Assembly (NCBI GenBank): GCA_963721455.1
Contig: CAVRJG010000017.1
Location: 1 to 60,921, forward strand
Length of the DNA: 60,921 nt
Origin: an uncultured Methanosarcinaceae archaeon
GTDB taxonomy: Archaea > Halobacteriota > Methanosarcinia > Methanosarcinales > Methanosarcinaceae
Direction: 5' to 3'
How positions within the stretch are numbered: position 1 is the stretch's first letter; the number at the start of each line of letters is the position of its first letter. The translations under genes were made by a program, and so were the position numbers. Shown here piece after piece: positions 1 through 60,921 of the stretch. Under the pieces are notes generated by a model, which worked only from the letters and a program-made list of their open reading frames with translations, ran no database searches and was not told the DNA's origin.

Positions 1-186
1 TGCAGCTCCGCACCCGAAGGTCTGGAACTTCACGTCCGCAATCCGATCTCCTTCTACTTTAAGGAATATCTTCATTATATCTCCGCACTTCGCGTTTCCA
101 ACCTCCCCTATTCCGTCACTGTCCTCAATGCTCCCCATATTTCTGGGGTTTGAAAAATGGTCCATTACTTTAACGCTGTAATCCAT
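1..186 (-). CDS. iscU: Fe-S cluster scaffold IscU/NifU (5' part; runs off window start)
   Basis: Manual translation from ATG at 186: MDYSVKVMDHFSNPRNMGSIEDSDGIGEVGNAKCGDIMKIFLKVEGDRIADVKFQTFGCGAA, with the DHFxNPRN, CGD and FxTFGC IscU motifs; lies downstream of iscS. Confidence 0.93.
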   Translation of the reverse strand, partial: MDYSVKVMDHFSNPRNMGSIEDSDGIGEVGNAKCGDIMKIFLKVEGDRIADVKFQTFGCGAA

Positions 187-279
187 AAGATGTCCTCCAA
201 TGCTACTTTTCAATTCTCGGGTTATTTTAAAGAGCTTGTTCTTTACTCAAAATTCGCTGTAATTTCCCGATTTATCATC

Positions 280-1460
280 TCAAATAGTCCTGTATTCCCT
301 GGGAGTTAGCGGGGACATATTTCTGAGCTTTTGCACTATCTCAGGCAGAGCCTCAAGCACCCTGTCCACCTCTTTTTCGGTATTCATCCTTCCAAGACTC
401 AGCCTGAGTGAACCGTGCACTATTTCGTGCGGAACTCCGCAGGCCGTAAGCACATGCGAGGGTTCGAGAGAAGAAGAGTTGCACGCGCTTCCAGTGGATG
501 CAAAAATTCCTTTCGCATTTAACAGAAGCAGGAGAGATTCGCCCTCTATGTATTCAAACGTGACATTCACGTTGTTTGCAAGCCTCTGTGTGGGATGTCC
601 ATTGAGGTGGGTTTTCGGGATTTTTGAGAAGCCCTTCAATCAGGCGCTCTCTCAGCGCAAGCAGGGTTTTATCCGTTTCTCCAATTTCACGTTGCAAGCT
701 CTATTGCTTTTCCAAGGCCCACGATGGCTGGGACATTCTCGGTTCCTGCCCTGCGTTTTCTTTCCTGGGCTCCGCCGTGCAGAAGGGTTTCGATTTTTAT
801 CCCTTTTCTTATGTAGAGTGCCCCGCATCCCTTTGGCCCTTCGAACTTGTGCCCTGAAAGAGATAAAAGGTGGATGCCATTTTTTTGACATCTATAGGGA
901 CATGGCCTATTGCCTGCACCGCATCCGTGTGGAAATATATCCTGTTCTCTCTTGCGATTTTTCCGATTTCTTCTACAGGCTGAATTGTCCCTATTTCATT
1001 GTTCGCAAGCATTATGGAAATGAGTATAGTGTCATCTCTGATCGCGTTTTTCAGTTCCTCAAGGGTCACCATTCCATATTTATCCACAGGCAGGTATGTT
1101 ACCTCAAACCCCTGCCCTTCCAGCCACAAACAGGTGTGCAGGACTGCATGGTGCTCGATAGAAGAGGTGATTATGTGTTTTCCTTTATTCCTGTTTGCAA
1201 AGGCTATCCCCTTTATTGCCCAGTTATCGGATTCGGTACCACCGGATGTGAAATATATTTATTTTCTTCAGCGCCGAGAGCATCTGCAACCTTTTTTCTT
1301 GCTTTGTCTATTGCATGTTTTGAGATTTTTCCGATTTCATAGATAGAAGAAGGGTTTCCGAAATTTTCTGTCAGGTAGGGAATCATCTCTTCGACAACTT
1401 CTTTTCTTGCAGGAGTCAATCAGAGTTGTCCATGTAAATGGTCTTATCTCCAGCTGTCAC
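280..1460 (-). CDS. iscS: Cysteine desulfurase IscS/NifS, split by several frameshifts (probably sequencing errors)
   Basis: Fragments in different frames carry [29 protein letters not shown] and [15 protein letters not shown]; GTG start at 1460 preceded by an AGGTG RBS. Confidence 0.9.
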
Positions 1461-1469
1461 ACTTACACC

Positions 1470-1483
1470 TTCACAATTGTGAA
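1470..1483. promoter_or_regulatory. Perfect 14-bp palindrome TTCACAATTGTGAA, candidate operator
   Basis: Abuts the iscS RBS in the divergent iscS/regulator intergenic region. Confidence 0.4.
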
Positions 1484-1685
1484 TAATCATAACAATCGCG
1501 ACTATTTAAGTTTTATCGTAGAATATATCTGGATAGAATAGATAAATTCTTAAAAGCCTGCCGGTTTTATTGAAGTTACTGCATCCGGATCAAGCTTATT
1601 ATTATTTTTTATAATGATAATAAATATATATGTATATAAGGTATATTCGTTTTCAATTGTAAAATCTCAAAAAGTGATGGTAATT

Positions 1686-2039
1686 ATGGAAACTCCGTGT
1701 CAGAAGATTGTGTGGGATCTGGTTCCTGCAATAAGGGCCAGTCTTGCAATCGAACTTGTAAAAAAAGGACAGTCACAGGCAACGTCGGCAAAGTTGCTGG
1801 GGATTGCCCCGTCGGCAGTTTCCCAGTATATTTCGGGAAAAAGAGGATACAGGATCGAGTTCCAGGGCGAAACGAAAGAATTGATCGAAAAACTTGCTCA
1901 GGACTTAATCGAGAATAAAGTCGATTGGTTTGTAAGGATCTGTAAAATTTGCGTAAGTGCAAGAGGAATTGAGAGCAACTGCAATAGTCGTTGTGGCCCG
2001 GAAAAGTCGGACAGTAACACAGTGGAACCTGAAAAATAA
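1686..2039 (+). CDS. Archaeal HTH transcriptional regulator with Cys-rich C-terminus
   Basis: METPCQKIVWDLVPAIRASLA...SQATSAKLLGIAPSAVSQYISGKRG (Xre-like HTH) followed by ICKIC; ATG at 1686 is preferred over the ORF-track start at 1614. Confidence 0.8.
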   Translation: METPCQKIVWDLVPAIRASLAIELVKKGQSQATSAKLLGIAPSAVSQYISGKRGYRIEFQGETKELIEKLAQDLIENKVDWFVRICKICVSARGIESNCNSRCGPEKSDSNTVEPEK

Positions 2040-2084
2040 AAGCTCATTTTTAATGGTTCCTGTATCGTTTTAGGATTCTTATTA

Positions 2085-3180
2085 TAGTTCCCAACGCAAC
2101 TTATTACACGTATTAACGCTTATATTCTTTTATGGTGGGGAAGGAACAAATTCCTATTGATCGAAATGTAACTCTCGCTGAGATCAACGTTTCAATCAAA
2201 CACGAAGACAATTCAAGAGTACTGAAAAGGCTCGATTTTGTTAAATTTAGATATTTGGGAGACTCTGTCGAAGAAGATGGTACTAAAGTTGGAGTGACTA
2301 AGAAAACGGGATTATTACTGGCAGGATTATTGGAATAAAGGCGGCTATGCCGCCTTAATACCAAATTTTAGTGGGGGAAGAAAGTCCAAGCTTTCCGATG
2401 AGCAAATAAAAGAATTAAAGACTTTATTAGAAAAAAAAGATTACTGGACTACAAGAGAAGTTCTGGAGCAAATAAAGGAAAAATATGTTATAGATTATTC
2501 ACAGAAGCAAATCGGAGTTATACTGCATCGATTTAACATGTATCACTCAAAACCATATACTCTTGACTACAGAAAGCCTGAAAACGCCGAAGAAATTTTA
2601 AAAAAGTTAACAGAAGCAATTCCAGCATATATTGGTCCAGATGAGCACTATATCATAGGTTTTCTCGATAATCTTCACCACAAACAAAGGCAAATACGCA
2701 ACGATTATGGTCATTTAAAAAAACATTTGATGGTAAAAAATACGGATTATATAAAAGCAAATGCATTTGCGTTTTATTCAATTAACGGTAGCAATTTCAT
2801 CGATTTTATGGAAAGTTCAAAAACAGAAAATGTATATGAATTCCTGATAAAAATTGTCGAACAAAATCCAGGGAAAAGAATAATTATTTTTCTGGATAAT
2901 TCAAAGTCACATCATGCTGATAAAACGATAAGAAAGCCAGAGAGTTAAAAATAACACTTGTGTTTCTTCCTCCTTATTTACCAGATCTAAACCCTGTAGA
3001 ATTTGTATGGAAAACGATAAAGAGAGAAATATCTGTCAGATTTATTCAATCAAAAGAACATTTGAGAAATATTATCAAAAATGAATTTATGAAAGTGGAA
3101 AAGTCATTATCATTTGCAAAGAATTGGACGGAAACATTTAATTCACAAATAAAATGTGTAATTTGCTGAGTCATGAACTA
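2085..3180 (+). mobile_element. IS630-family insertion sequence, transposase frameshifted/degenerate
   Basis: Ends TAGTTC...GAACTA, each flanked by TA (2083-2084, 3181-3182); ORF pieces 2132-3169 carry an HTH and the DDE motifs FLDN..SH and LPPYLPDLNPVEFVW. Confidence 0.88.
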
Positions 3181-3183
3181 TAG

Positions 3184-3208
3184 TACGAGGGTTGGGATTT
3201 GAACCCAC
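3184..3208 (-). other. 3' fragment of a tRNA-Leu-like gene (possible att scar)
   Basis: Reverse complement GTGGGTTCAAATCCCAACCCTCGTA is a T-arm plus acceptor-stem 3' strand; no D arm or anticodon arm adjacent. Confidence 0.55.
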
Positions 3209-3526
3209 TAATAGATTCATAAACGGATCGCTTGTATATCCTGATTCTGAGGACCAAAGGAAAGCAGTAATATCCACCCTGCGGATGATCTCTTTAATTA
3301 TAAGTGCAGAGAAAAAACAATACATTCCCTTAACCCCTACATATGGAAATATTTGCCTCAACAATGTTTATATGTGGGAAGGAATTACAGTACAGATTGA
3401 TTTTTCCAGACGCTTTATCTTACTGATAAAATCACTTAATATATCGTGACATGCAGAGACATGACACTCATGCATTAAAATTTATAACCTGAAAACGGTT
3501 TCACAAATCAAAAGAAGGTTCTTTTA

Positions 3527-4828
3527 ATGAAATACTGGCAGCCGAAATATGAAACAATGGATCCCGAAGAACTGAAGAGACTGCAGCTGAAACGCCTGCA
3601 ACACAGTGCAAAGCTGGTCTATGACAACGTTCCCTTTTACAGGCAGAAGTTCAAAGAGGCTGGAGTAACTCCCGAAGATATAAAAACCCTCGAAGATGTC
3701 CGTAAATTGCCTTTCACGAGGAAAACAGACCTCCGGGACAATTATCCTTTCGGGCTTTTTGCTGCCAAAAAAGAAGATATAGTGCGCATCCACGCATCCT
3801 CCGGGACAAGCGGAAAACCCACGGTTGTCGGGTACACTGCAAAGGACATTGAGACATGGTCGGACATGATTGCCCGAAGCCTTACAATGATAGGGCTTTC
3901 AAAAGGCGACACTATTCAGAACTCCATGAATTATGGGCTCTTTACAGGAGGTCTGGGTTTCCACTACGGCGTCGAAAGAATGGGCTCTATGGTCGTGCCT
4001 GCAGCAACAGGAAATACTGCCAGGCAGCTTGAGATGATGATCGACTTCGGGGTAACCGCAGTCCACTGCACTCCTTCCTACGCTTTCTACCTTGCCGAAA
4101 CTGCCGAAGAACTGGATCTTATAGACAAGCTTTCCTTAAAAGCAGCTATCTTCGGAGGGGAACCCTGGTCGGAAAACACGCGGAAACAGCTTGAAAAAAG
4201 GCTTAATGTCAAAGCCTACGACTGCTACGGCCTTTCAGAGATGTTCGGACCCGGTATTGGTTTCGAGTGCCAGGAACAGGACGGCCTCCACATCTGGAGC
4301 GACAATTTAATTGTAGAAGTCCTGGACGAAAACGGGGAACAGGTCTCAGAAGGCGAAAAAGGTGAACTTGTCCTTACCTCCATCAACAAAGAAGGCTTCT
4401 GCAACATAAGATACCGCACAGGCGACATGACAAAACTTCTTGAGTCCGAATGCGACTGCGGCAGGACAACCACAAGAATCTCCCGCCTCCTCGGCAGAGC
4501 CGACGACATGATGATCGTAAGAGGCATCAATGTCTTCCCTTCCCAGATCCAGGACGTAATCTCAAGGATCCCCGAGGTGGGCGAACACTTCCAGCTTATC
4601 CTTGACCGCAACAAACACATGCTCGACGAACTCACAATCGAAGTAGAACTTGAAGAAAACGCCTTTACAGGCGACCTTAAAGACCTCAAAGCCGTCCAGA
4701 ACCACGTCCAGCACGAACTCAAAGCCGTCCTGAATATCCGCACAAATGTCGAACTCCTTGAAAAAGGCAGCATCGAGAGGACCGCAGGAAAGGCAAAGAG
4801 GATCATTGACAGGCGGCCGCAGATCTAA
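3527..4828 (+). CDS. paaK: Phenylacetate--CoA ligase family protein
   Basis: IHASSGTSGKPT, GLFTGGLG, YGLSE, RYRTGD and GRADDMMIVRGINVFPSQI motifs. Confidence 0.92.
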   Translation: MKYWQPKYETMDPEELKRLQLKRLQHSAKLVYDNVPFYRQKFKEAGVTPEDIKTLEDVRKLPFTRKTDLRDNYPFGLFAAKKEDIVRIHASSGTSGKPTVVGYTAKDIETWSDMIARSLTMIGLSKGDTIQNSMNYGLFTGGLGFHYGVERMGSMVVPAATGNTARQLEMMIDFGVTAVHCTPSYAFYLAETAEELDLIDKLSLKAAIFGGEPWSENTRKQLEKRLNVKAYDCYGLSEMFGPGIGFECQEQDGLHIWSDNLIVEVLDENGEQVSEGEKGELVLTSINKEGFCNIRYRTGDMTKLLESECDCGRTTTRISRLLGRADDMMIVRGINVFPSQIQDVISRIPEVGEHFQLILDRNKHMLDELTIEVELEENAFTGDLKDLKAVQNHVQHELKAVLNIRTNVELLEKGSIERTAGKAKRIIDRRPQI

Positions 4829-5089
4829 AGTTATTGGCTCGAAATTTTCTCTTTTTAAATACTTAAAACTGGGAACTTTTGTGCAGTTTCCAGTAACTTT
4901 TTTATTCCAATCCATTAAAAGGAGAAAAGTTTAGACACTCCTTATACGGCAAACTGTTCTATAAATTCATAGACTATTTTGTACAGGCATATTGATGAAA
5001 CTGGAATCATCCCACCACTCAAAAATAGAAGAGATAATCACTCTTCTTGAACTGTCAAATGATTGTACTATTGCATTTGTTAACTGTAA

Positions 5090-6684
5090 CCTAAGTTTGA
5101 CAGTATCTACTAATTCATAGTGAAAATCGATCCTATTTTTAGCTTAAATGGATTTGACAAAACTTATGAATATATAAAATTTTATTATATATTCTACGGA
5201 ATCGTCCCCATTTTTGTTACAATTAAGCTATTGATCTTATCAAAATTAGCAAAAATATACTTTTTGACCCCATTTTTCAGGAATTTTATTGTAAGTGTCA
5301 AATTCATCAAGCTTTTTTTGATGAATTTTGTGGACCTATGTTTAATCTCCTTGAATTCATATCGCATTAGCGATATGAATAACTGAGCAATAAATCCCAG
5401 TAGAATAGCTCCATAAATGCTATCGTCTGACCACACTCTCAATGGCTTAATCTGAATTTCGTTTTTTAACGAGTTGAATATTTTCTCAATAGAATCCTTT
5501 TCTCGATATGTTTCCAATGCTTTCTCAAGTGTCAAATCTTTGTTCGATTTGAGACAAAAAAATCCTTCTCTTCCATTAATTATCGAACTTTTTAGGAGTT
5601 CTATTGCTTCCTCATCACTAAGCTCTTCGAGCTTAGTCCTGAAAGAGTAATCAATTTCAATCAACTCATTGTTGACTCTGAATTTTTTGGGAAGCTTTTT
5701 ATTCTTTACGATTACTTCCTGGATCTCTTTCGCTTCTTGTAACTTCTTTAGAACAGTTCTTGCTTTAGATTCCAGCTGTTTCTTCTGTAAAGATTCAGAG
5801 TAATAAAAATACTTGATGCTACTTGGCTTGACGATTTTTATCCCATATATACTTTTTTCGGAATCTACCAGTTCAGCTGTTTTTGGATCGAAATTCTCAA
5901 TAATTTTTTCGTCACTTGTATTCAGTTTCATGGAAGTGAGATACTTCATCTCATCTTCTTGTATCAACTTAATATTGTCTGCTGTATTAGCCCCTTTATC
6001 AAAAACAATAAGAGAACCTTCTTTAAGTTTACTTTTTACCTGATTATAAGTATCGGGAAAATGCTGCAGATCAAGAACGTTTCCTCTATTCACTGTAATT
6101 CCAGTAGGTATGTTTATGGGTTTTTTGAGTTCACTAACTCCAACTGTTATCTGTAGCTTATCAGGTCTATGATCTCTACTGTATCCATACTTGCCAAGTT
6201 TGGATTTAGTGCCGTGAAGAACTATACTTGTCCAGTCAAGGTTTATATCCGTCTCTTCAAAATCATAAATCGAAAACAGACTGTTTAGAATATCCGAGAG
6301 GATTTCTTCTTTGTTACGCCCCAGGATTTCAAGGGTTCTGTAAAGAACTCTTTCATGGAATCTTTCAAGGTTTAAGATGTCGAGAATTTCTTCCTGATTT
6401 AACCATTTGCCAGCTTCCTTGATGCTGAAATTATCGGTGAGCTTATAGCTTATCAATCCTACCAATAAACTATTGAGATCAAGACCCTTGCTTTTATGCT
6501 TGCCAAAAATATCACAAAAATGAAGCTTTTCATAGTAAGATTGGACAGCAAGAATTGATCCTATAGGAACACATATATTCTTGTTCGGAATTGTAGGAAA
6601 TGCTCTCTGTTTTGTGTTTAGATTCATTTGACCGAATAACACAAAACAAAGAGCACTTATTTTTATCTAACTGTCAAAGTCAGG
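5090..6684 (-). mobile_element. IS1634-family insertion sequence
   Basis: Imperfect TIRs CCTAAGTTTGACAGT (5090) and ACTGTCAAAGTCAGG (6670-6684); intact transposase inside; no target-site duplication visible. Confidence 0.88.
5194..6627 (-). CDS. IS1634-family DDE transposase
   Basis: NLDWTS, GYSRDHRPDKLQI, VFDKG and YREKDSIEKIF..LK motifs; ATG at 6627. Confidence 0.9.
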   Translation of the reverse strand: MNLNTKQRAFPTIPNKNICVPIGSILAVQSYYEKLHFCDIFGKHKSKGLDLNSLLVGLISYKLTDNFSIKEAGKWLNQEEILDILNLERFHERVLYRTLEILGRNKEEILSDILNSLFSIYDFEETDINLDWTSIVLHGTKSKLGKYGYSRDHRPDKLQITVGVSELKKPINIPTGITVNRGNVLDLQHFPDTYNQVKSKLKEGSLIVFDKGANTADNIKLIQEDEMKYLTSMKLNTSDEKIIENFDPKTAELVDSEKSIYGIKIVKPSSIKYFYYSESLQKKQLESKARTVLKKLQEAKEIQEVIVKNKKLPKKFRVNNELIEIDYSFRTKLEELSDEEAIELLKSSIINGREGFFCLKSNKDLTLEKALETYREKDSIEKIFNSLKNEIQIKPLRVWSDDSIYGAILLGFIAQLFISLMRYEFKEIKHRSTKFIKKSLMNLTLTIKFLKNGVKKYIFANFDKINSLIVTKMGTIP

Positions 6685-8378
6685 GTATTATTCTCTGCTT
6701 TTTGATCATCCTCGGAGATTATAGCAAACTCTAAACTATTTATGGATGTATTTTCAATCACTGCATTCAAAGATTCAAGAATTTCAGACGTATTGCTCGA
6801 GGAATTGTTCTCTCCTTCATTTCCTGTTGAATGGGTATAACATATGAATAAATAAGACATAAGAATAATCATAACCAGCGCGACAGCGCAAAAAACTGTT
6901 TTGATATTCCTGTTTCGTTTCCTTTTTTTCATCCTTTTTTTTGAATCCAGGTAATCTGAACTCTGGATTCTATCCAGATTTTCCGCTTCTTCTTCTCTTA
7001 ACTTTGAAATAAAGTCATTATTGCCTTTTAGCTCAACCAGGTCTTCTATCAGAGTTTTGAGAAGAATTTTTCCCTCGGTTTTTGGCTTTGAAGGCGCTTC
7101 GCTGGCAATAAATTTTACAAAATTAATCTTGTCTGAATATTCTAAGAGTTTTAGTGCTTTTTTAACTCCTTTCTCAAAAGAGTTATACTTAGAATCTCTT
7201 CTAGAATTCTGTGCCCACTCGTTATCTAAATGGTTTAGAGGTAAATTCTCCCGTGAAGTCTTATTAAAGAGCAAATTGAACAAATCTTTGTTATGTTCTT
7301 TATGCATAGTTAGTACAAGATCCGCAATGAGGTCTTCAATATATATATTCCCCGAGAGTAATATTTTATAAAGATCTTTCCTGCATTCTGACGATTCAAT
7401 TTTGCTATAGATATTTATGAGAACTTTTCTAATATTGGGATCGTTTACATCAGTGGCTTTTTGCACCAATCCCTGAAATATTTCAACTTTCTCCAGATCA
7501 TCAAAGTTGTCTAAAATAGAATTAGGAGAACTGCAATAATAGAATGGGTCACTTAAGATTTTTTTCACAATAAGGCTTACGGAATCTGACCTGGTTTTAC
7601 TTCCTTTTGAATAAGAAGTTTTACCTTTAAAGAGTTCTTCACCCAACTCTTTATAAAAATTCCAGGATCCCGATTTAGTAAATTTTCGGAACGTTCCGTT
7701 TTCTCCGAGCTCAAAATCCGGGTTTGGTTTGATGAAACTAACAGAAACGTCAGCTTCTGAAGGATATTGAGAAATATCAAAAATATATGTAAATCTGTGC
7801 CTTAATATGGTAATTAATTTAAGGATAAGGGAAAGTCCACTACTGAGTTCTGAAATCTTGACAGATACTTTTTTGCGAGAACGAATCTTGCCTGCTGTGT
7901 ATTCCAAAACTTCTTTTTCTATAGGGGTCTCGCTAATATTTTTAAAGTCCCCTTCCTCCCAAAATCCAACTAGCTTATATTTCTTCACGTCGAGATTTTC
8001 TACCTCAAATTTAACCCTCTCATAGAACTGCTTTAATAACTGAATATCAGAAACAATCTCATCCTGTAATGATAAATTTTTGTAGACCTGGATAAATACG
8101 ACTCTTTCTTCTCTTCCATTATCAGCCTTTACACTCAAACTGCACCCAAATATGAGTTCATTCTCTTTTGATTCCAGATAAAGTGCACTTCTTTTTGTAT
8201 CAAGCTGCGTTGCCAGTTCAGTGTATTGTTCAAAAAGTGTACTGCCTTTTAATAGCTGGCCCGTTGAATTATATATTCCATAATCTGAGTTATGGCTGGT
8301 ATTGGAGAGGTGGAAAAAAGCAAAGCTCTCTGGATTTTTATCACGATGATTAGAAGCTGAATTTCCCAATTTCTCCAA
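6663..8378 (-). CDS. Large single-pass membrane protein of unknown function; C-terminus truncated by IS1634
   Basis: 571-aa ORF with a TTG start overlapping the upstream GTPase gene; basic stretch KKRMKKRKRNRNIK, then hydrophobic TVFCAVALVMIILMSYLFICY; last residues LTLTVR are read from the IS end. Confidence 0.75.
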   Translation of the reverse strand: MEKLGNSASNHRDKNPESFAFFHLSNTSHNSDYGIYNSTGQLLKGSTLFEQYTELATQLDTKRSALYLESKENELIFGCSLSVKADNGREERVVFIQVYKNLSLQDEIVSDIQLLKQFYERVKFEVENLDVKKYKLVGFWEEGDFKNISETPIEKEVLEYTAGKIRSRKKVSVKISELSSGLSLILKLITILRHRFTYIFDISQYPSEADVSVSFIKPNPDFELGENGTFRKFTKSGSWNFYKELGEELFKGKTSYSKGSKTRSDSVSLIVKKILSDPFYYCSSPNSILDNFDDLEKVEIFQGLVQKATDVNDPNIRKVLINIYSKIESSECRKDLYKILLSGNIYIEDLIADLVLTMHKEHNKDLFNLLFNKTSRENLPLNHLDNEWAQNSRRDSKYNSFEKGVKKALKLLEYSDKINFVKFIASEAPSKPKTEGKILLKTLIEDLVELKGNNDFISKLREEEAENLDRIQSSDYLDSKKRMKKRKRNRNIKTVFCAVALVMIILMSYLFICYTHSTGNEGENNSSSNTSEILESLNAVIENTSINSLEFAIISEDDQKAENNTLTLTVR

Positions 8379-9804
8379 CCCTCCATGGATTTATTTTTGG
8401 ATATTCCCGCTGAATTTCCGGATTCTCACTTTCTATTGTGAGAGGTTTCATGGTTGCATCCACACTGACCGTGTACATGTAGATCGGCATTTGATATGCC
8501 ATATTTACAATTTCCTTGAATGTGGTAATCTCGCAGAACAGATCATATATTTCATGCTCTATATCCCTGGCTTCTTTTGAATCCTCTATAATCTTGGAAA
8601 GATCCTTAAACATGTCAGTCTTGGTCACCACAATCGCATACGATTTCTCATTCCCGAATATATTGATGATATTTGAGTAGTGACCGAAGAGTTGTGTCAA
8701 ATTTGTTTTGCCGCCATTATGGTAGTCAACGATATGATCTCCGTCTACTAGGAAAATGATTTTCCCTGCACTTTCAAATCTGTTATATATATGGGCAAAG
8801 GTGACTTTCTCTACAGTCTCTGCAAATTCATTTTTATGATTATCTCGCAGGTTTTTTATAAAATCTATATTTCCCATATTCTGTTCCAGTGTGGGAACGT
8901 CTATATTGAAACGTTTGTTGAGTTCTTCAATTATTGTCCCATATTGCGTGGGATCAAAATTTTTTGTATGTTCTCCCCCGTAGTCGACAAATGTCATTCC
9001 TACAGGTTTAACTCCTTTTTTGCCTGATAACAAATATATTGCAAGATCTGTCTGGAGGTTGCTTCTTGGAAGTTCTCCCTTCTCTATATCTGCAAGCATA
9101 TTTTCAATCTTTAAACTTTCTTTGTTTTTTTCCGACACGATAATTTCTTTTCTCTGACCCCCCAGAACAGTTACAAACTGATTGTAGAATGCAAGCAGTA
9201 ACAATGTTTTTCCGGATCTTGAAGGCCCATACACAAATACATCATAAGCCCTTATACCGCGAATGGTCTTCGTCAGAAGGAAAGAAAATGTAAATAAAGT
9301 TCCTATCAAAATCATAAATTCAAAAATCTCGTTTGAACCACTTGACATGAACTCCGGTTCTTGAGAAAACCACATAATCTCAATCAAAGCCAGGATTAGA
9401 TACAATGAGGTAAATACAACAAAAATCAGGATGAATCGACGTAAATACATTGCAAGCCTGTCAAAGCGATTATTATAATAGGAATAAAAGCTTAAGCACC
9501 CACCTTCCAACATTCCAAGCACAAATCCGTCAATACGTAAAAACCCGCTTACGTAAAAGACGTACATAAACGGCAAGAACACTGCAAGTAAGAAAATTCC
9601 CCCGATTCTGGAGCGAAACTCGAGAATCATCCCAATTGCACTTGAAATAAATGATGCGACGAAAAAGCTGAAAGTGAGTTTTATGTACCATCCTGTATCT
9701 GATAGCCAGTAGGGCATACTCATATGTAAAAAAATAAGGGAAAGGAGAACCCCCAATAAAACCAGAATGATTTCAAAAATCGTATGAGTCCTACTTATTT
9801 TCAA
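8350..9804 (-). CDS. Multi-TM membrane-bound P-loop GTPase (TRAFAC-like)
   Basis: About 5-6 hydrophobic helices in the first ~180 aa, then G1 GPSRSGKT, G3 DYGG and G4 TKTD. Confidence 0.8.
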   Translation of the reverse strand: MKISRTHTIFEIILVLLGVLLSLIFLHMSMPYWLSDTGWYIKLTFSFFVASFISSAIGMILEFRSRIGGIFLLAVFLPFMYVFYVSGFLRIDGFVLGMLEGGCLSFYSYYNNRFDRLAMYLRRFILIFVVFTSLYLILALIEIMWFSQEPEFMSSGSNEIFEFMILIGTLFTFSFLLTKTIRGIRAYDVFVYGPSRSGKTLLLLAFYNQFVTVLGGQRKEIIVSEKNKESLKIENMLADIEKGELPRSNLQTDLAIYLLSGKKGVKPVGMTFVDYGGEHTKNFDPTQYGTIIEELNKRFNIDVPTLEQNMGNIDFIKNLRDNHKNEFAETVEKVTFAHIYNRFESAGKIIFLVDGDHIVDYHNGGKTNLTQLFGHYSNIINIFGNEKSYAIVVTKTDMFKDLSKIIEDSKEARDIEHEIYDLFCEITTFKEIVNMAYQMPIYMYTVSVDATMKPLTIESENPEIQREYPKINPWRVGEIGKFSF

Positions 9805-12800
9805 GCTTCAGGGCCTCCTTTAATGACTTCGTTTTATAAAGGCTCTTGATCTCCTGGGGAATTTCCTCTATCCTTTCATTGTTTGCAATCTTTCCGGCTG
9901 CTTCCGAGCTTAAGAGGGCATTTCGGGTTATGTACTCTCCATCCTGAAGTTTCAGGACATGATGCAGTATATTTTCCTTATTCCTTGCATAAATTTCCCA
10001 GTAACCTCCTCCGGCTACCAGGGGATAAATGTTGTCAAGAAAACTTGATGCGGCAAAAAAGGTCAGAGCAATCTCCCAGGGTTTTGTATGTCCATGGGGA
10101 GTAAGCAGGGAATCATTAGGTTTTTTCAAAGACAGGCTCTGATTGATATCTTTACTGATCATGCTTTTCATGAGCTCAGAACGTACATATCCGGAAGTGG
10201 ATGATACAACTAAAGCAGCTTTCCCAAAAGTCCACCTTTCGGTCTCGCCGATTGAAATTTTTAAAGAATTTACTCCAAGTTTCCTACTTTCAAACAGGTC
10301 CTGATATGTTGATTTTGCGAGGTTTATGAGTTTATCAAGTTCTAATTTCCCGTTTTTGTCCATGTCAAGGCTGCCCATATCAGGACTGGCATTCGTATCA
10401 GAACTGCCTTCCACGAGAGACAGGATCTGGGGGTTGACACTTCCAAATTTGGTTTTGTATATGCCCTTTTTCGTCCGTTTTCCGGCTTCTATTTTTTTAT
10501 TGATCAGCTCAAAATGTTCATGGAAATACTCATAATGCAGATTGAAATTTTTTCGGCTTGAAAATGTTTCCGTGTTGGTGGCATCGACTTTAACAAGCAT
10601 ATCATACTGCAGCTGCTTTTCTTCTATTTCTCGGTTTATATCTTTAATGTATTTATTTAACTCTTCCATACTATTGAAGTAATTAGCAGCTTCTAAATGG
10701 AGTTCTGTCAGATTTTCTCGCAAGAACTGCCTGATTTTCACCCTGTCATCGGATGCAAATATTGTGTCAAGTTTTTCACTGGATATATTATTTGTATTTA
10801 AATCTGCAAATATAGAATTACAGATCCTTTCTCGAAGTACTTCAACTTTTTTAATTAAATCTACAGTTAAAAAGTTTTCAGGTATGATGATGTTAAAGGG
10901 TGTATCGATACGAATCGCCCAGTATTTCATATTTGATTTGATATAATCTTCTTCTTTCCCGGCATGCTCTTTATATTTTTTTATTAGTTGCTTTCTCTTC
11001 CCCAGTATAAGTGCACGCAAGCCGCCCTTTTCAACTTCTTTTACCTTATATTTATAAAAATAATAATTGGTAACGGAATTAATAAACCTGCTTAAGCTTT
11101 CAAGATCACATTCGTTCTCTTTTGAGATAGCCTCAATTTCCATTCTAATATCTTTAGTGCCAGCAGACAAAAACCAGCTATTTTTATCGTTCCCTCTAAC
11201 TTTCCCGGTACTCAGTTTCTCTATATATCGATCTAATGTTTCTTTCAATTTTTGTTCATTATCCGGGAGGTATTTGATATTCCGGTTGAGTTTTGCATAG
11301 GACTCAAGGTCAAGATCAGTATCATTTAATTTATCTTTGATCTTTTTGTCGACCTCGATAGGCAGAGAATTTAGCTCGGCCATTTTCTGCTCGGTCGGCT
11401 TCAGCTTCGTGTTCAGATTTTGGATTTCCTGACTCTTGGCGTTCAGGGCTCCAAGAAGAGGAGATATATCCTTTTTCCCTTTCAGGATATTAATCATTAC
11501 AGACCTGCAATCTTCATTCTCAACCGCTGCAACCCGCTTGAATAAATTTGCATTTTTTTCCAGAGTCTCAAGAGCTTCTGGAATCAAACGGAATAATTTT
11601 TTATCGATCTCATCTTTGAGTTTCTCTTGAGCAACGCCTTGAGCAAAATTATTAACTCGTGAAATATAGGATGTCAGGTCATTATAGGTTCCAATCTTTT
11701 CAAATTGAATCTCTGAAATGTTATATTTAATAAATTCCTCTATTTGTTCCACGCTGTGATAATTAAGCAGTTTTGCGATGTTGTTTGTCCACACTTTTTC
11801 AATATTTCTATACTCAGTTTTTATGAACTCAAAGACTTCCATCGTTGGAGTGGATTCTCCACTGATGTTGAACTTAATAAGGAGGCCTTCGATAATCTCG
11901 TTTACATTTTTCCTGACAGCATCAATTTCTCCCAGTTCATGAATAATCTGGCTGTACTGCTCCTTTAATTCCCTGAGCTCTTCTACGGGGTATTCGATTA
12001 CATGCGAATCGGCAAAAATAAAAGAAGAATAGGATTTTCTTGCGTCACTAAGGTTAAGATCACTTCTCTCTATATGGAAGAAGTTAGTGAGAATCTGCGG
12101 GAAGACAGAATCAAATTCATCTACTTCTTCGAGCTCATACTGTCCGTTGGTATACTCCGTGGGACCCAGAGATGTAAATATTACATGATCGAAAAGTCTC
12201 TCATCGTGAGACACGTTTAAGTATTCAAGCTCTGTAAGGGAAATGGCAGCATTAAGCTGTTCTTTTTCTCCTTCTTTTGTCGTTGGAAGTACTACAAAGA
12301 GATAGACTGCATCATCTCGTTTTTCCTTGATATATCTTGCAAGGTCTATGAACATGCCTGAGCCAGTACCTCCCCCGATCCCGACTATGATGGCAGTGAC
12401 TCCCGGATTCGAAAAGGTAGGGAACCCATTTGCTTGCCCTTCACTCAAAACTTTATACAGAATAGCTTTTGAAACCGCTCTTCTGCGATGCACACCACCC
12501 CCGAAATCATCCATGATGAAGTGATCAATACGTTTCAGGTCCTGAAAAGTAACTCCATCGTTTTCGGGATCATTCAACCACCACGTTTTGATCGAGCGGG
12601 ATCTTTTTATGCTTGCTGAAACTTCAGCGCTGGTTAAATCGGATACATGTGTAATATTTGCAAGGTTTGGTAGATAGTAGGACTTAAATTCGATGTTTCC
12701 CGCTCCCTCCAGATTATCTACTTTCTCCATGATTTTTGTTTCCCACCGCTGATCCTCTGCAGATTCATTGGCGTCCGTATCCATCGTATAAATCTTAAGC

Positions 12801-12946
12801 CTGTTCACATCATTGGAGTAGTAGTGGAGTAGCCAATCGTAATCGCATATTTCACGAGCAAGTTTTTTTCCGCATCCTCCCAAACCCACAATTGTTAGGT
12901 TTGGAGGGTACTTAAAAGATTGACTCGAGTCATCTACCCTTTTCAT
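9791..12946 (-). CDS. FtsZ/tubulin-superfamily protein (Tubulin_2/FtsZl1-like) with a long helical/coiled-coil insert
   Basis: IVGLGGCG (T1), MDTD (T2), GIGGGTGSG (tubulin signature), VLPTTKEG, DLNLSD (T7-like); residues ~320-830 are K/E/N-rich and helical. Confidence 0.88.
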   Translation of the reverse strand: MKRVDDSSQSFKYPPNLTIVGLGGCGKKLAREICDYDWLLHYYSNDVNRLKIYTMDTDANESAEDQRWETKIMEKVDNLEGAGNIEFKSYYLPNLANITHVSDLTSAEVSASIKRSRSIKTWWLNDPENDGVTFQDLKRIDHFIMDDFGGGVHRRRAVSKAILYKVLSEGQANGFPTFSNPGVTAIIVGIGGGTGSGMFIDLARYIKEKRDDAVYLFVVLPTTKEGEKEQLNAAISLTELEYLNVSHDERLFDHVIFTSLGPTEYTNGQYELEEVDEFDSVFPQILTNFFHIERSDLNLSDARKSYSSFIFADSHVIEYPVEELRELKEQYSQIIHELGEIDAVRKNVNEIIEGLLIKFNISGESTPTMEVFEFIKTEYRNIEKVWTNNIAKLLNYHSVEQIEEFIKYNISEIQFEKIGTYNDLTSYISRVNNFAQGVAQEKLKDEIDKKLFRLIPEALETLEKNANLFKRVAAVENEDCRSVMINILKGKKDISPLLGALNAKSQEIQNLNTKLKPTEQKMAELNSLPIEVDKKIKDKLNDTDLDLESYAKLNRNIKYLPDNEQKLKETLDRYIEKLSTGKVRGNDKNSWFLSAGTKDIRMEIEAISKENECDLESLSRFINSVTNYYFYKYKVKEVEKGGLRALILGKRKQLIKKYKEHAGKEEDYIKSNMKYWAIRIDTPFNIIIPENFLTVDLIKKVEVLRERICNSIFADLNTNNISSEKLDTIFASDDRVKIRQFLRENLTELHLEAANYFNSMEELNKYIKDINREIEEKQLQYDMLVKVDATNTETFSSRKNFNLHYEYFHEHFELINKKIEAGKRTKKGIYKTKFGSVNPQILSLVEGSSDTNASPDMGSLDMDKNGKLELDKLINLAKSTYQDLFESRKLGVNSLKISIGETERWTFGKAALVVSSTSGYVRSELMKSMISKDINQSLSLKKPNDSLLTPHGHTKPWEIALTFFAASSFLDNIYPLVAGGGYWEIYARNKENILHHVLKLQDGEYITRNALLSSEAAGKIANNERIEEIPQEIKSLYKTKSLKEALKLENK

Positions 12947-13674
12947 TCGGTATCTTCTCCTGCATCGATGTCATCCTTAGAATTGAACCTCACACCAATT
13001 AAAAAACCGACCATAAGGCCTAGAATTGTGCCTGGAATAAGCCACCAGTATGAAGGCCATTTATCATTTTCAGTCAAATGATCAGCAAGTGTTTTTGACT
13101 CCTTAACAAGCCCTTTATCATGCAGGTCCTGCAGATATTTTTTGAAAAAAGGATCATCGATTTCATTAATCTGTTCTCGGAATGATTCAACTTCAGGTAT
13201 TGAAATTTCGAAGGGACGTGTTTCCACGCTTTCGATCAGATTTCCTTTACTGTTTGTAAGTGTTATTCTGTCATAAGCGTAGCCCGTACTTTGTTTATAT
13301 GTTACAAGTGTTACTCCATCATACTGTTTCTTATTGGTAATTTGTGGGATTTGTCCATTAATAGTAACAATAATTGACGTTGCGCTTTCATTAACTGGAA
13401 AATCAAATTTGTTAGCATCACTTGTAAAGTTCAAATTTGTGAAATTATATAAATGGGAATCATCAACTTTAACCAGATCAGTGTCAAAAGAGATATAATC
13501 TGCAGCTGGTGGGATATTATTTATTGTTAATGTGTAACTTATTACCTGTCCCTCTAAAACTTTGTCTTGTGTTTGACCATTGATCTCAATGTTTGTTGCT
13601 GATGCCGTACTTGCAAGAAGTAAAAGTAAGAACAGTGATAAAAATAAGTAGTTTACACCCTTGAATGATTTCAT
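12943..13674 (-). CDS. Secreted/surface protein with C-terminal membrane anchor
   Basis: MKSFKGVNYLFLSLFLLLLLASTASA signal peptide, beta-rich body, C-terminal WWLIPGTILGLMVGFLIGVRF; stop overlaps the ATG of the tubulin-like gene (ATGA). Confidence 0.8.
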   Translation of the reverse strand: MKSFKGVNYLFLSLFLLLLLASTASATNIEINGQTQDKVLEGQVISYTLTINNIPPAADYISFDTDLVKVDDSHLYNFTNLNFTSDANKFDFPVNESATSIIVTINGQIPQITNKKQYDGVTLVTYKQSTGYAYDRITLTNSKGNLIESVETRPFEISIPEVESFREQINEIDDPFFKKYLQDLHDKGLVKESKTLADHLTENDKWPSYWWLIPGTILGLMVGFLIGVRFNSKDDIDAGEDTE

Positions 13675-13934
13675 TTTTTTATTACACCACCGCTTTAACA
13701 TTATTTAACGATACCCTCTTTGTTAAATAGTTTATACTACAGGATGATTTTTTAATTAAACAGCTATTTAATACCATTTAACTATACCATTATTCATTTA
13801 TTCATTTATAGTCGACGTAGAAAATATTTACACATATAAACAAGAACGACAACTGTAATTTAAACATTTAGAAGTATAGTTAATTTTTGAGTTGAATAAA
13901 ATTTCTCAGTTGGTCATAATTCAAGCGAAAAGAT

Positions 13935-14007
13935 AAACCACTGAAAGCACGGAAAACACGGACTGAAGGAAACACGGGCACAGAGATTTCCGTACTCTCC
14001 GTGGTTA
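13935..14007. repeat. REP-like palindromic element (AACCAC..CACGG units ... CCGTGGTT)
   Basis: Repeated CACGG units followed by their complements TTCCGT/CTCCGTGGTT. Confidence 0.5.
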
Positions 14008-14480
14008 TAGAGTCTGGATTGAGTTTTTCTATGCCCATCGGTGTTTTTGATTATAGAGTTAGAATTATAGTGTTTAACAGTGTATTTAATTTGTGTGTTG
14101 ACTATAAATAGTTTACACTATTGAAGGACTTTTTACTACCCCACTGCTTTAACATTATTTAACTATACCATCATTAATTTGTATTGGATTTCACCCGACA
14201 TTCCGCAGACGTTCTCAAGAAAATAACATTTTTCTGACTATCTTTTTTGGCATTACTCAAAAATCCGTAATTATCTTTATCTCATAGGGTCTTCAAAAAA
14301 TTCATCAAAAATTTTTATGTTTCTTACAGATACATTTTTTGCGTTTAATTAACAGGTGAGATTTTGCAGGCTTCGTTTGCACCAGAAACTCGAGTTGAAG
14401 CCAGAGTTTCGCTTCAGTTGTGGCTTAAACAAAGTGTTGAACTATTCACTTTAAATGAAAAAACAATAAATTGATCTTAC

Positions 14481-15176
14481 ATGAAAATCCACGTCCTCCA
14501 GCACTCCTCTATAAACACCCTCGGCACTATCGAAGAATACGCAAAAATTAAAAACTACCCGCTTGAGTCAACCCGCTTTTACGAAACCGAAACTCCTCCA
14601 AAACTTGATTCTTTTGACCTTCTTATCATCATGGGCGGTCCGATAGGAGTTTATGATTATAAAGAAAATCCCTGGCTCAGAGACGAAAAAGAGTTTATCA
14701 AACAGGCAATAATGGAAGGAAAACCAGTTCTCGGAATCTGCCTTGGAGCTCAGTTGCTTGCCGACGTCCTGGGCTCCCGCGTTTATGAAAATAAGTACAT
14801 GGAAATGGGCTGGTTCCCTATTCGGGCAACAGCAGATGAGAATAAACCAGACTTTCTTAAAGGGCTGCCGGAAGAGATTACAGTTTTTCACTGGCATGGC
14901 GGGACTTTTGACCTGCCTGCCGGCGCTGTTCACCTTTTTGAAAGCGAAGGATGCAAAAATCAGGGTTTCATTTATGACGGCAGGGTTGTGGCTCTGCAAT
15001 TTCACCCTGAAGTAAATGAAGAGAGAATCAAATCCTTTATAACGCGATTTGGGGATGGAATGGTAGATGGGCCGTTTGTCCAGAAGGAAAAGGAGATGCT
15101 GGAGCAGAGAAAACATCTGGCTGGAACAAAGGAATTTATGTTTTTGATTCTGGAAAAATTTGGGAAACTGATTTAA
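14481..15176 (+). CDS. Type 1 glutamine amidotransferase (GMP synthase-like)
   Basis: IIMGGP, LGICLGAQL (catalytic Cys), FHWHG and LQFHPE (His-Glu). Confidence 0.9.
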   Translation: MKIHVLQHSSINTLGTIEEYAKIKNYPLESTRFYETETPPKLDSFDLLIIMGGPIGVYDYKENPWLRDEKEFIKQAIMEGKPVLGICLGAQLLADVLGSRVYENKYMEMGWFPIRATADENKPDFLKGLPEEITVFHWHGGTFDLPAGAVHLFESEGCKNQGFIYDGRVVALQFHPEVNEERIKSFITRFGDGMVDGPFVQKEKEMLEQRKHLAGTKEFMFLILEKFGKLI

Positions 15177-15207
15177 GTTAAGAAAATTTCAACCTGCGAA
15201 TGTTCTT

Positions 15208-17802
15208 TTATTCTTTTGAGAAAATCCCTTTCATTCCTCCTGAGATCAGGGTTGCTATGTCTTTTAAGGCAAGGCCCTGCTTAAGCCCTTTGGGGAGGGC
15301 AATATATTTCGGACTCCATACAGGATTGAATTTCTCCTTAAAGTCCCGGAGTCCTTTGTAATTATAAAAATGTTCTCCGTGGGTAAAGATTAACGACCCT
15401 ATTTTATTCCACATAGGGGCAAACTGCCTCTTTTCAAACCCTGAGAGGGGAGCCATCCCGAGGGAAAAACGCCTGTATCCGTTTTCTTTTCCCCAGATCA
15501 TGAGCTTGACAAAAAGGTATTCCATTGTCCTGTCCGGGGCATCTGGACTGTGGCGCATCAGGTCAACACTGATTTCTTCCTTTTCTGCACCTATCCAGAT
15601 GTTTGCAAAGGCAACAATTTCGGTTTCATTCCTGACAATGGCAACCGGGAAATTACTCAGATATTTCTCGTCAAAAAAGCCCACCGAAAATCTCTTTTCC
15701 TTTCCGGCTTTCATTTCCAGCCACGCATCCGAGACCTTTTTAAGCTCAGGCATGAGGCCGGGGACTCCCTCTGGAGGGATTATCTCAAACTGATATCCCT
15801 TTTTTTCTACATTCTTTACTGTATATCGGAAGTCTTTGCTTGCACTTCCTTCCAGGGTGAAAGAATCGAGTGGCACCTTTGCTTCCTCCCCTATTTTGAT
15901 CAGGGTCAGGCCGAGGTCAAGAAAAACGGGAATGCATCTTTCGCCCACTTCATAAAAAGCGGCTCTTCCCTGATGTAATTTACTCATTTCATAAAAATCC
16001 CAGATTAGCTCTTTTGCCTGATCGCTGGTCCCGACAATATCTCCCATTGAAATCCAGGTCCTTCCGGAAACCCCGTACATTAAAAAAGCCTTTTTTTCAT
16101 CGTCAAAAAGCAGATATTTGTCTCCGGTAAATACCAGATTTCCCCAGGTTTCCTGACTTTGATTGATAATCGTTTTTGCAAGCTCCGTCTCCTCTTTTTC
16201 GGGAAGGTGAATGTCCATGGAAAAGGGGCTCAGCATCTTCGCGATCCCGAAAACAAGAAGTAAGAAGAAAACTCCAACTGTAGCCCTTAAAAAGCTGGAT
16301 GCCTGGGAATTAATCCCGAATTGCCACCAGAGTTCGTTTGAATACTCTACGTGCCTGTATGAAAAAAACCCGAGCCATACGAAGCTTACAAGCACCAGAG
16401 CTATAGCAATAATATTCTCCCTGCTAAAAGACTGGTGCAAAAGCGAGGATTTTCGGTAAAAATATTTCCTGCACGGAAGTAAAAAGACGAACAGGATAAA
16501 AAGAACAACTGCCTCATGATAATCAAAGTCTTTCAGGAAGGCAAAAAGCCCGCCCATAGAAAGGACAGCAAGGGAGAGCACATAAGCCCCATCGATCCTT
16601 TTCCAGAGTCCATTTGCCAGGAGCAGGAGTAATATGCCCATTATGCTGCCAAAAAACCTGGATGCTTCGATAAGGGGAAGGGGAACAATGTAAGTGATAT
16701 CATGCAAATATTTCGGGTTTGAAGGCAGGGCTCCGGAAAAAAGGAGGGAGATACCTCCAAAAAAGATCAGAATTGAAAAAATCTGGGGCGTTAGCTCTGA
16801 TAGGCCTGAATATGTAGCTTTCCCAATTTTTTCCAGGAATTTTTTTCTCTCTTCAAATTCATATATTATAAGGGCCAGGAACCCAAACAGGAACGGAATA
16901 AAATAGTAAACTGCCCTGAAGAGCAAAAGAGGTCTTATTATATCAACCGTATCGAAGTAAGGCTCCAGCATAAATAACATCAGGGTCTCAAAAACCCCGA
17001 GCCCGCCTGGGACAGTACTTATCAGCCCTATGACCTGCGCCAGTGCAAAGAACACAAGTACATGAAGCAGGGTAAGCTGTGGATTTGAGGGCAGAAGGAA
17101 ATAGATTATGCTCCCTGAAAGCAGATAGTCTACCGAGGATAAGGCAAGCTGTAAGAACGCGACTTTTGGTTCAGGGACTCTGATCTGGTATTCTTTTATC
17201 TTAAGACTTTGCTTCCTGAATGAAAAAAAGAAATAAGCAGCAAGAAACAGCAGTAACAGAATTCCAATTATATTTAACGGAACAGGAATCTCAGGCATGT
17301 AAATTGGCAATTTAACCGGATAAAATATGAAAAGCAAGCCTGCAACAAAACAAAAGCCGATCCAGAAGGTAAAAATGCAAAAAATTATAATTTCCCAGAT
17401 ATGGGCAAATGTCAGCCCGTACCTTGAATACAGCCTGTAACGGAGAGAGCTTCCGGTTAAAAAGTTAAAACCTATACTGTAACTGATGGATGTGCTGATA
17501 AAAGAAATCCAGGCAGTCCGTTTATAAGGCATTGAATTGTTTATATGGCGGACTGCAAGGTAATCGTAACCTGTCAAAGCAAGATAGCTTAAGAAAGTTA
17601 AAAAGAATGCAAGCTCTATATGGCTCAGGGGAACGCTTGCAATACTTCTTATAATATATATCGAGTGTAAATGGTGTATCTGTTTATCCAGGGTCCATAG
17701 AGCCAGGGAGAATATAATAACTGGTAAGAGATAACTGAGAAGGCTCTTTAATTTAGGGATTTTTTCCTTTATACTTCCTTTAGCCATCATCGAGACCAGC
17801 AT
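15208..17802 (-). CDS. mprF: Bifunctional aminoacyl-phosphatidylglycerol synthase/flippase MprF
   Basis: Many TM helices with PGGLGVFE, then a synthase domain with KIGEEA, EKRFSVG, DLMRH, SLGMAPLSG and YNYKGLRDFKEKFNP; true start may be a few codons downstream. Confidence 0.93.
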   Translation of the reverse strand: MLVSMMAKGSIKEKIPKLKSLLSYLLPVIIFSLALWTLDKQIHHLHSIYIIRSIASVPLSHIELAFFLTFLSYLALTGYDYLAVRHINNSMPYKRTAWISFISTSISYSIGFNFLTGSSLRYRLYSRYGLTFAHIWEIIIFCIFTFWIGFCFVAGLLFIFYPVKLPIYMPEIPVPLNIIGILLLLFLAAYFFFSFRKQSLKIKEYQIRVPEPKVAFLQLALSSVDYLLSGSIIYFLLPSNPQLTLLHVLVFFALAQVIGLISTVPGGLGVFETLMLFMLEPYFDTVDIIRPLLLFRAVYYFIPFLFGFLALIIYEFEERKKFLEKIGKATYSGLSELTPQIFSILIFFGGISLLFSGALPSNPKYLHDITYIVPLPLIEASRFFGSIMGILLLLLANGLWKRIDGAYVLSLAVLSMGGLFAFLKDFDYHEAVVLFILFVFLLPCRKYFYRKSSLLHQSFSRENIIAIALVLVSFVWLGFFSYRHVEYSNELWWQFGINSQASSFLRATVGVFFLLLVFGIAKMLSPFSMDIHLPEKEETELAKTIINQSQETWGNLVFTGDKYLLFDDEKKAFLMYGVSGRTWISMGDIVGTSDQAKELIWDFYEMSKLHQGRAAFYEVGERCIPVFLDLGLTLIKIGEEAKVPLDSFTLEGSASKDFRYTVKNVEKKGYQFEIIPPEGVPGLMPELKKVSDAWLEMKAGKEKRFSVGFFDEKYLSNFPVAIVRNETEIVAFANIWIGAEKEEISVDLMRHSPDAPDRTMEYLFVKLMIWGKENGYRRFSLGMAPLSGFEKRQFAPMWNKIGSLIFTHGEHFYNYKGLRDFKEKFNPVWSPKYIALPKGLKQGLALKDIATLISGGMKGIFSKE

Positions 17803-18363
17803 TTTCTCATATTTTATCCTTTTTTTTAATAATTTGTTCTAACAGAGTAAATTATTCTTTCAGGATATATATACATCTTGGCACCCAAATCCAGAATAAT
17901 CTTCAGGAATGCCCATTTTTTGAGTTACATACCCCTGTATTTTGTGTTCTTTTTAAATTTCAGGTGCTAAATCCCCTTTTCCCCTCTTTCTTTAAATATA
18001 AAGACATATTATATTCTTTTCTGCAGAATTCCTCCCAGAAAACAGATTTTCTTTTCGTATCTTGCTTCAAAATTTACCGGATGATTACCCTAAAAGATAC
18101 GGTCAAATACTGAAATTCCGTAATAATTACAGAAACGGGAGTGAATTTAGTTCAAATATTCACATTTGAAACTATAGAAGTATGTAAAAAGAGCAAAGAA
18201 CTGCAATAATGAACTGCCAGTTTCCGTTTAAGATATGAAGTTCATTGCAGGAGTATGGAGGGGCAGGAATGTCCCTTCCTTAAAGCCAGGGGCTCAGGAG
18301 GAGGGATTTCACGAGACATCTCTTTTTTCAGCAGGCATGAAAGTAACAAGCCTGGAACTTTCC

Positions 18364-19779
18364 TCATTCCCTGTCTTTCCGCTTGTTTCTGGGTACTGAC
18401 CCTATATACTTCATGTCCGTTGATTGCTTATTCCCCGTATTTCCACTCCTGAGGAACTTGAATTCCTTCGAAAGCATAACAAGGACCACCAGCAGCATGA
18501 TATACTCCGTGACCGGCGACGCAGACCAGACCCCGTCCAGGCCGAAGAAAACTGGCAGGATAAAGAGCAGAGGAAAGAGAAAAACAAAAACCTTTCCCAG
18601 CTGAATAAAAAGTGCTGCCCTGACCCTGTTTACTGACTGGTAATAGACAGCAGTGAGGAGCACGATACCTTCAACGAGCAAAGAGAACATGAAAAAATTC
18701 ATTCCTCGCAGCGTAACTTCCAGAAGTTCGGAGTCATCCTGGCTGAAGATCTGCACCACTCTCTCCGGGAAGAAGTAGATTAACAGAAATCCGGAAGCTC
18801 CGATGAGGATACACGAAAGTATTGTCAGTTTCAGAGTCTTCGAAACCCTGTCATAGCATCCAGCCCCGTAATTGAAGCCTATTATCGGCTGCACTCCCAT
18901 GGCTATTCCTTCGAAGAGCATATAGAAAATTGAAAAGACATATCCTATGATGCCGTAGGCTGAGACCGCAAGCTCGGAACCGTACCTGAGCAGCATGTAA
19001 TTGTGCGCAAAAAGCACGAGAGCCAGTGAAAACTGCATTACGAAAGACGGAAGGCCGGCCCTAAGGATCTGGAGCAGGGTTCCGATTTTGAATTTCATGG
19101 CTTTAAGCCGGAGTTTCAATTTTGCCTCACTGCCAAAAAGATAGTGCACAAGCAGCACTGCAGGGAGAGCAAAGGAGATTATTGTCGCAGTGGCGGCACC
19201 TGACATTCCCATGCCCATACGCATGACAAAAAGATAGTCAAGCACGACATTTACAACTACTCCTGCAATCATGATGTTCATGCAGAGCTTCGGCTTCCCG
19301 TCATTCCTGACCAGGGGGTCAAGGGCAATTGTAAGAATCATGAAGATCGAACCCATGAAAATGACCCTGAGGTACTCGCGGGCAAAGGTAAGGGCAGGGC
19401 CGCTGGCTCCAAGGAGACTGATTGAGGTTCCGCAAAAAACCAGCCCGCCTGCAGTAAAAATAGCTCCTGCAAGAAGACATAAGGGAAAAGCGTTGTGCAC
19501 AATATCCAGGGCTCCCTTTTTATTCCCTTTTCCAAGTTCAAGGGCTGTTAGACTGGACGCGCCGATCCCGATAATTACGCCCACTCCGATTATAACCAGA
19601 TAAGGAGGATAAGCAAGGGTAACTCCTGCAAGCCCCTGGCTTCCGAGAGCATTTCCTATGAAAAAGCCGTCGATAATTCCCTGGATTCCTGCAATGACAA
19701 CTCCTACAACTGCCGGGAGTGCAAATTTCCAGAACAGATTCACAATATTCCCGGACCTCATCTCTTCATCACTTACCAT
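18364..19779 (-). CDS. MATE family efflux transporter
   Basis: FALPAVVG...IIDGFFIG, NVVLDYLF, GMSGAATAT and QPIIGFNYGAG; ~12 TM. Confidence 0.92.
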   Translation of the reverse strand: MVSDEEMRSGNIVNLFWKFALPAVVGVVIAGIQGIIDGFFIGNALGSQGLAGVTLAYPPYLVIIGVGVIIGIGASSLTALELGKGNKKGALDIVHNAFPLCLLAGAIFTAGGLVFCGTSISLLGASGPALTFAREYLRVIFMGSIFMILTIALDPLVRNDGKPKLCMNIMIAGVVVNVVLDYLFVMRMGMGMSGAATATIISFALPAVLLVHYLFGSEAKLKLRLKAMKFKIGTLLQILRAGLPSFVMQFSLALVLFAHNYMLLRYGSELAVSAYGIIGYVFSIFYMLFEGIAMGVQPIIGFNYGAGCYDRVSKTLKLTILSCILIGASGFLLIYFFPERVVQIFSQDDSELLEVTLRGMNFFMFSLLVEGIVLLTAVYYQSVNRVRAALFIQLGKVFVFLFPLLFILPVFFGLDGVWSASPVTEYIMLLVVLVMLSKEFKFLRSGNTGNKQSTDMKYIGSVPRNKRKDRE

Positions 19780-20063
19780 GCCAGGCCCTCCATACGCTGC
19801 AAAACAATTTTTCCGGAGGCCGGCAACAGGTTTTCCAATTCATTCCTGTATAAGAAATCCGGAATTTTTTCTTTGAAGAGCTTGTAAGCCTGTTTTTCAA
19901 GTTCCGAAGCTATTTTAGAGGTTTTCAGGCGAAAGGACCTCTTCAATGAGAGACAGGTAAGATTATATTCTTTTGAAGGCTCGTGTTCCTTTAAGGATTT
20001 ATATACTTTTAAGAGATTGAGACAACACTGTTCAATCTTATTAAATAATTCAAATAAAGTCAT
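19773..20063 (-). CDS. Hypothetical protein
   Basis: 96-aa ATG ORF overlapping the MATE start; no recognisable motif. Confidence 0.3.
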   Translation of the reverse strand: MTLFELFNKIEQCCLNLLKVYKSLKEHEPSKEYNLTCLSLKRSFRLKTSKIASELEKQAYKLFKEKIPDFLYRNELENLLPASGKIVLQRMEGLAW

Positions 20064-20529
20064 CTTTCATCCTGATGAAGCTTCAGAAACATGCAAATTC
20101 AAAGTATAGCTGCTTTGTTGCAGAATTAATCAGGCTGTCTATGCTGAATGGTATTTGCATACGTTTCTGGAGTGGTTTTGTGCTGCATCCCTGCAGCATC
20201 AATTCATTTTTACGGAGCTTCATCATTTAACCGGGAAAAGAGGATTCAAGCGAAATAGAGAATCCCGTAGAATTATGCAACAAAGCAAGTAGAACCAATA
20301 TTCAGATAGTCAACCTGGTCAACTAATTTTATATATCAATCAGTATTTATATGATATTTATACATTTGCATCAGTTCTTGTTTTAACAGGTTGCACATCC
20401 TGAAGGCCCAAGTTTCAGACAAAGCCAGAGCAGTCCAGCAGCTACATTCTCTTCTCGGAGACCCGGAGCTTTACAAATATGAAAAATAAGGGGCAATTAT
20501 GAAATATTAACAGGCAGGTCTGAAATTTC

Positions 20530-20644
20530 GGTCGTGAGTGTGAGTTATTGAAAACCGTAAGCACTAGAATCTCTCTACATTTTCCTCAAACACGGTGGGC
20601 GTACTCGTTTTCTCAGAATTGATCAATGACTCACGGACACGACC
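20530..20644. mobile_element. MITE type A, copy 1
   Basis: 22-bp imperfect TIRs GGTCGTGAGTGTGAGTTATTGA / GGTCGTGTCCGTGAGTCATTGA (rc); 115 bp, non-coding; related copy at 22128. Confidence 0.75.
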
Positions 20645-20662
20645 TGATTTTATACCTGATTT

Positions 20663-20859
20663 GCATCTATTCAGCCTGGGCAAAACAACCTCAATAGCCA
20701 TCTTTCATAAGATTCAATAGGCAAATTTCTCTGAATTAGTTTCCATTAATTGTTGGCTATTGATTGCGTTTTTTATTTGTTCATTGGTCAGTAATCACAT
20801 TTCTCTGTGATGTCAAAATCAATATCAGTCAACTGATTTTGGGTAGGCTGAATAGTTAC
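20663..20859. mobile_element. MITE type B with 8-bp target-site duplication
   Basis: Ends GCATCTATTCAGCCT / AGGCTGAATAGTTAC; flanked on both sides by CCTGATTT (20655-20662, 20860-20867). Confidence 0.8.
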
Positions 20860-21056
20860 CCTGATTTTATATTTCATTTTTAACGCAACTATATGTTCCT
20901 ATATGATTCGAGAACTGATCCTATATACTATACCTAGACAAGGTTATCAGGGTTTATATCTTATCTTATTGTCCTACTTCAGAGGTAACTTTATATATTA
21001 CCGTCGTCTATATAGATTTTGCTAAATTAATTAGGATATCCTCAGGGGGATTATTT

Positions 21057-22061
21057 ATTACTAAGGATAAAAGAAAAGTTCAGTTTACCGGAAATTCTAC
21101 CTATATTGTGTCTCTCCCCATAAAATGGGTCCGGGAGGTCGGGATCGAGGCCGGGGACACGCTTACTCTTACACCCATGCCTAACAAAACCCTGCTTGTT
21201 TCTCCCGGTGCGGCATCAAGGGAACAAGCTGCTCTCAAGGCAACGATCGACTATATTCACTCGGATAGTGCGGAAAACAACCTCCGAATTCTTATTTCTC
21301 ATTATCTTGTGGGTTATGATTCTATCAGGCTGACTACCGACAAAGGTTTCAGTGCTTATGACCGCAAGTTTATCAAGGACTCAGTTCGTCAGAAATTGAT
21401 AGGTCTTGAACTTGTGGAGGAATCCCGGAATGAACTGGTCTTCCTGTGCCTGCTTAACTACAATGACCTGCCCCTTGGCCGTGTAATCAAAAACATGTAC
21501 GGTCTCGTACTTTCAATGCTTGAGGACTCCATGACCGCTCTTCGGGATCATAATGTGGAGATTGCAGAAGACGTCATCCAGAGGGACGATGACGTGGACC
21601 GCTTCTATCTTCTTGCTGTTCGCCAGCTCAAGGCTTCAATTGAGGATATCGAACTCTCTGAAAAGATAGGGATAAGGCATCCACGAGATTGCCTGGGATA
21701 CAGGCTTATTACAAAGTGTATCGAGCGTGTAGGAGACCACGCGGTCAAGATAGCTAAAAACGTCCTGAAAATGGATGCAAGAATAAATGCTGATGACCCT
21801 ATCTTTAAAATGGCTGAACTCTCACGAAAGGTTTTCGAAAGTTCAATAGACTCAATGGCAGAAGAAGATCTGCGGGCTATCAACAAAATTGTTGTCGAGG
21901 CCAAAAAAGTTTCCCAGTTCGGGTTTTCTCTGGAGTCACGAGATGATGAAAGTTCATGTAACATTGGACTTAGCATGGTTCTGGAAAGCCTGCGAAGGGT
22001 AGCCGAATATAGCGCCGATATCGCAGAAGTTTCAATCAATATGAATGTAAAGAAGATCTGA
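21057..22061 (+). CDS. phoU: AbrB-domain/PhoU-domain phosphate uptake regulator
   Basis: In-frame RKVQFTGNSTYIVSLP AbrB motif upstream of the GTG at 21108; RDDDVDRFY, IERVGDHA and LRRVAEY PhoU repeats; probable ATT start at 21057. Confidence 0.85.
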   Translation: MTKDKRKVQFTGNSTYIVSLPIKWVREVGIEAGDTLTLTPMPNKTLLVSPGAASREQAALKATIDYIHSDSAENNLRILISHYLVGYDSIRLTTDKGFSAYDRKFIKDSVRQKLIGLELVEESRNELVFLCLLNYNDLPLGRVIKNMYGLVLSMLEDSMTALRDHNVEIAEDVIQRDDDVDRFYLLAVRQLKASIEDIELSEKIGIRHPRDCLGYRLITKCIERVGDHAVKIAKNVLKMDARINADDPIFKMAELSRKVFESSIDSMAEEDLRAINKIVVEAKKVSQFGFSLESRDDESSCNIGLSMVLESLRRVAEYSADIAEVSINMNVKKI

Positions 22062-22127
22062 ACCTGAAAATTTTGGGTTAAGACTCTTTTTATTTTTTCC
22101 CATTCATTTTTACACACAACTTCATTT

Positions 22128-22255
22128 GGTCGTGTGGGTCAGTTACTGAAAATCGTAAACACAGGACTTACTTTCCAAGTTGTTAGAACATAGCTAATGT
22201 GACTAGCTAATGTGACCGTTTTTTCAGATTTGATCAACAACTCATGGACACGACC
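22128..22255. mobile_element. MITE type A, copy 2
   Basis: GGTCGTGTGGGTCAGTTACTGA ... TCAACAACTCATGGACACGACC; internal 13-bp tandem duplication TAGCTAATGTGAC. Confidence 0.72.
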
Positions 22256-22472
22256 GAAATGTCCAGGTTTACAGAAAGCCTTTCCTGCTGTGAAAAAGAC
22301 CCTGGGGCTTACCATCCATTTTTTATTCAAGAAGCACCTTTAGGTTTTAAACTGACCTGGATTGACTTAGTCACAGACTATTGTAAGCCCTTTGCGTAAG
22401 TATTTTGCATAATCTTTTTACATACAGTTATAAAAAATTTCCAGTTATCACAAGAAAATACCCTGATCTCAT

Positions 22473-25106
22473 ATGTCTGCTAAAAGCTTAACCTGTACTC
22501 CTCCTGAAATCCTGGCTCCTGTAGGCGACCAGGAAGCTCTCCTTGGCGCAATCAAAGGAGGAGCCGATGCTGTATACCTCGGAGTCGGCGAGTTCAATGC
22601 CCGCCAGGGAGCACAAAATTTTACTCTCGATGACCTGGCCGCTGCTGTGGATCTGGCCCATTCGCACGGTGTTTCTGTCTATCTGGCACTTAACATTCCC
22701 ATAAAACAAAAAGAACTGCAGCATGCCCTCGAAATAGTGGACCTCGCATACGCAGCCGGAATCGATGCAATTATCTTGCAGGACCTCGGGCTGCTCAGAG
22801 TCCTTAAAGAAATTTACCCTGACCTTGAGCTGCATGCGAGCACACAGATGACTATCCATAACAAGCAGGGAGTTGATTTTGCAGCAGGCCTTGGAGCAAA
22901 AAGAGTTATCGTTTCAAGGGAGCTTACTGCAGACGAGGTAAAAGATATTGTAGATCATTCAGGCGTGGGCATCGAGATTTTTGTCCATGGCGCTCTTTGC
23001 TATTCATATTCTGGAAAATGCCTCTTCAGCAGTTTCCTGCACGACAGAAGCGCAAACCGGGGAGCCTGTGCCCAGCCGTGCAGAAGGCGCTACAGCTTCC
23101 TGGTAAACGGCAGGGAAATTGACGAAAGATCTATCGGAGGCAACTACCCCATAAGCTGTGCCGAACTCTCCACACTCACAGGGCTTGAAGAGATAGTAAA
23201 AACAGGGGTTGTAAGCCTTAAAATCGAAGGACGGATGAAGAAGCCCGAATACGTTACTGCAAGTGCTTCTGCCTACAAAGCCGCAGTTCAAAGCATATGC
23301 AGTCCTGGGGAAAATCCGACAAAGGAAGAGCTTGAGTCAAGGGAAGCCGAGCTTGCAAAACTTTTTTACAGGGGCTTTACAAGGGGTTTCATACTCGGGG
23401 AAAAAGGCGTATCCCACTCGAAATACAGCTCAAACTACGGCGCTTTTCTGGGAAAAGTCCTGGATCTCTCCCGTTCAAAGGGGGACACAAAACTTACAGT
23501 TCGGCTGGATGAGGATATCCAGGTAAAAGACGGCATAAGCATTTTCACGAGGGAGAGGATGCTTGGTTCTGCGGTTACAGGCATAATCACGATTGCAGGC
23601 GAGCATGTAAAAAGTGCAAAAAAAGGCGAAAAAGTAGGGCTTGAAATCAGCTCGAAGACAGGAAGGGCAGTCCAGAGAGGAGACGAACTCTACCTCACAA
23701 CAGACACGCAGCTTCTGGATACCCTCCAAAAAACAAAATTGAAAACGCTCCCTGTAAGCTTGAAAGTAAAAGCCAGGAAAGGAGAACGGTTTACGGTTGA
23801 GATCAGGGAAGAAAGCGGAAAAATTACAGAGGAGAGCGGAAAAAGCAGCCGAAAAGAAAAAGAAGAAGCTCTCAGTATGGAAAGAAGTGGAGAAGCCGTA
23901 AGTGCGGAATTTTCTGATGAATATATCGTTCAGGGAGCCGAAAAATCCCCAACCACAACCGAGCAGATAAGAAAGGCGATGGAAAGCCTTGGAGACACTC
24001 CATTTGAAGCCATAGATATCTCAATTGAAGCTGATGAGAATATCTTCATTCCTGTTGGCGTGCTGAAGAATTCAAGGCGAAAGGCTGCAGACCTCCTGCT
24101 GGAAAAGACCCTCAGTGCATACAAAAAAGAACAAAAACACCCAGAACTGGCAAATTTCAACCATCTGTACATTTCTGAAGGCGCCGACAAAGAGAGCTGC
24201 AATAAAGAGGGTAGAAACAGAAAAGGAAGCAACGCCGAAGCCAGCAGGAACCGGAGTACTGGTTCAAAGAAACTCTTCCTGAGCATTGAAGTAAATGAAA
24301 TTTCTTCACTACTTAAAGCTGCAATTGCCGGCGCAGATATAATATACATTCCAATTTCAAAATTTGAAGAGCTGACAGCGCCTGAAAACGCAGAGAAGCT
24401 TGAGGATTTGAAAGCCGAAAGAGTCGAACTCGTCTTCAGGGTTCCCCTGATAACCCATGACAGCGAACTGAATGAATTGAAACCCCTGCTGGAAAAAGTA
24501 AGAGATGCAGGTTTCAGTATAGCCTGTTCCGACCTCGGGGCCGCACAGCTTGCAAAAGAACTTTCCATACCATTTGCCGCAGGAAAAGAGTTCAACATCT
24601 TCAACGCTTTTACGGCAAGCACTTTTTATCAGGCAGGAGCTTGCAGGGTAACGCTTTCAAGCGAGCTGAACCTGAGCGAAATAAAAAATGTCTGTGAAAC
24701 GCTTCAAGCCTGCGGGGAGACAGGCCAGACCGAAATTTTAGTTTACGGCAGAGAACTGATGCTTATTACGGAAAATGACCTTTTAAAACCTCTTATTGAC
24801 AGAAGAATCGTAAGGAAAGACAGTGAAGTCCTCCTTGTTGACCAGAGCGGTTCCGAATTTCCTGTAAAGCGCCTTGGCACTCGCACCCTGATTTACAACT
24901 CGAAAGTGCTTGACATGCTGAAATATGTTAAAAATCTGGAAGGGTATGGAGTGGATGCAATTCGGCTTGACCTTTCATTTAATACTGAAGCCGAGATAGA
25001 AGAGATCACAGAGGCATATAAAGAAGCACTTGCAGGAAAAGAGATTAAATTGAAACTTGCAAGAGGGATTGAGTATACGACGGGGCATTATTTTAAGGGA
25101 GTTTAA
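22473..25106 (+). CDS. Peptidase U32 family protein (RlhA-like RNA hydroxylation family, long form)
   Basis: PEILAPVG, GADAVYLG, HASTQM, HGALCYSYSGKC, NRGACAQPCR (Fe-S Cys) and SLKIEGRMK. Confidence 0.9.
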   Translation: MSAKSLTCTPPEILAPVGDQEALLGAIKGGADAVYLGVGEFNARQGAQNFTLDDLAAAVDLAHSHGVSVYLALNIPIKQKELQHALEIVDLAYAAGIDAIILQDLGLLRVLKEIYPDLELHASTQMTIHNKQGVDFAAGLGAKRVIVSRELTADEVKDIVDHSGVGIEIFVHGALCYSYSGKCLFSSFLHDRSANRGACAQPCRRRYSFLVNGREIDERSIGGNYPISCAELSTLTGLEEIVKTGVVSLKIEGRMKKPEYVTASASAYKAAVQSICSPGENPTKEELESREAELAKLFYRGFTRGFILGEKGVSHSKYSSNYGAFLGKVLDLSRSKGDTKLTVRLDEDIQVKDGISIFTRERMLGSAVTGIITIAGEHVKSAKKGEKVGLEISSKTGRAVQRGDELYLTTDTQLLDTLQKTKLKTLPVSLKVKARKGERFTVEIREESGKITEESGKSSRKEKEEALSMERSGEAVSAEFSDEYIVQGAEKSPTTTEQIRKAMESLGDTPFEAIDISIEADENIFIPVGVLKNSRRKAADLLLEKTLSAYKKEQKHPELANFNHLYISEGADKESCNKEGRNRKGSNAEASRNRSTGSKKLFLSIEVNEISSLLKAAIAGADIIYIPISKFEELTAPENAEKLEDLKAERVELVFRVPLITHDSELNELKPLLEKVRDAGFSIACSDLGAAQLAKELSIPFAAGKEFNIFNAFTASTFYQAGACRVTLSSELNLSEIKNVCETLQACGETGQTEILVYGRELMLITENDLLKPLIDRRIVRKDSEVLLVDQSGSEFPVKRLGTRTLIYNSKVLDMLKYVKNLEGYGVDAIRLDLSFNTEAEIEEITEAYKEALAGKEIKLKLARGIEYTTGHYFKGV

Positions 25107-25175
25107 TAGAAGAAATAATCGAAAACATAAGAACGAATTTAGAATTATATCTTAAAAAGGTTTGAGGTAATAAAG

Positions 25176-25240
25176 ATGTACTGCAACCAGTGCCCTTAAC
25201 TCTTAAACGGAAAAGGCTGTACCAAAAACGGACTCTGCAA
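25176..25240 (+). pseudogene. hcp: 5' stub of hybrid cluster protein / hydroxylamine reductase
   Basis: GAGGT RBS, then MYCNQCP*LLNGKGCTKNGLC, matching the Hcp N-terminal four-Cys pattern; cut off by the duplicated U32 segment. Confidence 0.65.
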
Positions 25241-25666
25241 CAAGCACTTTCTATCAGGCAGGAGCTCGCAGGGTAACACTTTCAAGCGAGCTGAACCTGA
25301 GCGAAATAAAAAATGTCTGTGAAACACTTCAAGCCTGCGGGGAGACAGGCCAGACCGAAATTTTAGTTTACGGCAGAGAACTGATGCTTATTACGGAAAA
25401 TGACCTTTTAAAACCTCTTATTGACAGAAGAATCGTAAGGAAAGACAGTGAAGTCCTCCTTGTTGACCAGAGCGGTTCCGAATTTCCTGTAAGGCGCCTT
25501 GGCACTCGCACCCTGATTTACAACTCGAAAGTGCTTGACATGCTGAAATATGTTAAAAATCTGGAAGGGTATGGAGTGGATGCAATTCGGCTTGACCTTT
25601 CATTTAATACTGAAGCCGAGATAGAAGAGATCACAGGGGCATATAAAGAAGCACTTGCAGGAAAAG
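25241..25666 (+). repeat. 426-bp direct duplication of the 3' part of the U32 gene (copy of 24616-25041)
   Basis: Near-identical sequence at offset 625, with about six substitutions by eye. Confidence 0.92.
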
Positions 25667-25758
25667 GGACTAAGAGCCTATCCGAAAAGTGGTTACCAGC
25701 TACAACTTTTACAATATGCAATGTGCAAAACCGGAACGGATACTCTGATATTATAGAC

Positions 25759-26556
25759 CTATTGTGACTTTTCAACATGCAGAAACATTTGATACGCACC
25801 CTCATAACTTAATGCTTCTGTTTTCCCTGATCTATTCTTTAAAGTCGTCCATAGGGGCGCATTTGAGATGTCGCGCATGGGATGGATTGCCAGCCACTGC
25901 CCTAAGTTCCCAGAAGACCATGTAAGCGGGATACCCTTCGCTTTCGTGGTTTTATTTGTGCCCCCCTTTGATAATATAATAAGCCCCATGTTTTGTGAGA
26001 TCCACTGATCCAACCTTGCATGAAAGCAGCGCACCTATTCTAAGTCCTCCATCAGCACATACGGCAATTAGGGCTTTATCTCTCGGATGCCTGGCAGCAT
26101 CTAAAAACTTATTGAATTCTTCCTTGGTGGGTAAATCACTGGGGTGTATCAAGCTCTCGGTCTTTGTGGTCTGAAGCTGTGTAATCCACACAGGCATATT
26201 GTCCCCATGCTTCCACATCGAAAACCGTTTGAATGATTTTATGTATGATTTATATTGCCTTGTTTGAAGCACTTCAAATCTTCTAAGTACATTAAGAATT
26301 GGCTGAAGTCGGCTTGATCTATTTCAGCCATGGGTTTTTTAATCCCAATTTCTGCAATAATCTCACAGACACGTTTTAATGCGTTTATGTGAGCAATCAA
26401 GGTGTTCTGCTCAAGTTTCTTTTTCTCATTTCGGATGGAAAAGATAAAATCCTTGATTGCCTTTTTATCTTCATCATTTATATTTCATTTCGAAAGCCGA
26501 TTTAGTGAGGCGTTCAGCTTCTTAATTGTGCTTGTTACATCAGTGATTTCTCCCAC
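25759..26556 (-). pseudogene. Tyrosine recombinase/integrase, decayed
   Basis: Fragments SDLPTKEEF..RHPRDKALIAVCADGGLRIGALL (catalytic Arg I region) and QWLAIHP..NAPLW..LSY; internal stops and frameshifts; HxxR/Tyr C-terminus missing. Confidence 0.8.
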
Positions 26557-26589
26557 GTTACTAAAAATGGACAAGGAGGTATATTAAAT

Positions 26590-28236
26590 ATGATACATGA
26601 CTCCCTGGGTAAGTACTTTGAAAAACAGGTGGCTGTAGACCCTGACCACGAGTTTCTGATTTATCCGGACCGTAACCTTCGTTTTACTTATGGGCAGTTC
26701 AATGAAAGAGTTAATAACCTTGCAAAAGGGCTGCTCGCTATCGGAATAAAAAAGGGAGACCATGTGGGGATCTGGGCAAAGAACGTCCCTGACTGGCTTA
26801 CCTTCATGTTTGCAACTGCAAAGATCGGAGCAGTGCTTGTTACCGTAAATACGGCTTACAAAAGCCATGAAGTCGAGTACGTGATCAGGCAATCGGACAT
26901 GAAAGCTCTGGCTCTTATCGACGGCTTCAGGGACGTTGACTACCTGGAAATCATCTATGGGCTGGTTCCCGAACTTAGAAGCTCCGAGAGGGGGCGCCTG
27001 AAAAGCAAGAATTTTCCGTGCCTTAAGAGCGTAATTTACGTAGGGCAGGAAAAACACAGGGGCATGTACAATACCAGCGAGCTTATGCTTCTTGGCAGTC
27101 ATTATCCGGATGACGAGCTTAAGGAGATACTGGCAAGTGTCAGCGGCGATGATGTGGTCAATATGCAGTACACTTCGGGAACTACGGGTTTCCCGAAGGG
27201 GGTTATGCTTTCCAGCAAAAACATCCTGAACAATGGGCTCTCCATAGGCGACCGTCAGAAATTTACCCATGAAGACCGGCTCTGTTTGCCTGTGCCTCTT
27301 TTCCACTGCTTCGGGACCGTGCTCGGGGTTATGGCGGTTTTGACTCACAGGTCAACGCTTGTTATGCTCGAAGTTTTTGACCCCTTGCTTGTGCTCGCTG
27401 CACTGCAGAAAGAGAAGTGTACGGCTCTCTACGGCGTGCCTACGATGTTTATTGCCGAGTACACCCATCCAATGTTTGACATGTTCGACCTATCTTCCCT
27501 CAGGACCGGGATCATGGCTGGTTCGACCTGCCCTATAGAAGCCATGAAGAAGGTCGTAAAAGATATGCATTGCTATCAGATTACAAGTGTTTACGGGCTT
27601 ACGGAAGCTTCTCCTGGCATGACCCAGACTACCGTTGACGATCCTCTAGAGCTCAGGGTCGAGACCGTAGGCAAGTCTTTCCCGAGCGTCGAGGTCAGGG
27701 TAGTTGACCCGAATACCAATGAACCAGTGCCTCCAGATACCGTTGGGGAACTCTGTTGCCGCGGATATAATGTTATGAAAGGCTACTATAAGATGCCCGA
27801 AGAAACGAAAAAAGTGATTGACGAAGGCGGCTGGCTTCACAGCGGAGATCTTGGAACATGTGACGAAAACGGTTACTACAGGATTACAGGCCGCATAAAG
27901 GATATGATCATTCGGGGAGGGGAAAATATCTATCCTCGGGAAATTGAGGAGTTCTTACATGCCATGCCCGGAGTTAGAGACGCTCAGGTTGTGGGTATCC
28001 CTGACAAGAAATACGGGGAAATCGTGGGAGCTTTTGTGATTCTCGAAAAAGACGCGGATATTACAGAAGCCGATATCAGGGACTATGCAGTAAGCAAAAT
28101 CGCTCGCTACAAGGTTCCAAAGCACATTTTTCTCATAGCTGAGTACCCACTAACTGCAAGCGGTAAGATCCAGAAGTATAAGCTCAGGGAGCTGGCCATG
28201 GAGCTTCTTAACAGGCAAGAGAAAAACAGCAGTTAA
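26590..28236 (+). CDS. AMP-dependent acyl-CoA synthetase/ligase
   Basis: [44 protein letters not shown] and TASGKIQK. Confidence 0.93.
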
Positions 28237-28549
28237 TTCAATATTATCGACCTTAATGGTCGATATCCTTTTTTATTATTTTTTAATTGATCAATTTTCT
28301 CATTATTTTTTATCAATTAATTCTTTTGCTTTTAAAATTTAAAGCCATTAAAAAATTAGTTGTCACGCTATTTTTAAGAGCAATTATATTTTTGGAGCAT
28401 ATTGTAAAATGTTCCCTTATTCAAAAGTTTACGAGAATACAAAAATAAAAGGTAATTGAATATTTAACGTAATTTATTATATATACAATTTAAGCATTAG
28501 AAAGATGTAGTTGTAAGAGAAGCGCGATAGTGCACTTTTGTGCATAGCG

Positions 28550-28762
28550 TATGGGGAGTTTTTTGTAGGGGTTTCATCGATTGAGAGCTCAGGGGTCACA
28601 ATAAAGGGCTCTCAATCAATCACCACAACCAATCAAAGCCAACTGGCTACCTGCATTTTTTCTCTTACAATTGTACGAAGAATATGTGGGAGTATTCTTC
28701 AAAGGGGGGTTTCACCGATTGAGAGTCCAAGGGTCATCAAATGTGGCTCTCAATCATCAACT
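28550..28762 (+). ncRNA. Candidate structured RNA made of two related hairpin modules
   Basis: Two copies of TATGKGGGAGT..GGGGTTTCAYCGATTGAGAG..GGGTCA..GGCTCTCAATC; TATA-like element near 28476. Confidence 0.4.
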
Positions 28763-28788
28763 CAATATTTTTTAGCTGTTAGCATAAA

Positions 28789-28890
28789 TTATTAACTTTT
28801 AAGTTAACTATTAACTTTTAAGTAATTAACTTTTAAATTAACTTATTAACTTTTAAATTAACTTATTAACTTTTAAATTAACTTATTAAT
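28789..28890. repeat. AT-rich tandem repeat, ~20-bp unit TTATTAACTTTTAAATTAAC, about 5 copies
   Basis: Directly visible; first copies are degenerate. Confidence 0.85.
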
Positions 28891-29051
28891 TCAGGTAGAA
28901 TGTGAAACAATATAATTTTTCTCCCAATTGAACTTGAGTTATCAAGTTTTCCCTAACCCTGATCTTTACTAAAATCTTTCAAACAATCAATTTAACAATG
29001 CTATTCTATTTAAGTCCTTTGATGAGTCACTTCTGTCAATATGGGTACTAA

Positions 29052-29243
29052 CCCAAATTTGACAGAAGCATACATTTTATAATGTATAAATGGGCTTCAC
29101 GCTTCTGTTTTCTTCATACGATTTAAAGTTTTGTATTGTGTTTTTTTGATTTTTTTCATTTTTTTCTAAAGACATTGTGTCGATACAATGCGTTTTTTTG
29201 TAATAAAATACTGTATTAATTAGTGGAGTCTGTCGAATTTGGG
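29052..29243. mobile_element. MITE with IS1634-like ends and 6-bp TSD
   Basis: CCCAAATTTGACAGA ... TCTGTCGAATTTGGG flanked by TACTAA on both sides (29046-29051, 29244-29249); ends resemble the IS1634 TIR at 5090. Confidence 0.8.
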
Positions 29244-29391
29244 TACTAATAAACAATAGTAACTCGTATCAGCGAAACGATCTACTGGACGAGTAGATTG
29301 ACACAAAAAAGCCAGAATCCGGAATGTGAGGGGGAGATTGTACAGGCAAAATTGAATATCTTGCTTTTTTCTTTTCTGATTCTGGAAGAAA

Positions 29392-30177
29392 TCATATCAG
29401 TCCTATCAGTACTACCCCTATTCCCATGACAGCCACACAGCCTACAGCCGCAAAGTCCACCTTATTCCAGACAAGCCTGTTCTTTTCCACACTGTGCCTG
29501 CTCCTGTAACCTCTCAGATCCATTGTCAGGCCCAGCACCTGGGTTCTTCCCAGAGAATTCGCTACCAGGGGCACAAGAAGCGGCTTTACACTCCTCACTT
29601 TCCCGCGGAGACCTTTTCCAGGGTTGTAGCCTCTTGCAAGCTGGGCTTCATGGATGCGCTGACCTTCGATCTGCAGGCTAGGGATAAAGCGAAGGGCGAT
29701 TACGAACATGAGCACATAGTCCACAGGGATATGGATTGTCAGGAGGGCCTTCATAAGGTCACTGGGCCTTGTAGTGACCACGAGAAGCTGGAAGGCAAAA
29801 AGCATTGCAACGAAACGAAGGGAAAGAACCACTCCGAAATCCAGAGCTCCGGCCGTGATAGGGACAATCCCGCTGGCTGTCAGGGCTCCGGGCGGGATAA
29901 GGTAGCCGATAGTTTCTCCGCTTTTCAGGGTAAAGACGGTTAGCAGGATCAGGCTTACACTCAGAAAAACAAGAAGCTTGAGCTGTTTGATAAGTTCGTG
30001 CTGGAGCCCGGCTTTAAGGGACGCCAGGAAAATTCCCAGAACCATCAGGGCCAGGACCGTGGAGTTTGTCGTAAAAACGCTCAGAACTATAATTCCTGCG
30101 ACAGCAACGATTTTGGAGAGTGGGTTCATGCTGTGTAAAAAGCTATCCCTGTTGATGTACTGCATAATCTCTTTCAT
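29392..30177 (-). CDS. ecfT: ECF transporter transmembrane T component
   Basis: SFLHSMNPLSK, ALRFIP, AQLARG and DLRGY motifs; ATG at 30177 overlaps the upstream stop. Confidence 0.9.
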   Translation of the reverse strand: MKEIMQYINRDSFLHSMNPLSKIVAVAGIIVLSVFTTNSTVLALMVLGIFLASLKAGLQHELIKQLKLLVFLSVSLILLTVFTLKSGETIGYLIPPGALTASGIVPITAGALDFGVVLSLRFVAMLFAFQLLVVTTRPSDLMKALLTIHIPVDYVLMFVIALRFIPSLQIEGQRIHEAQLARGYNPGKGLRGKVRSVKPLLVPLVANSLGRTQVLGLTMDLRGYRSRHSVEKNRLVWNKVDFAAVGCVAVMGIGVVLIGLI

Positions 30178-31685
30178 GCACAAGCGCCTCCGATATGTTC
30201 TCTGCTGATATATTCTCTACCTGCGCATTCTCCTCTGTCAGCCGTATCTTCGATTATTTTTCCGGCCTCCATGCGAATAACCCTCTCTGCATGGTCTTTT
30301 ACAAGCTGCATATTGTGAGTTACCATGATTATTGTGTGCCCTTCCTGCTGGAGTTTTCGCATGAGCTGCATCATCCTGTCCGACTCGTTTGCATCCAGGC
30401 CTGTTGTAGGTTCATCGAGTACGATCAATTCGGGCTTCATGGCAATTACGCAGGCAACAGCCAGCCTTTGCCTTTCTCCCCTGCTCAGGTGGCGGGGAAA
30501 AACGTTCTTTTTTTCACTCAGATTTACAAGCTCAAGGGAATGTGTGATTGCTTTGGCTGCTTCAGGCCCATATATGCCAATATTGTTTAATCCGAATGCA
30601 ATTTCGGCCTCTACGGTATCTTCAAAGAGCATGTTGTCCGGGTTCTGGAAGACGAGCCCTGTGTGTTTGACAAGCTCGTTTATAGGAACTTTTGAAGTCT
30701 CAAGCCCTTTTATGACCACATTTCCGGAATAAGGGCGCAGAAGGCCGTTAAAATGTTTTACGAGCGTTGTTTTGCCTGAACCATTTTCCCCAAGAATTGA
30801 AACAAGCTCGCCTGGGTAAATCTCCAGGTCTATGCAGTCGAGTGCCAGGACTTCTCCGTAACGTTGTGTGAGTTTCTTTATGGAAATTACCGGCTGGTTT
30901 TTCTGGATTCGGGCCTGAAGTTTTTTATCATAATTCATGTTCAGGGCCTGTTCTGCAGGTTCAGGACTGACAGGCTCAGAAACAGGAAAAGATACTGCAA
31001 AATCTGCCGGGCTTTTTATAGCTTTTATTTTGCCCTTCTCAAGAAGCACGACTCTGTCCCCAATTTCCAGAAAATCCTCTATATTGTGGTCGATAATTAT
31101 GATAGTCTTTCCAGCTTCTTTCAGCCGCTTTAGAATCGAAAAGATTCTCCTTACGGCTTTTGTGTCCAGTTCGGCTGTGGCTTCGTCAAGGATAAGGACT
31201 TCGGTATCGAGGGCAAGGGTTGCTGCAAGGGCAACTTTCTGCTTCTGCCCGCCAGAAAGGGTGTGAGGAGCCCGGTTTTTCAGGCGGCTGATTTCACAGA
31301 ATTCCATTACCTCTTCCAGCCTGCGAATGAGCTCGTCTTCGGAATGGCCGCGGTTTTCGAGTCCTGAACGGATTTCTTCTTCGACACTTGTAAAGATAAG
31401 CTGTGATTCAGCATCATCAAAGACCATCCCTATATGCCGGCTCAATTCCTTCATGCCGTCAAAATCCCTGATATTCCTGTTTTTGAAAATAATTTCTCCT
31501 TCGATCCGGCCCCCGATTTCGTGGTGCAGGATGCCTGCCATTGCAAGGGCAAGCGTGGTTTTTCCGGCTGCACTGTGCCCGGTGACCAGGAGAAGTTCTC
31601 CTTCTCGGATCTCGAGGCTGACATTTTTCAAAGTAGAGTTTTCAGCTGTGCCGTATGTATAAGAAAAGTCTCTGAGTTCGATCAT
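30174..31685 (-). CDS. ECF transporter duplicated ATPase
   Basis: Two ABC domains: GHSAAGKT/LSGGQ/ILDE and GENGSGKT/FQNPD/LSRGE/VLDEPT. Confidence 0.92.
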   Translation of the reverse strand: MIELRDFSYTYGTAENSTLKNVSLEIREGELLLVTGHSAAGKTTLALAMAGILHHEIGGRIEGEIIFKNRNIRDFDGMKELSRHIGMVFDDAESQLIFTSVEEEIRSGLENRGHSEDELIRRLEEVMEFCEISRLKNRAPHTLSGGQKQKVALAATLALDTEVLILDEATAELDTKAVRRIFSILKRLKEAGKTIIIIDHNIEDFLEIGDRVVLLEKGKIKAIKSPADFAVSFPVSEPVSPEPAEQALNMNYDKKLQARIQKNQPVISIKKLTQRYGEVLALDCIDLEIYPGELVSILGENGSGKTTLVKHFNGLLRPYSGNVVIKGLETSKVPINELVKHTGLVFQNPDNMLFEDTVEAEIAFGLNNIGIYGPEAAKAITHSLELVNLSEKKNVFPRHLSRGERQRLAVACVIAMKPELIVLDEPTTGLDANESDRMMQLMRKLQQEGHTIIMVTHNMQLVKDHAERVIRMEAGKIIEDTADRGECAGREYISREHIGGACA

Positions 31686-32206
31686 GCTTTCCCCCGTGAG
31701 AGCACTCTTGAGGCAGGAAGGTAAAGTATCTGGACAATAACGGCGTTGGCAATTGCAGTTAATACTACGATCGGGATAACGGCAGCTGCAAAAGCTCCCA
31801 TGGTTGTGAACTTGGACAGGATTGCAGGGGCAACCAGAAGCATTGAAACGATTACGAAGGTTGTCCCGCTGGCCAGGGTCCCGATCAGGGTTGAAAGAGC
31901 AGGAGAGATTGAAAGTTTATTCCTGAGGGCTTTGTAGGTTAACAGGCAGGCGACTGCACCCACAGGTTCGCTGATAAGATTTGAAGGCGGAAATATCGAA
32001 TGACTTAGAAGGGCACATACTATACCTGCTACAATCCCGATCCCTATGACTTCAGTGAATGTGGGTATTACAAGGATAATGGCAAGACAGTAAAAGGCTA
32101 TTACAAGATTCGAGACGATCGGGCCCGGGATTACCAGGGATAAGTAGCGCACTATTGCACCGACTGCAAGTAAAATTCCAACGACAGCAATATCCTGAGA
32201 TTTCAT
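31682..32206 (-). CDS. ECF transporter substrate-specific S component
   Basis: Small, very hydrophobic protein (MKSQDIAVVGILLAVG..., NLISEPVG) heading the ECF operon; substrate not determinable. Confidence 0.8.
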   Translation of the reverse strand: MKSQDIAVVGILLAVGAIVRYLSLVIPGPIVSNLVIAFYCLAIILVIPTFTEVIGIGIVAGIVCALLSHSIFPPSNLISEPVGAVACLLTYKALRNKLSISPALSTLIGTLASGTTFVIVSMLLVAPAILSKFTTMGAFAAAVIPIVVLTAIANAVIVQILYLPASRVLSRGKA

Positions 32207-32491
32207 TAAAACCCACTTCCTGTAAACATTTTTCGGGAAATTCTCATGTAAATATAAACTCACTGTGCTTATAAACTCAACAATTCAATTCCACAATATG
32301 GTACAACAGGGTATACTAATGTACATTATTATATATACTTTATGCTTCAGAGGTTCATGTTGTATATTTTTTCCCGGATTCCAGTCCAGAACGGCTGCAG
32401 GGCTGAAGGTAGGCCGGAAAAGGCTTTTGATGGGAAAACTGATCTGGGGTAAGGACATAGGATTAAACAAGGATTATTCCGGGGTCTGGTT

Positions 32492-33403
32492 ATGTCGTCG
32501 GTGAATGAACATGAGCTTGATGAAGTCAGGACTATTGAAGAGGGGTTCAAAAAAGCGTATGAAGGGGATTTGAAAGGGACAGTAGATGCTATTGACAAAC
32601 TCAGGGATTTCACATTCCAGCTAATTCACATGGATGTCACCGCAGAAAATGAGCTGGATATAAAGGCACTCGTGATATCGATAGGGGATATCGGCAGGGT
32701 AGCTGCTGAAATGAAAATGGAGCCGGCATGCGCAGCTTCAAGTCGTTCTCTGGGGGGCATAACTCTTGAAGCTGCTGGTCAGAAGCGGGAGTCACTTGCC
32801 ATAAAAGCTCTGTCCATTGTCGGGAACCTTGCCCTGGAATTTACAGAAAAGGGTCTGGATACGGCAGCAAAAGATGCAGCCGAATCGCTTGGAAATTGCG
32901 GGAAGATTTCTTCAAGAATGAAAATGGAAAACCTGGCAAGCCTTTCTGAGATTTACCTTATGCGGATAGCCCTGAAGTCTATGGAAAAAAGCCTTTCTGA
33001 AATCGGACCTGCTGCTATAAGCTTCCTCGGAGAGATAGGAGTTTCTTCAGCCGAACAGGCGATCGAAATCAGCACCCTGGAGACTGCAGTCATTCTTGAA
33101 GATCTGGGTAATGCCGCTGTAAGGGAAAAGAACGAGTCCTGCGTAAAGGCAGTAATCCAGGCACTTGAAAGCATTGGGGCAGCGGTTTCTCAGTGTGGCC
33201 TGAAAAATATACTCGTCCAGATCGCGTGGTCCCTGGAAACAATTCGGGTTCTTACTCTGGATCAGGGTTTGAAAGCTGCTTGCCTTGAAGCAAAAGCTGC
33301 GCTTGAATCCCTGAATACTGCAGGCATGCTTGATGAAGAGCAGAATCTGGAAAAAATTCAGGAAATAAAGGAATACCATTCCCTTATCCTGAAAAAGGGC
33401 TGA
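32492..33403 (+). CDS. Hypothetical helical-repeat protein
   Basis: 303-aa ORF with recurring SLGxIG/LGEIG helical units. Confidence 0.7.
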   Translation: MSSVNEHELDEVRTIEEGFKKAYEGDLKGTVDAIDKLRDFTFQLIHMDVTAENELDIKALVISIGDIGRVAAEMKMEPACAASSRSLGGITLEAAGQKRESLAIKALSIVGNLALEFTEKGLDTAAKDAAESLGNCGKISSRMKMENLASLSEIYLMRIALKSMEKSLSEIGPAAISFLGEIGVSSAEQAIEISTLETAVILEDLGNAAVREKNESCVKAVIQALESIGAAVSQCGLKNILVQIAWSLETIRVLTLDQGLKAACLEAKAALESLNTAGMLDEEQNLEKIQEIKEYHSLILKKG

Positions 33404-33492
33404 GTACTTAAGAAATTCAGCAAACCAGAGGAAAAGCTTCGAAAATATGTTTTCAACATTTTGAGAGAAGAACATATAGAAAAGAAATTATA

Positions 33493-33570
33493 TGGTGCTC
33501 CGGCCGGGATTCGAACCCGAGTCTTCGGCTCGAAAGGCCGGAATGATTGGCCGGACTACACTACCGGAGC
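33493..33570 (-). tRNA. tRNA-Glu (TTC), CCA encoded
   Basis: GCTCCGGTAGTGTAGTCCGGCCAATCATTCCGGCCTTTCGAGCCGAAGACTCGGGTTCGAATCCCGGCCGGAGCACCA folds as a cloverleaf. Confidence 0.96.
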
Positions 33571-33610
33571 ACATCGCATCTCACAGCGAGACCTTCAATA
33601 GATGCTTGTG

Positions 33611-33620
33611 GTATATAAAT
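33611..33620 (-). promoter_or_regulatory. Archaeal TATA box upstream of tRNA-Glu
   Basis: ATTTATATAC on the minus strand, about 40 nt upstream of the mature 5' end. Confidence 0.5.
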
Positions 33621-33955
33621 CTGTCCCATCTCAAACCCTTCTGATGCAATCTGTTACTCAGATAAAGCTTTATGCAATCACTTTTGAAATCAATTTATAT
33701 TTTTTTTATAGGAATGGCGCAACTCGCCGGAAAGACATTTTCTAAAATATCTAAATTTGTTTCCTAAAAGCCGGGCTCAAAATCAGGAAATCTGGACGGA
33801 CAGACCATAAGTCAGAAGCTATCGTGATCAATTCAGTACTGGCAGCCTACAGCACTGGCTTTGCGAAGGGGCGTCCTGAGAAAGTCATGAGCTTTCTGAG
33901 ATAATCAAGAGAATCAAAAGAACCAATTAGCTAATTCATTACGGAAAAAAGATCG

Positions 33956-34033
33956 TGGTGCTCCGGCCGGGATTTGAACCCGAGTCTTCGGCTCGAAAGG
34001 CCGGAATGATTGACCGGACTACACTACCGGAGC
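33956..34033 (-). tRNA. tRNA-Glu (TTC), CCA encoded, second copy
   Basis: Same cloverleaf; two substitutions relative to the 33493 copy (D loop and T loop). Confidence 0.96.
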
Positions 34034-34163
34034 TTTTCGTATATTTGGGCTTATTTCCCCTATTGAAGGGACTCTTCAATAAGGGGTTCTTTTATATATA
34101 TTTATCGGTTGCCGCACCTTCTAAGGGTATACTGGCTTTTGCATTTTTTTAGAAATCTGTTTT

Positions 34164-34577
34164 TCAGATTTCCTCTTCAGCTTCTTTCTCATCTTCAATA
34201 TATTCAACATCTTCTTTGATTTCGTCGGTTTCTTCCGATTTCCTGGCTTCTTCTACCGTGAGGTTTCTAATCCATTCGCTGAGTCTCCCGCAGTATTCAG
34301 GTTGACAGTCGCCGGTGCAGCCCGTGCAGGCCGAAAACATTTCCCCTGCAAGAAGGAGGTCATATTTTTCCTTAACCTCTTCTTTTGCTTTCAGGAGGTA
34401 TGTTCTTGCTCCGTTTGAGACACCAACCTCACGTATAATAAGGTCTTTATCCAGAAGCTTCTTAATAATTCTGGAACATTTCCTGCTGTCGATATCCAGC
34501 TCTTTCCAGATGACGTTCTGGAAAACGCCTTCTTTATGTCTTCTTATTATATTGTAGGCTTCTTCTTCAATATCCAT
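34164..34577 (-). CDS. Winged-HTH transcriptional regulator with Cys cluster
   Basis: GVFQNVIWKELDIDSRKCSRIIKKL wHTH, then CTGC..C...C and an acidic tail. Confidence 0.78.
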   Translation of the reverse strand: MDIEEEAYNIIRRHKEGVFQNVIWKELDIDSRKCSRIIKKLLDKDLIIREVGVSNGARTYLLKAKEEVKEKYDLLLAGEMFSACTGCTGDCQPEYCGRLSEWIRNLTVEEARKSEETDEIKEDVEYIEDEKEAEEEI

Positions 34578-34609
34578 GCTTCCACACTAATGAAATTCCT
34601 TATGAAGCT

Positions 34610-34834
34610 TCATTCTTCGACAGGAGTGATCAGTATGATGTTATTACCCCGAAGCACCACAGAACCAAGGGAGCGAACTTTTTCTCCTCTTACGATCTCC
34701 ATGGTATCCACGAGATGAAGGTTCATGTAGTCATCCACACTCTTAAGAGTGCCTTCAAGCAGATTAAGGTCGCCTTTCATTTCTACCTGGATCCTTGATC
34801 CAACGATTTTCTGAACTTTTTTATTTGGGAACAA
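34610..34834 (-). CDS. Sm-like (Lsm) RNA-binding protein
   Basis: Sm1 GTLKSVDDYMNLHL and Sm2 VVLRGNNI motifs. Confidence 0.92.
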   Translation of the reverse strand: MFPNKKVQKIVGSRIQVEMKGDLNLLEGTLKSVDDYMNLHLVDTMEIVRGEKVRSLGSVVLRGNNIILITPVEE

Positions 34835-35169
34835 ATTTAAACCCTCGCTTATTTATTCTGGATTTTCCCCGTACTCCCGGGTTCCTGTTTCTTACGTCCC
34901 AAGCCGGTGCGGGGCAAGCCATATTAGAGCCGTATCCACACCTACGGTCCGTTTTCTGCCTGTACCAGCCACTTCCTGCCAGCAACTGAGAAATTATTCT
35001 GTATCGTCACTCCACCGGCTTTTAAGAAAACTGAAAATTACATACCCTTTACAGAGATATATAACCATCGATCTCCAGAGTTCTCAAAAGAACTCTGAAT
35101 TCAAACAGCTCCTTCCAAAACACAGTTAAAGCTTTTTGATTTCACAAATTGTAAGCTGTTTTATCCGGG

Positions 35170-35568
35170 TCAGATATAACCCTGAATATCCGTACTTTCG
35201 TCAACAGGCTTTGCAGTTTCTTTTCTCGGCCTCGGGATTGCTCTTGCAATGGGCCCGAAGACGGATTCGTATTCATTTATATGCTGGGTCAGCCAGCGGT
35301 TAAGCTCAAGAGCAGCAACCGGAGAGAGTATCACTTCGGTTTCTACGCGCCTTTCGATAATCCTGGACTCTGAGGCATCCCCAAACATCTTGGGGGTATC
35401 ATTGTAAAAACCGATCCTGAAATCATAGGGGCTGTGCCCGCCTGCGGCTCCAATAGCATATATCTGCCGGAAGTTTTGAGGTTTCAGAAACTCAATTGCA
35501 ATACTTTTTTTCCCTTTTTTGGAAGCTGCGTTTTCGATATTTTCCCTAGATTCGACATCCTCGGTCAT
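35170..35568 (-). CDS. Conserved hypothetical protein (DUF3467-like)
   Basis: YAIGAAGGHSPYDFRIGFYND and EVILSP; ATG at 35568 follows a GAGGT RBS. Confidence 0.75.
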   Translation of the reverse strand: MTEDVESRENIENAASKKGKKSIAIEFLKPQNFRQIYAIGAAGGHSPYDFRIGFYNDTPKMFGDASESRIIERRVETEVILSPVAALELNRWLTQHINEYESVFGPIARAIPRPRKETAKPVDESTDIQGYI

Positions 35569-35748
35569 AAAATTACCTCTATACTTTGCTCTCAGGAATG
35601 TTCCTGGGATCAAGTTCTAATCTCAGATACTGACCAGTTATTTCAGATACTGGACATTTATTTAATGTAAACGACTTATTCCCCATATAAAAAGGAATAT
35701 TATTACTCTTCACTATAGAATGTTACCTGCAAAAAGGCTTTTGATCTT

Positions 35749-38229
35749 TCAGCCCTGGACTTTCTTTTTAAGCTTCTTTGCATCTTCTGCGACACCCTTT
35801 TTTGAGTGGACCTTTGCTATCAGTTCCACAGCATCAAGATTGCGGACTGCGTTGTCCAGGTACCCGAAAACGTCGCCCTGGTATGCGGAAATTCCGTACT
35901 TGTCTTCGAGTTTTTTTACAATCTGCACCGGATCCAGTTCTTCAGTACGCAGCCGGATTATTTTCTCTGAAAACTTCTGCTCTGCACAGCCACAGTAAGG
36001 CGAATCTTTGCACACACAGGTCAAAAAGTCCGAAGCAAAGTTCAACATGAGCTCCCGGATTTTCGCATCAAGCTGGGAGAGGGATTCTCCGTCAAAGACT
36101 ATATCAAGAGTAGCTCCCTGAAAAACCCTTGAAGGCATATTCACATGCAGGGAACTTCCGATCTGGTTTGCATACTTGAAATATGCAGCATCGAAAAACT
36201 CCAGGTTCGTTACGATCTTCAGGGGATCATTCTCCTCAAGCACTGCGTCCCGAATCAAGAAAGCTTTGGATACCGGAAGGAAATGGGCCGCAATTATTTT
36301 TCCAAAGCGCGTAAGCGTTATCTTATTTCCCTTCCTTTCCACAAAACGGTAGCTCTGCAGGCGCAAGATCTGTTTGTCCAGATTAAAGCTTCCGAACATC
36401 AGGCTGTGAATCTTTCTGAGATCCTGGACTGAGGAAGTGACAGCAACGGATGCAAGAACTTCTTCAAGCTGTTCGGCTTCTCCGTATTCGACCCCAGCGG
36501 AGAGCATTTCTCCCTGCAGCAGTTTGATTGCAACCTCCTCTTCGGTATCGGACTGGGAGCTTGTATAAGACTTCCCTGGAACAGGCATGAGCACCACAAT
36601 TCCTCTGTCGTGGTAGTCCGGCCTGCCTGCTCTTCCGCTCATCTGCAGAAAGTCCTGGACTGAGATCCAGTCTATCCCCATTGCCAGAGACTCAAATATC
36701 ACCTGGGAAGCCGGAAAATCCACGCCAGCTGCGAGAGCAGCAGTGGTAACTACTACAGGAAGCTGTCCTTTTGCAAAGAGAGTTTCAACCTTTTTCCTTT
36801 CATACTGAGAAAGTCCTGCATGATAAGGAGCTGCCTGAATTGAAAGGGCTCCTGCAAGCTTGTGGCAGTTTCTGCGTGAGTTTGTAAAGACAATGGTCTG
36901 TCCCCTGTGCTTTTTGGAAGAGAGCATTGAATACTCTTCTTTTGCAAGCTGGGAAATCAGGTTTGCCTTTTCGTTATCCTGGCAGAAGAGAAGATGCCTG
37001 TCAATAGGCACAGGCCTGTGCTCGTAGAGGATAAGCCGGGCTCCAAGTTTCTTTGCATAGGCTTCAGGGGTTGCAACGGTTGCGGAAAGGTAAATGAATT
37101 GAGCTTCAGGTGATGCATAGCGCAATCTTCCTATTAGCCCGTCCAGCCGGTGTCCCCTTTCCTGGTCTTCGAGCATATGGACCTCGTCTATAACTACAGT
37201 CCCTATTTTGCCCAGAAAATCGGCATTTCCTGAGCGGAGCATATGGTCTATGCCCTCGTAAGTCCCTACGATTATATCTGCACCCGGACTTGTATGCATT
37301 TTCACGCGCTGAGAGGTCTTTATGAGGATTGCGCCGATTTTTATGGATGTGGTGAGCCCAAGCTTTGAATAGCGTTCCTGGAACTGGTCGTACTTCTGGT
37401 TTGCAAGAGCGACGAGAGGAACCAGATAAAGCATCTTTCCTTTTTTATCCAGAAGGTTCTGGACTCCTGCCATTTCCCCTATCAGGGTCTTTCCTGTTGC
37501 AGTTGCCGAGACTACAAACTGGTTTTTTCCTTCCAGAAGCCCGGCTTCTACAGACAGAGCCTGGACAGGGAGCAGGGTCTCGGATTTCTGGAGCAGCATA
37601 TCCTTGAACTTTTTTGCAAGTGGGAGATTCTTTATCCTGAATGTAGTTTCTGAAGGTTTTGTCCTTATAGTGTCGTAACGCGTAAACTCAGGGTCCAGCC
37701 TTTCAGGGCTCAGCATCCGGATAGTCCTGTCCAGGTCCCTTGTTTTGAAAAGAACCTTCTCCAGAAAATCCACGGATTTTTCCCCGTACTGCACGCCTGC
37801 AGAGCGGACTGCACGCAGAAGTTCTTCTTTTGCACATTCTGCACAGATGAGTTCGTCATGGTACTTGATAGATTTGTTATTTACAAAGTTAAAGCGTTTA
37901 TTGATCCAGCAGTGCTTGCATATTTTAACTCTGTCCACGTCGAGTTGAAAACCTTTTAGCATTTCAAGAAAAGCAGCCTCATTTGAAGGGTCCCCTCCTT
38001 CTGCAAGCATTATCCTGTTTGCACTGCGTAAAAGCTCTATAAATTGCTGAGGAGGAATGAATTCTTCTTTTTTCTTGCCGGCGAGAAGCCTTATTTTATG
38101 AGGGCGCGGCCCTTTGTAACTATCCTTTACATGGAGCTCGGCCACATAAAGCGGCTGCTTCATCCGGTCCTTTATAGCCATAACTATTATCTTAGATTTT
38201 TCAGCGTAGCTTAGGACCCAGAGCGTCAT
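35749..38229 (-). CDS. Archaeal DEAD/DEAH-box (Ski2-like) helicase with C-terminal Cys cluster
   Basis: SATATGKT, DEVH, LSAT, YHAGL, QMSGRAGR and CVCKDSPYCGC. Confidence 0.92.
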   Translation of the reverse strand: MTLWVLSYAEKSKIIVMAIKDRMKQPLYVAELHVKDSYKGPRPHKIRLLAGKKKEEFIPPQQFIELLRSANRIMLAEGGDPSNEAAFLEMLKGFQLDVDRVKICKHCWINKRFNFVNNKSIKYHDELICAECAKEELLRAVRSAGVQYGEKSVDFLEKVLFKTRDLDRTIRMLSPERLDPEFTRYDTIRTKPSETTFRIKNLPLAKKFKDMLLQKSETLLPVQALSVEAGLLEGKNQFVVSATATGKTLIGEMAGVQNLLDKKGKMLYLVPLVALANQKYDQFQERYSKLGLTTSIKIGAILIKTSQRVKMHTSPGADIIVGTYEGIDHMLRSGNADFLGKIGTVVIDEVHMLEDQERGHRLDGLIGRLRYASPEAQFIYLSATVATPEAYAKKLGARLILYEHRPVPIDRHLLFCQDNEKANLISQLAKEEYSMLSSKKHRGQTIVFTNSRRNCHKLAGALSIQAAPYHAGLSQYERKKVETLFAKGQLPVVVTTAALAAGVDFPASQVIFESLAMGIDWISVQDFLQMSGRAGRPDYHDRGIVVLMPVPGKSYTSSQSDTEEEVAIKLLQGEMLSAGVEYGEAEQLEEVLASVAVTSSVQDLRKIHSLMFGSFNLDKQILRLQSYRFVERKGNKITLTRFGKIIAAHFLPVSKAFLIRDAVLEENDPLKIVTNLEFFDAAYFKYANQIGSSLHVNMPSRVFQGATLDIVFDGESLSQLDAKIRELMLNFASDFLTCVCKDSPYCGCAEQKFSEKIIRLRTEELDPVQIVKKLEDKYGISAYQGDVFGYLDNAVRNLDAVELIAKVHSKKGVAEDAKKLKKKVQG

Positions 38230-38650
38230 TGTTTATCCTGATATGTGAATGGTATAAGTAAGCTTCCTTTAGGAACTTAAAAATCAATTTTATTCTGCCT
38301 GATATTATGTTATTTTATTAATCCTGGCAGCATATGTTTGCATTTACAGGTGAAAGTGTGTTATTGTGTGTTATTAATACTTCCAGCATTGTTCCGATGC
38401 ACACCTGTTTACCTTATTCCTTTTCGTGTGCACATTCTGTATTTATCTTCGTTTGAGCGACACATCTATAGGTGGCTATTATATAAGTATTTTATCACTT
38501 ATTTATTATATAATTAAAACTCAGCTAAGAGTTCTACAAATATTGATGGTATTTGCAAAAATTTTTACAGAGCGTATTTACACAAAATATCAGGAGGAGC
38601 TGGATTGCGATGGAGGGCATTTTCCCTGGTTTCTTCTTTAAAACACGGCT

Positions 38651-39427
38651 TTATAAGCAGGCTCCTTCCTTTGCAAACCTGCACCTGCAGTTTCGGGTTT
38701 CTTGAATATTTTCGATCGTATCCGAAATAATCTCAAAGATTGCATCCTGAGCTTTTCCCACGACCTCAGTAACTTCATCTGCTGTCAGTTTCTGTGTGGT
38801 CATTCCGCATGCCTGATTTGTGACAATGGCAAGAGAGGCATAGCAGAGGCTGAGTTCTTTTGCAAGGATTACTTCAGGCACACCAGTCATACCCACAACA
38901 TCTGCAAACTGGCTCATCATGCGGATTTCTGCTCTGGTCTCAAAACGCGGACCTTCAGTACCCGCATAAATTCCTTCGGTGTAGGAAAGCCCCTGTTTTT
39001 CCAGGGCATTCCTGAGAGTTGCCCTGATTTCCGGGCAGTAGGGCTCAGAGACATCGACATGTACCGTCGTGTCATCGTAAAAGGTCGAAGGTCTGGCCCG
39101 GGTAAAATCCATGAAGTCATCAAGTATTACAAAACTGCCCACTGGATGCCCTTTCATTGACCCAACGGAGTTTGTGGAGATTACACGCTCTGCCCCAAGG
39201 GCGTGTACCGCCCAGACATTGGCCCTGTAATTAATCCTATGCGGCGGGATGTGGTTTTTTCCGGCATGCCTCGGAATTACTGCAATTCTTTTCCCTCTTA
39301 TAACGGTAAGATAGGCTGTAACTTCCCCATAAGGAGTATGTACCGGCTGGCTTTCGAATTCCATGTATGAATTGAAACCCACGCCGCCGAGCACTGCAAT
39401 TTCAACATTTTCAGCTGCCTTTTCCAT
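38651..39427 (-). CDS. mtnP: S-methyl-5'-thioadenosine/thioinosine phosphorylase
   Basis: PRH...H.IPPHRINYRAN, EGPRFETRAE, DVVGMT and VTN motifs. Confidence 0.88.
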   Translation of the reverse strand: MEKAAENVEIAVLGGVGFNSYMEFESQPVHTPYGEVTAYLTVIRGKRIAVIPRHAGKNHIPPHRINYRANVWAVHALGAERVISTNSVGSMKGHPVGSFVILDDFMDFTRARPSTFYDDTTVHVDVSEPYCPEIRATLRNALEKQGLSYTEGIYAGTEGPRFETRAEIRMMSQFADVVGMTGVPEVILAKELSLCYASLAIVTNQACGMTTQKLTADEVTEVVGKAQDAIFEIISDTIENIQETRNCRCRFAKEGACL

Positions 39428-39465
39428 TTTTATATTTCCCTTCCGCCGTTTTTTTGCTTACAACT

Positions 39466-40602
39466 TCAGACGACTTTTTTCTTTCTTCTTCCCTTTACTC
39501 TATCTTCGTTTCCGGAAGCCGGATTTGACACGGTATATTTTATGCCTGCAAGAGCGATAAGAACTGAAACAGTGATCGAATACACGAAGTACTGGAGTGC
39601 AAGGGCTGCGTCATTAGTGACTCCGTCCGAAAGGGAAGCTGTCGCTAAAATATATGTGCTTGCGCCCCAGAAGAGCAGCCCGGTTGCGATCACAAAGAGA
39701 GCGATTGAGATATTCTTGTATATGGGTTTATCTTCCATCCTCAGGTCAAATATTTTCCCGAGGTCAGCGAGCAGCAGGGCTCCTGCGTACCACCAGACCG
39801 AGGCATTGATGAATACCGAAACAAGCGTAAGGGTTCCATGATACCAGACTCCCTCTGCCGAATAAAGTTTCCATACTTCCATAGCGCCGTATGCAGTTGC
39901 TACAAGTGTTGTAAGCAGGGCAGCGGTATAGCTGATAAAAACCATTCTTTGTTCCAGAAAAGCATCCCAGAGCCTTTCTTTTTCAAGGGCGACAATGTCA
40001 TCCAGCCCGAAGCCCCGGTATAACATGTAAAGCCCGACAGCTGCAAGAATTCCCACAACTGCGCCTTCGGGATAGCGGGCAAGCAGGAATATGGCGTAAA
40101 TAAGAAAAGCAAGCCCTAAAGGCACAAAGAATGTCTGGGATATCTTCGGGTCGCTGAAGACGTGTTTCAGGATATAATAGGTACTTTCCAGGTTTTCGCT
40201 CTGCATTACAACAATTCTTTTCACGGAGTCGATTTTCATACGGGACTGGACAATAGGAACAAGAGTTTCGTCCTCTGCCCCGTCCGAGACAAATATCGCT
40301 CTCTGCACGTCGTTTATTTTGAGGAAAGTCTCGAGCTGCTCGGCAATTTTCTGGTCTGAGATCACTCCAACGTTTTTGTCCCCTGCAAAAGAAACTATCT
40401 CCGCGTCAGTTCCCTTTGCCCGCAATTCGTCAAGAATCCTGATTCCGCCGAAAATGGTATTCGTATCCGAGTCCTCCGGATCCGCGATCCCAAGTGCGAC
40501 TGCGGCCTGGACGTTTGCTTCCCGTCCTACTATTGGGGTTCCTAGCTTTGCTTTTTCGCCCAGGTCATTATCTCTGTCTATGCATATAACTAAAGTCTGC
40601 AT
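39466..40602 (-). CDS. DUF373 family membrane protein
   Basis: LVICIDRDNDLG, DPEDSDTN, SDGAEDE and VVMQS, then multiple TM helices. Confidence 0.85.
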   Translation of the reverse strand: MQTLVICIDRDNDLGEKAKLGTPIVGREANVQAAVALGIADPEDSDTNTIFGGIRILDELRAKGTDAEIVSFAGDKNVGVISDQKIAEQLETFLKINDVQRAIFVSDGAEDETLVPIVQSRMKIDSVKRIVVMQSENLESTYYILKHVFSDPKISQTFFVPLGLAFLIYAIFLLARYPEGAVVGILAAVGLYMLYRGFGLDDIVALEKERLWDAFLEQRMVFISYTAALLTTLVATAYGAMEVWKLYSAEGVWYHGTLTLVSVFINASVWWYAGALLLADLGKIFDLRMEDKPIYKNISIALFVIATGLLFWGASTYILATASLSDGVTNDAALALQYFVYSITVSVLIALAGIKYTVSNPASGNEDRVKGRRKKKVV

Positions 40603-41347
40603 GTCTCCTCTATAGCCTTGAATAGCTTACTCTATCGCGGAGAGCTGATTTTCCCGAATACGATATCCTGGTCCGGCTCTTATCTCTTTCCTGCCGGAAT
40701 TTTTCCATAAACTCTTTTAATCAGTTAAGTTGCCTTACTTTTTACAAGCATACTATTTTAATTTATACTTTATAAGCTTGTAGCGTAACAAATTTTATTT
40801 TTTAAAACTAGATTTGACTGTGACGGGTTTTACAGCGCTGGCTTGAAAAACGCTGAAAATTGCAAAAATGGCTTGAGGTTTAGCCATATATACGCATAAA
40901 ATTGTTTTTGACGTGGGATGTGAAATAGCTGAGACTATCGGTTGCCTTGTTGAAGATAGGGAAGCTTGATTTTAAGCCCTCTTAAGGTTTCCATCGTTTG
41001 TATTCGGTTAAGATACGAAACGCCTAAAATGTGTTATTTCTTACGCGAATATCTATGAATTACGTTGGGAAATCACTATATGTGGTATTCGAAGTTGTAC
41101 ATAAAATTCGTTAACCGATGACAAATGTATTAGACTCACTCAATTTAATATTAGACTCGATTTGGCTCTATTTTTCTCAATTCTTTCTTTTAGGCTCATT
41201 TTCTTAAAAAATATTTACAACTAGTCCAGAATTGAACTTCTTAGGATAATTTTATAATTACAAAAGTCCATAAGTAAGTGTCTGAAAAAACAGGCTCTCT
41301 TTCTGAGAGAAATCTATTATCTTTATTAAACGTCAAGAGGGGTTTAT

Positions 41348-41692
41348 ATGGTAACAACAAAGGAAAGTGAAACCAAGGGAACCGAATCAAGTAAAAAGAG
41401 TTCCAAAATTCAGGAAAAAGTTGGAAAGCTTGGGAACGATATTGATGCCCTTGCAAAGAAGACAGGGGAGGAAGCCTCAAAACTTGCAAAGAATATAAAT
41501 GCAGAAATAAAGTCACTCCCGGCGGAAATAAAGTCCATTGATGTAAAGGATGAGGTAAAGAGCATTACTGGCAGGGTTGAAAAACTCGTTGATGCAACCG
41601 GGGACAGTGCAAAAAAACTTGCCTTAGAGATCAAGGCAGATGTTAAGAAACTGGTGGATAAAATCGAAAGTCCTATTTCAAAGAAAAAATAA
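41348..41692 (+). CDS. Small Lys/Glu-rich amphipathic helical protein
   Basis: 114-aa ORF after an AGAGGGG RBS; internal repeat (KKTGEEASKLA / DATGDSAKKLA). Confidence 0.7.
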   Translation: MVTTKESETKGTESSKKSSKIQEKVGKLGNDIDALAKKTGEEASKLAKNINAEIKSLPAEIKSIDVKDEVKSITGRVEKLVDATGDSAKKLALEIKADVKKLVDKIESPISKKK

Positions 41693-42115
41693 AATCAGGT
41701 GAAATGACAGATTGGAAGGTAGAAATTTTCTCCTTCTTAATCTTCTCTTTACTTCTTAATCTCTCTTTTATTCGTCGACATAAAAATCCATTCTATTTTT
41801 CTATTGATATCGTTTTTTTCAGAACTTTTGAAATTCAATTTAAATCAAATTTTGCTAAATGTTAACCATGACATCATTAATATATATTTATAATAAATGA
41901 GATAAATGGAAAATTTGATTATATATATAGTTCGCATGACACTGATTTTTAAATTAACCTACAAAAAATAACAATCAATAATATTTAGGTGTTAAGATGT
42001 GCTTGCTGCCGAATGTAGGATATATTTCGACCATCAGAAAGAATGGTTTACCTGTTATAGACGGTATTCTCGCGGCGCTCAGCGGAGCGCCGTTAACTAT
42101 ACCCTGAATAGTTAC

Positions 42116-42180
42116 CTTTTATTTTCTGTTCTTTTATTTTCTGTTCTTTTATTTTCTGTTCTTTTATTTTCTGTTCTTTT
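42116..42180. repeat. Tandem repeat, 15-bp unit CTTTTATTTTCTGTT x4.3
   Basis: Directly visible; preceded by a lone CTGAATAGTTAC MITE-B-type end. Confidence 0.9.
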
Positions 42181-42306
42181 CCTTTTCCCTTCATTTTTTC
42201 ATTCATCACATTCAATTTATTTACTATGAGTACTTTTTTTTATCATGATATCTTAATGAATTAATGGGAAGTCATTTGCCGCCAGAGTTACGAGGGGACG
42301 TTTATT

Positions 42307-42927
42307 ATGCCTATTTCTTTCGATCAGCGCAGTTCTATCCAGAATAATCCTGTAAGCCTTCAGAAAGCTCTCTCAAGCTATTCGTCCGATATCTCTTTTT
42401 CTTCCGAGCCTGCGGAAGAGATAAAGCTCTTTCTCGATATGGACGGAGTCCTCACGGATTTCACGGGCGCCTGTGAAAAGCTCGGTGATAATATGATGTT
42501 GTGGTACAGCAGCGATAGAGAACTCTTCTGGAAAAAAATTACATGTGCAGGGACTGAATTCTGGTCGGAAATGTCCTGGATGCCCGGCGGGCGGGAACTG
42601 CATGGGTTTCTTAAAAGCTCGGGTTTTTGTCCGACAATCCTTTCTGCGCTCCCGGGGCCTGATAGAAAAAAGGCTTTAACCAACGCGAGAGAGGGAAAAA
42701 TCAGGTGGCTCAGGAAAGAACTCGGAGCCTCTTACGCAGAAACTGCAATTCTTTGTTTCCGCCCGGAAAAGGCTTTACAATCGGGAGTTGCAAGGGTTTT
42801 GATTGATGATAACTCCGAAAATGTCAATGAATGGGAAGAGGCAGGAGGTATCGGAATCCTGCATAAGAACACCAGCCGGACAATCCGGTGTTTCAGTAAG
42901 GTTCTTGAAGTCGAGCAAAAGTTCTGA
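42307..42927 (+). CDS. HAD-superfamily 5'(3')-nucleotidase-like phosphatase
   Basis: FLDMDGVLTDF (motif I), ILS, GKIRW, LIDD and WEEAGGIGILH. Confidence 0.8.
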   Translation: MPISFDQRSSIQNNPVSLQKALSSYSSDISFSSEPAEEIKLFLDMDGVLTDFTGACEKLGDNMMLWYSSDRELFWKKITCAGTEFWSEMSWMPGGRELHGFLKSSGFCPTILSALPGPDRKKALTNAREGKIRWLRKELGASYAETAILCFRPEKALQSGVARVLIDDNSENVNEWEEAGGIGILHKNTSRTIRCFSKVLEVEQKF

Positions 42928-43062
42928 TGTACTGATTTTCTCCAGTGCAGTTCACTAATCTACGTATTCAAGTTTAGAAGTATCAAGTCCGAAAAAATAC
43001 TGTATTTTTTAATCCTTAATATATAAAAATAAGTTAATGGTTCGCGGGCATGACAAAAAGTC

Positions 43063-43887
43063 TTAAGCCTCCTGATTACAGCCTACGATAAGAGCCACAA
43101 GGTTTTGCCTGTGGTTTTTGACTTCTTCTCCTGCCGCATTCTTCAACCACTTATTTCCCCCGTGAACCGCATGGTCTCCACAGATAAAGAAAATAGTGCC
43201 TTTTTCCGCGTTTCTGAAAATCTTACCCAAGTTTTCATCCACTGCTTTTGCAGCCTTTTCTAATTCATCCCAGCTTTCTGCCCTGTGGGAAAAACGATCA
43301 AGGGTTCTCAGGTGCACAGCCAGTACATCGGGCTTTCCCCCGAGGGCACGTACCGCATAACTCGTGATTTGCTGGTCGTAATCCAGAATATCTCCGGAAT
43401 CCGGGACTCCATAAAAGTCTTTTATCCGTCCCCTGAAACTCTCTGCGCCTTCGGACTCGATAACTGCTGACGCTTTCATGCCTGCTCTGTAAGCCCATTC
43501 CATGATGCTTTTCAGTCTCGGGTTTTCAGAGTCTTTTGCCCTTTCAGTATAAATGTCCGCTGTTGAATATATATTATGTTCTTCCGGAAGGTATCCTGTG
43601 AAGATTGATGCAATTGCAGGGGAAGTTATGGTTGCCGGAGATTTGCATTTAAACAGGAGTCCTCTTTCGGCAACTTCATTCAGGTTTTTCATTATTGGAG
43701 AAAAATGCCTGTAAAGGGAATACCCAAGGCTGTCAACCACGATAATTACTGCTCGTTTGCAGCCCCTATCCTTTGCGTAATTCTCGACCTCAGGAATTGA
43801 CCTGCCGGCAGGCGGAACCATAGGGATTTTCAGCAATCTTGAAATCGTAGGGGCAATATCAATGATTCTGCACTCAAAAACTTTCAT
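43063..43887 (-). CDS. Alkaline phosphatase superfamily / phosphodiesterase-like protein
   Basis: IIDIAPT, VVDSLG, ITSPAIASIFTG..PEEH, DRFSH and GDH. Confidence 0.8.
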   Translation of the reverse strand: MKVFECRIIDIAPTISRLLKIPMVPPAGRSIPEVENYAKDRGCKRAVIIVVDSLGYSLYRHFSPIMKNLNEVAERGLLFKCKSPATITSPAIASIFTGYLPEEHNIYSTADIYTERAKDSENPRLKSIMEWAYRAGMKASAVIESEGAESFRGRIKDFYGVPDSGDILDYDQQITSYAVRALGGKPDVLAVHLRTLDRFSHRAESWDELEKAAKAVDENLGKIFRNAEKGTIFFICGDHAVHGGNKWLKNAAGEEVKNHRQNLVALIVGCNQEA

Positions 43888-44004
43888 GTGCTCTCCAGGA
43901 TAGTATCTGGCAAGCCAGTTTATATGTGTTTCCTGCACTGCTTATTTTAAACTCAGATACAGTTATAAATTATTCTGGGCGAGATATGAATATTCGAGGG
44001 GAAA

Positions 44005-44172
44005 ATGGGCACAGAAAAAGAAGAGTTCTCGGAAGCAGAATTCCCTGAAAAAGGGGGAGAATTCTCAGAATTGATCAGGTACACTTTGCCAGGTTACTTT
44101 TTCGGGCTTCTGGCAGGAATTTTTCTGGATTTTCAGGGGTACCAGCGGAGTTCTCTCGGGCAGTGGCTTGTT
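44005..44172 (+). pseudogene. 5' stub of a membrane protein gene
   Basis: GAGGGG RBS and ATG, one TM segment (ELIRYTLPGYFFGLLAGIFLD), then the sequence turns into an MCM fragment. Confidence 0.5.
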
Positions 44173-44332
44173 AGTAAAGCGGGTTGAACATGACTCTTTC
44201 TGCAAAATGTTCAATCCTTGCTGCCGCAAATCCCAAGTACGGGAGATTCAATGAATATGATGGCATTGCTGAACAGATCAACCTGCCTCCACCGCTTCTT
44301 TCCCGTTTTGACCTTATAACTGTGATCGATAG
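44173..44332 (+). pseudogene. Internal fragment of an MCM helicase gene
   Basis: Manual translation SKAG-(frameshift)[47 protein letters not shown] covers the MCM sensor-1 (AAANP) and arginine finger (SRFD). Confidence 0.82.
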
Positions 44333-44406
44333 CGTTGTTTTTCACTTATAAGCCATATGAACCAAAAATAGATCTGCCATCAGACCGATCTATAAAAGGG
44401 AACTAT

Positions 44407-45090
44407 ATGGATACATTTGTGGGTACAAGCGGCTGGTACTATGATTGGAACAAAAAGAAAAGCCTTGATTGGTTTATCCAGAATTCCGGGCTGAACAGTG
44501 TCGAACTCAATGCCAGTTTTTACAGATTTCCCTCGCCTGACCGGATTGAAGACTGGGACAGGAAGGGGACAGGATTCAGGTGGAGCATAAAGGTGCACAG
44601 GTCTATAACCCACTGGCGCCAGCTCAGTGAAAGTTCCCTGGAAATCCTGGAAGATTTCCATGAGCTTTTCGAACCCATGGATCACCTCGTTGACTTCTAC
44701 CTCTTTCAGGTGCCTCCAAAGTTCGATGATGTCGCAAGGACGCTCAGGTTTGCAGAAGCCACAAAACTTGGGGAAAGGTTTGCCCTGGAGATCAGGAATA
44801 AAGAGCTGCTTGGAAATGACGAAGCATGCGCAGAGCTTATGAAGAAAGTGACCCTGGTGTCCGTAGACTCGCCGGACTACAGGAACCGCATCTTCCCCGG
44901 AAAAATCGTTTATATGAGGATGCACGGAAGGGACAGCTGGTACAATTACAATTATTCCCAGGCAGAAATTAGCGAAACTATCAGGAAGATTCATGAATTC
45001 GGACCTGAAAAAATCTACATTTATTTTAATAACGACCATAATATGCTGGAAAACGCAAGAATGACATTGAAAGTCTTTTCTGGTTTGTAA
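44407..45090 (+). CDS. DUF72 family protein
   Basis: MDTFVGTSGW, SVELNASFYR, LFQVPP, YMRMHG and YFNND. Confidence 0.88.
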   Translation: MDTFVGTSGWYYDWNKKKSLDWFIQNSGLNSVELNASFYRFPSPDRIEDWDRKGTGFRWSIKVHRSITHWRQLSESSLEILEDFHELFEPMDHLVDFYLFQVPPKFDDVARTLRFAEATKLGERFALEIRNKELLGNDEACAELMKKVTLVSVDSPDYRNRIFPGKIVYMRMHGRDSWYNYNYSQAEISETIRKIHEFGPEKIYIYFNNDHNMLENARMTLKVFSGL

Positions 45091-45435
45091 ACCTTGAATT
45101 TTTCCCTTAATCCTCAAAAGGCTTCATCTTAAGGAGAAATAAAACTTTTACTCAATGGAGAAGATTCTTATTTTCTTTCTGGACCGGAAAAATTCTCTTT
45201 TAATTGTTAACCTATATTATCTTGACATTGTCAAATTAAATCATTATTGCAGATATCGAAACCTATTTCCACTCAAATCTACTCCATCTTGAACCTTTTT
45301 ACCTTCCCATTTTTGTTTCTTCTATTTTCTTCTTAATCAATAGTTGCCTTAATTTCACTGTCATAAATTTTTCCTGCTAAAATTGCATACTTACCAGTAA
45401 CCAGAACAAGAATCCAATTTCTCTAATCCGAAAAA

Positions 45436-45800
45436 TTATGAACTTCTTAACCTGCTAACTCTTGCCTTCCTTCTCAGCTCATTATCTTGATTTAATATTC
45501 TTGCAATTTCCCAAGCATCGATTCTTTTCAATGGATTGTGGTACTTCAGTATCCATATGATCCCAGGAATTGAAATCTTATACATTTTGTTGAATTTTTT
45601 CAGATAAGAGAGTAAAATAAGCATTGCAAGCATTACCAATGCCATATGATGGTGCCATGCATTCCAATTTCTCACCATATATTCTGCCATTCCACAGTTT
45701 CCCTTTGCATCCTGAAATGCTCTCTCAATCCAATACCTTGAACTCTGCATTTTTGCAAGTTCTTCTAATGGAGCATCCTCAGAAGCGTTACATAATGAGT
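45436..45800 (-). pseudogene. IS701-family transposase C-terminal remnant
   Basis: RYWIERAFQDAKGNCGMAEYMVRNWNAWHHHMAL; N-terminal part lost at the next IS. Confidence 0.82.
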
Positions 45801-45801
45801 A

Positions 45802-46939
45802 TAGGACTTACGCACTTGAATCACCGCAAACTTAAAATCATTTAAAATATAATTCCTTTTTTATATAATCTGAAAATGGTTGGAGTTATGCCTATAAATC
45901 CACCCAAATGTACTGTCCTTGATTACATCAATTTTCTTATTGCAGCATCTACCGTTTATAGTTGTACCGAAGCTGCTCGCTGTTATTCATCTTTAGTCAA
46001 TGCTCCTTCTCATGATTGTTTTACTCGCCTTCTTCAAAATCAATCTTCAGATACAGAATCTTTATGGACTGAAGTAAGGAAATTTGTTACTCCCAAAGAA
46101 GGTTATCTAATAGTCGACGATACAGTATTGGATAAACCTTATTCTGAAAAGATGGGCTTTGTTCGGTACCAGTGGAGTGGAAAACATCATCGTACTGTAA
46201 AAGGGATAGGCCTGGTTACCTTAGTTTGGACAGACGGTACAACCGTCATACCTCTCGATTTTCGAATTTATAACATCGATGAAGACGACAAAACGAAAAA
46301 TGACCATTTCCTTGATATGCTTGACAAAGCTGAAGAACGTGGTTTTAATCCCGAATTTGTTTTGTTTGATACATGGTATGCAAGTGTGAAAAACCTTAAA
46401 GCCATAAGGAAGAAAGAATGGCATTTCCTTACGAGGTTAAAAAATAATCGTTTGGTAAATCCTAACAACAAGGGAAACGTACCACTTGAAACAGTAGATA
46501 TTCCTCCAGAAGGACTTGTGGTTCATCTCAAAGCATATGGATTTGTAAAGGTGTTTCGGATTGTTTCAAAAGATGGAGACACGCAACACTGGGTTACAGA
46601 TGTGCAGGATATGGATGAATCAAAACGTGAGGATTTGGCAAAGAAATCATGGAAAATTGAGGAATATCATAGAGGGATAAAGCAGTTCTGTGGTGTCGAA
46701 AAATGTCAGGCAAGAAAGGAAGAGTCACAAAGAGCACATATAATGTTCTCATTAAGAGCTTTTCTCAGACTGGAATTACAAAGAATCAAAAGTGGAATAT
46801 CCTGGTTTGAAAGTGCCATGAAAATTAGAAGAGTGGCAGTGACAGCATATTTAAATAATCCACTGTACACATTAAATTAATTTGTATGGATGGGAAGTTG
46901 TGAAAAACGATATGCTAAGAGCCAACTGCGTAACTCCTA
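45802..46939 (+). mobile_element. IS701-family insertion sequence, apparently intact
   Basis: TIRs TAGGACTTACGCA / TGCGTAACTCCTA. Confidence 0.88.
45876..46880 (+). CDS. IS701-family DDE transposase
   Basis: SHDCFTRLL, IVDDTVLDK, LFDTWY and WKIEEYHRGIKQ. Confidence 0.9.
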   Translation: MVGVMPINPPKCTVLDYINFLIAASTVYSCTEAARCYSSLVNAPSHDCFTRLLQNQSSDTESLWTEVRKFVTPKEGYLIVDDTVLDKPYSEKMGFVRYQWSGKHHRTVKGIGLVTLVWTDGTTVIPLDFRIYNIDEDDKTKNDHFLDMLDKAEERGFNPEFVLFDTWYASVKNLKAIRKKEWHFLTRLKNNRLVNPNNKGNVPLETVDIPPEGLVVHLKAYGFVKVFRIVSKDGDTQHWVTDVQDMDESKREDLAKKSWKIEEYHRGIKQFCGVEKCQARKEESQRAHIMFSLRAFLRLELQRIKSGISWFESAMKIRRVAVTAYLNNPLYTLN

Positions 46940-46940
46940 G

Positions 46941-47658
46941 TGATATTGTAAATGAAGATAAAATGAATGATCTCAATATTTCCAGAGTTGAGATGGATGA
47001 ACTATGGGTAATAGTTGAAAAAAAGTTACGCTAAGAACGGAAATTGAAGACGAGGGAGCATGGATATAGGCAAGCTTTGCCTCAATTCAAGTTAATAATT
47101 GACTTTATAATAGGTCATAGAAAACAATGCGTAGCAGATGAGTTAGTAGAAGTTACAGATAAACGTCTTTCTGAGTCAAAACCACTTTTTGTTACAGATG
47201 GACTTAAATTCTATGCTGGAGCCCTTTTAAAAAAATATGGAGAATGGATTGAGTTTCCTAAAACGGGAAAAAGAGGTAGACCTAAGAAACCAGCAATAGT
47301 ACCTGATGAAAACCTGAAATACGCCCAGGTCATCAAAAACAGACAAGGAAGAAAGCTTCAGAAGATTGAAAAGAGAATCATCTTCGGTAAAGATATAGAT
47401 CAAAGCGAAGTATCAACAAGTTTGATTGAAAGACAGAACCTGACTTTCAGACAGGATAACAATAGAATCTCAAGAAAAACAATAGGTTTTTCAAAGAAAA
47501 CTGAGCACCTATACAATCAAATAAGACTTTATTGTACTCATTTTAACTTTTGCAGAGAACACAGAGATTTGATAGAAGAAAAAGAAAATGGAGTTTCGGA
47601 AAAGAAGACACCTGCAAAGGAATGTGGAATTATTCAAGAGTTAGATTTTATAATATAA
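46941..47658 (+). pseudogene. IS1-family transposase remnant
   Basis: VEMDELW (46987 region), FVTDG, TSLIERQNLTFRQDNNRISRKTIGFSKK and TPA; frameshifted and 5'-truncated. Confidence 0.8.
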
Positions 47659-48121
47659 TAGTTATATTGCCGGACGCTGTCAGCCAAACTTAAATTCGGT
47701 GCAGACCCGCACGTTAAATCTTCCGCCCGGATTTATGGCCGAATTTATGAGTTACATGCGGCTGCCAGGCTTTTTACGCTTTTCTCTAAACTGAACCTGC
47801 CAGAATCTCACCCCACCGCTTCAGATTCCTGCCAGTATTCCTGCCAGTATTCGTATAATACTGTCGCGCAGTCAGTTGCGCGAAGGCGCTGAATACTTTT
47901 GCTATGCATGTAGATGCCAGGCTTCCAGTCAGTCTCAATTTTGTAATAATCTGGACTTAAGAAACAGATCATTTAAAAGGTGGAAAGGAATATCCACAGG
48001 AGATAAAATTTAATTGATAGATTTATATATTAAAAAACTCAAGAAATACCAATAACTCACGGAATAGGGAAATTCATCGTAACACTTATACATGTCTTAC
48101 GACATTTACTCGCAGGTTCAG

Positions 48122-49231
48122 ATGATGAAAGCGGTACTAGGCTTAGAAGACGGAACAGTTATTAGGGGCACCGGTTTTGGTGCCGAAGGCACAGCTTGCG
48201 GCGAACTTGTTTTTACAACTCAATTCACGGGATATGAGGAGGCTTTAACAGACCCTTCCTACAAGGGCCAGATTTTAATGTTCACTTACCCCCTTATCGG
48301 AAACTATGGTGTCAGCGGGGAGCGCGTCCAGTCCGATAACATCCATGCAGAGGGGCTTGTTGTCAGGGAAGCCTGCAAGAAACCCTATCATTACAAATCA
48401 TCACGTTCTATCCATAAATTTTTAGAAGATGAAGGAAAACCAGGGATCGAAGGCGTGGATACCCGGATGCTCACCATCGGGGCAAGGGAGCGCGGGACCA
48501 TGCGGGCAGCCCTTATCACTGGCAGCGACGACGGGGACGAAGCCGTGGAAGTGGCAAGGAACTTCCCGCAGATAACGGACGAGGAACTGATATCCCTTGT
48601 AACCTGTAAAGAGCCATATTTCATTCCTGGAGCAGAAGGCGCCTGGAAAGGCATCAGCAAGCGCAAACATGCGGTTGTAGTCGACCTCGGGATAAAACGC
48701 AATATCATAAACAACCTGCACAGGCGGGGAATTGACCTTACACTGGTCCCTGCAACTACAAAACCCTCAGAAATTGCAAGCTACGAACCGGATCTTCTTT
48801 TTGTATCAAACGGGCCCGGAGACCCGGAAAAAGCAACAGACGCAATCAATGCCGTAAAGGCCTTTGCAGGCACGATTCCGGTCAGCGGGATCTGTTTCGG
48901 GCACCAGATTATCTCCCTTGCAATGGGAGCAAAGACTTACAAATTGAAATTCGGGCACAGGGGAGGAAACCAGCCTGTAAAGGACCTTATTGAAAACAGG
49001 GTTTTCATAACCTCCCAGAACCACGGGTATGCTGTTGATGCGGATTCCCTTGACGGGACAGGGCTATATGTAAAGTACCTGAACGCAAACGACAAAACCG
49101 TGGAAGGTGTTTCCCACAAAGACCTGGATATTTTCAGCGTGCAGTTCCATCCTGAAGCCCAGGCAGGGCCAATGGATACCGAGGAGACGTTCTTCGGCAA
49201 GGTTGTAAGGGTCCTCGGAGGTGAAATTTAA
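48122..49231 (+). CDS. carA: Carbamoyl-phosphate synthase small subunit
   Basis: GYEEALTDPSY, SNGPGDP, GICFGHQ, FGHRG and QFHPE. Confidence 0.97.
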   Translation: MMKAVLGLEDGTVIRGTGFGAEGTACGELVFTTQFTGYEEALTDPSYKGQILMFTYPLIGNYGVSGERVQSDNIHAEGLVVREACKKPYHYKSSRSIHKFLEDEGKPGIEGVDTRMLTIGARERGTMRAALITGSDDGDEAVEVARNFPQITDEELISLVTCKEPYFIPGAEGAWKGISKRKHAVVVDLGIKRNIINNLHRRGIDLTLVPATTKPSEIASYEPDLLFVSNGPGDPEKATDAINAVKAFAGTIPVSGICFGHQIISLAMGAKTYKLKFGHRGGNQPVKDLIENRVFITSQNHGYAVDADSLDGTGLYVKYLNANDKTVEGVSHKDLDIFSVQFHPEAQAGPMDTEETFFGKVVRVLGGEI

Positions 49232-52200
49232 TGCCTAAACGTGAGGACATAAAGAAAGTTTTGCTTATAGGTTCAGGGCCAATCACTATCGGACAGGCTG
49301 CGGAATTCGATTTCTCAGGCAGCCAGGCTTGCAGGTCTTTAAAAGAAGAAGGCATCCAGGTTGTACTTGTAAACTCAAACCCTGCAACCATCATGACCGA
49401 CCCGGAAATGGCTGATTCGGTCTATATCGAGCCCCTTGATGCCAGAATTGTGGAAAGGATCATCGAAAAAGAGCGCCCTGACGGAATTATTGCAGGCATT
49501 GGAGGGCAGACAGGCCTGAATATTACCAGTGAACTTGCAGAAATGGGCGTTTTCGAAAAATACGGAGTTCAGATCCTTGGGACTCCTATTGAAGCCATCA
49601 AAAATACGGAAGACAGGGAACTGTTCAAAGAGACCATGCTCAGGATAGGGGAAAAGGTTCCCTTAAGCCGGGCAGTCCATACCTTAAAAGAAGCCGAAGA
49701 AGTCGTTGGGGAGCTTGGCCTTCCTCTGATCATCCGCCCGGCTTACACTCTTGGCGGGGCTGGAGGCGGAATTGCCCGCACAAAGGAAGAGCTTCTTGAA
49801 ATCACGGAACGCGGACTCAGGCGCAGCCGCATTTCCCAGGTGCTCATAGAAGAAAGCGTGCTTGGCTGGGCAGAGGTAGAATATGAGGTAATGAGGGATG
49901 CAAACGACACCTGCATCGTAATCTGTAACATGGAAAATATTGACCCCATGGGCGTGCACACCGGGGAATCTGCAGTTGTTGCCCCCTCCCAGACCATGAG
50001 TGATGCAGAACACCAGATGCTCAGGAGTGCCTCAATCAAGATCATCCGCGCCCTCAAGATCGAAGGTGGGTGCAACATCCAGTACGCTTTAAAGGAAGGC
50101 GATTATCGTATTGTCGAGGTAAATCCCAGGGTTTCGAGGTCATCAGCCCTTGCGTCCAAGGCTACAGGCTACCCGATTGCCCGCGTAACCGCAAAAATTG
50201 CAATCGGAATGACTCTTGATGAGATCATAAACAACGTTACCAAGAGTACCCCTGCTTCTTTTGAGCCTGCTCTGGACTACGTAATTACAAAGATTCCCAG
50301 GTGGCCTTTTGACAAGTTCACAACCGCAGACAAGACCCTGACCACGGCCATGAAGAGCACTGGAGAAGTCATGGCAATAGGCAGGACAATTGAAGAATCC
50401 CTGCTCAAGGCTTTCAAGTCCCTGGATATCGACAGCCAGCTGGGGATAAAACACTGGGAAGATCCTGAAATCAAGACCCTCCTCAAGACCCCGACAAGCG
50501 AACGCCTTTTTGTTATCTTTCATGCGCTTGAGAGAGGCATGTCGGTAAAAGAAATTGCCGAACTTTCGAGCATCAACCCCTTCTTTATCTCAAAGATGAA
50601 AAATATTGTTGACATGGAAAAGCGCATCAGGGCAGAAGAGCTTACCCCGGAATTTCTGCGCGAAGCAAAAAGGATGGGTCTCCCGGACACTCGCCTTGCA
50701 GAACTGACTGGCAAAACCATGCAGGAAATAAGCGATCTCAGGCACGCAGCCGGAATTGTGGCTACATTTAAGATGGTGGATACCTGCGCAGCCGAGTTTG
50801 AGGCAGCTACCCCCTATTACTATTCCACTTATGAAGACAGCTGTGAGACAAAACCGTCTGACAGGAAGAAGATCCTTATTCTTGGTGCAGGGCCTATCAG
50901 GATAGGGCAGGGAATCGAATTCGATTACTGTACTGTCCATGCCGTCACTGCGCTTCGGGAAGAAGGCATAGAAACTCACATTATCAATAACAATCCTGAA
51001 ACCGTATCAACGGACTTCGATACCTCGGACAAGCTCTTTTTTGAGCCTCTGACCCTGGAATATGTCATGAACGTAATCGAACGTGAGAGGCCTGACGGAG
51101 TCCTGGTGCAGTTCGGAGGGCAGACCTCGGTGAACCTGGCTCTCCCCCTCAAAAGGGAATTAAAGCGCAGGACAGACCTTAATACCGTAATCATGGGTAC
51201 TGCCCCTGAGGATATGGACCTTGCCGAAGACAGGGAAAAGTTCTATCTCCTTATGAAGAAACTCGGCGTCCCGCAGCCTGAAGGCGGATATGCGACTTCC
51301 CAGCAGGAAGCAATCGAGGTTGCAAAGCGGATCGGTTTCCCTGTACTTGTCCGTCCCTCCTACGTGCTCGGCGGGCGGGCAATGGAAATCGTCTATGACG
51401 AAATCGACCTTGAACGCTATATGAAAGAGGCGGTAAGGGTCTCTCCGGAACACCCGATCCTTATTGACGATTTCCTTGAGGCAGCCTGCGAAATCGACGT
51501 GGATGCGGTCTGTGACCAGAAAGATGTGCTTATTGGCGCAATCATGGAGCATATAGAGGAAGCGGGCATACATTCAGGGGATTCGGCCTGTGTAATCCCG
51601 CCCCAGTCTCTTTCACCTGAAGTGCTTGACCAGGTCAGGGACTACACACGGAGGATCGCTCTTGGCCTGAGGGTCAAAGGGCTGATCAACCTTCAGATGG
51701 CAGAGAAATACGGAAAAGTCTATGTGCTTGAAGCCAACCCGCGTTCAAGCAGGACAATTCCCTTTGTCTCAAAAGCCGTAGGAATTCCGCTTGCAAAGAT
51801 TGCAGCCAAAGTCATTGCAGGGCACAGCTTAAAGAGCCTGGGCTATACGGACGAGCCAAAGCCCAAACACGTTTCGATTAAAGAAGTTCTCCTGCCTTTT
51901 GATAAACTGCCGGGTGCAGACCCTGTCCTCGGCCCGGAAATGAAAAGCACCGGCGAGGTCATGGGTATTGACTACGATTTCGGAAGGGCATATTATAAAG
52001 CAGAGCTCGCAGCCGACAACCTCCTGCCCCTTACAGGAAAAGTCTTCCTGTCAATCCGGAATGCAGATAAACCCGAGCTTGTGGAAGTGGCAAAGAAACT
52101 GCAGGCAGCCGGCCTTGAACTCATGGGCACCAGGGGCACTGTGAATCACCTTGCAGAGCACGGGATCTTCATGGATACCGTAAAGAAGATACACGACGGA

Positions 52201-52473
52201 AGCCCGAACGTCATCGACATGATGCGCAGGGACGAAGTCGACCTGATCATAAACACCCCCACAAGCAAGCAGTCGCGTAAGGACGGCTCCAGGATCAGAC
52301 GGGCAGCCGTGGACTTCAAGGTCCCCTACATCACCACAATCCAGGCAGCAATTGCTGCAGCCGATGCTATAGAGACCATGAAGAAAGGACAGGGCCTTAC
52401 GATCAAATCCATCAACGAGTACCATAAAGAGATGGAGCAGGAAAGCAAAACCGAACTGGCAAAAACAGAGTGA
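49231..52473 (+). CDS. carB: Carbamoyl-phosphate synthase large subunit
   Basis: MPKREDIKK..GSGPITIGQAAEFDFSG, duplicated ATP-grasp domains, C-terminal MGS domain. Confidence 0.98.
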   Translation: MPKREDIKKVLLIGSGPITIGQAAEFDFSGSQACRSLKEEGIQVVLVNSNPATIMTDPEMADSVYIEPLDARIVERIIEKERPDGIIAGIGGQTGLNITSELAEMGVFEKYGVQILGTPIEAIKNTEDRELFKETMLRIGEKVPLSRAVHTLKEAEEVVGELGLPLIIRPAYTLGGAGGGIARTKEELLEITERGLRRSRISQVLIEESVLGWAEVEYEVMRDANDTCIVICNMENIDPMGVHTGESAVVAPSQTMSDAEHQMLRSASIKIIRALKIEGGCNIQYALKEGDYRIVEVNPRVSRSSALASKATGYPIARVTAKIAIGMTLDEIINNVTKSTPASFEPALDYVITKIPRWPFDKFTTADKTLTTAMKSTGEVMAIGRTIEESLLKAFKSLDIDSQLGIKHWEDPEIKTLLKTPTSERLFVIFHALERGMSVKEIAELSSINPFFISKMKNIVDMEKRIRAEELTPEFLREAKRMGLPDTRLAELTGKTMQEISDLRHAAGIVATFKMVDTCAAEFEAATPYYYSTYEDSCETKPSDRKKILILGAGPIRIGQGIEFDYCTVHAVTALREEGIETHIINNNPETVSTDFDTSDKLFFEPLTLEYVMNVIERERPDGVLVQFGGQTSVNLALPLKRELKRRTDLNTVIMGTAPEDMDLAEDREKFYLLMKKLGVPQPEGGYATSQQEAIEVAKRIGFPVLVRPSYVLGGRAMEIVYDEIDLERYMKEAVRVSPEHPILIDDFLEAACEIDVDAVCDQKDVLIGAIMEHIEEAGIHSGDSACVIPPQSLSPEVLDQVRDYTRRIALGLRVKGLINLQMAEKYGKVYVLEANPRSSRTIPFVSKAVGIPLAKIAAKVIAGHSLKSLGYTDEPKPKHVSIKEVLLPFDKLPGADPVLGPEMKSTGEVMGIDYDFGRAYYKAELAADNLLPLTGKVFLSIRNADKPELVEVAKKLQAAGLELMGTRGTVNHLAEHGIFMDTVKKIHDGSPNVIDMMRRDEVDLIINTPTSKQSRKDGSRIRRAAVDFKVPYITTIQAAIAAADAIETMKKGQGLTIKSINEYHKEMEQESKTELAKTE

Positions 52474-52550
52474 AAAGCCGGAAAGCCCTGAACCAGAGTG
52501 TTGCGCAGATATCCTGAACAGGAGAGGATGGCTTTTCTGCCATCTTCATG

Positions 52551-52618
52551 CATTTATTTCAATCCGGAATTCATTTATTTCACTCAGGAATTCATTTATT
52601 TCAATCCGGAATTCATTT
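52551..52618. repeat. Tandem repeat, 21-bp unit CATTTATTTCAATCCGGAATT x3
   Basis: Directly visible between carB and argG; middle copy has two substitutions. Confidence 0.85.
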
Positions 52619-52671
52619 CAAATTTCACTTTTATTTGTTTTAATCCATAAGTTACAAGGGGTAGTAGAAAC

Positions 52672-53860
52672 ATGGCAAAGAAAGTTGCACTTGCATATTC
52701 AGGAGGGCTTGACACCTCGGTGTGCATTCCCATCCTCAAGGAAAAGTACGGGTACGACGAAGTAATCACGATCTCGGTCGATGTAGGCCAGCCTGAAGAA
52801 GAGATCAGGAAGGCTGACGTAAAAGCCGAGAAGATCAGCAACAAGCACTACACGATCGATGCAAAGGAAGAGTTCGTAAACGATTACATCTTCCCCCTGA
52901 TCAAAGCCAACGGAAACTACGAAGGCTACGTTATGGGCACATCGGTCGCCCGCCCGCTGATCGCCAAGAAAGTGGTGGAAGCTGCCATAAAAGAAGGCGC
53001 AGTTGCCCTTGCCCACGGCTGCACAGGAAAAGGCAATGACCAGCTCCGTTTTGAAGCCGTTTTCCGCCAGACCGATATGGACGTTATCGCCCCTATGCGG
53101 GAGATGAACCTGACCCGCGAATGGGAAATCAATTACGCAAAAGAGCACGGAATCCCAGTCGAAGCCACGAAATCCAAACCCTGGAGCGTTGACGAAAACA
53201 TCTGGAGCCGCAGTATCGAAGGCGGCAGGCTTGAAGACCCTTCCTTTGTCCCGCCGGAAGAGATCTACGAGTGGACCAAATCCCCGGAAAATGCCCCTGA
53301 CCAGCCCAGGATCCTTGACATCGCCTTTGAAGCAGGAGTCCCAATTTCCCTTGACGGCGAAAAACTCGGCGGCTATGCCCTTATCAAGAAGCTGAACGGG
53401 ATTGCAGGCGAAAACGGAGTCGGCAGGACAGATATGATCGAAGACCGCGTCCTTGGCCTTAAAAGCCCGCGAGAACTACGAGCACCCGGCTGCAACCGTC
53501 CTCCTTGCCGCCCACGCAGACCTTGAAAAACTCATCCTGACCCGCGGCGAACTGAAGTTCAAGAAGATCGTTGAAGAGCAGTGGTCCGAAATGGCATACG
53601 GCGGCCTTGTCGACGACCCCCTCTTTGCCGACCTCAACGCCTTTATCGACAAGTCCCAGGAAAGGGTCACAGGCACAGTGAAAGTGAAGCTCTACAAAGG
53701 CGCCCTCACGATCCTTGCCCGCAGCTCGCCGAATGCGCTCTATTCCGAGGATCTGGTTTCGTTTGACAGCCAGACCATTGACCAGAAGGATGCAGAAGGG
53801 TTTGCGAAGTATCACGGGTTCCAGGCAAGGATGTACAGGAAAGTTATGGATAAGAAATAA
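52672..53860 (+). CDS. argG: Argininosuccinate synthase (one +1 frameshift at 53461-53464)
   Basis: [22 protein letters not shown] and DENIW; CTT-AAAA-GCC has one extra A, and removing it restores [11 protein letters not shown]. Confidence 0.95.
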
Positions 53861-54177
53861 AGTTGGTTAATTTTGTCTGTTCCTTTTAGAGGAGCAGGCT
53901 TCTCTTTTCCTATTTCTTTATCTTTGGCCCTTTATTCTATTTCTTTTTTTCAGTTGAATTCTGAAGCCGTTAGTCAATGTTTTTGTTTTAGGTAGCCGAG
54001 GCACTCACCGTTCGGCGAAGACGAACGGCCTTTCCTGAATAACTGATTAAAAATTGAGAATAATACATAAACAAAATCTCAAAAATAATTTGTAAACTTT
54101 TACAAACAAGAGAAGAACGTGAAAAATGAGAATAGTTTATAAATTTTGATGTGTAAAGGAGTTATTGGTGTAGAAAG

Positions 54178-57100
54178 TTGGAAATAAACCAAAAAGAAAT
54201 CTTTAAGGATCTCTATAGCAGTGATTTAAGTAAACAAAAAAATTCGTTATGTCAAGTAAGTGAACATTTTGAATCATTTTATGATCAACAAAATGCATGG
54301 AAAAGTCTACTTGAACTAGCTACATCGGAGAAAAAATCCTCAAAAATTAATGGAATAAATTTACTTGGATTAGTTTTTCCTTATGTTCCAAATAAAGAGC
54401 AAGCATGGGATGATTTGCATAAGCTCACCTATAGTGAAGATATTCTGCTAAAATGGTGTTTACTTAAGGCAATTAGATTTTCATTTTCTTTTATACCTGA
54501 TAAACAGCAAGCTTGGGAAGATTTAGTTAGATTAGGAATTGATAATAATAAAGATGTTCGAATGAGAGCATCATATTTATTAGGATCTGTGTTTCCCAGT
54601 GTTCCAAATAAACAACAAGCATGGGAAGACCTTATAAGATTGATATTTGAAGGAAATGTAGATATCCACAAAAATGTAAGACATGTACTTATTTTTTCTA
54701 TTCAGCATGTTCCTGACAAAAAAAAGATTTGGAATGATTTTATTAGAGTTTTGAAGAATGATAATGTGGAGATTCAACGCCTTGCTGTATCGGCAATAAG
54801 TTCTATTTTTCCGTTTGTTCCTGATAAACAAAAAGCATGGCGAGATTTACTTAATATCATAAACGATAAAAATTCTGAGATTCAATTACGAGCTTCATAT
54901 TTTCTCGGCTCAGCTCATTCATACGTAAGTGATGAGCAAAATGCTTGGAATGAACTATTGAAAAAGTTACATAATGAAAAAACTCATGTTCGAAAAGCTG
55001 ATGTTCATTCAATTGTTTTAGCATTTCCACATCATCCAGAAAGGCAAAATGCATGGAATGACTTAGTCAGACTTATAGTAATCGAGGATGAAGATATAAA
55101 AAGGCGTATATCGTATATATTAGGTGCTATTTTTTGTCATGTTCCTGATAAAGAAAGGGCGTGGGAAGATTTAGTCAAATTGACAAAAGTAAACAACGGT
55201 TTTGTGAGAGAGAATGTAACAGATTTATTTTTCTTCGCTCTTCGATTTGTAAAAGATAAGCAAAAAGTATGGCGAGACTTGATCAAACTAACTTCACATG
55301 AAAGCCATTATGTAAGAACTATGGTAATAGGACATTTATGTTATGTTTTTCCTGACTTATCGGATAAAAAAAAGGCATGTGAAGATTTAAGGCGATTGAC
55401 TTATAATGAAAATTTTGACGTTCGAAGAGAAGCACTATCTTCTATTATTTCTATTTTTTCCGTTGTCCCTGACAAACAGCAATTTTGGGAAGACTTACAC
55501 AGACTCACTTTAGATGAAGAAAAAGTGTACGTGCAAAGGCAGCAGAAGGTTTGGGAATTGTTTTTCAACATATTCCCGATAAAGAACAGGCGTGGGAAGA
55601 CTTACACAGACTCACTTTAGATGAAGAAAAAAGTGTATGTGCAAAGGCAGCAGAAGGTTTGGGAATTGTTTTTCAATATATTCCTGACAAAGAACAGGCG
55701 TGGGAAGACTTACACAGACTCACTTCAGATGAAGAAAAAAGTGTACGTGAGAAGGCAGCAAAAGGTTTGGGAATTGTTTTTCAATACATTCCTGATAAAG
55801 AACAGGCGTGGGAAGACTTACACAAACTCACTTCAGATGAAGACAAGCATATGAGATTAAGTGTAGCAGGAGCACTTAGTACTGCTTTTCGATATATTCC
55901 TGATAAACAGCAGGCATGGGAAGATTTAGTCAGATTCACTTCAGATAAAGACAGCTACATAATACGATGGAGAGTAGCAGAAGCACTTGGAACTGCTTTT
56001 CAATATATTCCTGATAAAGAACAGGCGTGGGAAGACTTACACAAACTCACTTCAGATAAAAACAGTGATGTGAGATGGAGTATAGCAAAAACATTTGGAA
56101 CCTTTTTTCAATATGTTCCCAATAAACAGCAGGCATGGGAAGATTTAATCATACTGACTACAGACAAAAACAGAGATGTGAAATTGAGTGTAGCAGAATT
56201 ACTTGGAACTGTTTTTCAACACACTCCTGATAAACAACAAGCATGGGAAGATTTACACAGACTCACTTTAGATAAAGACAGCTACATGCGATGGAGGGTA
56301 GCAGGAGCATTTGGAACTGTTTTTCAATATATTCCTGATAAAGAACAGGCTTGGGAAGACTTACACAAACTCACTTCAGATGAAGACAGAGATGTGAGAG
56401 TTAACGCGTATCATTCATCGGGAAGAATTTCTATATATGAAGCTTCTGAATCTGATGATGAAGAAGCATACTTAGAAAAACTGAATAAGGCAATAGAATT
56501 TTTTGAAAAAGCAACTAAAGAACCTATGAAGGCTAATCCTTCTAAATTTTGTTTTCAATTTTACCGTTCATTTTACATAATAATTTCTGCCAAAAAACAA
56601 GAAGCAAAAGATGAAGTTGCAGAATTCCTTTTAGAAGCAAAAAAAGAGATAGGTAGATCAGAAAATAAAAAATTGCTTCTCAATGCGATTGAAAATCTTG
56701 CAAATGCACTAAAAGAAGTCCAGAACCTTGAAAATATGGACTTAACGGCTAAAAAAGGAGAGCTTAATTTTTACAGGAAATACTGCGAACAAGCTACGGA
56801 GTTGATGAAAAATACCGAAGAAAAAGCACCTTTTGCGACAGCTACAGTGAGAAAAGGGCTTCCCTTCCTGCATCGAAAAATAAAATCTCTCGTCAACGAA
56901 ATCCAAGAAAAATCAAAAATCGCATGTAAAGAATCTAAAGGCACAGATACGGAAAAAATCGCATGCGATGTCAGTAGAGAAGTTCAGAAGTGGGAAATTG
57001 GTAGTCCAGAAGAAGTGACATTATATGTAGAGAGTTTTATTTCCACTTTAGAATCAAAAATCCCAAGACTTCCAGAAAACGAACGTATTTTTAAAATGAT

Positions 57101-58053
57101 TAACGAGAGCAAAGATCAAAAAAATCTTAAAAAATTGCTTAAAAATACGTCAGAGTTGATAGAAATAATACCGCAAATAACCATTGACCCTGAGAGAATA
57201 AAACCTACAATTGGAATTATTACTGCCTTACCGAAAGAATATGCAGCATTTAATATTTTACTGAAAAATAAAAATGACAAATATAAGGTCCCAGGCTTTG
57301 GAGCAGGTAGGAGGTATTGCTTAGGAGAAATACTTACCGAAGAAGGAAATAAACACAACTTGGTTTTAGTAATAGTAGGTATGGGTAATAATATTGCTGC
57401 AACAAGGGCTTCCCTTCTTCTTGAACACTTCCCAAATATAAAATCAATTATCATGGTTGGTATAGCTGGCGGGGTTCCAAATCCAAATAAAGTCGATGAC
57501 CACGTTCGCCTGGGAGACATAGTTGTGTCAAATGAAAATGGGGTCATCCAGTATGACTTCATAAAACAAGAGATTAGAGAGATTACACATAGAAATCCCC
57601 CAAGGCCCCCAACAAATCCAAATAAAGTCGATGACCACGTTCGCCTGGGAGACATAGTTGTGTCAAATGAAAATGGGGTCATCCAGTATGACTTCATAAA
57701 ACAAGAGATTAGAGAGATTACACATAGAAATCCCCCAAGGCCCCCAAGTGCCAGTTTGCTAGAGGCAGTAAGATATCTTGAAGCCGAAGAAATTCTTGGA
57801 GGTCGCCCATGGGACAAATATATCGATCAGTCTCTTTCTGTACTTAAAACTACTCGTCCATCTGAGGATAAAGACACTCTCTATAGTCTCGACAACCAAG
57901 AAGAAGTAATACAACATCCTGAAGACTCCAAAAGAATAAAAGATCAACCCCGTGTCTTTATTGGACCCATCGCTTCAGCAAACATACTTCAAAAAGATCC
58001 AAAAGCAAGGGATGAATTACGGAATAACTTCAAAGTCAAAGCTATTGAAATGG
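54178..58053 (+). CDS. HEAT-repeat protein fused to a C-terminal PNP/MTA-SAH nucleosidase domain; one -1 frameshift near 55520; 3' end cut by the junction
   Basis: About 18-19 39-aa [10 protein letters not shown] repeats over ORFs 54178-55620 and 55551-; A5 at ~55520 versus A6 in the next repeat; [35 protein letters not shown] and AIEM nucleosidase motifs. Confidence 0.85.
57478..57747 (+). repeat. Exact 135-bp in-frame tandem duplication (57478-57612, 57613-57747)
   Basis: 45-aa [13 protein letters not shown]...NPPRPP appears twice. Confidence 0.93.
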
Positions 58054-58787
58054 TCGCGGCCTGGCCCTGGAACACATTGGCCTTGCCGAGAAACGTGGAG
58101 ACAAAGCGGCCATTGGGATGCTCATACATGTCGAAGGGCCGCCGTACTGCTCGATCCGCCCCATGTTCATCACCGCCACGCGGTCCGCCAGCTCATCGCC
58201 TCGGCCTGGTCGTGCGTCACCATCACGGTGGTGATCCCGACGCGCCGCTGCAGGGCGCGCATCTCGATCTGCATGTCGTCGCGCAGCTTGGCGTCGAGCG
58301 CGCCCATCGGCTCGTCGAGCAGCAGGATCGGCGGCCGGATCACCAGCGCCCGGGCCAGCGCGACGCGCTGCTGCTGGCCGCCCGACAGCTCGCGCGGCTG
58401 GCGGTGCGCCAGCGTCTCGAGGCGCACCAGGTCCAGCGCCTGCGTCGACCCGCTGCGAGCTCGCCGGCGGCGCGCGCCGCATCTCCAGCCCGAACGCCAC
58501 GTTCTCGGCCACGTTCATGTGCGGAAACAGCGCGTAGTTCTGGAACACGATGCCCACGCCCCGCTCGCGCGGCGGCAGCGCCGTGATATCCGGCCGTCGA
58601 GCAGCACGCGGCCGGCGCTCGCCTCCGCCAAGCCCGCCATCATCCGCAGCGTCGTCGTCTTGCCGCAGCCCGAGGGCCCGAGCAGGCCGACGAACTCGCC
58701 CGGGGCGACGGTGAGCGAAACCTCGGCCACCGCCGGCGGGGCGTCGCCGTAGCGCTTGGCGAGCCCCTGCAATTCGAGAAAGGCCAC
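58054..58787 (-). CDS. ABC transporter ATP-binding protein (PotA/FbpC-like), frameshifted and 3'-truncated
   Basis: [42 protein letters not shown] and VTHDQ in different frames; GTG at 58787. Confidence 0.88.
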
Positions 58788-58800
58788 GGCGTGCGTCCGA

Positions 58801-59811
58801 TCAGCGCTCGTCCGCGCGGGTCTAGCGCGCCGTCCACTCGGCGCGCTTGGCGTTGACACGCGTAGGGCGCGGTGGGCACGTTCACCTTGTCGGGTCCGAA
58901 CACCAACTTCTCGGCGACATCCGGTGCGATCTTCGAGTTGCGGTTCACGGGTCCCCAGCCGACGGACGTTCGCCAGCGGCGGCCTGGGTCTCGGCCGCGA
59001 CGATGACTCCACGAAGCTCCTGCTGCGCAGCTTGGGTTGCGGGCACGCCCTCCACCACGCAGCCGGCCACCATGGTCGCCACCGCACCTTCCTTCGGATA
59101 GACGAAGTCGACGGCGCGCCCTGGTCCATCACGGCCTGCACCCGGCCGTTGCCAGACGGCCAGCCGCGGCCTCGCCGGTCTGCAGCATCGGCGATCTTGC
59201 CGGGCGAGGGCTCCCAGGCGAGCACGTTGGGTGCGACCTCCTCGGCCATGACATCGAATCCGGGGTTGATGTCTTCGTCGCCGCCGTAGAGCTTGGCCAT
59301 CATCACCAGGGTGAGGAGCCGTCACCGTCGTGATGGGCGGTCACGACCTTCTGCGGTACTTCGGGTCGTCAGGTCGTTCCACGAGGTCGGCGCCTTCCAG
59401 TCGTACGCGCGAACGCCTCCTTGTTGTAGGCCAGTCCAGTCGCGATGAAGCCGATGCCCGCGGTCTAGCCGCCGCCTGCGCGCGGTCGGGTACAGCTCCT
59501 CATCGCGCCCGCGTCCTCGACTTTCGCGCCAGGCCCTCACCGACCGCCTGGTACATCGGGCCGTCGTCGATCATGGCGACCGAGAGTCCTTCCGGTCTTT
59601 TGCGCCTGCAGCTTCGCCAGGATGTCGGTCGAGTTGCCGCTGGCGTACACCTTGGCGCGGTCTTCGCCTCGAATGCCGGGATCAGGTGCTCCTTGAACAG
59701 CTTTTCGGTGGAGCCGCCGCTGCCGCCGACATACAGCGTCGTCTGGGCAGCGCAGGTTCCGAACGCGGCGGCGAGTGCCAGGCCGCTCATGATGCGAAGG
59801 CATGTGGTCAT
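58801..59811 (-). CDS. ABC transporter periplasmic substrate-binding protein (polyamine/Fe family), frameshifted
   Basis: Signal peptide [40 protein letters not shown] and FVYPKEG in several frames. Confidence 0.78.
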
Positions 59812-59932
59812 TGGCTTGTCTCCTGAAGTGGGCCAAAAGGGAAGCAGTCCAGTGGCCCGTGATCCGCAGTGCCCCTGGCTGGAACGCATCGTATGGCGCG
59901 GCCGGGGTGCTGAATAGGTACAAATCGGGCCC

Positions 59933-59955
59933 TGCATATGCTTAAATGTTATGCA
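59933..59955. promoter_or_regulatory. Candidate LysR-type binding site TGCATA-N11-TATGCA
   Basis: Dyad between the divergent SBP and LysR genes. Confidence 0.5.
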
Positions 59956-60902
59956 TGAAATCGGCCCTCAATCTGCGCCACATCGAGGCTTTCCGGGCGG
60001 TGATGCTCACCGGCACCGTCGTCGGCGCGGCCAGGCTGATGAACGTCACGCAGCCAGGCGTCAGCCGCACCATCGCGCTGATGGAGCTGCGGCTCGGCTT
60101 CGCGCTGTTCGAGCGGCGCGGACGCCGCCTGGCGCCCGCCGCCGAAGCCGAATCGCTGTACCGTGAGATCGACCAGCTGTATGCCGGCATCGAACGCATC
60201 GGCCAGGTGGCGCAGGACATCCGGTTCCAGCGCGCCGGCGCTTTGCGCGTGGCGACGCTGCCGGCTCTCGCGCAGTCGGTCGTGCCGCGCGCGATCCACA
60301 ACCTGCTGGCATCGCGCCCGCAAGTGACCGCGTTCGTCCAGAGCCTGCCGTCGCGCCAGATCGCCGAGCTGGTCTCGACCCGCCAGTTCGACGTCGGCGT
60401 GGTGGAACTGCCCCTGTCGCGGCCGGCCATCGTGATCGAGCCCTTGCCGCCGGCGCGTTCCGTGGTGGTGCTGCCGGCCAGGCATCCGCTCGCGTCGCGC
60501 AGCGAGATTTCGGTGAAGGACCTGAACGGCGAGCGCATGGTGCTGCTGTCCCAGCACAGCTATGTGCGCTATCAGATCGACGACGCGTTCTCGACGCTGG
60601 GGGCCGCGCCCAACGTCGTGGTCGAGACACCCAGCTCGTTGATCGCGTCGGCGCTGGTTGCCGCCGGCGCCGGCATCTCGATCGTCTCGGAGTGGACCGC
60701 CGACATGTTCGTGGGCAAGGCGCTGGTGGCGGTGCCGCTGAAGGAACCGCTGATGTCGCGCCACGCCTTGATCTATCCGGAGTCGCGCGCCGACAACTCG
60801 CTTGCCCGCGCGTTTGCCGATGAGGTGCGAGCCGTCATTGCGAGCCGGAGCGATGTCGCTCCGACGGCGCGCGGCAAGCCGCGTGCGACACTGGCGGCAT
60901 GA
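59955..60902 (+). CDS. LysR-family transcriptional regulator
   Basis: LNLRHIEAFRAVM..GTVVGAARLMNVTQPGVSRTI...LGFALFER HTH plus substrate-binding domain. Confidence 0.95.
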   Translation: MKSALNLRHIEAFRAVMLTGTVVGAARLMNVTQPGVSRTIALMELRLGFALFERRGRRLAPAAEAESLYREIDQLYAGIERIGQVAQDIRFQRAGALRVATLPALAQSVVPRAIHNLLASRPQVTAFVQSLPSRQIAELVSTRQFDVGVVELPLSRPAIVIEPLPPARSVVVLPARHPLASRSEISVKDLNGERMVLLSQHSYVRYQIDDAFSTLGAAPNVVVETPSSLIASALVAAGAGISIVSEWTADMFVGKALVAVPLKEPLMSRHALIYPESRADNSLARAFADEVRAVIASRSDVAPTARGKPRATLAA

Positions 60903-60921
60903 GAAGCAAACTGTTCGTCCC

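Follow-up and report, generated by a model that had tools for sequence, protein, structure and literature searches.

The idea of operons built around the FtsZ-like protein FtsZl1 goes back to a prediction of Makarova and Koonin (2010; PMC2875224), and no experimental study of an FtsZl1 operon was found in the literature. According to excerpts of that paper, the archaeal operons carry membrane-associated GTPases together with the archaea-specific families A1-A2, Methanosarcina acetivorans is listed in the FtsZl1 alignment, and the founding member, Huta_2051, is a 1051-amino acid protein with an FtsZ-like domain followed by a long coiled-coil part. A vWA protein occurs in most of the operons predicted, and the same excerpts do not state that the archaeal ones require it. 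Coexistence with ordinary FtsZ was used there as an argument for a non-division role, and participation in membrane remodelling and vesicle formation was proposed.

A second group of described systems combines DO-GTPases, whose family hallmark is a Walker B glutamate, with GAP1 proteins (Kaur, Burroughs, Iyer and Aravind 2020; PMC7159879). In the excerpted account of the GAP1-N2 systems, GAP1 has C-terminal TM helices and extracellular domains, the DO-GTPases may also bear TM helices, and tubulin-domain genes are central to about half of the systems, with a coiled-coil fusion in firmicutes. Only "a few" archaea are mentioned in these excerpts.

The window analysed here is a stretch of 60,921 nucleotides from an uncultured Methanosarcinaceae archaeon (contig CAVRJG010000017.1). 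Positions 6663-13674 of its minus strand hold four overlapping open reading frames, g1, g2, g3 and g4, all open and of full length, with overlaps of 4 nt (g1/g2), 14 nt (g2/g3) and 20-29 nt (g3/g4, depending on the start). This co-oriented arrangement had been reported in a preliminary description, as had the low G+C of the operon, which amounts to 0.37 against a mean of 0.458 (sd 0.05) for 24 other long ORFs in the window. The same description called the operon bounded by IS1634, which is correct for one side: the IS1634-family transposase gene (5194-6642, minus strand; NCBIfam 1.8e-54), a boundary marker outside the system, lies only on the downstream, g4 3' side, follows 20 nt after the g4 stop and is the sole copy in the window. 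Similarity to a related genome reaches only to 6685, which leaves the last 22 nt at the g4 3' end outside it. Upstream, an AT-rich intergenic region (13675-14480, minus strand) is the presumed promoter location, and a degenerate second copy of the g1 5' end is found at about 14104-14175 (78% match to the g1 start region of a related genome).

A neighbourhood survey, suggested at the outset as a check on whether the four genes co-occur elsewhere, covered 34 orthologous loci of Methanosarcinaceae and Methanomicrobiales with sufficient flanking sequence, of which 33 keep the order g1-g2-g3-g4; in this wider scan g1 and g3 were each present in 34/34 loci and g4 in 33/34. Within the family, g1-g2-g3 order was observed in 14/14 orthologous loci, g4 being intact in 13 and fragmented in one; the 14-locus and 34-locus sets share species. 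Given the overlapping frames and the order conserved across orthologous loci, the four genes are regarded as one unit.

The gene g2 (9791-12946, minus strand) encodes a 1051-amino acid protein with the T4 signature GGGTGSG at residues 191-197 (12356-12376, minus strand), as first noticed; G191, G192, G193, G195 and G197 are invariant (n=26). Its scores exceed the cut-offs of both Pfam Tubulin_2 (PF13809; 45.3 bits, cut-off 27, E 9.5e-12) and Pfam Tubulin (36.8 bits, cut-off 33), and g2 is, by computation, a tubulin-superfamily GTP-binding protein. Its conserved nucleotide loops are T1 (GGCGK), a T3-like loop (FGGGVHRRR) and T4, and Asn232 is also invariant. A candidate for the T7 loop, expected to hold the catalytic acidic residue of polymer-dependent GTP hydrolysis, is an acidic loop at 293-301 (E293, D296, D301) after an H7-like helix, conserved in orthologues but variable in distant members. 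In a predicted model built from 26 sequences, residues ~321-890 (10277-11986, minus strand; exact boundaries inferred from the model secondary structure) are almost entirely helical and form a coiled-coil-like insert of ~570 residues, placed between a strand at 309-318 and the stretch where the C-terminal half of the tubulin fold resumes (~895-1015). Model ranges 13-991 and 15-1025 align over whole FtsZ, CetZ and tubulin chains, with TubZ among the best fold matches. The model thus suggests a complete two-domain fold of FtsZ/CetZ type, an N-terminal GTPase plus a C-terminal domain, split by the helical insert. The genome keeps ordinary FtsZ-type genes, so g2 is not the division protein; a second, weak match (8.8e-4) lies in a 391-aa frame.

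The Tubulin_2 match, the length and layout shared with the founding member, and the adjoining GTPase gene all bear out the link to FtsZl1 that had been suggested, and from its sequence we identify the locus as a Methanosarcina copy of the archaeal FtsZl1 operon. Since this operon was already predicted in 2010, its architecture is not new. The variant architecture once considered for it finds no support, the membrane-associated GTPases and A1-A2 families of archaeal operons being described in the excerpts of PMC2875224. The companion remark that no vWA gene is visible was accurate: a Pfam scan (E<=0.1) detected no vWA domain in g1-g4.

The gene g3 (8350-9804, minus strand) encodes a polytopic membrane GTPase of 484 amino acids, in keeping with the multi-TM P-loop protein recognized initially. 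Five hydrophobic segments within residues 1-180 precede a cytoplasmic DO-GTPase-like domain with the P-loop GPSRSGKT (residues 193-200; 9205-9228, minus strand, from ORF translation and alignment) and the motifs DYGGE and TKTD. G193, P194, G198, K199, D274, Y275, G277, T394, K395 and D397 are invariant (n=24), and E278 is shared by at least 90% of these sequences. Of the DO-GTPase Pfam models (PF19993 and PF19975), PF19993 is matched by 18/24 g3 family members at E<=0.05 (best 1.3e-6), four of which also match DO-GTPase1, and is a precomputed annotation on 13/67 g3 homologues; the g3 of the window itself scores 14.1 bits, below the cut-off of 27. On the strength of these 18 relatives and of the glutamate after the Walker B glycine (E278), g3 probably belongs to the DO-GTPase kind (Walker A, DYxGE, TKxD), which is a new identification.

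The product of g4 (6663-8378, minus strand; 571 aa, 568 aa in public calls; model pLDDT 78.1) agrees with the large cytoplasmic protein originally outlined: a three-part cytoplasmic body is followed by one TM helix (495-513) and, outside the cell, by a variable tail that is rich in N/S/T and has sequons. A conserved N-terminal alpha/beta module (residues 30-232; 7683-8291, minus strand) comprises a roadblock/longin-like first domain and a second alpha/beta domain. In the first domain, strands and helices succeed each other as beta-beta-alpha-beta-beta-beta-alpha. Structural comparison of the model ranks roadblock, longin, DENN and MglB highest, at middling Z, and the modelled domain resembles the roadblock/longin/DENN regulators of small GTPases. 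At the sequence level, comparison with 18 Robl_LC7 sequences from related methanogens gave an hhalign probability <1%, and no Pfam family was matched. A GAP1 identity (GAP1-N, -M, -C) would be expected because g4 is encoded downstream of the GTPase, and the three-part body and the C-terminal TM helix also speak for it. The ten best named matches of residues 25-475 in an Atlas feature search are all GAP1-N2/N1/M clusters (0.93; 198/256 features). No Pfam GAP1 match was obtained in the 14 + 44 g4 family members scanned, no GAP1 annotation occurs among 45 database matches of g4, and the hhalign probability against 12 planctomycete GAP1-N2 proteins was <1%. g4 is also the most variable product, with 24-59% identity against 44-73% for g2 when the near-identical locus of genome G055 (g4 88%, g2 96%) is left out. 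Methanofollis-type loci are devoid of g4, which is therefore not indispensable.

The longest ORF of g1 spans 12943-13701; the ATG at 13674 is the likelier start and gives a type I membrane protein of 243 aa (12943-13674, minus strand), as in public calls. The signal peptide and anchor noticed before correspond to hydrophobic residues 15-33, which resemble a signal peptide, and to a C-terminal TM helix at 221-239 (both counted from 13701). Between them lie a beta-rich extracellular domain of ~120 aa and a conserved helical stalk (DPFF..YLQDL.DKGL, n=16), and an acidic cytoplasmic tail follows the TM helix. The nearest Atlas cluster (score 0.98), which may be g1's own, bears the automatic name "putative DUF11 domain-containing protein", and a faint match to Pfam DUF7927 (0.0015) is below the cut-off. 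By computation, parts of both g1 and g4 are exposed at the cell surface.

The distribution of the cassette is patchy. A match was found in 27/151 genomes of the family and in 11/34 of the same genus, leaving about four fifths of the searched family genomes and 23/34 same-genus genomes with none. Retention is high in some lineages (6/6 in one genus, g13, and 6 orthologues in the 7 genomes of family f27), as would be expected if a useful housekeeping function were inherited vertically. Between the cassette and its counterpart in G055 identity is 95%, against 77% in the adjoining flank, a contrast that we interpret as a recent exchange between species. Decayed copies with in-frame stops or fragments occur in three genomes (G041, G106, G130), and g4 is fragmented in locus L046. 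Patchy presence, this identity contrast, low G+C, the abutting IS, the decayed copies and the variability of g4 together argue for an accessory, mobile character. The orthologous cassettes are chromosomal and stand among housekeeping genes; flanking genes in sampled genomes encode metabolic or housekeeping products (a methyltransferase, molybdopterin oxidoreductase subunits, CbiX, GNAT, FdhD, AnfO). Proximity to defence islands, which had been put forward as a check, was not observed: no defence gene flanks the cassette in the sampled genomes.

More distant relatives have other companions. One FtsZl1 paralogue (locus L038) adjoins a caspase-FGE-sulfatase protein, and another, on Halorubrum plasmid p117, shares its stretch of DNA with Hsp70 and VWA genes located upstream, beyond an ISH3 transposase on the opposite strand; we consider these as conflict-type relatives. 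Besides p117, distant paralogues are carried by Methanohalobium pMETEV01 and a Natrialbaceae plasmid. A link to the surface is seen in relatives too: in Methanomicrobiales there is an additional, fifth gene whose product has four PEGA domains, loci of haloarchaea contain kinases fused to CarboxypepD_reg repeats, and in a plasmid version a pilin-like protein replaces g1 and a PGF-pre-PGF protein replaces g4.

We favour, tentatively, the view that the four products constitute one membrane-bound, GTP-regulated machine that serves in conflict or stress response, as an accessory module exchanged horizontally. In such a machine g3 would be a GTPase switch and g4 its regulator, together a counterpart of the bacterial DO-GTPase-GAP1 pair, and the switch would be set from outside the cell via the g1 and g4 ectodomains. 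Once active, it may recruit g2 or license its head-to-tail polymerisation beneath the membrane, and the helical inserts would then stick out laterally and act as linkers. Assembly of a tubulin-like superstructure would be the answer to a signal at the surface, for instance attack by a virus or damage to the envelope. The trans-membrane assembly with two different GTPases imagined in the preliminary description is consistent with all of these findings, whereas its proposed defence side drew no PADLOC family (0 in PADLOC-DB 2.0 for each of g1-g4 at E<=0.1) and no flanking defence genes.

A realistic competitor, to which we give somewhat less credence than to a conflict or stress role, is that the same machine does housekeeping work. 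As a cytoskeleton without a part in division it would remodel the membrane, in line with the proposal in PMC2875224, or give order from inside to a surface structure, for example S-layer, methanochondroitin matrix, pili or cell-cell contacts. Every variant ties g2-g3 to extracellular beta-sandwich or surface domains (g1, PEGA, PKD, CarboxypepD_reg, pilin-like, PGF-pre-PGF), and the high retention in g13 and f27, the housekeeping flanks and the retained FtsZ-type genes all suit this explanation; so do the Pfam scan, which recognised no effector among the four operon proteins, be it a nuclease, a protease, a pore-former or another type, and the outcome of the PADLOC search. It accords less well with the many genomes of the family and genus in which no match was found, the recent exchange between species, the decayed copies, the low G+C with an adjoining IS, and the paralogues beside or near caspase-FGE-sulfatase and Hsp70-vWA genes.

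Far less probable is that the window holds a functionless, decaying remnant inactivated by insertion of IS1634 at the g4 3' end. The element lies close to the point where similarity is lost, and decayed copies are known in other genomes, but here the four frames are open and the conserved motifs intact, and 565 of the 571 residues of g4 (1-565) can be aligned with an uninterrupted relative, so that the difference is confined to the last residues of the low-complexity external tail. Hardly any weight, and if anything less still, goes to a TubZ- or PhuZ-like partition or positioning system moving plasmid, provirus or Borg-like DNA. The plasmid-borne paralogues, the Tubulin_2 proteins encoded by some Borg elements (excerpts of PMC9879509) and the fold match to TubZ would be in line with it; against it, the orthologous cassettes lie on chromosomes and were found without an accompanying DNA-binding adaptor, centromere repeats or replication genes, the partners of g2 are membrane and surface proteins, and a viral contig collection yielded no relative, none of 128 pattern matches being confirmed.

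The accessory conflict or stress-response module could take a more specific form, which we think rather unlikely: a surface-triggered archaeal immune or damage device, in which the g1 and g4 ectodomains would sense virus or injury, a GAP1-like, roadblock-type regulator would flip the membrane DO-GTPase, and the latter would release the split tubulin to polymerise into a membrane-bound lattice arresting or walling off the cell. The giant insert of g2 would then sit at the position of tubulin's lateral-contact loop. If this were true, FtsZl1 would be a tubulin used as an immune effector, and the pairing of GTPases with roadblock/longin proteins, known from eukaryotic trafficking and Asgard archaea, would also serve prokaryotic conflict systems.

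Among known systems, the FtsZl1 operons as excerpted from PMC2875224 share with this locus a protein of ~1050 aa whose FtsZ-like domain with GGGTGSG is N-terminal and whose long middle part is coiled-coil or helical, a divergent P-loop GTPase (Walker A/B, TxKD) that is encoded next to it and is membrane-associated in archaea, lineage-specific membrane proteins, and ordinary FtsZ elsewhere in the genome. For the companion families A1 and A2, the evident candidates in this operon are g1 and g4. Unlike those operons, the present one has no gene for a vWA, OmpA or kinase protein; such genes belong for the most part to bacteria or haloarchaea. The authors of that paper did not detect T6-H7 or a tubulin-like C-terminal domain, whereas the g2 model predicts the complete, split fold. 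Compared with CetZ, FtsZ, TubZ and tubulin (12-17% identity), g2 has no FtsZ_C or Tubulin_C sequence match, an additional conserved motif, DDFGGGVHRRR, and a predicted ~570-residue helical insert inside the C-terminal half. The first domain of g4 is predicted to resemble the regulators of MglA-MglB, Rag-Ragulator, Rab35-DENND1 and Mon1-Ccz1 in the order of its strands and helices, structural match and the adjoining GTPase gene; the likeness is at fold level, at middling Z and without sequence similarity, and g3 is not a Ras-like small GTPase. Relative to the DO-GTPase/GAP1-N2/tubulin conflict systems of Firmicutes and Actinobacteria, as excerpted from PMC7159879, this locus has one GTPase gene without zinc ribbons and neither an FNIII-repeat protein nor a vWA gene, and g4 resembles GAP1 by language model only, without a Pfam or profile match. 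Common to both are a GTPase with a Walker B glutamate and possible N-terminal TM helices, a downstream partner with a C-terminal TM helix and extracellular domains, and a tubulin-domain/coiled-coil protein. Of the themes of those systems, PEGA or beta-sandwich domains, kinases, Hsp70 and vWA recur in relatives of the present locus, and mobile, patchy neighbourhoods are likewise shared.

The operon comprises four minus-strand open reading frames that overlap head to tail between positions 6663 and 13674, as the preliminary description had stated. The first gene, g1 (12943-13701), probably starts at 13674, the end coordinate given in that description, which yields the 243-aa product of the public gene call; it is followed by g2 (9791-12946, 1051 aa), g3 (8350-9804, 484 aa) and g4 (6663-8378, 571 aa, or 568 aa in public calls). 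The proposed descriptions of all four products were upheld by hydropathy scans and alignments. In g1 a signal-peptide-like segment is combined with a beta-rich ectodomain, a helical stalk that is conserved, a transmembrane (TM) segment and an acidic tail, while g2 carries GGGTGSG at residues 191-197 and no TM segment in the hydropathy scan. In g3 the motif GPSRSGKT follows five hydrophobic segments, and g4 has a large cytoplasmic body, a single TM segment at residues 495-513 and a tail rich in Asn, Ser and Thr that contains sequons. Public annotation names g2 a 'tubulin-like doman-containing protein' and leaves the other three as hypothetical. The residues 'PGT' before the TM segment of g1 prompted the idea of PGF-CTERM/archaeosortase sorting, which was dropped because neither NCBIfam nor Pfam gave a match.

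The operon was also described as AT-richer than its surroundings, and its G+C content is indeed 0.37, against a mean of 0.458 (sd 0.05) for 24 other long ORFs of the window, some of which may be non-genes. The statement that it is bounded by IS1634 is half right, because the single copy of this element in the window (NCBIfam, 1.8e-54) lies on the downstream side; likeness to a related genome is lost within g4, 22 nt before its 3' end. At 14104-14175, in AT-rich intergenic DNA some 450 nt upstream of the true g1 start, the 5' end of g1 (start codon region and signal peptide) recurs as a degenerate second copy that matches the start region of g1 in a related genome at 78%. Further upstream lie genes for a class-I glutamine amidotransferase (14481-15176) and an MprF-like lysyl-phosphatidylglycerol synthase homologue (15208-17802; LPG_synthase_C, 9e-94), both syntenic with two related genomes. 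A scan for sigma-70-type promoters, a type unsuited to archaea, gave 26 sites with 27.4 expected from shuffles, hence no excess, and terminator-like sites were found by sequence scan inside the operon genes. For co-transcription, the search for RNA data listed no RNA source, its best rows, of unspecified kind, holding 0.24-0.27 of the sampled words.

The locus is an archaeal FtsZl1 operon of the kind predicted by Makarova and Koonin (2010; PMC2875224). Over residues 185-247, g2 scores 45.3 bits with Pfam Tubulin_2 and 36.8 bits with Pfam Tubulin, above the respective cut-offs of 27 and 33, and Tubulin_2 models the FtsZ-like proteins of these authors, according to the accessible part of PMC9871819. 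In the available sections of the 2010 paper, the founding member Huta_2051 is, like g2, 1051 aa long; the GTPase included in FtsZl1 operons is divergent, carries Walker A/B and TxKD motifs and is membrane-associated in archaea and not in bacteria; Figure 2C shows families A1-A2, specific to archaea, to which g1 and g4 may correspond; and Methanosarcina acetivorans is among the species of Figure 1. These points, together with the Tubulin_2 match, bear out the link to FtsZl1 made beforehand. The operon is real, conserved and correctly recognised, and the suggestion of a variant architecture was not sustained, this kind of operon having been predicted in 2010. In the literature covered, which lies outside subscription journals, we found no experimental characterisation of the FtsZl1 family since that prediction, and a search combining FtsZ-like, Methanosarcina, GTPase and vWA themes returned nothing on function.

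The window's own genome has a single copy. Among 151 genomes of the family, 27 match at E<=1e-10, one of them through a distant paralogue only; matches occur in 11 of 34 genomes of the window's genus, in 7/34, 6/6, 1/3 and 1/3 of those of four others, and in none of eleven further genera. Sixteen of 29 places were taken for locus comparison (14 orthologous, two distant): the order g1-g2-g3 is kept in all 14 orthologous loci, and g4 is intact in 13 and reduced to fragments in one. A wider scan with the g2 alignment, restricted to one genome per species, returned 80 loci, which an ORF and HMM script sorted into 37 of orthologue type, 36 distant and seven lacking a g2 ORF on short or broken contigs. 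In the 34 orthologue loci with enough flank, g1 and g3 are in place in 34 and g4 in 33, counts that are not independent of the former since the two sets overlap in species and their members are related. A failure of the homologues to co-occur elsewhere had been named as a possible refutation; strong co-occurrence of the four genes was found. Record titles assign the orthologues to Methanosarcina, Methanolobus, Methanosalsum, Methanofollis (whose loci lack g4) and many Methanomicrobiales, which include a variant with an extra fifth co-oriented gene encoding four PEGA domains. At the distant loci, mostly haloarchaeal, a g3-like gene comes after g2 in 17 of 31 (HMM), and some loci encode fusions of a kinase to CarboxypepD_reg repeats, a feature shared with the Halorhabdus locus described in 2010. 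Two occurrences could reflect misbinning or transfer: an archaeal-type g1-g2-GTPase-x block on a metagenome-assembled contig labelled candidate division WOR-3 bacterium (L144), and a g2 fragment, 42% identical, on a short contig labelled Conexivisphaerales (L138).

A template-free AlphaFold2 model of g2 built from 26 FtsZl1 sequences (mean pLDDT 85.4, pTM 0.66) matched CetZ2, CetZ1, TubZ, FtsZ and tubulins in a Foldseek search of the PDB, with 109 matches at E<=1e-3. Tubulin-superfamily chains were aligned almost entirely and the aligned range extends to residue ~990, which implies that, in the predicted structure, residues ~895-1015 must supply the C-terminal half of the tubulin fold. Between the halves lies an almost wholly helical insert (residues ~321-890); judging by the order of secondary-structure elements, it would come after the first strand past the H7-like helix, approximately at the site of tubulin's lateral-contact loop. 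Hence g2 may contain a complete tubulin fold split by this insert, a result owed to the model because sequence profiles detect the T4-H5 stretch only: a profile search of PDB sequences returned that stretch of CetZ, TubZ and FtsZ, plus coiled-coil noise (ClpB, apolipoprotein). The sections of the 2010 paper at hand likewise describe T6-H7 and the tubulin-like C-terminal domain as not detectable by sequence (PMC2875224). In the alignment, GxGGCGK corresponds to T1, the family-specific DDFGGGVHRRR is T3-like and GGGTGSG is T4; Asn232 is invariant, and an acidic loop (E293, D296, D301) at the expected T7 site is conserved among orthologues only.

Alignment of 24 g3 sequences revealed invariant G193, P194, G198 and K199, D274, Y275 and G277, and T394, K395 and D397, with E278 present in at least 90%. 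Kaur et al. (2020; PMC7159879) define DO-GTPases as TRAFAC GTPases whose Walker B motif contains a conserved Glu, and find N-terminal TM segments in 13% of them. The window's g3 stays under the cut-off of the DO-GTPase Pfam model (E 0.037); in its family, 18 of the 24 members match DO-GTPase2 (best 1.3e-6) and four DO-GTPase1, and 13 of 67 database homologues bear a precomputed DO-GTPase2 annotation. On these sequence comparisons g3 is filed as a putative divergent member or close relative of the DO-GTPase family. PF19993 (DO-GTPase2) had no match in five planctomycete genomes holding GAP1-N2. The DO-GTPase literature found is, by title and abstract, wholly comparative-genomic, and none naming DO-GTPase2 was found.

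Few proteins belong to the g4 family: a search of 1.84 billion gave 96 representatives at E<=1e-3. In the family alignment, residues 30-232 form a conserved N-terminal module containing a GREERVVFI motif; it is followed by a helical, variable middle part missing in two genomes and by a C-terminal portion with a conserved juxtamembrane helix, the TM segment and a hypervariable tail, which contains a PKD domain in one member. In one Methanosarcina genome (L032, 11530-13995), g4 reaches 821 aa through tandem duplication of the N-terminal module; the M. acetivorans homologue P0164, at 818 aa, is close to it in length. The g4 model has a pLDDT of 78.1 (about 90 in the N-terminal module) and the order beta-beta-alpha-beta-beta-beta-alpha. 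Foldseek gave no match at E<=1e-3; its top rows, all short of that threshold, were DENND1A/B-Rab35, TagF, C9orf72-SMCR8, DENND10 and FLCN-FNIP, and further MglB (probability 0.99), LAMTOR and dynein roadblock.

A GAP1 counterpart would be expected in the position of g4 because, in the available text of Kaur et al. (2020; PMC7159879), the gene for the partner GAP1 of bacterial DO-GTPase systems usually lies downstream of the GTPase gene, and the GAP1 protein of GAP1-N2 systems often has C-terminal TM segments and extracellular domains. An Atlas feature search, which scores language-model resemblance to protein clusters, placed GAP1-N2, GAP1-N1 and GAP1-M clusters in all ten best named matches of g4 residues 25-475 (0.93, 198/256 features), agreement of a degree that one in three shuffled proteins reaches as well. 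Every alignment test of a g4-GAP1 link was negative, including hhalign against GAP1-N2, as was hhalign of g4 against Robl_LC7. At haloarchaeal and other distant FtsZl1 loci, Pfam searches of the downstream genes found no GAP1; the sole DO-GTPase2 match there (7.2e-5) is on a contig labelled WOR-3. We regard g4 as a possible GAP1 analogue, conceivably a remote homologue, that may act as a membrane-anchored GTPase regulator. Genes for Robl_LC7 (PF03259) number two to nine in each of four genomes of other families of the same order, with none in the window's genome or eight others of its genus.

The chromosomal surroundings of the four-gene cassette differ between genomes, and the neighbour genes scanned are metabolic or housekeeping, with no defence genes among them. 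Against one related genome (G055) the cassette is 95% identical and the adjoining flank 77%, whereas against another (G116) both are at ~78-82%, a pattern suggesting that species have recently exchanged the cassette. Some other genomes hold decayed copies. Viral contigs gave 128 pattern matches and no confirmed relative. Distant paralogues reside on three archaeal plasmids, and on one of these, pMETEV01, pilin-like, tubulin-like, GTPase-like and PGF-pre-PGF genes follow the g1-g4 order. A distant FtsZl1 paralogue of 1095 aa in another Methanosarcinaceae genome (L038, G067:C14, 4017-9589) is preceded by a caspase (Peptidase_C14)-FGE-sulfatase fusion and followed by a DUF2971 protein, and has no adjacent g3-like GTPase.

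Domain identities, topology and the conserved operon are shown by computation; the mechanism built on them is inferred. In this scheme g3 and g4 would form a membrane GTPase switch and its regulator, which g1 and g4, and in relatives also PEGA, kinase or pilin-like proteins, would link to the cell surface, and the switch would control the recruitment of g2 to the membrane or its polymerisation. Modelled as a complex, g3 (181-484) and g4 (25-240) scored 0.00 in two runs without controls, which is evidence neither way.

As to the role of the operon, we lean tentatively towards a conflict or stress module, a reading plausible though short of probable, because of the patchy distribution, recent exchange, decay, low G+C and variable g4, and because of its relatedness to the Kaur et al. 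systems and the caspase, Hsp70 and vWA neighbours of the paralogues. A housekeeping function in the cell envelope, which we consider somewhat less likely, would suit an operon without an effector gene whose proteins have no PADLOC match, whose flanks are housekeeping genes and which some lineages retain in all or nearly all sampled genomes.

Few branches of the tubulin superfamily are as divergent as FtsZl1. Methanosarcina is genetically tractable, and the operon is therefore a practical test case for this family. Our analysis contributes a predicted complete, split tubulin fold of g2, a DO-GTPase assignment of g3 and a testable hypothesis of g4 as regulator, predictions that sharpen the question and point to specific residues and domain pairs for testing. 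The operon represents a system already known from prediction rather than a new one, and these predictions connect what one group saw as an archaeal 'membrane remodelling' operon with what another described as a bacterial 'conflict system'. On plasmid p117 of Halorubrum sp. BOL3-1 (L079), another of the three plasmids with distant paralogues, a tubulin-like gene and two hypothetical genes have Hsp70-family and VWA-domain genes upstream of them, on the opposite strand and past an ISH3 transposase, an arrangement that recalls the bacterial GTPase-tubulin-HSP70 systems.
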